Assembly: GCA_000004695.1 (NCBI GenBank)
Contig: CM000150.2
Span: forward strand, 2,272,001 to 2,336,000
Origin: Dictyostelium discoideum
Taxonomy: Eukaryota
Reading direction: 5' to 3'
DNA length: 64,000 nucleotides
The translations under genes were made by a program, and so were the position numbers. Position 1 is the first letter of the stretch, and each line of letters starts with the position of its first letter. The notes under the pieces were generated by a model, which did no database searches, had not been told where the DNA came from, and saw only the letters and a list, made by a program, of their open reading frames with translations. Of the stretch, positions 1 to 64,000 are shown in pieces.

Positions 1-1030
1 CCAACAGTTTTGAAAGAGTGTATAATTATACCATCTTTTTCAGCTTGTACATCTTTTGGAGTCTTTATAACAGTTGGTGGGAATGGTTGTGAAACCCAAA
101 AGAAGAATATGGCACCTAGTAAAAAGAAAACTGGTTGATGAGATAAAGCGAAAACTGGTCCTAATTTTTCAATCAATGGAGTTGAAAGGAAAGCACCACC
201 AGTACCGGAAATTTCATAGAATAAATGAATGTAACCATTCAATTTTGATAATTTCTTATTATCACTTCCCAATATTTGTCTTGGTGTTAATTTTCTACTA
301 ACCTCAATCATACCAACGAAAATTCCCATTAAGCAATACAATGGTACCACCAAATAACGATTCCATGATCCAAGTTGATCAACACTTATCTTTGTACCAG
401 TAGATGCACATATTATAATAAAAACTGTAATTAAAATTGCCATTGAAAACATAACACATGATGTAACTCTACTAGCTCTATATTTTTTAACAAATGGTGA
501 TACTAACATTGATCCAATTGACTTTTAAAATTAAGTAAAATAAAATAAAAAAAATAAAAAATTAGTTTTACATTTTTTTTTTTTTATTATTATTTTAATT
601 TTTTACTTACTTGTGATAAAAAATAAATAATATTCATAATTGCTAAAAATGTAACACCGTTATCATTTTCAAATCTTGTAAGGACAACGAGACCAAGAGC
701 ACTTGAATAAGTTTCAAAAGCGAATTTATAAAACATTGAAGCAAAAATAATTTTACACTCGTCCCAGTATTCAGTTAAATAAAATCTTGGGTTATATTTA
801 CTGTATTTACTTTGAAAATTTTTCATTTCTTTTTTATCATCATCAGATGGGGAGCTTTCATTTTTTTCTAAATCCTTTTCATTGTAATTAATTATTTGGA
901 TTTCTTTAGTATTATTATTTTCGTTAGATGTAACATTTTGTAATTCTACTCCCTCATTATTATATATATTGTTATTTATATTATTTATATTATTTATATT
1001 ATTATTATTATTATTGTTGTTGGTTTCCAT
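1..1030 (-). CDS. MFS-type multipass transporter, 3' end runs off the window. Exons (minus strand): 1030..611, then 521..<1.
   Basis: ORF 590..1030 begins with Met plus a poly-Asn tract. A GTAAGT donor follows ...FLSQ (intron 610..522), and a ttttaaaag acceptor precedes the next exon. That exon reads SIGSMLVSPFVKKYRASRVT... in the same phase, followed by several hydrophobic helices. The SPFVKKYRASR segment resembles the MFS loop 2-3 signature. Family assignment beyond MFS is uncertain. Confidence 0.5.
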
Positions 1031-1425
1031 CTTTTTTTTTTTTATTTATAAAATTTAATTATTTTAATTTAAAAAATAATAATAATAAAAAAATAAAAAA
1101 AAAATTTACAAATAATATGTAATGTTATTAATAATGAATAATTATTGATTGGAACTGATAACAATGATGTAGTATTTTTTAATTATTATTTTTTTTTTTT
1201 TTTAAAAAAATGGTTTTTTTTTAATTATTATTTTTTTTTATTTTATTTTTTTTTGACAAAAAAAGGATAATTGTTTTTATTTTGGAAAAAAAAAAAAATA
1301 AACAATTTATTATAAAAACAGATATGTATGTGATTAATAATGTTTAAAATGGTTGTGTGTGTTTTTTTTTTATTGTGAAAAGGGTTAAACAAAACTAATG
1401 GTGTTTGAGAAAAAAAAAAATAAAG

Positions 1426-1457
<32 letters not shown>

Positions 1458-1565
1458 GTTGAGTGGGAGAAATAGAAAGAGAGAGAGAGAGATTTATTTT
1501 AGTTTTTACTACCAATAAACTGACTAAAAATATTAATTTTAATAGCTGCCGAATAAATAGTCTGG

Positions 1566-1601
<36 letters not shown>

Positions 1602-2144
1602 TTTTAAAAATATCAGTTTACAAAATTATTTTTGGATAGACACTACACCTCTTAAAACTGGCCGACTTATTTATTAGTTTTGATTTATTTATTTTTATTT
1701 TTTTTAATTTTAATTTTTTTTTTTTTAAAAGTCTACACCGAAAACAGGGGAGTGTCGTTTGACTTTTCCTTTTAAAATTTTTTTTTTTTAAAAATTTATT
1801 TTTACTTTTTTTTTTTTTTAAACGAATCTGATGGGTGTTTAGTGCCGTTAGGGCAAGGAAAAAAAAAAAAAAAGAAAAAAACCTATTTTAAAAAACGAGA
1901 TTTTTTTTTTAAATTTTTTTTTATAAAAAAATGCAAAGATAAACGGCTTTTGAAAAAATTTATTAATCCGAACCCGGCTTTTGGGAATAAAATTATTTTT
2001 ATCTTTGTTTTTTTCCTATGATAGCACCATAAGGTTTGAAATAAACAATAAAATAATCGATTATTTTTTTTTTATATAGATCACATCAATATTCGAGTGT
2101 TGGTGTTTTTTTTATTCACACCATAATTCTAATAATTAATAAAA

Positions 2145-2179
<35 letters not shown>

Positions 2180-2360
2180 CACCTTAATAAAATAAAATAA
2201 ATAAAATTTTAAAAAAAAAAAAAAAAAAGAAAAAGATATTTTAGTTTAAATTTTATTTCTTTTTTTTTTTTTTTTTTTTTATTTTTTTTTAATTTTTATT
2301 TTTTTTATTTTTTTTAATCAACAATTATTTTATTTTTAAAATTTAATTATTTGTCGTTCA

Positions 2361-3050
2361 TCACCAATATTTTTTAATAAGATAAACAAATTTTTTTAAT
2401 ATAGTAGTTTCTTCAACTATTTGAGAACAACAAATTTGTGAGTTTGGAGGTGCAGTAATTTCTTGTGGTTGTTTGGACTCAACATTATTATTTGTTATAT
2501 TTGTAGTTGTAGTTTGAGTTTTATAATCATTTTTATTATAATTATTATTAATGTTGTTATTATTATTAATAATATTATTATCATTATTGTTGGTTTTTCT
2601 TTTATTTATAATTATATCTTCAATTTTTTGTTTTTTTATAAAGGCTGAAGGACTTTTATAAATTTCATTAGCAATGGCTTTCTTTATTTCACTTTGGCCA
2701 AAATCTTTATTACTATTATTGTTATTATTATCATTATTTTTATTATTTTTATTATTATTATTATTATGATTACTATTATTATTATTATTATTTATATTAT
2801 TATTATTTTTATTATTATTTTTAAAATTATTATTATTGATTGGATTCAATGCTAGTGAATGTATTAAATTGGAAGAGTTCACTAAAAAGTTTTCAGAAAT
2901 TGATGAGGTTGAAGGAGGCCCTGGCGGTGTCCTTAATCTTAAATCTCCATTATTATTCTCATTATTTTTTTCTTGTTTTTGTCTTTTATCTAATTTTTCA
3001 TTATTATTAGAATTATAATTATTAATTAAATTATTAATGTTCAAATTTAA

Positions 3051-3143
<93 letters not shown>

Positions 3144-3842
3144 TTTATTATTTATATTATTTAAATTATTATTTATATGATTATTTAAATTATTATAATT
3201 ATTATTAATATTATTTGTATTAGTTATTTTTATATTATTATTAATGAGATTAGTATTAATTTGAAATCCAATATTATTATTTCTTTTTGTTGTTGTTATT
3301 TTATTTTTATTCCTTTCAAAATAATCTTTTAGGGGTTTAGTAACTTGGAGTTTTGGTGGAGAGGCATTTTTTAATCTTGATCTTGTTTGGATGGTTGATT
3401 TTATTATGATTTTTGTTGGTTCTTTAGTTTTTGGAGGTTGAGAGTTTTTTATTGATTTTTTAGCCAAACATATTGTGCAATTTTTAACAAAATTTATTGA
3501 GTCAATTGTGTAACCATTCCAGATAAAACGAAGTGATCGAAGAATTTTTATTGTTTTAGTTATACTATAGTGATTACTTCCATGGCAATATCCGATTATT
3601 GAATTTTTAATATGATTACTAATAGGTGTCAATACTGTTTTTAATCTATTTTTTATTTTTTGTCTTGATCTAAGACACTGAAACCCACTCTTTATTACTG
3701 GATAATACTTCCTCTCTTTTAAAAGTAACTCAGTTTCCTCTAATTCATTTATACCTATCTCATTCTTCTTATTTGATATAAATTTATAAATATTTTCATA
3801 TTGAGAAATTGATTTTAATTTTAAATTTGTTTTTTTTGTCAT
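2361..3842 (-). CDS. Asn-rich protein with an N-terminal integrase-type HHCC (zf-H2C2) zinc-finger
   Basis: Single 493-aa ORF. Residues ~85-130 read GYCHGSNHYSITKTIKILRSLRFIWNGYTIDSINFVKNCTICLAKK. That is H-x3-H-x28-C-x2-C with the conserved flanking residues of retroviral/gypsy integrase N-terminal zinc-binding domains. The rest is poly-Asn low complexity encoded by (AAT)n. No RT, RNase H or integrase core nearby. Confidence 0.55.
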
Positions 3843-4259
3843 TATTTTATTTTATTTGTTTATTAACGAACCAATACAAATAATAAAAAAAAAATTGTTT
3901 AGAAAAAAAAAATAAAATAAAATAAAATAAAAAAAAATAAAATAAAATAAAATAAAAAAAAATAAAGCCTTATAGAAACACGTTATAATTAAAAAAAAAT
4001 TTTTAAAAAATAATTTCCAAAACAAAACAGTTTCCTTTTTTGGAACCCGATCAACCCTAATTAGTGTTATTGAATATTTTTTCAATAAAATTATTTAAAA
4101 TTAAAAATTTATAAATTAGCTATTTTGGGAATTATTATAATAAATCTATTTATTTTTTATTTTTTATTTTTTATACACAAATTTGATGAAAATTATTTAT
4201 ATAATTAATATAACAATTTCCTACCAAGAAAAGAAAAAATTTTGGAATTTTATTTATTT

Positions 4260-4935
4260 TTAAGAGAAAAATATCTTTTTCTTTGTTTGAATCATCATAC
4301 GACAAACAGGACAAGTTCCAACCTAATTATTGTTAATTTTATTATTTAAAAAATTAAAAAAAAAAAAAAAAAAAGAATTAGTAAAATAATATATAAAATT
4401 AATTTTAAAACTTTAAAATTTAAATTATTTAATTTTAACTTACCATTGAAGAACAATCAAAACAAGTGACAACATGAGAACATGGTAAAAAGACAACATC
4501 TCTAACACCTTCATAACAAATTGAACAACTTCTTTTTGAATCTTCATAGGTTGTTGAAGTTTGTTTAATTTTCAAATGATAAAGATAATCACGTAACATT
4601 GGAATACCAAAATAAAGTATAATACTTGTTGATAAAGCAATAACAAACCCACCATACATTAAAGTTTTAAATTTTGAATCGGCAAGATCAAAATCCAATT
4701 TATCCTTTGAGAATTGAAATGGTTCATTAACTAATCTCCATTGAATATCGTTACCAATCTTTCCAATTTTACATGATAAAACAGTGTATAAATTAATATT
4801 TGGTCTTAACACTCTCTCTTCTATTAATTGACCTAATAATTTTCTTTTTCCAAGTAATATTTCAAAGAATCTTGTCTAAAATAAACCAAAACAAATACAC
4901 CTACATGTATTAGTAATAATAATAATAATAATAAT

Positions 4936-4996
<61 letters not shown>

Positions 4997-5646
4997 TTAT
5001 TTATATATTTATTTTTAAAATTAGTACTTACAAATAAAGAATCGCCAGGTGATTGTAGTATAAATTTTGAAAAACTATTCTCTAGTGGGAATACTACATT
5101 ATCAGTGATTACATTTATAGTTTCACCTAAGGAGTCAGTTAAGGTGAATGATGGTACAGAGGTATATTGTTGTGATATTACACTTGACATTGTGGCCAAT
5201 GATGAATGTGCACATTCAAAGATTAATGATGTTGTGGTTTGAATTGCCAATACTCCACTATTTGCATTATTAGTTGTTGTGGAACTAATTATTATTGGTA
5301 TTGTATTTGAAGCTGCAGTCGATATAACATCTGATGCTGATGATGATGCTGTTGCTGTTGCGGCAATTGCAGATGATATATTTGATGATGATGCATCTTT
5401 TATAATATTTGTTAATAGTGGAGAAGTTGAATTCAACCTTGAATAAAGTGCAAAAATTAATTCACCTTCAGTGATTGAAGATGCTGCTGCAGCTAGTCCA
5501 TTTTTACTAATTGAATTTATTAACACCTCTTCTAATTCTTTAAAACTTGAAATCTTATAAATACTTGACAAAAATCTATAACTTTTAAACCAATATACAA
5601 ATTTATATGTGAAAAAAGCTAAAGGAATAATAACTTGATTCCTCAT
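4260..5646 (-). CDS. MUL1/MAPL-like mitochondrial outer-membrane RING E3 ubiquitin ligase. Exons (minus strand): 5646..5032, 4875..4444, 4322..4260.
   Basis: An N-terminal TM helix, a central domain, a second TM helix (YGGFVIALSTSIILYFGIPML), then a C3HC4 RING (CSICYEGVRDVVFLPCSHVVTCFDCSSM). The RING is completed after a GTAAGT intron by VGTCPVCRMMIQTKKK in the next exon. Intron 1 (5031..4876) holds an (AAT)n tract and ends in ttttag. All junctions are in frame. Confidence 0.7.
4915..4995. repeat. (AAT)n microsatellite inside intron 1 of the MUL1-like gene
   Basis: aat repeats with a single tataat interruption. Confidence 0.9.
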
Positions 5647-6095
5647 TTTTCTTTATTTTATTTGTAAACAATTATAATAACTATTTTATCTGTGTGGTGG
5701 TTGAAATTTTTTTTTTTTTTTCATTTTTTTGTTTTATTAAAATAATTTTTTGTTTTTATTAAATTCAATTAAAATAAATTGTTTTTTTTTTTTTTTACAA
5801 AAAAAAAAAAAAAAAATTAAAATTAAATTTTTAATTACCAAATTTGACAAAAAAAATATAAATCCATTTTAAATTTTAAAAAAAAAAAAGTTTCCTTTTA
5901 AATTAGTTTATTTTATTATTATTAGTATAAATGGTTAAAATAATATAAACATTCATCGAGTAGATTTACAATGCAAATTTTTATTTTAATTATTCCTAAA
6001 TTTGGTTTATTGGTATTCCTGTATGGTTGATCACTAAAAAGTAATAAAAAAAATAAATCGGTTAGACGTATTCAAAATGAAATCTCAACAAATAA

Positions 6096-6167
6096 TCCTT
6101 GTTGGTCTAGTGGTGAGGATTTTCGCCTGTCACGCGAAAGGCCCGGGTTCAATTCCCGGACAGGGAG
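6096..6167 (+). tRNA. tRNA-Asp (anticodon GTC), 72 nt
   Basis: Cloverleaf read by hand. Acceptor TCCTTGT/ACAGGGA (one T-G wobble), D arm GTCT-AGTGGTGA-GGAT, anticodon stem TTCGC/GCGAA with loop CTGTCAC, T arm CCGGG-TTCAATT-CCCGG, discriminator G. A T5 run follows immediately. Confidence 0.9.
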
Positions 6168-6173
6168 CTTTTT
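6168..6173 (+). terminator. RNA polymerase III oligo-T terminator for tRNA-Asp
   Basis: CTTTTTA directly after the discriminator base. Confidence 0.6.
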
Positions 6174-6190
6174 ATTTGAAAATTTTAAGG

Positions 6191-6210
6191 TCAGGAGTTC
6201 GATTCCTGAT
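6191..6210 (+). promoter_or_regulatory. External B box (exB) downstream of the tRNA gene
   Basis: GGAGTTCGATTCCTG, a second B-box-like element (consensus GGTTCGAATCC) about 28 nt past the tRNA 3' end. Only a T-arm-like hairpin is present, with no 5' half, so this is not a second tRNA. Extra downstream B boxes are a known feature of many Dictyostelium tRNA genes. Confidence 0.5.
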
Positions 6211-6921
6211 GGAATCGGATATAGATTGGAAAATTTTCCATGCAAATGATAAGGATCTAAACCGAGATCTATCTAAATTTTAATTATAATATAAAAATAA
6301 ATAACAATTTTATAATTTGAACTGGAAAAAAAAAAATAATAATAATTTTCAGGTTTAATATCTCTATGACAAATATCTATTGATTCTTCATTTCTTCTTT
6401 CTTTTTTTAATTGGTTGATTATTAAATTCTATTTCTTTATAACATATATGTCGTGAAAAAAAAAATAAAAAAAAAAAAAATAATCATTGTTTTTTTTAAC
6501 TTTACATCTTTTATATTTACCAATATTCTTCTTGTAAGATTTTACCTCCTTTTTTTAAAAAAAAAAAAAAAAAACAAAAAAAAAAAACAAAATTAAACTT
6601 CAATTTTGACTTACAAAGGTTGTATTTTGTGATTTGGGTATTTGTGTTGGGTACCTTGTTTTTTCTATTCTAATATTTAATACATTTTTTATTTTTAGTA
6701 GAATTCCAACAATATTTTAAATAAATATAATTTTTATTTTTATTTCTAATTTTTTTTTTTTTTTATGCTTGTTAATATCTTTTTTACCAGAATGAAATAT
6801 TTAAAAAATAAAAATAAAAAAAAAATAAAAATAAAAAAAAAAAAAAAAATAAAAAAAAAAAAAAAATTCATTTTTATTATCTCCAACATCAACATTAAAC
6901 AAAAAAAAAAAAAAAAAAAAA

Positions 6922-9414
<2,493 letters not shown>

Positions 9415-9502
9415 ATTATTTAAAATAAAAAAAAATAGAAATGGATTAAAAAAAAAAAAAAAAAAAAAAATTATTTGTAATTGTAATTGTAACTGTATTT
9501 AT

Positions 9503-9530
9503 TTATTTTTTTGATTTTTGATTATTAACC

Positions 9531-9562
<32 letters not shown>

Positions 9563-12500
9563 CTTTGTTTTTGATTTTTTATTATTTTCTTTTTTATCAG
9601 TTTCTTCATTTTCATCAGATTTACGTTTAATTGTAATTGAATTTGGAATTGAACCAGGTTTTAAAGCTTTTGACCAATCTTCATCATTTCCTTTAACTAA
9701 ATATTTTGAAAGTGAAGAATCATTTTCTAATTGATGTTTTAATTTGTTTACAACTTCTTCAGCACCTTTTTCCAATTCACTTTCCATATCTTCAGCCAAT
9801 GGAATCATATCAGTCTCTTTGATATCACCTTTAAATGATTTGAATTGACCAGTTCTTGGAGCCACAATTGATAATTTTGGCATTGAATCTTGAATGAATT
9901 TCTCTTGTTTTTGTTTTAACTCTGTATTAATTTTACGCATAGTTTGATTGAATAATGATAAAACTTGATTTGAAGCTAAATTTAATTCACCAATTAAATT
10001 ATCAACAGTTTTATGTTGAAGACCTAATGCTAATAAAATTGCTGATTGAATCAATGAAATATCTTCAATCTTTAATTTATTTGTAAAATATAATTTTGAT
10101 AATGATGGTAATAAATCAATTACAACATGATAATCAACTATATTATTACTATATGATTCTAAACGTTTTAAATCATATGATGAAAATAATAATTCCATTT
10201 CATTTTGTGTTAATTCATTCTTTGTTGTTGACGATGCTACTGCTACTGTATTATTAACTTTCTTTTCATATAAAATATTTAAAGCAATTGATGAATTAAA
10301 ATTTCTAAATTCATAACCTAATAAATTTATAAATCTTTTTTTGAAATCTTGATGGAATGATTGTAACCAACCATCTTTACAAATTGTATTATTTTGTTCA
10401 TTATTTAATTCTCTCAACATAATACAAGTATGTTCACCAGTGATGTCATTTGAAGTTAAACGTAAATAAACTGGTAAATATTTTGATTTACTCCAAAATT
10501 GATAAAGTTGTTGAGTTAAACCATATGATACACCCATATAATGAAGCTTCTCTGGTTTTCTTTCTGAAAGTTTAAATAATAATGGTGGAATATTTGATTT
10601 TGGTCTAATAACTTCTGTTAATAATGATGCATTATCTTTTTTAACTGTTGAAATTTTTGATGAACCTTTATTTTGATCGACTTTTTCTTCGTCCTCTTCT
10701 TCTTCTTCTTGATTAACTTCATCAAGATTTGTAATTTCACCTTGATAATATTGAGTTAATAATTCTAATGCTTTACTACCATAACCCATTTTTTGATAAT
10801 CTGGATGAGTTGCAATACGAACGATTCTAACACCTGAAAGACGTGGGAAATCTTCATCTTGATATTGTTGAGTTAAAGTCCATGGAATTAAATCACCAGA
10901 TGCTTGATAACCACGTTTAATACTATTGAGAATTGATTCTTTTGCAATTTCACCCTCTAAACTAACTTGAACGGCACAAAGGATCTCTGGAAGACCAGTT
11001 GTATTATTTTCATCGATTGGTCCTAACAAAACGAATAAATGATGATCAGGTGCATCAGACATTAACAAGAGATCATTTGGTGAATTTTTATAATGACTTG
11101 ATACGAAAAGTCCAACCATCTTTTGAAGGAATGCTTCGGATGCTTTATGATAACTAAAGAGTGTATCACGATTAACATAATACAATTGACAAGCTGATGG
11201 ATGTGGACAACCTGTTGGGGAACTCTTTGCAATGGTACTATCTAAACAGAGTAATTCATTTAACCAACGTTCAATTGGATCTCTAGCACTGTAACGAATT
11301 GGTTCATTTAATTCAATTTCACGTAACATTCTACCAGTGATTGAGTTTAATGCTTTGTTACTTGAATTTGATACGACGGTTGATTGTTCACGTAATTGTT
11401 TAATCAATTTCAATGATAATGATCTACCAGTACCTTCATAACCATTGATGGTGGATGACATGAATACCAAGTATGGGCCTAATAAATTCTTTACCAATGG
11501 TAATGGAATGGCGGCTGCCTCATCGATTACAACCAATTCAGCTTGACCAAGTTTTTGATAATCTTGTGGTTGAATATATTGAATGGTTTGTCTATGAGAT
11601 CTAAAGATGTTTACACGAATGATTGCATCGTGAAATTCTGGATTGGTAGATTTAACCAATTCATAATCTACATGTTCAACATATTCCATTGAATCGAAAC
11701 CTTTGAAAACAAATTGGAATAATGTGTTCAAATTCTCTGGTGTTGGTGATGATACGAAAATATTTGAATAACCAAATGCAACAGCTGCTGAAATTGCTAA
11801 ACCCAATGCTGCAGATTTACCTCTACCTCTACCTGCGGTCAATGTAACGGTACTTCTTAAAGTTTTCTCAGAGATACTATCAATGAATGTAAGTAATGCT
11901 GTAGCTTGGTCCATGGTCTTGGTATTCTCAATCAATGCACCTGCAATATCGGTATCCTTGACTTGTTGTTTAAATTCACGTAATTCAACCTGTTCTGGTG
12001 TCTCTAAAATTTGTTGTTTTGCTTCAATTGATCTTGATTGACTTGAAATTGGTAAAATATTCAATTCATCATCCATAACTAAACATTGTTCAGATTTACC
12101 CAATGATAATAAGAAACGTTCATTAAATCTACATACAACTTCACCTTTACTATTTTCACTTCTGAATCTTGTATGAACATCCATTGTCATTGTATATAAT
12201 TGTTTTAAACTATCCATGGTTTTCAATAACAATACAATTAAACCACCACCTTCAACAGTCTCAATGGTTCTTGCTAAAAGATTTGGTGTAATTGCTTCAA
12301 AATCTTGTAATACCAACATACCAAATGTATTACCCAATATCTTGTGTGATTCTGAATAATAACTATATCTAATATTGGTTGTTGATATAAAAACATCAAA
12401 TGGATCTTCTTGATTAACTGAATCAATACCTGATGATTTTGATTTTTCTTTTAATTTCATTTTCTTCTTTTTATGTCTTTTTTTTTTTCAAATAAATAAA

Positions 12501-12779
12501 TAAATTAATTAATTAATTAATAATTTATTTCTTTATTATATTTATATATATATATATATATATTTAAAATTATACTTACTTTGAAAAACCTAAATCTTCT
12601 TTATAACACCATAAAACTGATGGTCTTGCTTTTACAATACTTTTTGATAAAATGTAATGAAGATTTGGTACTTGATCTTTACCATTATCACCAACAATTA
12701 CAAAAAAGCTACGATGATTTGTTGCAACTCCATTTTCGATTAATGTACGAATTCTTGTATCAACTTTCTTTCTTACCAT
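9503..12779 (-). CDS. nat10: RNA cytidine acetyltransferase NAT10/Kre33. Exons (minus strand): 12779..12580, 12476..9503.
   Basis: Exon 1 MVRKKVDTRIRTLIENGVATNHRSFFVIVGDNGKDQVPNLHYILSKSIVKARPSVLWCYKEDLGFSK matches the NAT10 N-terminus almost residue for residue. A GTAAGT donor leaves phase 2, followed by a 103-nt intron. Exon 2 has DPFDVFISTTNIRY, the helicase Walker A LTAGRGRGKSAALG, ELVVIDEAAAIP, and the GNAT region HPDYQKMGYGSKA. Confidence 0.9.
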
Positions 12780-12990
12780 TTTTTTTTTTTTTGTAAGAAA
12801 TTAATCCAAAATGATTTTGAAATTATTTTGGGAAAAAAAAAAAAAAAAAAAAAAAACGAAAGAATTGTCGTTTTTATGAAAAAAAAAAAAAAAAAAAAAA
12901 TAAAAAAATTAAAAAAATTATTTTTTATTTTTTTTTTTTATTTTTATATTTATTTTATTTTTTTTTAAAATTTTTTTTTTTTAAGTATTT

Positions 12991-13244
12991 AAAATGTATG
13001 ATCAGTTATTATTATGTCAGACATAAATTAAGTTTTTTAAAAAAAAAAAAAAAAATCAAAATTTATTTAAGGGGGTTAGAAAAAAAGAAAAATAAATTTT
13101 AAAATAAAAAAAAAGAAATAAATAATTTTATTTTTATTATTTCATTTAATTTATTTTTTTTTATTTTTTTATTTTTTTTTTTGTTATTTAATTAACTAAA
13201 ATGTATGATCATTTATTATTATGATAGCCATAAATTAAGTTTTG
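12991..13244. repeat. Pair of ~46-bp direct repeats (12991..13036 and 13198..13244) in the nat10 divergent intergenic region
   Basis: aaaatgtatgatcaGttattattatgTCAGAcataaattaagtttt versus aaaatgtatgatcaTttattattatgATAGCcataaattaagtttt: about 40 of 46 positions identical, 207 bp apart. Confidence 0.7.
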
Positions 13245-13673
13245 AAAATAAATAACAATTGTTTTTTTTTTTTTATTTTTATTTTCATTGTTATTAATTC
13301 AGAAGAAACAAATAAAAAACTTTTTTATGTAATAATTAAAAAAATAACAATTATATTTTTTTTATTTTATTTTTATTTTTATTTTTTACACCCCCAAACT
13401 ATTTTTATTTTTATTTTTATTTTTAATAATAGTAATCAAATAATTGATTTTGTTTCTGTACAAAATTTTAAAAATCTAAAAGCTTTGATCATTTATTCAA
13501 ATCCCAATCTTTGTTTATAATAACTAAAACAATAATTTATAAAAAAAAAAATTAAAATTAAAATTAAAATTAAATCAAAATCAAAATCAAAGTAACAATG
13601 TAAAATTGGAAAGGGGTCGGAAAAAAAAAATATTAAAAGGAGGTCTGAAATCGATTTTTTTCTTTCCTGAAAA

Positions 13674-13704
<31 letters not shown>

Positions 13705-14172
13705 CAAATAATTTCCGATGAATATATTTAATTGAAAATTTGTGAACTAAAGATTTTTATAACTATAATAATTGTTTTATTTTTTTTTATTTATTTTAAT
13801 TTATTGCTATAAATTTTTTATTATGGTGAAATAATAAAACCATTTTGATCATTCACTTAAAAAGTGGTTTTATAATTATATTTTTTGAAAAAAAAAAAAA
13901 AAAAAAAAAAAAACTGCGAGTGCAAACGCCATAAATGATAATTTTAATACTTTGGTAATTCTATTGATTGCTTTATTATATCTCTTTTAAGAGTTTAAGA
14001 TAAAAACAGTGTTTTTATTCCAAAACAAAAATTTATATTTTTACATTTTTTAATTTATTAAATTTTTTTTTATAATAAAAATAAAAAAATATAAAAATAA
14101 ATCAAAAAAAAAAAATCCAATTTAGTCTATTTCCCCGACAACAGTTTTCTGTTTGATTATTAGAATCATTTG

Positions 14173-14220
<48 letters not shown>

Positions 14221-14343
14221 AAAAGATCAAAAAATGTGAAAGTGTTGGTTTTCTTTTTATTTTATTTTATTTTTTAATTTTTTTTTATTTTTTTCGTTAT
14301 AAATTAAAAAAAGGTGGTTGGACAATAAAGGGGTATTATAAAA

Positions 14344-14374
<31 letters not shown>

Positions 14375-14517
14375 ATTTTTTTATTCTTTTATTATTACTA
14401 TTTTTTCTCTTTTGTATAAATAAACACCAACACTATTTAATTATTTATTTTAAGGCAAAAAAAAAAAAATTATAAAAAATTAAAAAAAATTAAAAAAAAA
14501 TTTTTAAAAAAAAAAAA

Positions 14518-15261
14518 ATGAAAAATGTGCGATTATTATTTTTGGCTTTAGTTTTATTAGCTTCAATTTGTTTAAATAAATGTTATGGATCAGGACCAGT
14601 TGTAATTTTTAATGATGGTGGATATGCTGATGATATTGTAGTTTATCAATCTTCAGTTAATAGTAATGTTGTAGAGAATGCAGAGAAAGATAACACTTGC
14701 AAACCAGGCTGGTTAAAATGTGTAAAGGCAGTGACCTACAATGAGAATGGTTTCTATGGTTTTAGAAACAGAGATATCTTTTTCACTAGTGACTGTAAAT
14801 ATATTGAATTCACCATTAAAGTAATTCCACACAGTGATGCCACTGGATCCAGCAGTAGCTCAACTGACACACCTGCACAATTAAATGATGGATCATCGTC
14901 ATCAGCAGTTGTACCACCAAAAATCCAATGTTCTGTTGAAACTGTTGGCATACCAAAACGTATCACCTTGAATTTAAATTCCACCTATGTTATGACTGGC
15001 AATAGCGAAGATTCACCAATTGATCTTTCCGATTGGTCTTTTGTTAGAATTAAATTATCCGATTTGAATGTTGATGTCGATACCTTTAACTCTTTCCAAA
15101 TTTGGGCCGATCAAAGAGATACAACCATCATTTTCGGTGGTGCTTCTTTTGTTGCTTCTCCAACTTCACTCTATCCAATTGGAACAACCTCTAATTCATT
15201 TGTACTTAAATCTTCTTTATTCTTTATTTTTATATCTGTTATTACTTTATTAATTTTATAA
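14518..15261 (+). CDS. Secreted, probably GPI-anchored, cell-surface protein
   Basis: An N-terminal signal peptide (MKNVRLLFLALVLLASICLNKCYGS), a Cys-containing ectodomain, a Ser-rich stalk and a C-terminal hydrophobic tail (SSLFFIFISVITLLIL) typical of a GPI-attachment signal. Confidence 0.55.
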   Translation: MKNVRLLFLALVLLASICLNKCYGSGPVVIFNDGGYADDIVVYQSSVNSNVVENAEKDNTCKPGWLKCVKAVTYNENGFYGFRNRDIFFTSDCKYIEFTIKVIPHSDATGSSSSSTDTPAQLNDGSSSSAVVPPKIQCSVETVGIPKRITLNLNSTYVMTGNSEDSPIDLSDWSFVRIKLSDLNVDVDTFNSFQIWADQRDTTIIFGGASFVASPTSLYPIGTTSNSFVLKSSLFFIFISVITLLIL

Positions 15262-15830
15262 ATAAAAAAAAAAAAAAAATAAAAAAATAAAAAATAAAAG
15301 ATAAAAAAAGTAAAAATAGAAAATAAAAAATAAAAATAAAAAATAAAAACAAAAATAAAAAAAAAAAATTTTGTTAGTTTTTTTTTTTTTTTTATTTTTT
15401 TTTTTTTTCTTAGCATTATTTTTAACCAACTCTTTCTGTTCCATAAATTGGGTTTTTTTTTTTTTTTTACATTATTAGTAATAATTTATAATCAAATAAA
15501 CTTTTTTCTTTCAATATATTAAAAAAAAAAAAAAAAAAAGCTTTTTTAATTATTTTTATTTTTTTTGTTATTTCTGATTTGATTAAAAAAAATAAAATAA
15601 AAAAATAAAAAAAAATAAAATAAAATTAAATAAAAAAAAATAAAATAAATTGAAGTAAAGTTCAATTTTTTTTTTTTTTACAAAAAAAAAACTTTTTTTT
15701 TATTTATTTATTTTCATTTTAATTTAAAATTTTTATATTCTTTTTTTTTTTTTAATATTTTTCTTTTTATTTTATTTTTTTTTTTTTTATAATATCTTTT
15801 TTTCTTTTTATTTATTATTTTTTTTTTTTA

Positions 15831-15868
<38 letters not shown>

Positions 15869-15975
15869 TGTCTTCATTTATTTATTTCATAAATCAAAAA
15901 AAACAAATAAAAAAAAAAAAAAAAAAAAAATCGAAAAAAAAAAAAAAAAAAAAAAACAAAAAAATATTTATATAA

Positions 15976-17443
15976 ATGAAAAGAAGGGGTAAACAAAATC
16001 AAAATATTGACAAAGAGGAACAAGAACAACAAAATGGTAACGTAAATGGTGATGATAATGAAAATGATGAAAGCAATGAAAACGATGACAACAATCATAA
16101 TAATATGAATGATGATATAATTAATAATAATGAAAATGATTATATAATTAATAATAATAATAATAATAGTGACGACGACGATGATGATAATGGTGATGAC
16201 GATGAAACTAAACCAATTGAAAAAGTACAAATTAAAAAACCAGCAGCATCAAGGAAAAAAAAAAAGGCAGCTTCAAAAAAACAACCACCAACTACATCGA
16301 TTATAAGTGTTAGTGCATTGGAAAGTAGTGATAAAAATTCCACAAACCTTGTACCAAAGACTAGATCTAGGGGTACTATAGTTCAAAGTGTAGAAATGTT
16401 AACAAGAAAATTACAAGTTCCCATTGAAATTTGTTCACCACCACCTCAAACTTTACCAATATTACCAAATGCGCCCATATATAAAAAACAAAAATCACTT
16501 TCAAAACCAATACCACAAAAACCATCACCAAATATATCTTCAAAAAAATCGAATAAATTAGCAGCAAAACAGCAGCAACAACAGCAACAACAGCAACAAG
16601 AACAGCAACAGGATGAAAAAATGGGAGAGGAGGAAGAGGTTTCTCATCAACCACCAAAACCACCTCATCCAAGAGCATCAAAAAAGAAAAAATCTGGAGC
16701 AAAAAGAAAACCAAATAATAGAACCAACAACAATAATAGCAATAATAACAATAACAATAATAATAATAATAATAGTAATGACAGTGATAATGAAACTAAA
16801 GAACCATTGGTAGATAAAGTGAATGATCATAATGAAGATAATAGTAACGGTATTGATGAGCCAACAGAAGGAATGGAAAATGAAGATAATAACACCAACA
16901 AAAAGGAACCATTCAAAAGGAAAAACGCAGTAAAATCACCAAATCAACTTCATCCATCAATCGAATCACCACCACCACCAAGAATAAATGGAAAAACTCA
17001 TATAAGTGGAGGTAATAAAAGAAAGAGTAAATCTGTTACTAAATGTGTTATACCACTTTTAGAAGGTTTAAATGATGAGTTAAATGGTGGAGGCTCAGAA
17101 GATGAAGATGAAGATGAATATGAGGAGGAAAATGAATATATTAAAAAGAAAATAAAAATAAAGAGTAGCCTTAGACAACCACCATATATAGATGATGAAC
17201 AAGAGGATGAAAAGGAAGAGGGCAATCAAGAGGACAATCAAGAGGATACTGAAGATGATAATGAAAAAGAAGATGATGATGATGATGATGATGATGGTGA
17301 CGAAAATGAATACATAAACAGTAATAAACGTAAAAGGATAAATAGACGAACTAAGGGTGTCACAAAATCAAAAATAAAACTATCATCAATACAACATCTA
17401 TTGGACGACCAAGATGAATCATTCTATAACCTTCACAAACAAA

Positions 17444-17528
<85 letters not shown>

Positions 17529-18154
17529 TCATCCATCACTTGCTAAAGATAAGAGTGTAAAAAGGGTGAGATTTCATATAGTGGGAGAAGAGAAAGATGT
17601 GCACGAGGCTGAAACAAATGAAGAAGAGGAGAGGGAGGAAGAAAAGTTATTTCCTTCAATTGAAGAGTATTATGGTGATGGTGATGGTGATGGTGAAGAT
17701 AAAAATACAACATCAAAAACAATACAAAACAAAAATCAAACACCAACTAGGTCAAAAAGAATTATCACACCAGTGGTACCATTTCTACAAAAAGAATCAA
17801 GAAAATCAAAAATCATAGACACTGCTAACAGGAGCAATACTACTCGATCAACAAGATCCAAATCAATTAAAGATGCTGAAAGAGATAGAGAGCTACAAAT
17901 TGTATTGGTAAGAGATAACGATTTTGGAAGTGAAAATGACGATTACAACCCATCATCATTGCCTCAAAATGATCAATTCTATAGGAACCGTATAAAACTT
18001 CTCAATACAAAAGATGACAAAAAGATTCCAAAGGATCTTTTACCACCATATATAAGGAGTCAAAATCTTGAAAAAGGTGATAGTTCAGAAGAGGAAGAGG
18101 AAGAAGTACAAGAACAAGAACAAGAAGAGGATAATGATAATGATAATGATAAGG

Positions 18155-18189
<35 letters not shown>

Positions 18190-20028
18190 GATAAGGATAC
18201 AACAAATGAATTACTAGTTACACAAAAACAAAAGCAAACCAAATTATCAACTAGATCATCAACTAGATTATCAAATGGTAGTTCGCAGACTCAACCTCAA
18301 TCTTCACCTATACCTACACCTACATCATCACAACCTCAAACTCAAGCTCAAACTCCATCTCAAACTCAAACTCAAGCTCAAACTCCATATCAAACTCAAA
18401 CTCCATCTCAAACTCAAGCTCAAACCCAAACTCAAGCTCAAACCCAAACTCCACCTCAATCACCAAAAAAAACTCCACCAACACCAACAAAAACTCCATC
18501 AACACCAACAAGATCATCAACAAGGAGATTAACCACTCTTGAATCAATACCTCAATCACCACAGAAAGTTCCATCAACACCAACAAGATCATCAAGGTCT
18601 CAACAAAAAGAACAAAAAGAATTAGAACCACCATTAACACCATCGAAATCATCAAAGCTTGGACATCTTGATGATTTAATTATTGGCGTCGAGAATGGAT
18701 ATATTAATATCTATAGTACAGAGAGATGTCCACATTTAACTCATCTAAGATATGAAAGTATCAATGAAAAATTATCCAACCCAAATGAGTGGAAATGTAC
18801 AGATTGTCATTACACCCATCCACTTTTTCTTTGTTTAACTTGTAATAAAATCACTTGTGGTACATTTAAACATAAACATGTATCAGCTCATTATAAATCA
18901 TCAAATCATCCTTTGGTTTTTGGTATTAAAGATAAATTTTGTTATTGGTAAGTTATATATAACTATATTTATAAAAACTATATTTAAAAATGATTATCAT
19001 TCTAATTACTATTTATTTTATTCTATTTTATAGTTTTATTTGTAAAAAGTTTGTTGAAAATGATAATGATGAGGGCGAACTTGAATTATTAAGAGGTATT
19101 GCATATGAATCATCATTTAATTTCTTAAAATCAAGATTTAATACTGAAGAAAAGTATGTATTCAAATATATATATATAAATAGAGAGAATCATTATTCAA
19201 CTATCAAGTTATCAAATTATAGATATTATTATTTTTATTATTATTATTATTCTTTCAAAAATTTGTTTTAAAATTTTAATTTGAAAATTTTTTAACATTA
19301 TTTTTTTTTTATCAGAATTACTCAAGATGATATTGAAGAGACAGCATCAAGCTATTATGAGATGGTATTAACAAGAAAAATATTCAAAATTTGGAGTGAT
19401 TCAGTAGAACATGAAGAAGGTGATGATTGGAGATCTAATGAACGTCATTTAGATCATTTAAAGGATTTATATACTTTTGTGGCTAATAATGACCCAGAAG
19501 CATCCTCACGTTCAAAAGCTTTCTTTAAAGAAACTTTAAATGAAATGAATGAAGAAAAAGAAGAGAGAGAAAGATCATTATCAACAAAATATACAACAAC
19601 AACAACAACATCAACATCATCATTATTATTGTCATCATCAACTACTACTACTACTACTACTAACAATACTTTAACACCAACATTAATTCCAACATCAATT
19701 AACCTTTCACCATCATCATCTGCATCATATAGTATTGGTATTGATACACCAGATCAATTCGTTATGAATGAAAGATTAAAAGAAATTGAAGAGGCTGAAG
19801 AAATCATTAAACAAAAAGAATTAGAATTACTACAACAAAAACAACAAGAATCACAAGAATCACCACAGCAACAAACAACAACAACAACGACAACAACAAC
19901 AAATGAATTATCCACTAATCAACAAAACCAAAATGATTGTGATGAAAAAGATAATGATCAAATGAATATAGATAGTGAAGATTCTAAAATTCCTTCAATT
20001 TCAATAACTTCAAATGATTCTCCAACTG

Positions 20029-20059
<31 letters not shown>

Positions 20060-20489
20060 TAATAATAATAACAGTAATAGTCAACAACAACAACAGTCAC
20101 CAATTGAGAGTATGAATATTACACCTCCTGCATCTCCATTAAAGTTAACAGGAACCTTAGTTAATGATGATAAAGGTAAAAGAAATTATTCTAGTAGTTA
20201 TTTAATGTCAAAAGTTGCATCATCACCAATCAAAAAAAATAAATTGATTCCAGGTGTTACAGGTCTTAGAAATTTAGGTAATACTTGTTTTATGAATACA
20301 ATTTTACAATCATTAAGTAATATAGCAGAATTTAGAACTTTCTTTTTTGAACTTAGATTTGGAGATAATAATCAACCATTAATACCTTCAAAACCACCAT
20401 CTCAACCACCTCAACAACAACAATCATTACCTAAAGGTAGACAATTGTTCACAAATGATAATCTACAAACCAATACTATCAATTCAACA

Positions 20490-20538
<49 letters not shown>

Positions 20539-21254
20539 CACCGACCACCACAACAGCGGCAACAACTACTAATACAACTACAACTAGTAAATTCAATCCA
20601 CATCCATATCAATATGATGAAATGGGTCAACAAACTACACCATATTTAAATGGAGCTAAAGTTAGACAGAGTACATTGGAATGTTTGGAGATTTTACAAA
20701 AGAAAAAGAGCGTAACAGATAATCTTGATGATAAATCATTTACTTTGCAACTTCATTATCTATTTAGATTACTATGGTCTGGTAAATGGAGTGTTGTTAC
20801 ACCATCGAGTCTATTGGAATCAGTTTGGAGAAATATACCAAAGTTTAAAAATTATCAACAACAAGATGCTCAAGAATTCCTTTCATATCTATTGGATGAA
20901 GTAACAAAAGAATTAAATCCAAAAAAGAAATCTAATCAAAATTCATCATCTGTTGATAATAAATCACAACCACCACCACATCCAACTATTCCTACTAGAA
21001 AAAGTTCTATTAGATTAAGACAACAACAATCACCACCAACCTCACCACCATCATCACCAACAACAACAACAACAACAAAAACATCATCTTCTAGATTTAA
21101 AAAAAGAAATACTAATGAATCAAAAAAGAATTCAATTAATGATTTGGTTACCCAAAGTGATGAAAATTCCAACCAAACTATAAAAGAAACTAAAAAGAGA
21201 GGCAGAAATATTACAGATGAAAGTGATGATGAACATCAAAATGAAGAAAATCAA

Positions 21255-21302
<48 letters not shown>

Positions 21303-21953
21303 CAAACAACTCAAATACCTGATGAACAATCTGAAATAACCTTTATATCTCCAATGGATATCAATAAATCAAATAGTTCTCCAACTATTAATACACCAAT
21401 AACATCACCAACAACAACAAATACAACAACAACTGATTCATCACAAACATCAAAAACTACAGAACAACCACAACAACCACAATCACCAGATATTGTATCG
21501 AAAATTTTCCAAGGTCAATTAAAAAGTGAGATTATCTGTTCAAATTGTAACAATAATGTCTCTAGAATTGAACCATTTTTAGAGTTAACATTGGATGTTC
21601 CAGTGTTTAATCAACCAAAAAAGATAACTAGAACAAGAAAGAAATTGGCAATTGATACCACCACCACCGATTCTGATGGTAGCACATCAAATAATAATAT
21701 TTATAATCTTGAAAAATCATGTACATTGGAAGACTGTATTCAATTCCTAACAAAACAGGAAATGTTGGAAGGTAAAATGTATTTCTGTGAAGCTTGTAAA
21801 TCAAAACAAGATGCTAAAAAACAATTCACTATTCAATCATTACCAAATATCTTGTGTATCGTTTTAAAAAGATTCTCTTGGGCTCATTCAAGTAGTTCAA
21901 AAATAACAACCAAAGTTAAATTCCCTTTCGAATTGGATTTAACTCCTTTTGTA

Positions 21954-22020
<67 letters not shown>

Positions 22021-22601
22021 GTAATAATAATGATAATAGAAATAATGAAAATGACAAAACTGGAAGCAGTTCAAGTACTGATTCTGGGGTTGAAATTAAA
22101 GATCAATTACAAGAAGATGGAGATAAAAGTACATCAGCAAGTGAAGATTTGGATGATGGTATAGAATTTATAACAAATCCAATGCAGAGTGTCACTACTA
22201 ATACTAATAATACTACTACTACAACCACTACTGCCACTGATTCTGAATCACAATCAGATATTTTAACAATTCCTCAAATATCAAGTGATCAGGGTGAAAG
22301 TAATGAAAACAATGAAAATAATAAAAATGATAATAGTAATAATGATCAATCATCATCAACAACAACAACATCAACAAATGTAATTAACACTTATGAACTT
22401 TTAAATGTTATCAATCATCATGGATCGGGATTATTTTCAGGTCATTATACTGCATTTTGTTTTAATGATCAACAAGAGATTTGGGTTCATTATAATGATA
22501 GTAGATCAAGAATAGTGGCAGCTGAAGAAGTTATCGAAGATTCACAATCAAATGCTTATATTTTATTTTACCAAAGAAAAGAAATACCAACTAATCAATA
22601 A
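15976..22601 (+). CDS. Ubiquitin carboxyl-terminal hydrolase (USP) with ZnF-UBP, USP16/45-like. Exons: 15976..18947, 19034..19153, 19316..22601 (about 2125 aa).
   Basis: Exon 1 is a ~990-aa acidic/basic, N/Q/E-rich disordered region. It ends in a ZnF-UBP (ERCPHLTHLRY...LCLTCNKITCGTFKHKHVSAHY...FCY) that is split by a GTAAGT intron, which turns FCYW-stop into FCYCFICKKFV. Exon 2 ends GAAGAAAA|GTATGT, and the next intron ends at tatcag. Exon 3 carries the Cys box GLRNLGNTCFMNTILQSL and the His box NHHGSGLFSGHYTAFC. All phases are consistent. Confidence 0.8.
17448..17527 (+). repeat. (CAA)n coding repeat (poly-Gln, ~27 units) in the USP gene
   Basis: Pure caa repeats, in frame. Confidence 0.9.
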
Positions 22602-23153
22602 TATAAATAAATATAAAAATAAAAATAAAAATAAAAAAAAAATAAAAAAAACATAAAAATAGCAAAAAATATATTTTATCGAACAAAAAAAAAAGACAAA
22701 AAAAAAATATCCAAATATCGATTTCTTTTTTTTATTTTTTCATTTTTTTTTATTGTAAACTAATTTTTTTTATTTTTAATATAAATTTAGTATATAAAAG
22801 CACTCAAAAAATACACAAAATCATAAAAAATAAAAAAAAATAAATATAACCATTCTGTTTTTTTTAATTTTCCCAAATGGCAAATGTTTTAATCAATATT
22901 ATTTTTTTTTTTTTTTTTGTAAAAATTAAAATAAAAAATAAAAAATGAAAAATAAAAAATAAAAAATAAAAAAAAAAAATTAATTTTTTGAAATTTTATT
23001 AACCACATTAACCCTCCCTTCACACACAAACACATTACACAAATATTTCAAGATTAATTATTCATTCACACACTGTTAAAAAAAAAATAATAAATAAATA
23101 AATAAAAAAATAAAATAAATTAAATTAAAAAAAAAAAAAAAAATTCAAATAAA

Positions 23154-24270
23154 ATGAATAATATAAATTTAGAATTAAATAATGAATTTATAGTTATAAA
23201 TAATAATCAAAATGAATGGGTTAAATTAAATGTTGGTGGACAAATTATTCATACTACATTAACAACATTAACCAAAGAAAAAGGTAGTATGTTAGGATTA
23301 ATGTTTAAAAAAGATACAACATGGAAACACACAAGAGACGAGAATGGTTTCATTTTAATTGATGCCGATCCACGTTATTTCATGGTAATATTAAATTTCT
23401 TACGTCATGGTGAAATCGTAGTTGAACCAAATTTAAATTATTATGGTGTTTTATCATTAGCAAGATATTTTGGTTTAAATAGTTTAACTGATTTAATTGA
23501 TAATGAAGGTAAAAAGAAGAAGAAAAAAAAAAAAAAAAAAAAAAAAAAAACTATTATTAATTTTATTTTTTTTATTTTTTTTAGAAAATAATAAAAATAG
23601 TTGGTCAAATTTATTAGAAGAGAATTTTGTATCAAATGAATTAGATTATAATAGATGGATTGTTCAAAGAGATAGTCCAGGTTCAAATTTCATTTTGGAA
23701 GAAGGTAAATTTAAATTAATTAATAGAGCATATTTAGTTAGTAAGGAACAATTTAATCCAGATGATGGTGAGATTAGAATAACGGGTATTTGGACCAAAG
23801 ATTCACAAGAGGATTTCTTTCAAGTTGCAACACGTTCAGATGGTTCAAATCAAGGTTCACCTTATTTTGAAGTTAAAAATGGTATAGAATTTCATTATAG
23901 TAGAGGTCAAGCAACAATAATTGGTCGTGGTTCTATATTACCATCGGGTATGGTTAAAATTAAGAAACAAGGAGAATTCTTTTTTGGTGCTGGTGTTCCA
24001 GTTCATTTCGAAATTTTCGATGATGGTTGCACTGTTTCTTTCTCTTTATGGGAAACTACTCATAATACTAGTATCACAATTGAAACTACTTGTACAAATA
24101 AAAACTTAACAAACTATTTGGTAATTCATAATAGAGAGAAAATTAATACAAATAGTATGTCCTCTTGGATTTCAAATTTGAAGGTTTCAAGATGGGATAA
24201 ATCAACACCACGTAGAAATCGTTATAGAAGATTAACTGATAAGAGATTAAATTTAAATACTAGTATGTAA
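23154..24270 (+). CDS. BTB/POZ (KCTD/T1-type) domain protein with a C-terminal domain of unknown function. Exons: 23154..23508, 23585..24270.
   Basis: WVKLNVGGQIIHTTLTTL...DADPRYFMVILNFLRHGEIV is a KCTD-type BTB. Donor GAAG|GTAAAAAG is phase 1. The intron is mostly poly-A/T and ends at ttttttag, restoring the frame of the downstream ORF (ENNKNSWSNLLEENF...). Confidence 0.7.
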
Positions 24271-24805
24271 ATTTTAATTTTAATTTTAAATAAAAATAAA
24301 AATAAAAAAAATAAAAAATTAAAAATAAAAAAAATCAAAATTAAAAAAATATTCACTGGGAAATCTGGACAAATCTTGGTTTTTTTTTTTTTTTGTTTTT
24401 TTCTCAAAATCCAAGTGCATGTTGTGGATCCCCAACTTTTTTATTTTTTTATTTGAAATTATAAAAAAAAATTAATTTTAAATTAATTAATAAATTAAAA
24501 AAAAAAAAACAATAAAAAAAAAAAAAATCAGTTAAACAACAAGGATTACAATAAAAACCTTTAAAAGAACACTCGGTTCTTAAATATATAAGAAAATTTT
24601 AAATAATTTAAGTGTTACTTGTGAAATTAAGTTATAAAAATAATTTAATTTAAAAAAATAATAATTTAAAAAAAAAAAAAAAACTGAACAAAGTTTCAAA
24701 TTGATATAAAAAAAAATCTCAAACAATTAAATTTCAAAACAAAATAAAAAAGACACAACAAAAATTTCAAATAAAAAAAATTAAATAAAAAAAAATAAAA
24801 CAATT

Positions 24806-25615
24806 ATGGATTCACATAAAGATATAAATTTCAGTATTTGGTTTTATGACCAAGATCTAAAAAGTTACATCAGAATTTTAAATGACAAAGGGAAAGAAAT
24901 TCAAATTGGAAATAATGAAACTAAAAATTTTAATGTTGCACTAAATCAAGATTTAAATTTTAAATTATTTTCTAAACAATATTTGGGTTTAGAAGGTTCA
25001 ATCCGTATTAATATCGACAAAGATAATGAAATAAGTTGTACCAATACAATTGATACTCCAATCTCTATGGATTTTATATATGACAAGACAAATAATATTA
25101 TAAAATTCAATATAACCAACAAAAGAAAGAATTTAAATAAAGTGGAAAATAACTCATTCTTCACTTTGGAAAAATCAACATTTGAAAGGAATGTCTCTGA
25201 AAGGAGTTATAATTCTCTTAAAGTTGTCCAAAGAAATTCAGCAAAGAAACCAATTTTTGTTGACATTGGTAATACTCGACGTATTACTATTCCACCAATT
25301 AGAAAGGTAATTGAAAAAGAAGAAATCGACTCAAAGGGAAAAATAATAAAAAAACCCACTGTAATTTGTAATTTCTCACCATTAAGTTCTGTTATATATG
25401 ATTTAACAACCTATGACAAAAATGGTAATGAATTAGGAAAAGGTTTTGTCACTATAATTTTAAACGTAAAATCTACTTTTAGCTCCAAAATATTTGAAAT
25501 TGAAAAATCAAAAATGCCTTCAAATTTAAAAATTAAATCAGTCCATCACAACGGAAAAGGTACTGAATTTATTTTTATTAATGAACATTCTTTGGTTGGG
25601 ACTGCTGCTTCTTAA
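24806..25615 (+). CDS. Hypothetical protein (269 aa), no recognisable domain
   Basis: A clean ORF with normal, not low-complexity, composition in an otherwise AT-rich intergenic region. No similarity recognised. Confidence 0.45.
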   Translation: MDSHKDINFSIWFYDQDLKSYIRILNDKGKEIQIGNNETKNFNVALNQDLNFKLFSKQYLGLEGSIRINIDKDNEISCTNTIDTPISMDFIYDKTNNIIKFNITNKRKNLNKVENNSFFTLEKSTFERNVSERSYNSLKVVQRNSAKKPIFVDIGNTRRITIPPIRKVIEKEEIDSKGKIIKKPTVICNFSPLSSVIYDLTTYDKNGNELGKGFVTIILNVKSTFSSKIFEIEKSKMPSNLKIKSVHHNGKGTEFIFINEHSLVGTAAS

Positions 25616-25754
25616 ACTTTTTTTTTTTTTCATTTTATTAAAATTGTACATTTTTTCTTTTACTTTTTTTTAACTATATTTTTTAAAAATTTATAAATAA
25701 ACTATAATTTAAGGATAATATTATCCAATATAAACCATTTTTTCATTAATATTA

Positions 25755-25798
<44 letters not shown>

Positions 25799-25917
25799 AA
25801 TAAAAGTGAAAGAAAATGTTGGAAATGATTTGATTGAAATAAATAAGGTTTTTTTTATTTTAATTTTATTTTATTTTATTTTCTTCTTTAATATTTTCTT
25901 AAAATTGATATAAAAAT

Positions 25918-30573
<4,656 letters not shown>

Positions 30574-30943
30574 TCTCGAAAATGTGTGGGGGTTTTTATA
30601 TTTTCAAAAAAACATAAAAATACCACCATACACGTTTATATATATAAAAGGTTATAATTTTTTTTTTTTTTTTTTATTGTTGCAAAATTTTGATTAAGAT
30701 TTGTTTTTTTTTTTTTTTTATTATTATTATAAAATTTTTGATTAAGATGTACTTTTTTTTTTTTTTTTTAAATTTAATTTTTTTTATATTTTTTTTTTTT
30801 TTTTTTTCTCCTACTGTTTTTTGATTTTTGATTTTTTTTTTTTTTTTTTTAATTTTTTTTAAAAAATTTTTTTTTATTTTTTAATGTGATATATAGTTAG
30901 ATTGGGTTGGGTTGATTGATATTAATACTGATTTGTGAATTGT

Positions 30944-30983
<40 letters not shown>

Positions 30984-31394
30984 TTTTAAAAATTTAATTT
31001 TATAATTATTTTTTTTTTTTTTTTTGTTTTAAAACTTAATTTTTTAATTATTTTTTTTTTCTATTTTTTTTTTCACTTTTTCTATTTTTTCTCAAAACAA
31101 AAAAATAGGAAGCCAAACGGAACTTTCTTTTGAAACATATGAACAAGCATATATGTGATTATAATTCGGCTTTTTTAGAATAAAAAAATAAATTTTATAA
31201 AAATGAAAATAATTTTTTTTCGAATTTTCGAGTGATCATTTTTTTTTTCATTTTTTGGTTCCACTCCAAGCATAAGAAGTATATTTTTTTTAAATTTAAA
31301 GTCAAAAAAAAAAATAAAAAAAAAAGAGATTTTTCTGAATCTTTTTTTTTTAATTAAAAAAGTTAAATGATTATTTTAAACATATTTAATTAAA

Positions 31395-31437
<43 letters not shown>

Positions 31438-31507
31438 CCAAAAGAATATTATTAGGAAAAATTTATTGAGGTTGCTTGTATTAGTTTAAAAAAAAAAAAA
31501 AAAGAAC

Positions 31508-31672
31508 AAACAAAAAAAAACACTGGTGATTTGGTTATTAAAAAATAATTGCCATTAGTAAATAAAAAAATATTAAAAAAAGACTAAACAAAAAAAAACA
31601 CTGGTGATTTGGTGATTCAAAAAAAAAATAATTGCCATGAGTAAATAAAGAAATTAAAAAAAATATTAAAAA
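31508..31672. repeat. Tandem ~80-bp direct repeat (2 copies) in the intergenic region
   Basis: Copy 1 reads acaaaaaaaaacactggtgatttggttatt-aaaaaataattgccattagtaaataaa...atattaaaaaa. Copy 2 reads acaaaaaaaaacactggtgatttggtgattc-aaaaaaaaaataattgccatgagtaaataaa...atattaaaaaa. Confidence 0.75.
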
Positions 31673-31729
31673 ATAAAAATATAAAAAGATAAATAAGTTT
31701 CATCACATTTTTTTATTTTTAAACTTCGA

Positions 31730-31764
<35 letters not shown>

Positions 31765-32382
31765 ACCAACAGATTATTAGGGTTCGGAAAAATAAATTTA
31801 TGAGGTTGTTTTTAAAAAAAAAAAAAAAAAAAAGACTAGAAAATTAAAAATAAATAAATAGTTGTCTAAATAAATGTTAAAAGACAATCTTACAATTTTT
31901 ACGGATTAGTGATAAGATGAGCCTGGTCTTTGGGAATTTTTAAAAAAAAAAAAAAAAATCAAAAAAATCAAAAATATCTTGGCACCCAGCCGAAGAAAAA
32001 AAATAATTGTTCCATTGGTGAGTGGAATCAAAAAAAGAATGTTCATCTTATCTAAAAATAGTAAATGAATGGTTTTTGTTGAGAAAATTCATTGGGGAAT
32101 TTTGAAAATCCTTAAGATTAAGATGGGATTTGTTCGTAATTTATTGCTGTGCATTTGAAATTAAATACCACAGAGTTATTTTTATTTTATTTTTATTTTT
32201 ATTTTTTTTATTTTTTTTTTTTTAACAATAATAGTTTTTAGTATAAATAGTTTTGTTTTTGTTAAAGCTCAACACCAAATTCAAACAGTTGGAAAAAACA
32301 AATAAATAAATTAAAATTTTTTTTTATAAAAAAAAAAAAAAAAAAAAAAAAACAATACATATATATATATTTATAAAATAAA

Positions 32383-33729
32383 ATGAAATTATCATATACA
32401 ATCTTTTCACTATTTATAATTTTTAATTGTTTTTATTATTTTTCAGAGTAAGTTTAAAAAACTTTTAAATAAAAAAAAAAAAAAAATAGTATTTAATTAA
32501 TAAAATTTAATTATAAAAAAATATTAGAGCCCAATCAATTACTTCTATTAGTAGCATTTATAAAGGAATAACTCAAAATGTAACATTAACCGGTACTGGA
32601 TTCACACAAACAACAAATCTTACACTTAAAAATACTTTTTCATTTTATGGAGTTGTAATTCAATGTCCATCAATAGTTTTTAGTAAGTTTTTTTTTTTTT
32701 TTTTTTTTAAAGAATTTCAATATTAATATTTTATATATAAAAAAAAAAAAAAGTTAATTCAAATAGTATGCAATGTGAAATTCCTTTAGCATGGGCATCG
32801 GATTATACTCAAGTTGCAATTAATAATACATATAATTCAAGATATCTTACAGCCATCTCTACCACAATGGATAAAGTTGAAATTTTATCATCAAGAATTG
32901 TAAAAGTTACAGGTGATGCTTTATTACCAGTAAATTCTACTTTCCAACTTCAAATATACAATAACACAAAATATAATCTTACATGTAAATCTGAAACATT
33001 ATACAAGGTTTATTCATGTGAAATTCCATTTGATAACTTATTAACCAACTGTTTTAGAATTAATTATATTGATTCTTCAAGTTCAACTTATGAATATGTC
33101 TATTTAGGTATGTAGAAAGTTTATTTTTTAATAAGAATGATATTTTTAAAAAATAAATTACTAACATTAAATTTATATTATTATTGAAAATAATATTAAT
33201 AGGACCAACATTAAATTCAATTGAATTATTAGGAAATTCATTGAAATTTGATGCAGATGTTCATTGCCCAACTACAGCTCCATCTTTAAGTATTATTATT
33301 AACTCTATCCCATTCTCAAGTAATATCCAAAATTCATTTGGTAATACTTATTTATATCAACCAACATTCACTCTTTGTACCGACTTTTCCAAATTATTTA
33401 ATATTTCCATTACTGCCTCCTTTTCTTATTCTTCTTCAATTAAGTTTACTTCAAATATGATTAAATTTGATTGTTCCATTGGTAAAGCTACTTCCTCTGA
33501 TAATGGAACATCCACTCCTGTACCAACTTCTGAACCTTCCTCCACCCCAACTCAAACTCAAACTCAAACTCCAACTCCAACTCAAACTCAAACTCAAACT
33601 CCAACTCAAACTCATACACCAAAACCAACAATCCCAAATGAAACAAGTGAATTTTATGATTCCTCTGCATCAAATCTCTCGATTACTAGCACTTTCTTTA
33701 TTTTATTAATGATTGCTTTATTATTTTGA
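32383..33729 (+). CDS. GPI-anchored cell-surface glycoprotein with an IPT/TIG-like domain and a (TQ/TP)n stalk. Exons: 32383..32447, 32528..32682, 32754..33107, 33203..33729.
   Basis: Signal peptide MKLSYTIFSLFIIFNCFYYFS; donor GA|GTAAGT. Exon 2 reads SISSIYKGITQNVTLTGTGFTQTTNLTLKN...CPSIVF, which is IPT-like. Exon 3 needs an A-rich acceptor (aaaaag|TT) to keep frame with ORF 32768. Exon 4 ends in a TQTQTP stalk and a hydrophobic GPI signal (ITSTFFILLMIALLF). Confidence 0.6.
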
Positions 33730-34168
33730 ATAATTAACAAAATAACAAAAAAAAGATATATAAACAAACATCAAAACATAGATGTATAAATAAATATTTT
33801 AATTAAAGAAATATTTAAATAAAATTTATTTTTATAATTAAAAAATAAAATTAAAAATAAAATTAAAATTAAAATTAAAATTAAAATTAAAATTAAAATT
33901 AAAATTAAAATATAAATATAAATATATTGTAAATCCACTTGAATTTAGAAAATTATTAATATTTTTAATTATTATAATAAATATATAATTTTTTTTTTTT
34001 TTTTTTTAAAAAAAATTTATTTACAAATAATTAATTACAATAATTCTTATAATAAAATAAATATTTTTTTAAAAATCCAACCACTTTGTTGATCCCATTA
34101 TATGGTGAATTGTAATTTCGAAATATTGCGCAAATTTTACAAAATATATTTATAAATAAATATTTAAT

Positions 34169-34684
34169 TTATTGATTATTTTCTTTTTCTTTTTTTGGTA
34201 CATTTTTAAATTTAATTGTACCATTTTCAGTTACACCAACCTCAAGACCTAAATCTTTAAGTTCATCATTATTTGCAACACCTTTAACTTTCAAACTTTC
34301 AATTAAATTTTGATTCTCTACATTATCTTCACAAAGATTTCTAATTGCAAATACTGACCATTCTTTAATATCTATATAAATTATTAGTATTATTATTATT
34401 ATTAGGAAAAATCATAATCTTAGTAACTTATTTATTTATTTATTTATTTATTTTAAATTATTATAATAATGATTATTATACATACATGGATTATTAACAT
34501 CAAAACGACAATGATTTAAAATGATTTCAATACCACCTAATTCACGAATTTCATCTTGATTACCTCTATTTTTGTAAGATAAATTACCTAAAATACGAAT
34601 GAGTTCAATTTTGAAACCTTTATCTTGTGATTCAATATTTTTATTAAACCCTTTTGATGTTACAGTTTCACCATCTGTTGTTGT

Positions 34685-34720
<36 letters not shown>

Positions 34721-36216
34721 GTTTGTATCACTACCATAATTACCATGTAAAGAACCAATACAAATAGCAACTAAACCTTTTTTTCTTAATAAAGTATTTA
34801 AATCGAATTTTTTAGAAGCAGATGGATCAATTGCACTATCCTTTGAGAATGGATCATTTAGAATTTGATTAACTGGATCCTCTTCCCCCTCTTGTTGTTT
34901 AGTTGGTATTTGGTTTGGTTTAAATATTGATAATGATAATGATAACATCTCTTCAGTGTATGATGTAATATTTGCAAATATTTTAATAAAGAAAAAGATT
35001 GCATCGAAATCTGATTGATTTAAACTTGTTGTCAATTGTTGAGTTTCAACTTTTAAATCTTTACGAGCGAAGTCTAAATTATATAAACTTGCCAATTCAT
35101 CAATCATGAAATAACAAGTCTTTAAATCAATTATTGAATCTTTTTCAATATATTCTTTAATATTCTTCTTATCACCATCATGTATAATTGAATCTAAAAG
35201 ATTTAATAATTTAACTTGATTTTTATTTGTTTTACCTGTTGTTGTTGTTGTTGTTGAATCTGTTGTTGAATCTGTAGATTCTGTTGTTGTTGATTCAGTT
35301 GTTGATTCAGTTGTTGATTTAACTAATTCAGTTGAATATTTATTATCTGATAATGATTTATATAAATCAATGAATAAATCATTGATAAATAAACTTTTGG
35401 AAATTAAATGAATCCAATGAAAATTTTGAGTATTATATTCGTGATCGAATGTATCATCTTCTTTAATTAACTCTATAATTAATTGAACTAATCTTTTATT
35501 ACAAACTAAATCTTTCATTCTATCTTTACTATTTAATATACAATTATAAATTAACATTAAATTGGTTGGTAATAATTTAAATTCATCATTATCTTTATAT
35601 TTTTCAATTAATATTCTAAATGTTAAAAAAATATATTATATGTTAGTGTGTGTATTTATATATATATATATATTTACATATATGTTTTATCTCATGAGAA
35701 TATAAATATATATAATTACATTAAATTATTTGGATAGATATTTGACCATAATAAAGATTGAGTTTTATCATTTAAAACAATACCATTAATTAATAATTGA
35801 TATAATGATGTTAGGATATTTTTTTTATTAAGAGTTATTTTAATATTATTATTTTCATTTATTAGTTGATTTATTATGAAATTTATAAAATTTGAATTTG
35901 AAATTATAATATTTTGATTCTCTGAAACATTTGCGCATAAGTTTCTTAAAAATCTAATTGATGTTAAATTGAATTTAAATAATTTTTCATTATTATCACC
36001 ATTTGCTGTTGTTGACTTTATTATATAATTCATTAAGATATTTAAAAATTCATTATGTTTATTTGATATTTCTTTTCTAACATCAAATTCTTTTGAAAGG
36101 TTAAATAATTCTGTGATATCTGTAATCATTGTATCCTCATCCTCTCCATTACTAATTTCTTTTGATAAACATTCTAATAATGATTTTATTATTTCTGTTG
36201 TTGAATTTACTTTCAT
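34169..36216 (-). CDS. Ataxin-10 homolog (ARM-repeat protein). Exons (minus strand): 36216..35720, 35615..34486, 34371..34169.
   Basis: The C-terminal region LIRILGNLSYKNRGNQDEIRELGGIEIILNHCRFDVNNP | YIKEWSVFAIRNLCEDNVENQ matches the ataxin-10 domain signature, including the EWS.FAIRNL motif that sits across intron 2. Donors are AT|GTAATT and T|GTATGT; acceptors are catttag and tatatag. Phases are consistent. Confidence 0.7.
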
Positions 36217-36242
36217 ATTTTTATTTATTTGTGTTTTGTTTT

Positions 36243-36297
<55 letters not shown>

Positions 36298-36575
36298 TGA
36301 TTTTGTTTCGTTTCAGATTTCAAGCTAATTTTTAAATTTTTTTTTTTTTTTTTTATTCATTTTTAAGATAAAAAAAAAAAAAAAAAAAAAAAAAACCAAA
36401 AACAGAATGGTTACATTCAGTTTATTATATTTTTTTATCATTTTGTGTATATTTGAGTTCTCCATTATAATATAATTTTTTTAAAATTAAAAAAAAAAAT
36501 TAAAAAAATAATTTTGGGGTGTTTTTTTTTCACTTTTTTTTTTTTTTTTTTTTTTGTATTTGTTTTGTGGTAGAT

Positions 36576-36977
36576 TTATAAACTATCAATTATTTTTTTA
36601 TTATTTATTTTTGCATTTGAAATTTTTAATAAATGGTAGTAGTTAATGGCTTTTAATTCATTTATCCTATTTTTTTCATTTATTTGTTTTCTTTCTTCTT
36701 CAGTTAAAATTGGATTTGTAATTCTCAATATTTCATTTGATTTCGATTTTGAAGAACAACAACAACAACAATCATCGTCATTAATTATATCAGAAGAATA
36801 TTTTAGTAATCGACTACTATCATCTTTTGATAAACCTATTTTTGAATTATTCTCTAAATGATTTTCTAAATCTAATTTTAATTGTTCTTGTCTCCCAAAT
36901 TCTAATATTTGTTCATTTCTTTCTTTTTCAATTGCTTCATGTTCTTCTATTAAAAATGCATATATTGAAGTATCCAT
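36576..36977 (-). CDS. Hypothetical small acidic/charged protein (133 aa)
   Basis: The ORF includes a DDDCCCCCSSKS stretch and a coiled-coil-like charged sequence. No domain recognised, and it could be part of a larger spliced gene. Confidence 0.35.
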   Translation of the reverse strand: MDTSIYAFLIEEHEAIEKERNEQILEFGRQEQLKLDLENHLENNSKIGLSKDDSSRLLKYSSDIINDDDCCCCCSSKSKSNEILRITNPILTEEERKQINEKNRINELKAINYYHLLKISNAKINNKKIIDSL

Positions 36978-37357
36978 TTAATATATAAATAAATATATTA
37001 GTTATTTATATATTTATATTTTGGATTTGTTTTAAATAAAATTAAAAAAAAAAAATAAAAAAATAAATAAATAAATAAATAATTAAAAAAAAAATATAAA
37101 CAATTTTAAAATAATTATAAATATTATTTGAAAATAAAAAATTACTAATATTTATAATTCTTTTTTATTTTTATTACTTTTTTAAATAAATATTTTTTTT
37201 TTTTTTTTTTCATTTTTTTTTTTTTTTATTTTCTTCACTTAAACACAACCCCTTATTTTGACATCGAAATAAAACTCACGCCACTATTTTTTATTATTTT
37301 TAATTATTTGTTTTTTTATTTTTATTTAAATTATTATTTTTTTTTTATTTTTAATTA

Positions 37358-37388
<31 letters not shown>

Positions 37389-37453
37389 ATTATTATATTT
37401 TTTATTTTCAAAATTAACACTAATTATTTTTTTATATTATTTCAATTTAAAAG

Positions 37454-38009
37454 ATGAGTAATAGTGGAAAAACTTTAAAGTTTTTAGCAAATAGTGTATG
37501 GAGAGGTTCTTTAAATGGTTCTGGTATGACAACTAGTGGTGGAAATGCATTTAAAAAAGGTATACAAATATAAATATTAAAATATGTAAAATAATATTTA
37601 GTACTAATAATTAAAAATAATAAAAAACAATTAAAAAAAAAAAGGTCTACCATTAGAAGTACCATCTTTAGCGAGAGGTTTACCAGATTCAAAACAAGAT
37701 GAAAATAAAACTAACCCTGAAGAACTTGTAGCCGCTGCACATAGTGCTTGTTTTACTATGACTTTAAGTGCTATTTTAGGTGCACATAAGTTATCACCAA
37801 AGGAAATAGATACCAAAGGAACTTTAACATTGGAAAAAAGACCAGATGGTTTCAAAGTTTCAAGTATTCATTTAACTTGTAGTGGAAATGTACCAGGTAT
37901 TGATGAAAATAAATTCAAAGAATATGCCAACATGGCAAAAAAGAATTGTCCAATGTCAAAGTTATTTAATAATAATTGTGATATTTCATTAGATGCAAAA
38001 TTAGTTTAG
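37454..38009 (+). CDS. OsmC/Ohr-family (organic hydroperoxide resistance) peroxidase. Exons: 37454..37559, 37645..38009.
   Basis: The spliced product MSNSGKTLKFLANSVWRGSLNGSGMTTSGGNAFKKGLPLEVPSLARG...NPEELVAAAHSACFTMTL...IHLTCSGNVPGIDENKFKEYANMAKKNCPMSK has both catalytic-Cys contexts of OsmC/Ohr (AHSACF and KNCP). Donor G|GTATAC (phase 1), an 85-nt intron, and an A-rich acceptor aaaag|GT. Confidence 0.8.
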
Positions 38010-38967
38010 GTCTAAAACCAAAACCAAAACAAAACAAAACAAAAAAAAAAAAAATTATTTGTAAAAAGAAAATAAAAAAAAAATAAAAATTAAATTAAAA
38101 AAAAAATCTTTTTTTTTTTTTTATAATAATAAATATTAATTTCAAATAAAAAAAAAAAAAAAAAAAAAAAACAGAGTATCTATTAATTCAAAAAAACAAA
38201 AAGTATTAAGATCAGGATTATCATATTTTTAATTTTTTTTTTTTTTTTTTTTTTTTTGATGATTTTATTAAATTTAATTAATTTTAATGTTTTTTTTTTT
38301 TGGATTAAAAAAAGAATAATCTGATTAAGGAATAATTTTTATTTTTATTTTTATTTCAAAATTTTTTTTTTTTTTTTGTTTTTTTGAAATTTAAAAATAA
38401 TTTTTATTAGTAATTGTTTTTTATCATAAAAATGATATTAATAAACATTAATTGAATATTGTTGGCAATGAGGTCTTCATATTAATATTTAAAAGACGCT
38501 AAATTGGGGGTTGATTTTTATTTATTGCTAATGTTTTTTTTTTATTTAAAAAAAATTTAATTTAATTTAATTTAAATGAATAAAAAGAAAATAAAAAAAA
38601 AAAAAAAAAAAAAAGTAATAAATAGTATGTTTATTTTACAAATTAATTTGTTATAGATTTTCACACTTTTTTTCCTCACTCTATAATTTCAAACATCAAC
38701 AAACATATACACACACAATTATCCATGTAGATAAAAAAAAAAAAAAAAAAAAAATAAATAAAATAAAATAAATAAAAAAAAAAAAAAAAAAAAAAGAAAA
38801 ATAATAGTAAAAAAAAAAAAAAATCAAATATATCACACATACAACCACTTTCAATACTATAAGTAGTAGTGGATATTTTTACACTATAATTTTTAAAAAA
38901 TATTTTTGAATGTGTCTGTAAATATATGTCTTGAATAATAATATTTGAATATTATCAGTGTTACAAT

Positions 38968-39009
<42 letters not shown>

Positions 39010-39231
39010 AAATAATAAAACATAAAATGTAAGTATTACAAATAATAATTTAAAAATTAATATTTACTCTTTGATATTAATATTAATATTAATATTAATT
39101 TTTTATTTTTTTTTTTTTTATTTTTTTTTTTTTTTTTTTGTTTCTATGCAAAAAAAAAAAGAAATTATACTTTTATTATTATTATTATTATTGTTATATT
39201 ATTTTAAATAATAATAATAATAATAATAAAA

Positions 39232-42200
39232 ATGGTATCAAAAATATTACCAGGATTATTAAAGAAAATATTAGGTAATTACATTGAAGGATTGGATACA
39301 TTGTCAATACCATGGTGGAAAGGTCAAATTGTTTTAGAGAATTTAAAATTCAAAAAAGAGTTATTTTCATCCAATGAATTACCATTTGATTTATTAAGTG
39401 GAGTTGTCAAACGAGTTGTAATTACAATACCAATTTTACATTTTTTAAAAGATCCTATAGTGGTTAATATTGATGGAGTATTTTTACTATTTGGTCCAAA
39501 AGATATAATTAATACATTTAGTAATTATGGTAATGATAAATCTAATAAAAAAGATATCGTTATTGATGATAATGATGGTGGAATTTCAATCGATAGTAAT
39601 AGTAATAATAATAATAAAAAGAATGCGCCATCATCATCTTCATCTAATGATGATTTTTTTAAAAAACCAAATTTAACAAAAGAAGAATTAAAAAAAATTC
39701 AAATTCAAATTGATAAAGAACAATCGAAAGAATCAAATGATGGTTATTCAGCTGATAGTGAAAGTTTTAAATTTAGGATGATAAAGAAATTATTGAAATG
39801 TATTAGAATTCAATTAAATAATCTTCATATTTGTTATCAAGATGATTCAACATCACCAGGTGAAATATTCTCTGTTGGTATTACAATGGAGTCATTTACA
39901 TTTCAAACTACAGATTCGCAATGGGTACCATTATCAAAGAATACTTCAACTCATCAACAACAACAACCAACTTTTAATCCATATGTTGGATCACAACAAC
40001 AACAACAACAACAACCACAACAAAACACTGAAATTAATTATGAAAATGATAGTGAACATAATCCATTCATGAATAATAAAAATAGTGATGAAGGGATATC
40101 ATCATCATCATCATCGTCATCATTTAATAATAATAATTTAAATATACCAACATTAAATTTAAATGATAATTATATGGATTCTGAAGCATATACAACAAAT
40201 ACACAACCAACACCAAAAAGTGAACAATATCAACAGCAACAACAACAACAACAACCATTAGGTCAAATAGTTGATCAAATTATAACATATAAATTGGCAA
40301 GTATATTTAATTTTTCAATTTATTGGGATTCACAATTTGGAAAGACAAGAATGGTAACACCAGAAGATATGGATGTATTGTTAATGCATTCAATACCAAG
40401 GCAAAAAGCAAAGATTAATCATAAATATATACTTCAACCGATTAGTGGATTTTTAAAGATTTGTTTAACTGAAGATTCAATTGAAAGTGTTAATAAGGAG
40501 GGTGTATTCAATTCTATTGCAAATAATTTCAATGTTTCAATTGGATTGAAACAAATTGATTTACAACTAATGGATATTCAATATAGGGATATGTTAAATT
40601 TATTATCATTTTATCAAGATTGGCGAAGAGTTTTAAGATATCATAAATTTAGACCCCATTGTAGAGTTAAAGGAAATGCTAGAATTTGGTGGCATTTTGC
40701 ATTCCGCTCAATCATTTCCGATTTTAGATCAAAGAAAACTGAAATGACTTGGAAGGAAATTGAAGATTCTAAAAGAGTTAGAGAATGTTATATTAAACTT
40801 TACACAGAGAAATTTATAAAAGGAAAGTTGGGTAGATTGGATCAAAACCTTATCGATGAAATCGAGAAAAAAGTAACCTATGAAGATATTGTATTGTTTA
40901 GAACCATCGCTGAAAAGGATTTAAAAGTTACAAAAAGAAAAGATTTAGATCAATTCACAGAGAGTTCAGGTTGGTGGTTAGGTGGTTGGTTAGGATTTCA
41001 ACATCATCATCAAAATAATAACCAAGATAAAATAACATTAACCAATGAACAGTTAACATTCTTGGAACGGTATTTAAAGGTTAATCTTAAAGTTTTAGCT
41101 GGTAAACCTCATTCATCAGTTTCATTGATTTTCTTTTTAAATGTTAAACGTTTGTCAATTTCAATTTTAGATTGGCAAGAGAATCATACAGTTGTACCAT
41201 TAGCAAACATTGATATAACCGAAGTTAATTTACAAATGGAACAATCTCATAATACAAAATTAAAATTCTCTGCTGAATCTTTAGATATTTTCGATAGATG
41301 TTCACCAAATACAAAATTTGAAAATATTATATTAGAGAAATCAAGATTTAATTCTTCAAATATTAATCCAGATAATAGTGCTAATAGTATTGGTTCATTC
41401 ATACTTGATCGTCAAATTTCAAATTCTGAATTTCTAAATGGTGTTTATACTGGTGTTAATGGTACTAATAATAATAATAATAAGAAATTTATTGATATAT
41501 CAATTGTATTAAATCCACCAGAGGATACAACAGATTATTTCATTTATTTTAAATTGGAGCCATTTTATTTCATAAATTCAAAACCATTCGTTGATACAAT
41601 GATACCATTCTTTACACATGCAAATCAAGAAGCATTAGATCGTTTGAAATATTCATTCATAAAGAAAATTAAAATACTTCAAGAATATTTAATAAATGAA
41701 TTAAAACATTTAGTTAGAAATCAAAAAGTTGCAGATATTAAATTAGATATAGCAATACCAGGTTTAGTATTCCCAGAATCTTATGATCGTGAAGATACTA
41801 TGGTATTGGTTTGTAATATGGGTAATTTAATATTAAAAACTCAACCACACAACAGTGAATGGGATTCAATGGATTTCTCTGAAATTAATGAACAAGATGA
41901 AACTGATGAAATTTTCGTACGTTATTGTAATCTTTTAAAAGATAGAGTTAAATGGTGGTCTGATAATTGTCCAATTAAAAAAATTAATGAACCAATTGAA
42001 AAACAAAGTTATATAATAAATTATGTTCAACAACATAGACAAACAATTGAAAATCTTGGTACTGGTAATGGTATAAATAATAATAATAGTGGTGGTGGTG
42101 GTAATGGTGGTAATGCATCTAATTCAAGTGAAGATGATGGTAAATATCCAGAACAAGATGATTTAGATGATAGTAAAGTTGAAAAAGAAGGATTTGATAG

Positions 42201-42882
42201 TTGTGATACAGATTGGAATAAAGTTTCAGTTAATATAAATAATGCTCAGTTTTATGATGGAATAGTTTTAACAATTAGTGATATCTATGTTAAAGTTTGT
42301 GATTGTACACAAATTAATAATTTCAATTATTTAATATCACCTTTTAGTTTGGATATATTTTTAGAGTTATGTTCAAGACCATACGATTTAAAATTACCAC
42401 AAATTAAATGTAAGGCAGAATTATCAGAATTGAATCTACAAGTTTCAGATAAAGAATTATATGAAATCGCAAAGATTGTTGGTAAAAATGGTATTTTAGA
42501 ATACTTTATGGATATGGATAGAAAATCATCAAAAGAATTAGCTGATATGTATGAAATTGTTCAAGTGAAAAAACCAAAGAAAAAATCATTCGAAGTTCAA
42601 TTCTCATTATTCTCTGATACAAAATCAATTTTAAATTCAAGAAAACGTACAAAAGAAAGGTTAGTTAAAACTACACTATTAAGATTCTTTTTCACTAGTA
42701 ATGCAATCAATATGAAATTGAATTATTTAGACTCTTGTACTTTATCATTAACAATGGATCAAATTCGTTGTAGAAGTTTAGTTAAATTTATGCAAATGAA
42801 TATTCAATTCGATATTTCATCAATTGAAATTAAAGATTCAAATTCAATAACACCAGTATTATCAATTTTTCCATATAATTTA

Positions 42883-42952
<70 letters not shown>

Positions 42953-45622
42953 GAAATTTAAATAATAATAATAATAATAATAATAATAATCAAAAACCTG
43001 AATGTTTAAATGAATTTCCAATTTCAATTACAGCGAAATCAATTAGTAAAAATTCATTAGATTATGATTATATTGATTTTGTATTAACATTAACAACTCA
43101 ATATATAAGAATTAATTTTCCAAAAGAATGTGTAATGGCATTAATTGCAATCATTGGTACAGTTGTTACAAATACAACCAATTTCTATGAAACTAAGAAA
43201 TCCATTCTTACAGTTGAAGGTTCATTTTATCAAGGTAGAGTTGGTCAATTTACTCAATCAAACACAACAACAACCACTTCACCACGTTATCATCATCAAA
43301 ATCATCATAATCATCAACATAAAAAACAAAATCGTCATAGATTATCAACAAGATTAGAAACTAATGAATTTGATCCAAATGATTTGAAATCGAAAATTAC
43401 AATTAATATACCAAGTTTTGGTTTAACGCTTAGTACAATTGAAAATGATTTAGTTGCATTCCAATTTGAGGATATTTCAATTGATGGTATTTTTCAATTA
43501 CCTTTAATAGATTGTGAATTAAAGGTTAGAGATATGAAATTCATTGATTATACAGGTTCAGATGGTCCATATCCATATATGTTGATTACACAAAAATCAC
43601 AATCACCAATGGTACCAGTTGTAAGAATGCATTTAGTTTGTCATTCAAATAGTAAAACTCAAGAATGGGGTTTTTCACGTTTAATCAATATAGCTGTTGG
43701 TAAAATTCAAATCACTTTTCTATTACAAACTATAAATTTAATACGTTTATTCATTCATGATATTACTTCATCATTAAAAGAATATTGTCCATTCTTATTT
43801 AAAGTTATGGCAATTGTTGATGATAATAATAAACCATCATCAAAAGATAATAATAATAATAATAATAACAATAATAATAGTGACAGTGATAGTGATAGTG
43901 ATACTGATAGTAGTAGTAGTAGTGAAAACAATTATAATAATAATATTGATTTAAATTCACCAGTTGTTGAAATTGTTAAAAAGAAAAAGAATTTAACAAA
44001 TTTAGAGATTGAAATTGATAATAATGTTGTAATAGTTCCAAAGAATAGTAGATCAAGATCAGCAATTAGATTTAGTGTTGGAAGAATATTACTGGGGTTA
44101 GATCAAATGGATCCAACGGTTGATGCAGTATTTGTAAAGATTTATGGTATTAATATGGCATCGAAATATGAAGATTCAATTGATCCAATCATTTCAGATC
44201 CAATTAAAATGGATATTAGATTCATTCATATGTTTGAAACTTCTTTAAAGGATAAATCAATTGAAGTCATTATTAAAATTGATAAAATTCATTTAAAGTT
44301 ATCTCAATACCAATATAATCTATTATACAATACATATCAACAAAATATTAATCAATCAATTGTACCGGCCCCACCCTCAAATTCATACTCCACTGTCGAA
44401 AGACAAGATATTCTATTGGATATTAGGTTAGAGTTTAAAGATTTTGTTGAATTAAATTTAGAAAATGAAAAAACCAATGATTCAAGATTCTTTTCAATGT
44501 TAATTCAACGTCCAATTATTTGTTGTTCAGTTTGGAATAATGGTGATTCAGATTTCTTGATTAAAACAACTGGTATAAGTGTACGTGATAAGAATAAATT
44601 AGTGGTTGTACCAAATGGATTTCAAGAGATGATCAATATTACACCATATGATTTAGATGTACCAATAAAGAATGTTATTAATCAATCGATTAATGAAGTG
44701 TTTTTTGATATAGTTAAAATGAATATCGATGACAATGGTATTGATATTAATATCACAATAGAATATTTAAGTATCTTTTTCGATTTACCTTGGGTTTCGA
44801 AATTAATAACATTCTTATCACCAATTATTGATGCCGATTATATTGGTAATAGTTGTTCAAATTCAACTAATAAATCTTCAACAACAATCAATACTCAGTT
44901 ATTACCCCCACCGCCTCCACCACCACCAATCTCATTAAATAAATCTGGTGTGAATTTAACAAATCAACAACAAAATGAAGAATTTAATTCAAAATTTAAT
45001 AAGGATTGGAAAATATTCTTAAAAGTTGAAGTATCTGCAAAGAATGCAAATATTATGGTTGGTGATTTAAATAGTAAGAATGAATTAGTATTATTAATGA
45101 ATTCATCATTATTGATTAATTCACAATTTGGTACTGAAGGTTTAATGAAAATAATATTAGAATATCAATGTATTAAAGGTTTAATTGGTAATAAAACAAA
45201 AGATCCAATCTATTCAACTAAAAATCCAAGTGCAACTACAATGTCTTTTATTTCAGCTAGCAGTCGTGATTTGGGTGCTCAAAAGAATACAACTCATTAT
45301 CTTTGGAAAGAATTAAAGAAATCTTCAAAATTATTTTTAGAAACTTTTAAAACTAATATTCAAGTTTGTTTAGTACCTGAAGGTAATCAATTCTATTTCT
45401 GTGAATTAAATGATCTATCATTGGTATTCTCTGGTAAAGCATATAAATATCTATTAGATATTTATGAATGTGTTTCTGATATAATCTATGGTGTTAGTAA
45501 ATCAAAAGATATTACAAATAATAATTTAGTTCAAAAACATAGTCGTTCATCTTCAATTAGTACAGATTTACCAATACCAATTAATTTAAGAAGAAGTTCT
45601 ATAATTTCAACAAATTTAATGC

Positions 45623-45699
<77 letters not shown>

Positions 45700-48600
45700 A
45701 ATAATAATAATAATCAAAATAACCAAGCAAGTAGTAATAATAATAATAATAATAATAATAATGTAAGTGGTAATACAATTAATAATAAAAGTGTACCAAA
45801 TGTTCATGATAAAACAAAGAATCAATTTTATCAAATTAAAACTAGATCAGTTGAGATGTTAAGAGCTCATCAAACTAGAGTTACAGAGAAATATCAAGCA
45901 TCATTACCATCAAATGGAAAAATAGCAGAAACAGAAGAGAATGAAAATGGAGATCATACATTTACAAGTGATGATGATGATGATGAAGGTGAAGATGAAG
46001 ATATTGGTGAAGGTTTTTCATTAGATCATAGTACATCAAGTGCACCAACATCAAGATCAAATTATAACAATATAAATGAACCAATGATTGATTTAAAGAG
46101 TAGTAAGAAACAAGATGATTCAAATATGGTTACAAAGATTCAATTCTCACAAATTTCAATATCAATTAAAAATCTGAATATCATTATAATGGATGATCTT
46201 AGTAAACATAAAATGAATACACCCATTTTCAATATGAAATTAAATTATGGATTTATGAAAGCAGTTTTAAAGACAACTAGAATTGAAGTTGAATTCGATT
46301 CAGTATTTCAAATGAACTATTTCAATAATAGAATTGCATATTGGGAACCATTCATTGAACCTTGGTTATTTAAATCAATGATGACATTGGGTAAAGAATT
46401 ATCAATCGATATATACAGTACAGATTTATTGAATATTAATTTCACAATACCATTAATGGATAATATAAGTCTTTTCCTTAGAACTTATAGTAAAGAATTT
46501 GGTTATCCTTTCAATTTAATTTGTGCACCATCCGATAGTAATAACACTGATAATAGTAGTAATAATGGAAAGAAATCTCATTCAAATCGTCATTCTCTAA
46601 TTGGACAAATTAAGAAAATTAAAGAAAAAAAGACAAAAACTTCTTATTCACCATTTTTCATTAGAAATAGAACTGGTTCACGTTTAAGATATAGATTGGA
46701 AACTCAAGACGGTAAACCGGTTGCAGGTGTAAATCATAAAATGGAAGGTTCAACAGTTCGTGTTGTAAATATTGAAAATTATGGACTATTTTTTGAATTG
46801 GATTCTGGTGATTGTTCACCAATTAAATTCTTACCTGATGTTCAAATTAATTTAGAAACATTTAGTCAATTGGTATTGGCAGTCGAGTTATTGGGTGTTG
46901 AAAAATCAATTTCAATTCCATTGGATAAAATTAAAATCTATGACTATCAAGTTTATTTGGATAGTTCAACCAGTACAAAACTTTATGCAAATATTGGTAT
47001 TAAAAATGGTACGAAATTAATCACAATTCAATTCCCTATAGTTTTAAAGAATTTAACATCATTCCCAATCGATATTGCAACGGTAACTAGTGGATTTGGT
47101 GATACTCAAATGCCAAACTATTCAACTACTATTAGAGTTGGTCAAGCAAGAGCACCATTACCAATCAATCGTATGAGAAATGTACAAATTAAATTTAAAC
47201 CATCAGGAGACCAATACAAGTGGAGTACTGAAGCATTGGATGTGAATAATGTTATTGAAGGTGAAGATAAATTCTCTTGTATTTTAAAGAATGGTGAAAA
47301 AATATACTACATCAAAGGTTACATTTTCAAAAAGAATCAATGTTTTATCATTAAACTTTGTCATATGTTAAAGGTTAAGAATCTATTACCTTATCCAATT
47401 CAATTCAAATTGAAATCTCCAATTGAAAATATACCACTATTAAAACGTGAAACTCAAGCAACCGTTCAAGATCAAGAGAAAACTGAAGTTTATGAAATTC
47501 CATTATTGGATAAATTTAAAATTCAAGTTAGAATCGCTGATAAAGATGGTACATTTGAAAAGAGTGAATGGAGTGAAATTCGTTCAATAGTTGAACGTGA
47601 AGATAATAATGAAATTGGTGTTATAACAATATCGGATTCAAATAATCTAATTGTTGATTATCTTCATTTAAATGTAGAATTTGAATCTTATAAAGGTGAA
47701 AAAAAGATAGTTTTCTATAATCAATATTGGATTTTTAACAAGAGTGGTTTGAATTTATACTGTAAGAAATCTTATCATTCAAAAGATTATTCAGAGAGTC
47801 AAACTCATTTTAATCATCCACTTCAACAATTAGATTCATCAAATACAAACACAACCATTAAACCATCGGATGCCATCATTGTAACACCTGATCAATGGTA
47901 TTCTCATCAATTAATAAAAGAATCACCATTGTTATTCTCTTTTAAGAAATTAAAAGATATGGAAAATTCAATAAGAATTAGAGTTGGTGATTCAAAATGG
48001 TCTCATAAGATATCAATCGCTGCAATTGGTGATCGTGGTACAATTGTAATTGATTCATCAGAGAAAAGACATTCACGTTCTTATCATTTAGGTTTATCAG
48101 TAGATTTAGCACCAAATTTAAAAACAAAAATAGTTGTTTTCACACCAAGATTTGTATTTCATAATCTTTTTCCATACACAATTTTAGTTCAACAATGTGG
48201 TGCAAACACTGATTCCACTACTATTAGAATTCCTCCATCATGTTCTGTACCATTTTATTATTTCATTAATAACACTGGTGAGTCTTCAAAACCAACATTG
48301 AAATTCAAAATTGATTATCAAGAATTTGATTGGTCTCCTCCATTTTCAATTCAAACATTTTCAGATTTTACATTTAATGTATTCAATAATAATAATAATG
48401 ATAATGTTGAAAATTATAAACAACCTGATATTCATTGTAATCCATATATTAGAATTAAAACCTGTTTAGAAGTTGCAACCATTTTAGTTATTATATCAGA
48501 ATTAAAAGAACCACCTTATAGAATATTAAATAATACAAAGTATCAACTTTCAATTCAACAGAAAAAAGTTGGTAAAGTTTTAACGGTTGAACCATCTTCA

Positions 48601-51600
48601 TCAATTCCTTATGTTTGGGATTTACCATTGGAAGATCATATTTTAGAGGTATTAGTACATATATCAACCAATCAAAGTGAAAAGGCATCTTATAAGATGG
48701 ATAAAATTAAAACTTTTAGACCAATGGAATTTAATGATGATCATAATCCTGTGGTTATTAAAGCGATTGTTGAAGCTGATGAATCAACTCGTGTATTAAC
48801 ACTCTCTGATAAGACATCATTTCAAATTAGTAAATATGAAGAAGAGAATTTACGTCAATCATTTAGAATTCATTTCACTGGTATCGGTATATCAGTTATT
48901 AATGCAAATCCAACAGAACTTCTTTACGTTTCAATTCATGATATCCTTTGTGAATATTTCATTAGTAGTTTTCTTCAAAAGTTAGAGATGAAAATTACAA
49001 ATATTCAAGTTGATAATCAATTATCAAAAGTTACACCCTATAGTCATCCAGTTTTATTATTTGCAGATAATCTATTACCAAATACACCATTCTTACAAGT
49101 TAGAATAGTAAGATCAATGAAAATGAAAAATATTGATTACTATCATCATGTCTCTTTGAAAATGCAAGAATTAAACATTAAAGTTGAAGAGAAATTCCTT
49201 TACGTATTATTGGATTTCTTTAATAGTTTAGATTTCTCATTTTGGACAGGTAATAAAAAGACAAATACTCTACATAATATGGATATGTTAACTCCAATGT
49301 ATAATGAAGATATTGGTGAAGGATTTATAGATGAAATGGTAGCTCGTGCTCTACCTTCAATCTATGGTAAGAAAATGTATTTCGAATCATTGGATATTGA
49401 ACCAATTAGTATGTTTTTAACATTTGATCTTTCAAATAAGTCTGGTTCAATCGCAAGTTTAGAACAAGCTCCAATGGTAAAAGCATTTAGAAGAATAGGT
49501 TTCGTTATTGTTAGTTTTCAACATGCTCATATATTTTTACATGGTTTCTCATTATCTCATGCATTTGGTTCGAATGAAGAATTGCTTGCACCAATTTTCA
49601 ATCATTACTTTAGTGAAGGTTTATCTGAAGTTTATAAAATATTGGGAGCATTTAATTTGTTTGGTAATCCAGTTGGTTTGGTTACAAACTTTGGAATTGG
49701 TTTTAAAGAATTTTTCGTTAGTATGGGTAAAGGTTTGGTAGGAAATAGTTTTACTGATTCATTTGGTCAAGGTTCAAAAAGTTTAGCAAAACATTCAGTC
49801 TATGGTATATTTGATTCGGGTGCAAAACTAACAGGTTCTGCTGGTAAAGTATTATCAACACTTTCAATGGATCAACGTTATATTCTAGAGAGACAATATA
49901 TCATTGGTGAATCACCAAATACATTTATGCAAGGTTTAATATTGGGTGGTAGAGCTGCAAAAACTGCTGTTTATCGTGGTTTCTCCGGTTTCGTAAAATT
50001 ACCTTATGAAGGTGGTAAAGAAGCAGGACCAAAAGGTGTTGTCAAAGGTATTGGTAAAGGAACTGCTGGTCTTGTGCTAAAACCAATTGCAGCTGGCTTT
50101 GATTTTGCTTCAAAAGTTTCAGAGGGTATTAAAAATTCAACTCAATTAAGTATAGAAAGAAAGAGAATTAGATTTCCACGTCCACTCTTTAGTGATTCAC
50201 CATTAGAAACATATGATTCAGCTGAAAGTTATGGTCACTTTTTATTCCTTACCTATATTATCACCGCTGGTAAACTTAGAAGAATCTCTGCTGATCAAAT
50301 TAATTTACCATTAATGGAAGTGGTTTCAAAGGATGAAAAATATGTTTCTCATTTAATCTATAAAAATAGAAAAACCCTTCTTTTTACCAATAAAAGAATT
50401 ATCTATCTCTATGATACCGATGGTTTTAGAACAAAATTCGATATAAAATATACAAGAATTCATGGTGTTTCTGAAAAATCAGATCATATCGATATAAAAA
50501 TAGATAAAAAACATAAACTATCATTCCTCTACAATGAAAAGAATAAAAAGATAGACTATAGAATCAAGTGTGTTGGTGAAGAGAAATCCTATATCTTTTA
50601 TAGAATAATAGAAATGATTAAAACTTATAAACCATTTGCTGATGAAGAGTTAACTGTCAATGGTTTAAAGGCTGACCCAACTACAATGATTCCAATTCCA
50701 CCACCACCCCCACCACCACTACAACAACAACTATTATATGGTTCAAATATTATTCAACAACAGCCACCAATTCAGTATTTCAATGATGGTAGTAGTAGTA
50801 GTAGTAATTTAACTGGTGGTAGAACAATTCAACCAATTATCTTTACAAATGATGCTGGTCCAATGAGAAATGATTTAAATCCAATACTTGAGAATTTATT
50901 AGCTCAACAACCAAATAAGAATATGGAGATTCCAATTTGGATTTCACAAGGTTTCAATCCACCAAAACCACCAGATACATTAATTCCACAAAGATTTAGA
51001 GACCCAAATTTAATTAATAATAATAACAACTACTATTATCCAAATGGTTCTGGTTATGTTTATTCCCAACCACCACTATATGATCAATATGGTAATCAAA
51101 TTCCACCTCCCCCACCACTTCCATCACATCCATTAGCTATTGATCGTCCAACTACAACTACAACAACAAATACAACCACAACACCCTATCAATCATCTCA
51201 AAATATTCACTCAACACCATACCCAACTGAAACTCCTCAATCTGTTGTATTAAAAGAAGATATTTCAAAAGCAATTCATACTCCATCTGCTAGCTCTTTA
51301 AAGAAATTAAAAACCCCTCATCATTACAATGTAAGATTTGAACCATCAAGTAGTTTAGGCCCTCAAGATTTTGATATTCATACAATTCGTTTACAAAATC
51401 AACAATATCAACACAGTGGAAGTGGAGCACCCCCACCCCCACCAATAATAACCACAACAACTAATTCAACCATTCCACCACCATCTTCTAATATAAATCA
51501 ACGTCAATTACAACATCAATTCTCTAGTAATTCGATAATAGAAACACCAAGATATAAAAGCATGGCTAGACAACAACAATTTCAACAACCACCACCTCCA

Positions 51601-51957
51601 CCTCCATTACCATCCAATAACAGATTATCATTAACACCAAGTGGTAGTGGCAATATAAATTATAGTGATAAATTTGAAGTGGCATTGAACACAATTATTC
51701 AAATTCAAAAAATTCAATCTCAACAAATGTCATCACTTCAAAAGAATCAAAGAGATTTACAAAAATTATTATTTCAACAACAATCAACCGAATTTGATAC
51801 ATTAAGAAATCAACAAGAACAAATTCAAAACATAATATCACAATATCATCCATTAAGCCCTTCAAAAGCTTCTTTAGTTTCAAAACTATCCAATGAACTT
51901 GAGTCAACAAATAGTAATGTTGTAATTTCACCTCCAACAGGTGGTGCTTCAAATTAA
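39232..51957 (+). CDS. VPS13-family bridge-like lipid-transfer protein (4241 aa, single exon)
   Basis: N-terminal chorein domain (MVSKILPGLLKKILGNYIEGLDTLSIPWWKGQIVLENLKF...). The conserved VPS13 C-terminal segment (GNPVGLVTNFGIGFKEFFVSMGKGL...VYGIFDSGAKLTGSAGKVLSTLSMD) is followed by a PH-like region. The protein ends in a long Pro/Gln-rich tail. Internal poly-N and poly-Q tracts come from (AAT)n and (CAA)n. Confidence 0.85.
45622..45699 (+). repeat. (CAA)n coding repeat (poly-Gln) in the VPS13-family gene
   Basis: Pure caa repeats followed by (AAT)n. Confidence 0.9.
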
Positions 51958-52196
51958 AAATATAAATAAATAATTAAACAATTAAACAATTAAACAATTA
52001 AATTAACAAAAAAAAAAACAAATAAAATAAATATAAATATAAAAACAAATATTATTACATTGTTTTTATTATTTAAATAAAAATTAATTTGACCTTTAAG
52101 AGTTTATATATTTATAATAAATAAATAATTAAAAAAATAAAAAAAATAAATATTATAATTATTTATATATAAAAAAATATTAATACATTGTTTTTA

Positions 52197-58890
<6,694 letters not shown>

Positions 58891-58902
58891 CTTTTATTAT
58901 TA

Positions 58903-58935
<33 letters not shown>

Positions 58936-59039
58936 AAAAAAAAAGGTATGTATATGTAATATTACAAAACTAATAAATAAATAAAATACAAATACACACT
59001 ATAGTGTGTAATAAAAAAGAAATATTTATTGTGGTTTTT

Positions 59040-59081
<42 letters not shown>

Positions 59082-59467
59082 GGTGCAGGTTATACCACAA
59101 AAAATTATTATATGACTGTGGTTTGTAAATAAATAGAAAAAAAATAAAATAAAATAAAAAAATTAAAAAAATGAATTGATCAATTTAGAGTGGGTGTTTT
59201 TTTTTTTTTTTTTTATTTGTGTGTGTTTTTATATGTTATTGAAACAAAAAAAAAAAAAAAAAAATAAAAGAAAATTTTTTTTTTTTTTATTTTGATTATT
59301 ATTTTTTTTATACAATGATTATTTGAAAATAACTTTTTAAAATTATTTAATATATAAACAATGGTGATGGACAGACACACTAAAATTACAGATTTATATT
59401 AGGGAGCAAAGAGTTTTTTTCTTTTTTTTTTTTTTTTATTTTTTTAAAAAAAAAAAAATTAAAAAAA

Positions 59468-59498
<31 letters not shown>

Positions 59499-59720
59499 AT
59501 TTTTTTTTTTTTGTCTAATCGAGATTTCAAATAATTAGTGTGCATGAGAAAAAAAAACGACGGGTGAAAGTCAAAAATGATTTTTGATTGTAATGTATTA
59601 TAACATTTTTTCGTTATAACTGTATTTTTTTTTATTTTTTTATTTCTTCTTAACTGACATAAAATAAATAAAATAAAATAAATAATATAAAAAAAAAAAT
59701 ATATAATAATAAAAAAAAAA

Positions 59721-59820
<100 letters not shown>

Positions 59821-59886
59821 CAGGAAAGGGTTTTTTTTTTTTTTTTTTTATTTTTGGATTTATTTAAATGGAAATAATAATAAAAA

Positions 59887-60531
59887 TTAAAAAGAGGATG
59901 ATGGACAAGCTTTAATTTCACTGCAAGCTTTTTCAGGTTTTTGATTGTATGATAAGTAATTTACCAATTGGGGTACATATTGATTTACATAAACTACGCA
60001 TTCACCAGCATAACCACCACCAAATTTATTACAATCTTGATCTAAGAAATATTCAATTTCAGATTGTGTTGCATTAACTTCAATATAACTCTCAACCTTT
60101 TGGACAATGAACTCACAAATTAAACATCCTACTGATGGGAGATCTGATGATGATGATGATGATGATGATGAAGAAGTTTCTTGGATGGTATCAAAGTTTG
60201 ATGATGAAGATGAAGATTGTGAACATAATCCAAGTTGATCGCAAATTATTGTTGGGGTTTCATTATTTTCAAAGGATTTAATAATTGAATCAATATTATT
60301 TTCAATTAAATTATTACATATGGTTTGATAGTTTGATGGAATGTAATTACATAGTTTCATTAATTCTTCACTAATATTAGTTTCAACATTACTATTTGCC
60401 AATTTATCTTCTAAAAATGTGGTTACCATTTCACAAATTTCGCAACCCACTTGGTTGTTGGCTTTAACAAATAAATTACTGGAAAATAATATTGTAATAT
60501 TTAATAAAATTAATAATATAAATAATTTCAT
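59887..60531 (-). CDS. Saposin-like (amoebapore-like) secreted protein with two SapB domains
   Basis: A signal peptide, then two six-Cys saposin-B patterns (GCEICEMVTTFLEDKL...CNYIP...ICNNLI...ICDQLGLC and GCLICEFIVQKVESYI...CNKFG...ECVVYV...ACSEIKAC), separated by a poly-Ser linker. Confidence 0.8.
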   Translation of the reverse strand: MKLFILLILLNITILFSSNLFVKANNQVGCEICEMVTTFLEDKLANSNVETNISEELMKLCNYIPSNYQTICNNLIENNIDSIIKSFENNETPTIICDQLGLCSQSSSSSSNFDTIQETSSSSSSSSSSDLPSVGCLICEFIVQKVESYIEVNATQSEIEYFLDQDCNKFGGGYAGECVVYVNQYVPQLVNYLSYNQKPEKACSEIKACPSSSF

Positions 60532-60712
60532 TTTTAAATAAAATAAATAATTAAAACAAGTAATAAAATAAAATAAAATAAAATAAAATTAAAAAAAAAA
60601 AAAAAAAGGATTTTTTTTAAAAAAAAAAAAATAAAAAAAAAAAATAAAAATTAAAAAATATCTTTTTTTTATTTTTTTATTTTGGACAAACCATAAAAAA
60701 AATAAAATTTAA

Positions 60713-60743
<31 letters not shown>

Positions 60744-61198
60744 AATCATTATTAAATACAGAGCCAGAAGTATTTAAAACAATATTATTTTTTATTTTCC
60801 TACAAAAAATTATAGGATTGCATAAAAAAAAAATAAAAAAATAAAAAAAAATCAAATTTGAAATTTGAACTTTTCAATTTTAATTATTACCATTTTCAAA
60901 ATATATAAAAAAATTTAATCATCCCCTGAAATGGATTTGTTTTTATATTATTTTTATTTATTTTTTTTTAATTTTTTTTTAAATTTTTTAATTCAAATTC
61001 CCTCAAAAAGCAACCCTTTTCTTTTTTTTTTTATTTTTTTTTTTAAAAATTTTTATTTTTTTTTTTTTTTTTTTATTTTTTTATTTTTTTTATTTTTTTT
61101 ATTTTTTCTCAGAGTTAATTTAACCAATTTTAATAAATAATACCAAATAAATAAATAATAAATTGTAATAAAGTAATAATAATAATAAAAAAAAAAAA

Positions 61199-63088
61199 AT
61201 GGAAAGATTTTTAATGCAATCATCTTTATCAACGTCATCATTAATATATCCACATGGTAGTTATGATAGTTCATGTAATTATTGTGATGCTGGAGAAGAT
61301 AAAAAAGGTAGAATTTGTTATGGTATGGTTGCAGATCAATTAACTTGTGAAGATTATCAACTGTTAATTGATCAGGGTTGGCGCAGATCAGGTACATTTT
61401 TATATAAACCTAATAACTCTGATAAAAAGACTTGTTGTCCACAATACACAATTAGATTAGACACTTCATCATTTAAACCTTCAAAAGATAATAAATCAAC
61501 AATTAAAAAATTTAATAATTATATTTTAAATAATATTATTAAAGAAAAAGATTCATCAACTACTTCCACAACTAAAGATATCATTAATACTACACAAATT
61601 AAATCAAACACTAAAAATAATAATAATAAAACCAACGATGAAAATATAATTAAATTAAATAATGATATTATTGAAATAATTTTAAATAATGAATTTATTA
61701 ATAAATTTAATGAACAAGATAAAAAGATTTTAAAAGAGAATTTAAAGATTAAAATCAACTCTAATAAAATGATAAAAGAAACTGGTAGTTATTCATTATC
61801 ATTTGGTATCTTTAATAAATATAGATCAGAATTGAATCAACACTCAATTACAATTGATCAAATTATTAATTTCACAATTTTAGAATTTAATAAAACTATA
61901 AACAATAGTGATTATCAATTTAATTTAGAGAAAGGTCAAAATAATCATATCAATTTTAAAATGATTAATTCATCACAAATTCTTAATGATTCTACAAAAA
62001 CAAAAACATTAAATATTCAAAATAATAGTAATAAAAATTCAACAACAACAGCAACAACAGCAACAACAACAACAACAACAACAAATGAACCAAAACATAA
62101 ATTTGAAATTTCAATTCATAAACCAAAATGTACAGATGAAGTATTCTCTTTATATTGTAAATATCAAAAAATAATTCATAAAGAAGATGATGAAAAAACT
62201 AAATCAGGTTTTAAAAGATTTCTTGTTGACTCACCTTTAATACCAATCATTCATCCTGATGAATCTTATGACGACTATGTTTATGATGGTAAAGATGATG
62301 ATGATGATGATGATGATAAAGATGAAAAAGAAGATGATGAAGATGAAGATCAAGAAGATGATGAGGATGAAGATGATGGAAATAATGAGGATGAAAAAAA
62401 AATAACAAAAGAAAATAAAGAAAAAGAAATTAAAAATCATATTTATAAAATTGGGAAAAAATCAAAAACATTAAAAACTAGAAAATTTGGTGAAATTAAA
62501 ACACCAAAACCAGGTTATGGTAGTTTTCATCAATACTATAGATTGGATGGTAAACTTGTTGGTGTAGGTGTAATTGATATTTTACCAGAATGTTTATCAA
62601 GTGTATACTTTTTTTATGATCCAGACTTTAACTTTTTGTCACTTGGTAAATATTCAGCATTGAATGAAATTGAATGGGTTCAAAAAGTTAGTCAATCAAT
62701 ACCACAATTGAAATATTATTATATGGGTTATTATATTCATAGTTGTCAAAAAATGAAATATAAAGCAAACTATCAACCATCTCAATTACTTTGTTTAGAA
62801 ACTTTTAAATGGGTTGAATTTAAAAAAGCAATATCTTTTTTACAACCAGATAAAAAATATTCAAGATTTTATTTTGATGAAAATGAAAATAATAATAATG
62901 AAAAATTAACTTATTTTGAAAAGGAACCAGAATTATTAGAACGAGTTAAATTTAGACAAAAGAATTTCACCTTTCACTTTTCTGATGTTAGTGTTAGATT
63001 TCAAAATTTATTAAAGGACCAAGTGATTGATTATATAAATCATGTAGGTCCTGAATTAACAAAAGAATTAATTTTCTATTTTAAATAA
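61199..63088 (+). CDS. ate1: Arginyl-tRNA--protein transferase (ATE1)
   Basis: The N-domain CNYCDAG...YQLLIDQGWRRSGTFLYKPNNSDKKTCCPQYTIRLD and the C-domain FHQYYRLDGKLVGVGVIDILPECLSSVYFFYDPDF...YYYMGYYIHSCQKMKYKANYQPSQLLC match ATE1 signatures. A Dictyostelium-type N/T-rich and poly-Asp/Glu insert separates them. Confidence 0.9.
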   Translation: MERFLMQSSLSTSSLIYPHGSYDSSCNYCDAGEDKKGRICYGMVADQLTCEDYQLLIDQGWRRSGTFLYKPNNSDKKTCCPQYTIRLDTSSFKPSKDNKSTIKKFNNYILNNIIKEKDSSTTSTTKDIINTTQIKSNTKNNNNKTNDENIIKLNNDIIEIILNNEFINKFNEQDKKILKENLKIKINSNKMIKETGSYSLSFGIFNKYRSELNQHSITIDQIINFTILEFNKTINNSDYQFNLEKGQNNHINFKMINSSQILNDSTKTKTLNIQNNSNKNSTTTATTATTTTTTTNEPKHKFEISIHKPKCTDEVFSLYCKYQKIIHKEDDEKTKSGFKRFLVDSPLIPIIHPDESYDDYVYDGKDDDDDDDDKDEKEDDEDEDQEDDEDEDDGNNEDEKKITKENKEKEIKNHIYKIGKKSKTLKTRKFGEIKTPKPGYGSFHQYYRLDGKLVGVGVIDILPECLSSVYFFYDPDFNFLSLGKYSALNEIEWVQKVSQSIPQLKYYYMGYYIHSCQKMKYKANYQPSQLLCLETFKWVEFKKAISFLQPDKKYSRFYFDENENNNNEKLTYFEKEPELLERVKFRQKNFTFHFSDVSVRFQNLLKDQVIDYINHVGPELTKELIFYFK

Positions 63089-64000
63089 TAATAAATAGCA
63101 ATAAAATAAAGTCTCAATAATAAAGGGTGTGACGAATTTTGGATGTATTGGAAAAAATTCAAAAAAAAAAAAAAAAAAATATCTTTTTGTGAGTTGATTT
63201 TATTTTATTTTTATTTTTTTTTTTTTTTTTTTTTGTTTTTTCAAGACCAACTGTCAAGGGGTGTGAAAACATTATAAATTGAATATTTGACGGAAAAAAA
63301 AAAATTATAATTATTTAAAAAAAAAAGATAAATTTCCCAAACATAATAACATTAACAGTAATTGTTCAATTGAAATAATCCAAATTCCACCAAATCATAT
63401 AAAATTCTCAAACTCCAACCAATAGTAATTTTTTTTTTAAAAAAAAAAAAAAAAAAAAAAAGAGGTAGTTAAATTCCCAAAGTATATTTTGAATTTTCTT
63501 AATTAAATTTAATTCAAAGCTGAAAAAAGTTTCATTTTTTATTTTGAAATTTTGGGTTCTGTTTAAAAAAAAAAAAAAATCAAAAAAAAAAAAAAAAAAA
63601 AAATCCTTTTCATACCTATTTTTTTTTTTTTTATTTATTTTTAAATGTTTTTTTTTTTTTCCAATTTTCTGATTAATTCTAATAATAATAGTATAAAGTT
63701 GAATCTTTTTGTGTGACCTCTTTTTGTGAAAGTTTAATTTTGAATTTTTTTTTTTTTTTTTTTTTTTTTCTTGATTTTTTAACTGTAATCATATGACAGG
63801 TTTTTTTTTATTTTTTTTTTCTGATTTTTTTTTTAAAAAAATTTTGGAAATTATATACGATTAACTAACTATTTTTATTTTATCACCACTTTTGATTTTT
63901 TTTTTTTTTTTTTTTTTATTTTTTATTACTATTATTATTATTATTATTATTTTATTTTTATTTATTTATTTTTTTAATTATTTTATTTTTATTTTATTTT

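What the first reader, a model, noticed from the sequence alone, without database searches (positions are those of the whole stretch)
31440..32160. Repeat-structured, compositionally atypical intergenic module between divergent genes
Most of this 1.8-kb spacer is poly(A/T). This sub-region instead contains a tandem ~80-bp repeat (31508..31672) and a second repeated motif (attattagg..aaatttattgaggttg at 31451 and attattaggg..aaatttatgaggttg at 31774). It also has an 11-nt inverted repeat (gataagatgag at 31911 and ttcatcttatc at 32042) flanking GC-containing unique sequence (gcctggtctttggg, cttggcacccagccgaag, ccattggtgagtgg). Such complexity in an AT desert suggests transcription-factor site clusters or a small ncRNA gene.
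Basis: seen in the sequence. Interest (0 to 1): 0.5.

Follow-up and report, generated by a model that had tools for sequence, protein, structure and literature searches.

The report
Promoter-upstream motif cluster plus strain-specific duplication
The flagged stretch of Dictyostelium intergenic DNA has two parts: fast-evolving AT-rich filler carrying a strain-specific tandem duplication, and a conserved 260-bp block upstream of a gene's TATA box that looks like an ordinary transcription-factor binding-site cluster, not an RNA gene.

Summary
The window is D. discoideum AX4. The spacer lies between a kinase gene (minus strand) and DDB_G0268878 (plus strand).

Comparison with three other D. discoideum or cf. 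discoideum assemblies and with D. purpureum splits the interval in two.

(1) 31436-31860, which holds the 78-bp tandem repeat and the 'attattagg...gaggttg' repeat, is the least conserved part of the spacer.
- The 78-bp unit is single-copy in two other strains.
- It is absent from D. cf. discoideum.
- I read it as slippage or unequal exchange between poly(A) tracts, with no evidence of function.

(2) 31903-32165 is almost free of indels. It sits 80-340 bp upstream of the conserved TATA box of DDB_G0268878.
- The '11-nt inverted repeat' is two inverted copies of GATAAGATGA.
- TAAGATG occurs three times here. It occurs only six times in the whole 64 kb, four of them in this spacer.
- It also occurs three times at the matching position upstream of the D. 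purpureum ortholog, including an identical 15-mer.

No Rfam hit, no DUSE element and no covariation were found. The inverted-repeat spacing is not kept in D. purpureum, and the most deeply conserved segment is unstructured.

Verdict: an upstream cis-regulatory module beside neutral repeats. Ordinary; low interest.

The parts
31487..31679 (.). 78-bp tandem repeat, 2.4 copies. It is a copy-number-variable duplication: two copies in the AX4 window and one in two other strains.
   Evidence: TRF. The units are 85% identical. There is one copy in L001 and L004, and no core words in L003.
31407..31520 (.). Copy 1 of a dispersed ~115-bp direct repeat: A-run, TCACCAAAAGAATATTATTAGG...AAATTTATTGAGGTTG, A-run.
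   Evidence: 98/125 to copy 2. The core GGAAAAATTTATTGA is shared by all four assemblies. The motif is not repeated elsewhere in the 64 kb.
31735..31854 (.). Copy 2 of the dispersed direct repeat. It is decayed in the other strains.
   Evidence: In L001 and L004 it is split by an inserted T/A run and the 'tgaggttg' end is lost.
31903..32165 (.). Conserved, nearly indel-free block ('island 2'). Proposed upstream cis-regulatory module of DDB_G0268878.
   Evidence: Against L003 it has 18 substitutions and 1 gap in 261 nt. The adjacent 31436-31854 has 26% substitutions and 42% gapped positions. Identity in 100-bp windows is 0.91/0.93/0.87, compared with 0.14-0.64 just upstream.
31911..31921 (+). 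Left arm of the inverted repeat, GATAAGATGAG. It is TAAGATG site 1 and overlaps a WGATAR match (TGATAAG).
   Evidence: Invariant in all four assemblies.
32042..32052 (-). Right arm of the inverted repeat, read on the minus strand as GATAAGATGAA. It is TAAGATG site 2 and overlaps AGATAAG.
   Evidence: It lies in the longest invariant run, 46 nt.
32115..32129 (+). AGATTAAGATGGGAT, containing TAAGATG site 3. This 15-mer is identical at the syntenic position in D. purpureum (L002 9677-9691).
32073..32165 (+). Sub-block detectably conserved with D. purpureum (L002 ~9636-9718), in the same orientation and at a similar distance from the ortholog's ATG.
   Evidence: blastn. nhmmer gives its best hit in the 21-kb locus here, E=0.0011. 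No excess RNA structure: z +0.46 and -0.38.
32242..32249 (+). TATAAATA, the inferred TATA box of DDB_G0268878. It is followed by a T-rich stretch, and the ATG is at 32383.
   Evidence: Sequence. TAGTATAAATAGTTTT is invariant in the four assemblies. TAGTATAAA is also present upstream of the D. purpureum ortholog. The role as core promoter is inferred, not shown.
32383..33729 (+). DDB_G0268878, a secreted IPT/TIG-annotated protein of 366 aa in 4 exons. It is the probable target gene.
   Evidence: The spliced model is 100% identical to the AX4 protein.

Best explanation
The interval is composite.

(a) 31436-31860 is unconstrained AT-rich spacer. Recombination or replication slippage between long poly(A) tracts has produced local duplications there. 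These are a 78-bp tandem duplication that varies in copy number between strains, and an older, decaying ~115-bp dispersed duplication. No function is needed to explain them.

(b) 31903-32165 is an upstream regulatory module (proximal enhancer or UAS) of the plus-strand gene DDB_G0268878. It lies 80-340 bp upstream of that gene's TATA box. I propose that it works as double-stranded DNA, presenting several copies of a TAAGATG(R) site in both orientations to a sequence-specific transcription factor. The factor is unidentified and possibly dimeric. Two of the sites also match the GATA-factor consensus WGATAR. The T-rich tract and TATA box downstream complete the promoter.

Shown: the repeats, their polymorphism, the conservation pattern, and the motif clustering in two species. 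Inferred: that the motif is protein-bound, which gene it regulates, and the TATA box and transcription start assignment.
For: **Gene context.** The window gene equals AX4 DDB_G0268878. The neighbouring gene is a divergent kinase gene.

**Duplications are polymorphic.**
- The 78-bp unit is single-copy in L001 and L004, and its core is absent from L003.
- L004 carries a further private duplication in the same zone.
- 31436-31854 against L003 shows 26% substitutions and 42% gapped positions.

**Constraint on the block.**
- 31903-32165 has 6.9% substitutions and 1 gap.
- Other ungapped noncoding blocks average 12.3%.
- The longest invariant runs, 46 and 36 nt, are the ones carrying TAAGATG sites.

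**Motif clustering.**
- TAAGATG occurs 6 times in 64 kb (11.9 expected by shuffling).
- Three of these lie within 213 bp here and a fourth lies elsewhere in the same spacer. The other two lie in what reads as coding sequence, well outside this spacer.
- In D. purpureum, 3 of 5 sites in 21 kb lie within 129 bp upstream of the ortholog. They include the palindrome TTAAGATGACCATCTTAA.
- In an enumeration of all k-mers that did not presuppose the motif, CATCTTA/TAAGATG is the top 7-mer enriched in both species. It occurs 3 times against 0.025 expected, and 3 times against 0.048 expected, with a joint p of 5e-11 over about 365 k-mers.
- The region bounds for that test were chosen after the sequences had been inspected.

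**Syntenic identity.**
- AGATTAAGATGGGAT is the only syntenic exact word of at least 15 nt with at least 4 G/C shared by the noncoding DNA of the two species.
- It is one of only three such shared words overall.
- nhmmer gives its best hit in the D. purpureum locus at that spot, E=0.0011.

**Evidence for DNA rather than RNA.**
- The spacing and order of the motif copies differ between the species. The inverted copies are 120 bp apart in D. discoideum and 2 bp apart in D. purpureum.
- The deeply conserved segment has no excess RNA structure.
Against: - The block's substitution rate (6.9%) equals that of third codon positions (7.3%). With such close relatives the constraint signal is modest, and part of it is simply the lack of indel-prone homopolymers.
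- The D. purpureum alignment is short, with a weak score (10.7 bits).
- BLAST E-values in this AT-rich DNA are unreliable.
- The motif was recognised after looking at both sequences.
- No expression, chromatin or binding data could be consulted.
- No known Dictyostelium factor is documented to bind TAAGATG. A full-text search returned papers containing the string but none with the motif in its title or abstract, and none was opened.
- The GATA match is absent from the D. purpureum copies.
Confidence: 0.6

Rival explanations
1. 31903-32060 encodes an unannotated structured ncRNA of about 140 nt. The 11-12-bp inverted repeat forms a closing stem around two small hairpins.
For: The plus-strand fold is -33.4 kcal/mol against -20.9 +/- 3.4 for shuffles (z = -3.68, 0 of 200 shuffles as stable). 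The stem arms and both hairpins are invariant in four assemblies. GC content is coding-like.
Against: - No Rfam family matches, even at E<=10.
- There is no DUSE ([AT]CCCA[AT]AA) anywhere in the spacer. That element precedes many D. discoideum small ncRNA genes (PMC3188802, PMC7919456).
- No Class I motif is present.
- None of 44 predicted pairs shows a compensatory change, and the covariation term is +0.38.
- An inverted repeat of this kind appears in 8.5% of shuffles.
- The interior contains A17 and A7-8 runs whose length varies between strains.
- In D. purpureum the two motif copies are 2 nt apart, so the 120-nt enclosed structure is not conserved.
- The part that is conserved in D. purpureum lies outside the stem and is unstructured.
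Confidence: 0.1
2. Nothing here is functional. The block is ordinary intergenic DNA that happens to be more complex, so it aligns cleanly. The motif recurrences are coincidence.
For: Its substitution rate equals that of third codon positions. Some other noncoding blocks are equally or more conserved, for example 38984-39086 at 1.9%. The inverted repeat alone is not significant.
Against: - TAAGATG is triplicated at the orthologous position in a species whose intergenic DNA is otherwise unalignable, and an identical syntenic 15-mer is present.
- The invariant runs coincide with the motif copies.
- In a genome whose intergenic DNA is mostly at 4-17% GC, a 260-bp noncoding stretch kept at about 26% GC without indels suggests maintenance.
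Confidence: 0.2
3. The block is transcribed as part of the DDB_G0268878 mRNA, as a long 5' UTR or an upstream exon. It would include a short upstream ORF starting at the conserved AAGATGGGA (32123), and that ORF would regulate translation.
For: ATGGGA is conserved in D. purpureum. It opens an 11-codon ORF in D. discoideum and a 10-codon ORF in D. purpureum. A splice-donor-like GGTGAGT occurs at 32018.
Against: - A conserved TATA box followed by a T-rich stretch lies downstream, at 32242, which predicts a start near 32270.
- The nucleotide conservation after the ATG ignores reading frame: TGCATTT is in different frames in the two species, and the alignment has an 8-nt gap.
- D. cf. discoideum has three non-synonymous changes out of four in the 11 codons.
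Confidence: 0.07
4. The block is a relic of a lost gene, or a small inverted-repeat transposon. D. purpureum has two extra genes in this interval.
For: D. purpureum carries two paralogous genes (L002 4971-6202 and 7604-8824) between the kinase gene and the ortholog. The block is bounded internally by inverted repeats.
Against: - tblastn and tblastx of those genes against the spacer give nothing better than E of about 0.5-2, even in a tiny search space.
- Indels between strains do not preserve any reading frame.
- There is no second copy of any part of the block in the 64 kb.
- I saw no target-site duplication, and the block is present at the same site in all four assemblies.
Confidence: 0.03

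Closest known systems
Developmental promoter or upstream-activating regions of Dictyostelium genes bound by sequence-specific factors, for example GATA-like motifs at GtaC-bound intergenic peaks (PMC4506546)
   Same: - It is noncoding DNA a few hundred bp upstream of a TATA box.
- It is richer in G/C than the surrounding poly(A/T).
- It carries several short motif copies in both orientations.
- Two copies match WGATAR (TGATAAG and AGATAAG).
   Different: - The shared core is TAAGATG, not GATA, and the D. purpureum copies lack a GATA match.
- No binding or expression data exist for this locus.
- The factor is unknown.
DUSE-driven small ncRNA genes of Dictyostelium (Class I/II RNAs, snRNAs; PMC7919456, PMC3188802)
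   Same: It is a short GC-containing island in an AT-rich intergenic region, with complementary ends predicted to pair.
   Different: - No DUSE at about 60 nt upstream or anywhere in the spacer.
- No CCTTACAG motif.
- The size is about 140 nt, not 42-65 nt.
- The interior is A-rich.
- No covariation and no Rfam hit.
Minisatellite-type tandem duplications in AT-rich intergenic DNA
   Same: The 78-bp unit is repeated head to tail, is bounded by homopolymer tracts, and differs in copy number between strains.
   Different: There are only 2.4 copies. The copies are already about 4% diverged in their complex core (2 substitutions and a 5-nt indel in about 50 nt), so the duplication is not very recent.

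Membership tests
Promoter-proximal cis-regulatory module (TF-site cluster) | Noncoding, and upstream of a gene's core promoter | tested here: met
   The block 31903-32165 lies upstream of TATAAATA at 32242-32249 and the ATG at 32383. No reading frame survives the strain indels.
Promoter-proximal cis-regulatory module (TF-site cluster) | Sequence constraint relative to flanking noncoding DNA | tested here: inconclusive
   The block shows 6.9% substitutions and 1 gap. Other ungapped noncoding blocks average 12.3%, and the adjacent DNA shows 26% substitutions with 42% gapped positions. However, the block's rate equals the third-codon-position rate of 7.3%.
Promoter-proximal cis-regulatory module (TF-site cluster) | A clustered short motif, independent of orientation, retained at the orthologous promoter with turnover in spacing | tested here: met
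   TAAGATG occurs 3 times in each species' upstream region, against 0.025 and 0.048 expected. The arrangement differs between the species.
Promoter-proximal cis-regulatory module (TF-site cluster) | Protein binding and an effect on transcription | not testable with these tools
   No expression, ChIP or ATAC data were available. The gene ID is absent from the searchable literature.
DUSE-dependent Dictyostelium ncRNA gene (Class I/II, snRNA) | DUSE [AT]CCCA[AT]AA about 60 nt upstream | tested here: not met
   There are 7 matches in the 64 kb and none between 30574 and 32382. The consensus comes from PMC3188802.
DUSE-dependent Dictyostelium ncRNA gene (Class I/II, snRNA) | Class I 11-nt motif (CCTTACAG/CTTACAGC) next to a short terminal stem, with length 42-65 nt | tested here: not met
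   The only exact CTTACAGC is inside exon 3, at 32846. The candidate is about 140 nt long.
Any curated RNA family (Rfam 15) | Covariance-model match | tested here: not met
   The only hit is a chance SNORD81 match of 21 bits against a gathering score of 50, and it lies in coding sequence.
Structured ncRNA (generic) | Compensatory base changes supporting the fold | tested here: inconclusive
   0 of 44 pairs covary. The stems are invariant in four close assemblies, so they are uninformative.
Structured ncRNA (generic) | Structure retained in a distant ortholog | tested here: not met
   The D. purpureum motif copies form an 8-bp palindrome with a 2-nt spacer and do not enclose a domain. The shared segment has z of about 0 in both species.
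Tandem duplication or minisatellite | Head-to-tail copies with copy-number polymorphism | tested here: met
   TRF. There is one copy in L001 and L004.
GATA-factor binding sites (WGATAR) | Consensus present and conserved | tested here: inconclusive
   TGATAAG and AGATAAG are present in both D. discoideum arms and invariant in four assemblies. The D. purpureum copies read TTAAGATG, with no GATA.
Inverted-repeat transposon (MITE-like) | Multiple genomic copies and target-site duplication | tested here: not met
   No other copy in the 64 kb. I saw no direct repeat flanking the arms. Genome-wide copy number could not be tested.

The most novel reading that the evidence does not exclude
31903-32060 is transcribed as a new, DUSE-independent structured ncRNA of about 140 nt. 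Its closing stem is the conserved inverted repeat, and it sits beside (or is co-regulated with) the DDB_G0268878 promoter. If so, the TAAGATG copies would act at the RNA level as well as the DNA level.
Probability: 0.08. Interest if true: 0.5.

Novelty: new member of a known kind. Interest (0 to 1): 0.2.

Why it matters
If the reading is right, it yields one concrete, testable candidate cis-element: TAAGATG(R). In this sample it is confined to noncoding DNA of one divergent promoter region, and it is retained between D. discoideum and D. purpureum. It also yields a defined 260-bp fragment for reporter assays on an uncharacterised secreted IPT/TIG gene. It further illustrates that in this genome conspicuous repeats in AT-rich spacers can be strain-private noise, while the unrepeated GC-bearing island next to them carries the conserved signal. 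None of this would surprise a specialist.

Tried and rejected
- Rfam at the gathering threshold and at E<=10 gave nothing relevant.
- tRNA scan: the only hit is tRNA-Asp at 6096.
- DUSE and Class I motif scans: none in the spacer.
- Consensus folding of four assemblies gave no covariation.
- Pseudogene relic of the two extra D. purpureum genes: tblastn and tblastx gave no signal.
- Small ORFs in the block (46 aa on the minus strand, 41 aa on the plus strand, and the 11-codon ATGGGA ORF) were rejected. Strain indels break the frames, and the D. purpureum conservation is frame-independent.
- Plain blastn E-values between the species were abandoned as a statistic. Poly(A/T) tiles give far 'better' E-values by low complexity alone. 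I replaced them with counts of G/C-containing exact words.
- Fetching intermediate species through the kinase gene failed. One protein search returned only a Logan fragment, and the other saturated on generic kinases.
- A JGI metagenome scan for the footprint AGATTAAGATGGGAT...TGCATTT gave 0 hits.
- Literature searches for the gene ID gave 0 papers, and the search for TAAGATG returned no paper with the motif in its title or abstract; none of the 23 papers holding the string was opened.

Full report
**Context.** The window is Dictyostelium discoideum AX4 DNA.
- I assembled the plus-strand gene to the right of the spacer from four exons (32383-32447, 32528-32682, 32754-33107, 33203-33729). Its product is 100% identical to DDB_G0268878, which UniRef annotates as an IPT/TIG domain-containing protein. 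Pfam itself reports no domain.
- The left neighbour is a minus-strand multi-exon protein kinase gene with its ATG at 30573.
- The spacer runs from 30574 to 32382 and is 1.8 kb long.

**Observation check.**
- TRF finds a period-78 array at 31487-31679 with 2.4 copies, 83% matches and score 250. The two full units are 84/99 identical.
- The second motif starts at 31448 and 31773, slightly off the stated 31451 and 31774. It is part of a longer dispersed repeat, 31407-31520 against 31735-31854, at 98/125 identity inflated by A-runs.
- The inverted repeat is at 31911-31921 and 32042-32052, with 10 Watson-Crick pairs plus one G-U.
- GC rises to 0.23-0.29 across 31800-32200.
- The inverted repeat alone is not beyond chance. 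170 of 2000 dinucleotide shuffles contain a comparable one.

**Comparative data.** Using the DDB_G0268878 protein I fetched the orthologous loci from four assemblies:
- two other D. discoideum assemblies (L001, L004);
- one 'D. cf. discoideum' assembly (L003);
- D. purpureum (L002).

The four-way alignments divide the flagged interval sharply.

*Left part (31436-31860).* This is the least conserved part of the whole spacer.
- Identity to L003 in 100-bp windows is 0.14-0.64.
- Aligned columns show 26% substitutions, and 42% of positions are gapped.
- The 78-bp unit is single-copy in L001 and L004, where it is closest to AX4 unit 2 at 43/52. Its core words are absent from L003.
- L004 has a further private duplication nearby.
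- The second copy of the attattagg motif has lost its 'gaggttg' end in L001 and L004.

*Right part (31903-32165).* This block behaves differently.
- It has 18 substitutions and a single gap in 261 nt against L003.
- Its invariant runs reach 46 and 36 nt.

A caution applies here. The 6.9% rate equals the third-codon-position rate (7.3%). It is only about half the mean of other ungapped noncoding blocks (12.3%), and some of those are equally conserved. With relatives this close, constraint is suggestive, not proven.

**D. purpureum.** The two species' intergenic DNA is otherwise unalignable.
- A profile built from the four assemblies gives its best hit in the 21-kb D. purpureum locus at 9646-9716, with E=0.0011 and the next hit at E=1.5. 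This lies about 285-355 bp upstream of the ortholog's ATG, in the same orientation.
- The hit contains the exact 15-mer AGATTAAGATGGGAT (window 32115-32129, L002 9677-9691).
- I compared about 10.7 kb of complex noncoding window DNA with about 11.1 kb from D. purpureum. Only three distinct shared words reach 15 nt or more with at least 4 G/C. This is the only syntenic one.
- Plain blastn E-values are useless here because poly(A/T) tiles score far better by low complexity alone.

**The motif.**
- TAAGATG occurs six times in the 64 kb, against 11.9 expected. The sites are at 30743, 31913, 32044 (minus strand) and 32119 in this spacer. Two back-to-back copies lie at 48686 and 48693, in what reads as coding sequence and well outside this spacer.
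- In D. purpureum, three of five sites in 21 kb lie at 9681, 9794 and 9803 (minus strand). The last two form the palindrome TTAAGATGACCATCTTAA, about 70 bp upstream of the TATA-like region.
- I enumerated all k-mers shared by the two upstream regions. CATCTTA/TAAGATG ranks first, at 3 against 0.025 expected and 3 against 0.048 expected. The joint p is about 5e-11 over about 365 k-mers. I chose the region bounds after inspecting the sequences.
Both also match the GATA consensus WGATAR. Dictyostelium GATA factors such as GtaC bind GATA-like motifs in intergenic DNA (PMC4506546). The D. purpureum copies lack GATA, so I leave the factor unnamed.
- A second, weaker shared element, CCATT..GAGTGG.AA, occurs on opposite sides of the 15-mer in the two species.
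- Motif retention with changed spacing and order is what turnover of binding sites in enhancers looks like. It is not what a collinear RNA gene looks like.

**Promoter architecture.**
- TAGTATAAATAG at 32240-32251 is invariant in all four assemblies, and TAGTATAAA recurs in D. purpureum.
- It is preceded by a T-rich tract (32176-32224) and followed by a short T-rich run.
- From general knowledge of Dictyostelium promoters, a TATA box followed by an oligo(dT) stretch precedes the transcription start. This assignment is inferred.
- The conserved block therefore lies 80-340 bp upstream of the core promoter.

**RNA hypothesis.**
- The plus strand of 31900-32060 folds better than shuffles (z = -3.68). 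The minus strand does so less clearly (z = -2.1).
- No Rfam family matches, even at E<=10.
- The DUSE consensus [AT]CCCA[AT]AA, found about 60 nt upstream of many D. discoideum small ncRNA genes, has no match anywhere in the spacer.
- The Class I motif is absent.
- None of 44 predicted pairs shows a compensatory change.
- The segment actually shared with D. purpureum is unstructured in both species, with z from +0.46 to -0.38 in D. discoideum and +0.04 in D. purpureum.
- The enclosed-domain geometry is not kept in D. purpureum.

**Other alternatives.**
- D. purpureum has two extra paralogous genes between the kinase gene and the ortholog. The spacer shows no similarity to them, so a pseudogene relic is not supported.
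- Small ORFs fail on frame-breaking strain indels and on frame-independent conservation.
- No other copy of the block exists in the 64 kb.

**Verdict.** The finding is real but ordinary. It consists of neutral, strain-variable duplications in AT-rich filler, next to a conserved upstream regulatory block. The signature of that block is a TAAGATG(R) site cluster retained in D. purpureum. The 'small ncRNA' alternative is not supported, but it cannot be excluded without expression data.

Noticed in passing
window 31075-31262: A second conserved island lies in the same spacer, with 5.9% substitutions and no gaps against D. cf. discoideum. It contains AGCCAAACGG...ATTCGGCTTTTTT, which has complementary ends and a T-run, and TTTTCGAATTTTCGAG. 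It sits where the AT skew switches from T-rich (30650-31100) to A-rich (31300-32060). The folds are not significant (z -1.15 and -1.47). A strain substitution (AGCC to AGCG) breaks the terminal stem. No D. purpureum counterpart was found.
   Followed up: partly
window 30690-30749: A direct repeat, TTTTGATTAAGATT / TTTTTGATTAAGATG, lies about 50-110 bp upstream of the kinase gene's TATA-like element. The second copy carries the fourth noncoding TAAGATG site in the 64 kb, so the same motif may serve both divergent genes. D. purpureum has no TAAGATG upstream of its kinase ortholog.
   Followed up: partly
L002 4971-6202 and 7604-8824: D. purpureum has two paralogous minus-strand genes between the kinase gene and the IPT/TIG ortholog. 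They encode proteins of about 364 and 378 aa with a hydrophobic C-terminus and no Pfam domain. They are absent from this interval in all four D. discoideum-group assemblies and have no homolog in the 64-kb window.
   Followed up: partly
window 30170-30370: A long trinucleotide (ATA/TAT-type) microsatellite lies in the first intron of the kinase gene. It produces spurious poly-Y and poly-I ORFs and is completely unalignable with D. cf. discoideum (0% identity in 30201-30300).
   Followed up: no
L004 ~9380-9470 (alignment A1 columns 1430-1490): One D. discoideum assembly carries a private duplication of a TAAAATAAGATTAGAAAAT-containing unit in the same variable zone. This is further evidence that the zone is prone to copy-number change.
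   Followed up: no
window 59360-59415: An isolated GC-containing island of about 55 bp (AATGGTGATGGACAGACACACTAAAATTACAGATTTATATTAGGGAGCAAAGAG) lies between long T- and A-runs. It shares a 16-mer with a non-syntenic site in D. purpureum (L002 6149), probably by chance. It has a box-C-like GGTGATG but no box D.
   Followed up: no
window 32831-32902 (minus strand): A weak SNORD81 match (21 bits against a gathering score of 50, E=1.7) lies inside coding exon 3 of DDB_G0268878. I regard it as chance.
   Followed up: yes
window 6096-6168: tRNA-Asp (GTC), the only Rfam or ARAGORN hit in the window.
   Followed up: no

Follow-up and report, generated by a model that had tools for sequence, protein, structure and literature searches.

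A two-exon OsmC peroxidase gene, most likely an old bacterial acquisition, in a Dictyostelium discoideum chromosome

How does a gene of bacterial affinity come to lie, split by an intron, in an AT-rich eukaryotic chromosome? The question is raised by two ORF pieces that the sequence and its ORF list place in different frames at 37454-38009 on the plus strand of a 64,000-nt stretch of Dictyostelium discoideum DNA (hereafter the window; 16-32% G+C). The original prediction joined the two pieces into an Ohr/OsmC peroxidase gene, and took it to be either a long-resident product of horizontal gene transfer (HGT) or a member of an ancient eukaryotic lineage; the literature has considered the same two options (PMC3188802; PMC5384416). 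The gene, referred to as osmC, and the spacer before it are laid out as follows.

36978-37453, no strand: intergenic spacer of 476 bp, AT-rich, between osmC (plus strand) and a divergent 133-aa ORF (minus strand)
37454-37559, plus strand: osmC exon 1, 106 nt, starting with the ATG at 37454 and encoding Met1 to Lys35 and the first base of Gly36
37560-37644, plus strand: osmC intron, 85 nt (GTATAC...AAAAAG, GT..AG), 8% GC, in phase 1 inside the Gly36 codon
37645-38009, plus strand: osmC exon 2, 365 nt including the TAG stop, encoding Gly36 to Val156 with the catalytic core

Left unspliced, the osmC frame runs into a stop after 39 codons, while removal of the intron gives a single open frame of 471 nt and 156 aa that is colinear with bacterial OsmC over the junction. 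Exon 1, which ends in ...AAAAAAG, supplies the first beta-hairpin, including W16, G18, G22, and G24, all of which are more than 90% conserved in bacterial OsmC in our alignment. Because exon 1 bears these conserved OsmC residues, the two ORF pieces belong to one protein, independently of any annotation. The spliced protein is identical to XP_647036.1 (also EAL73031.1 and UniRef100_Q55EI4; UniProt Q55EI4), recorded as 'osmotically inducible family protein [Dictyostelium discoideum AX4]' on a chromosomal contig of 4,923,596 bp; given this exact match, the exon junction found here is that of the curated gene model, and the coordinates and the 85-nt intron had been predicted exactly. The gene corresponds to DDB_G0268884 by name and by the tables of PMC3188802 and PMC5384416, rather than by a database cross-link to the accession, and it is the gene whose product was studied as DdOsmC by Meireles et al. 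(2017; PMC5384416), with protein and junction matching without difference. All 556 bp of osmC are 100% identical, base for base, in a second D. discoideum assembly, and a tblastn search of the window found no second OsmC-like gene.

The intron occupies the same site and phase (AFKK/G, with the slash marking the site; phase 1) in D. discoideum, D. firmibasis (L002, 91 nt), and D. purpureum (L001, 71 nt). Compared with D. discoideum, its identity is 68% in D. firmibasis and 52% in D. purpureum, against 87% and 74%, respectively, for the exons. The presence of introns has been noted before, and osmC cDNA was amplified 'without introns' from AX4 RNA and then expressed as an active enzyme (PMC5384416, sections 2.5 and 3.4). 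Positions 37560-37644 are thus a genuine spliceosomal intron, for which splicing in RNA is taken from that study. Other frame-keeping GT/AG pairs were considered and rejected, as they lose conserved residues or mismatch the annotated protein.

A profile search, which had been proposed as a check on the spliced protein, returned Pfam OsmC (PF02566) at 73 bits (E = 2.8e-20, cutoff 27.5) and NCBIfam TIGR03562 (OsmC) at 128 bits versus a cutoff of 85.8, the latter covering residues 12-153 of 156, whereas TIGR03561 (Ohr), at 60.8 bits, fell short of its cutoff of 88.85. The osmC product is a member of the OsmC subfamily and not of Ohr, and the initial label 'Ohr/OsmC' can be narrowed to its second half. 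The top sequence matches in PDB are OsmC of Escherichia coli (1qwi/1nye, E ~6e-19) and of Thermus thermophilus (1ukk, E = 7e-18), with Ohr entries matching far more weakly. An AlphaFold2 model built from a 46-sequence alignment (pLDDT 88.9, pTM 0.84), whose weak spot is the loop of residues 40-59 (pLDDT below 50 at residues 43-47), retrieved the same three OsmC structures as the top Foldseek matches (E = 1e-12 to 3e-11). The two bacterial proteins have the fold of the model (Foldseek probability 1.00, TM 0.60-0.68) at 31-36% identity in the structural alignments to the three entries, and share with DdOsmC the Cys motifs AAH-x-x-CF and CP-x-S and the Glu of NPEEL. They differ from it in that DdOsmC has an additional Cys147 and is encoded by a gene with an intron and eukaryotic codon usage. 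Ohr (TIGR03561; e.g., PDB 1n2f and 1zb8) shares with OsmC the superfamily, the fold, the two-Cys/Glu/Arg chemistry, and the lipoyl-dependent reduction; the catalytic Arg is located in the beta1-beta2 loop in Ohr versus the beta3-alpha1 loop in OsmC (PMC5384416).

The candidate catalytic residues are all encoded in exon 2.

37674-37676, plus strand: AGA codon of Arg46, the sole Arg in the beta3-alpha1 loop and candidate catalytic Arg
37719-37721, plus strand: GAA codon of Glu61, in the NPEEL motif before helix 1, catalytic Glu by conservation
37749-37751, plus strand: TGT codon of Cys71, in AAHSACF, candidate peroxidatic Cys, aligned to the Cys of AAHAACF in E. coli OsmC (1qwi/1nye)
37947-37949, plus strand: TGT codon of Cys137, in KNCPMS, candidate resolving Cys, aligned to the Cys of GCPVS in E. 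coli OsmC

The motifs AHSACF and KNCP, by which the gene had been recognized, are both present and contain Cys71 and Cys137, which are 66 residues apart and fall in columns that are invariant in our alignments. The Glu61 column is likewise invariant, and 99% of 178 non-dictyostelid sequences have Glu there. The position of the Arg is less straightforward. The beta3-alpha1 loop contains S-R-F-E in bacterial OsmC; in OsmC of group-4 Dictyostelium it contains S-L-A-R-G followed by about 9-11 added residues (…SLARGLPDSKQDENK…), with the Arg displaced. In three MAFFT alignments, the residue facing the bacterial Arg was L44, D50, or K52; the loop at residues 43-47 has a model pLDDT below 50. D. discoideum, D. 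firmibasis, and D. purpureum all retain Arg46, within S/A-L-A-R, and an Arg is conserved in the published alignment (PMC5384416). As the only Arg of this loop, and one conserved in the three species, Arg46 was taken as the catalytic Arg, which it probably is judging from the sequences.

Recombinant DdOsmC reduces cumene hydroperoxide in a lipoamide/Lpd/NADH assay, in which it consumes NADH roughly half as fast as E. coli OsmC, both being lipoamide-dependent (PMC5384416, section 3.4). From the conserved residues above and the chemistry established for Ohr/OsmC enzymes, we infer that Glu61 and the Arg (probably Arg46) would activate the thiolate of Cys71, which would attack the organic hydroperoxide. 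Cys71 would thereby be oxidized to a sulfenic acid, with which Cys137 would condense to form an intramolecular disulfide. The disulfide would then be re-reduced by a dithiol; in vitro, dihydrolipoamide plays this part, with lipoamide dehydrogenase and NADH regenerating it. Two points bear on the reductant and location of DdOsmC in vivo: the lipoylated reductants proposed for Ohr/OsmC enzymes have been described as mitochondrial in eukaryotes (PMC5384416), and the N-terminus of DdOsmC extends only about 8-11 residues beyond the start of the bacterial alignment, so that no organellar presequence is evident.

Besides osmC, group 4 has a second OsmC-subfamily gene. In D. discoideum AX4 this paralog (P0190, 162 aa) is located elsewhere on the same chromosomal contig, outside the window; it is about 41% identical to osmC, scores 94 bits with TIGR03562, and retains both Cys and the Glu, with a Lys at the catalytic Arg position of OsmC. 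The D. purpureum ortholog (locus GL871508.1, L001:3565-4106) is annotated as a 136-aa protein (XP_003294503.1, MTTS...) that looks truncated at the N-terminus. An ATG located 60 nt upstream (L001:3565) gives 156 aa (MSKKYIANSVWRGG...) and regains the conserved W/G motif; the extended protein scores 121 bits with TIGR03562 and has its intron at the same site as in D. discoideum. The intron sites of the dictyostelid OsmC genes are as follows.

Group-4 osmC: intron after codon 35 (AFKK/G), phase 1
H. album OsmC, L003:3001-3527: intron after RFGE, phase 1
P. violaceum OsmC, L004:3001-3507: intron after codon 7, phase 1
Group-4 OsmC paralog, L005:3001-3582 (D. firmibasis): intron within NPE/D, phase 1

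Each of these genes contains one intron, at a site that is different in each of the four lineages examined. As no site is common to the dictyostelid lineages, the 85-nt intron is specific to group 4. All four introns being in phase 1 has a chance of about 1 in 27 if phases are equally likely; insertion at AG/G proto-splice sites is an alternative.

All named relatives outside Dictyostelia are bacterial or archaeal. Of the 150 best representative matches, about 20 clusters were looked up; Dictyostelium, Polysphondylium, and Heterostelium were the only eukaryotes named in these, the rest being metagenomic. A scan of GTDB species genomes with an alignment-based query confirmed relatives in at least 596 bacterial and archaeal genome stretches. 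Most of the best 80 of these show full-length identities of 36-46% (identities of 50-54% among the 80 are confined to three short C-terminal matches and L033); the 80 are spread over Oxalobacteraceae, Alphaproteobacteria, Acidobacteriota, Pseudomonas, Halomonas, Verrucomicrobiota, and others, and no bacterial donor lineage stands out among them. The view of the family as overwhelmingly bacterial needs qualification, since 392 eukaryotic Ohr/OsmC-family proteins have been catalogued, although among eukaryotes the OsmC subfamily proper was found only in Dictyostelia (PMC5384416).

We consider it most likely that osmC goes back to an old transfer, in which an ancestor shared by at least dictyostelid groups 2 and 4 received the gene from a soil bacterium. 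Full adaptation to the host, in the form of AT-rich codons and eukaryotic neighbours, would have come afterwards, as would intron gain specific to each lineage and a duplication within group 4. The phylogeny that had been suggested as a check was computed by neighbour-joining (170 taxa, 138 columns, 200 bootstraps) and does not prove a transfer: the group-4 osmC clade was recovered in 97.5% of bootstraps, its grouping with the group-4 paralog in 66%, and H. album with P. violaceum in 66%, while all Dictyostelia formed one clade in only 5%, on a backbone that lacks resolution.

These values could also be read as the trace of several independent bacterial transfers, one giving rise to group-4 osmC, another to the gene of Heterostelium and P. 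violaceum, and possibly a third to the group-4 paralog. Consistent with this, the p-distance between OsmC of D. discoideum and H. album is 0.55, no nearer than the closest bacterial sequences; the intron position is different in every lineage; and the gene surroundings in H. album and P. violaceum differ from those in D. discoideum. However, the group-4 branch is long, and neighbour-joining may therefore misplace group 4. We also looked for residues that are common to D. discoideum, D. purpureum, H. album, and P. violaceum, and present in less than 15% of bacterial sequences. Four such rare states were found (V41, K88, L96, and C147). In a control with 1500 random bacterial pairs of similar divergence, only 1 shared that many states with group 4. 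These shared states favour a single origin of the orthologs, earlier than the split of groups 2 and 4, with group 4 on a fast-evolving branch, and several separate transfers appear unlikely to us. The group-4 paralog does not have the four states, which leaves room for a separate origin of that gene. A 'monophyletic' dictyostelid OsmC has been reported, from a tree that by its Fig. 2 legend included 78 bacterial Ohr and no bacterial OsmC sequences (PMC5384416); taken as the legend describes it, this tree is no real test of dictyostelid OsmC monophyly or of the donor. The authors themselves stated that their tree 'cannot confirm nor negate' ancient transfers (PMC5384416).

Instead of being acquired, the gene could have been inherited vertically from an early eukaryote, for example from the mitochondrial endosymbiont, and lost in nearly all other eukaryotes. 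OsmC-fold proteins occur in many protists, including the Amoebozoa Acanthamoeba and Mastigamoeba, and that of Acanthamoeba is located in mitochondria and another organelle (PMC13632651; PMC8136499; PMC5384416); moreover, the deep branches of the family lack resolution in the published tree (PMC5384416) as in ours. Yet OsmC-subfamily proteins with both the Arg and the Glu are found among eukaryotes only in Dictyostelia (PMC5384416), and the clusters looked up among our best matches, most of them nameless, included no eukaryote other than dictyostelids. Vertical descent would further require many independent losses, and no presequence is evident. The differing intron sites fit a gene that started without introns and received them later, which argues against an old intron-bearing eukaryotic gene. 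Taken together, we regard vertical descent as very improbable.

The neighbours of osmC in the window are given below.

25918-28545, minus strand: protein kinase
34448-36216, minus strand: ataxin-10 (Atx10) homolog
36576-36977, minus strand: 133-aa ORF, head-to-head with osmC and called as a separate gene in the second D. discoideum assembly
39232-51957, plus strand: VPS13-family ORF, an uninterrupted 4241 aa directly downstream of osmC (VPS13_N 815 bits; VPS13_C present)

The setting is eukaryotic, as originally described. D. firmibasis has the same gene order, Atx10-OsmC-giant ORF, with a giant ORF of 4199 aa. The 133-aa ORF has no Pfam match, and five consecutive Cys occur in it (DDDCCCCCSS); the spacer at 36978-37453 is presumed to be a promoter and 5'UTR region that it shares with osmC. 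The codons of osmC, described at the outset as host-like, were compared with those of the neighbouring genes as had been advised. GC3 is 0.134, within the range of 0.10-0.17 in six neighbouring ORFs, at a gene GC of 31%, and its RSCU values correlate with those of the neighbours at 0.88, compared with 0.895 +/- 0.052 for random samples of 156 neighbour codons. Constraint on the gene is evident from its dN/dS, which is 0.12 in the comparison with D. firmibasis and 0.32 in that with D. purpureum. The intron, host codons, eukaryotic neighbours, synteny, and identity in a second assembly together make osmC a true part of the eukaryotic genome. Bacterial contamination, an assembly artefact, or a dead unspliced pseudogene, for which nothing speaks except the bacterial affinity of the protein family, is ruled out by the host-like codons and AT-rich GT..AG intron, the position between eukaryotic genes on a 4.9-Mb chromosome, the identical second assembly, the synteny, the low dN/dS, and the activity of the enzyme made from cDNA (PMC5384416).

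Two other features of the window were recorded. A (TAA)57 microsatellite at 30167-30336 reads as long poly-Tyr in a mechanical ORF at 30166-30573 (minus strand); this tract is probably non-coding or intronic rather than part of a real protein. The sole tRNA gene in the window is tRNA-Asp(GTC) at 6096-6168 (plus strand); tRNA-targeted TRE retrotransposons are typical of Dictyostelium.

The reading of osmC as a two-exon nuclear gene for an OsmC-subfamily peroxidase, with the mechanism proposed above and, most likely, an old bacterial origin by HGT, is one that we hold with high confidence, and its essentials are already published. The gene is annotated, and its product was reported as an active peroxidase in 2017. 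As cited in PMC3188802 and PMC5384416, it was among the roughly 16-18 candidates for bacterial transfer in the 2005 D. discoideum genome paper; DDB_G0268884 is listed with its D. purpureum ortholog in Table 2 of Sucgang (2011; PMC3188802), and a 2026 preprint includes OsmC in its list of HGT domains for D. giganteum (10.64898/2026.03.01.708701). As the proposed checks had largely been done by others (HGT list, cDNA, activity), the original prediction was a correct interpretation rather than a discovery. What we add are the differing intron sites among dictyostelids, a set of bacterial relatives without a standout donor, and the four rare shared residues.

Other HGT candidates of D. discoideum (thyA/ThyX, iptA, ppk1, pscA, colA, and capA/B; Table 2 of PMC3188802) are of the same class, despite belonging to different families with different functions. 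They have in common with osmC an otherwise bacterial Pfam domain, a D. purpureum ortholog, and nuclear domestication. In this respect, osmC is a clean textbook case of a bacterial-type gene domesticated in a eukaryote, with host codons, an intron, duplication, and purifying selection. We tentatively suggest, as a possibility of less than even likelihood, that a single old acquisition was followed by independent gains of phase-1 introns at four or more sites, and that group-4 OsmC, with no evident presequence and a remodelled Arg loop, may be cytosolic and use a reductant other than mitochondrial lipoyl groups. If so, the dictyostelid OsmC family would document in nature, on a small scale, how a gene of bacterial origin gains introns.
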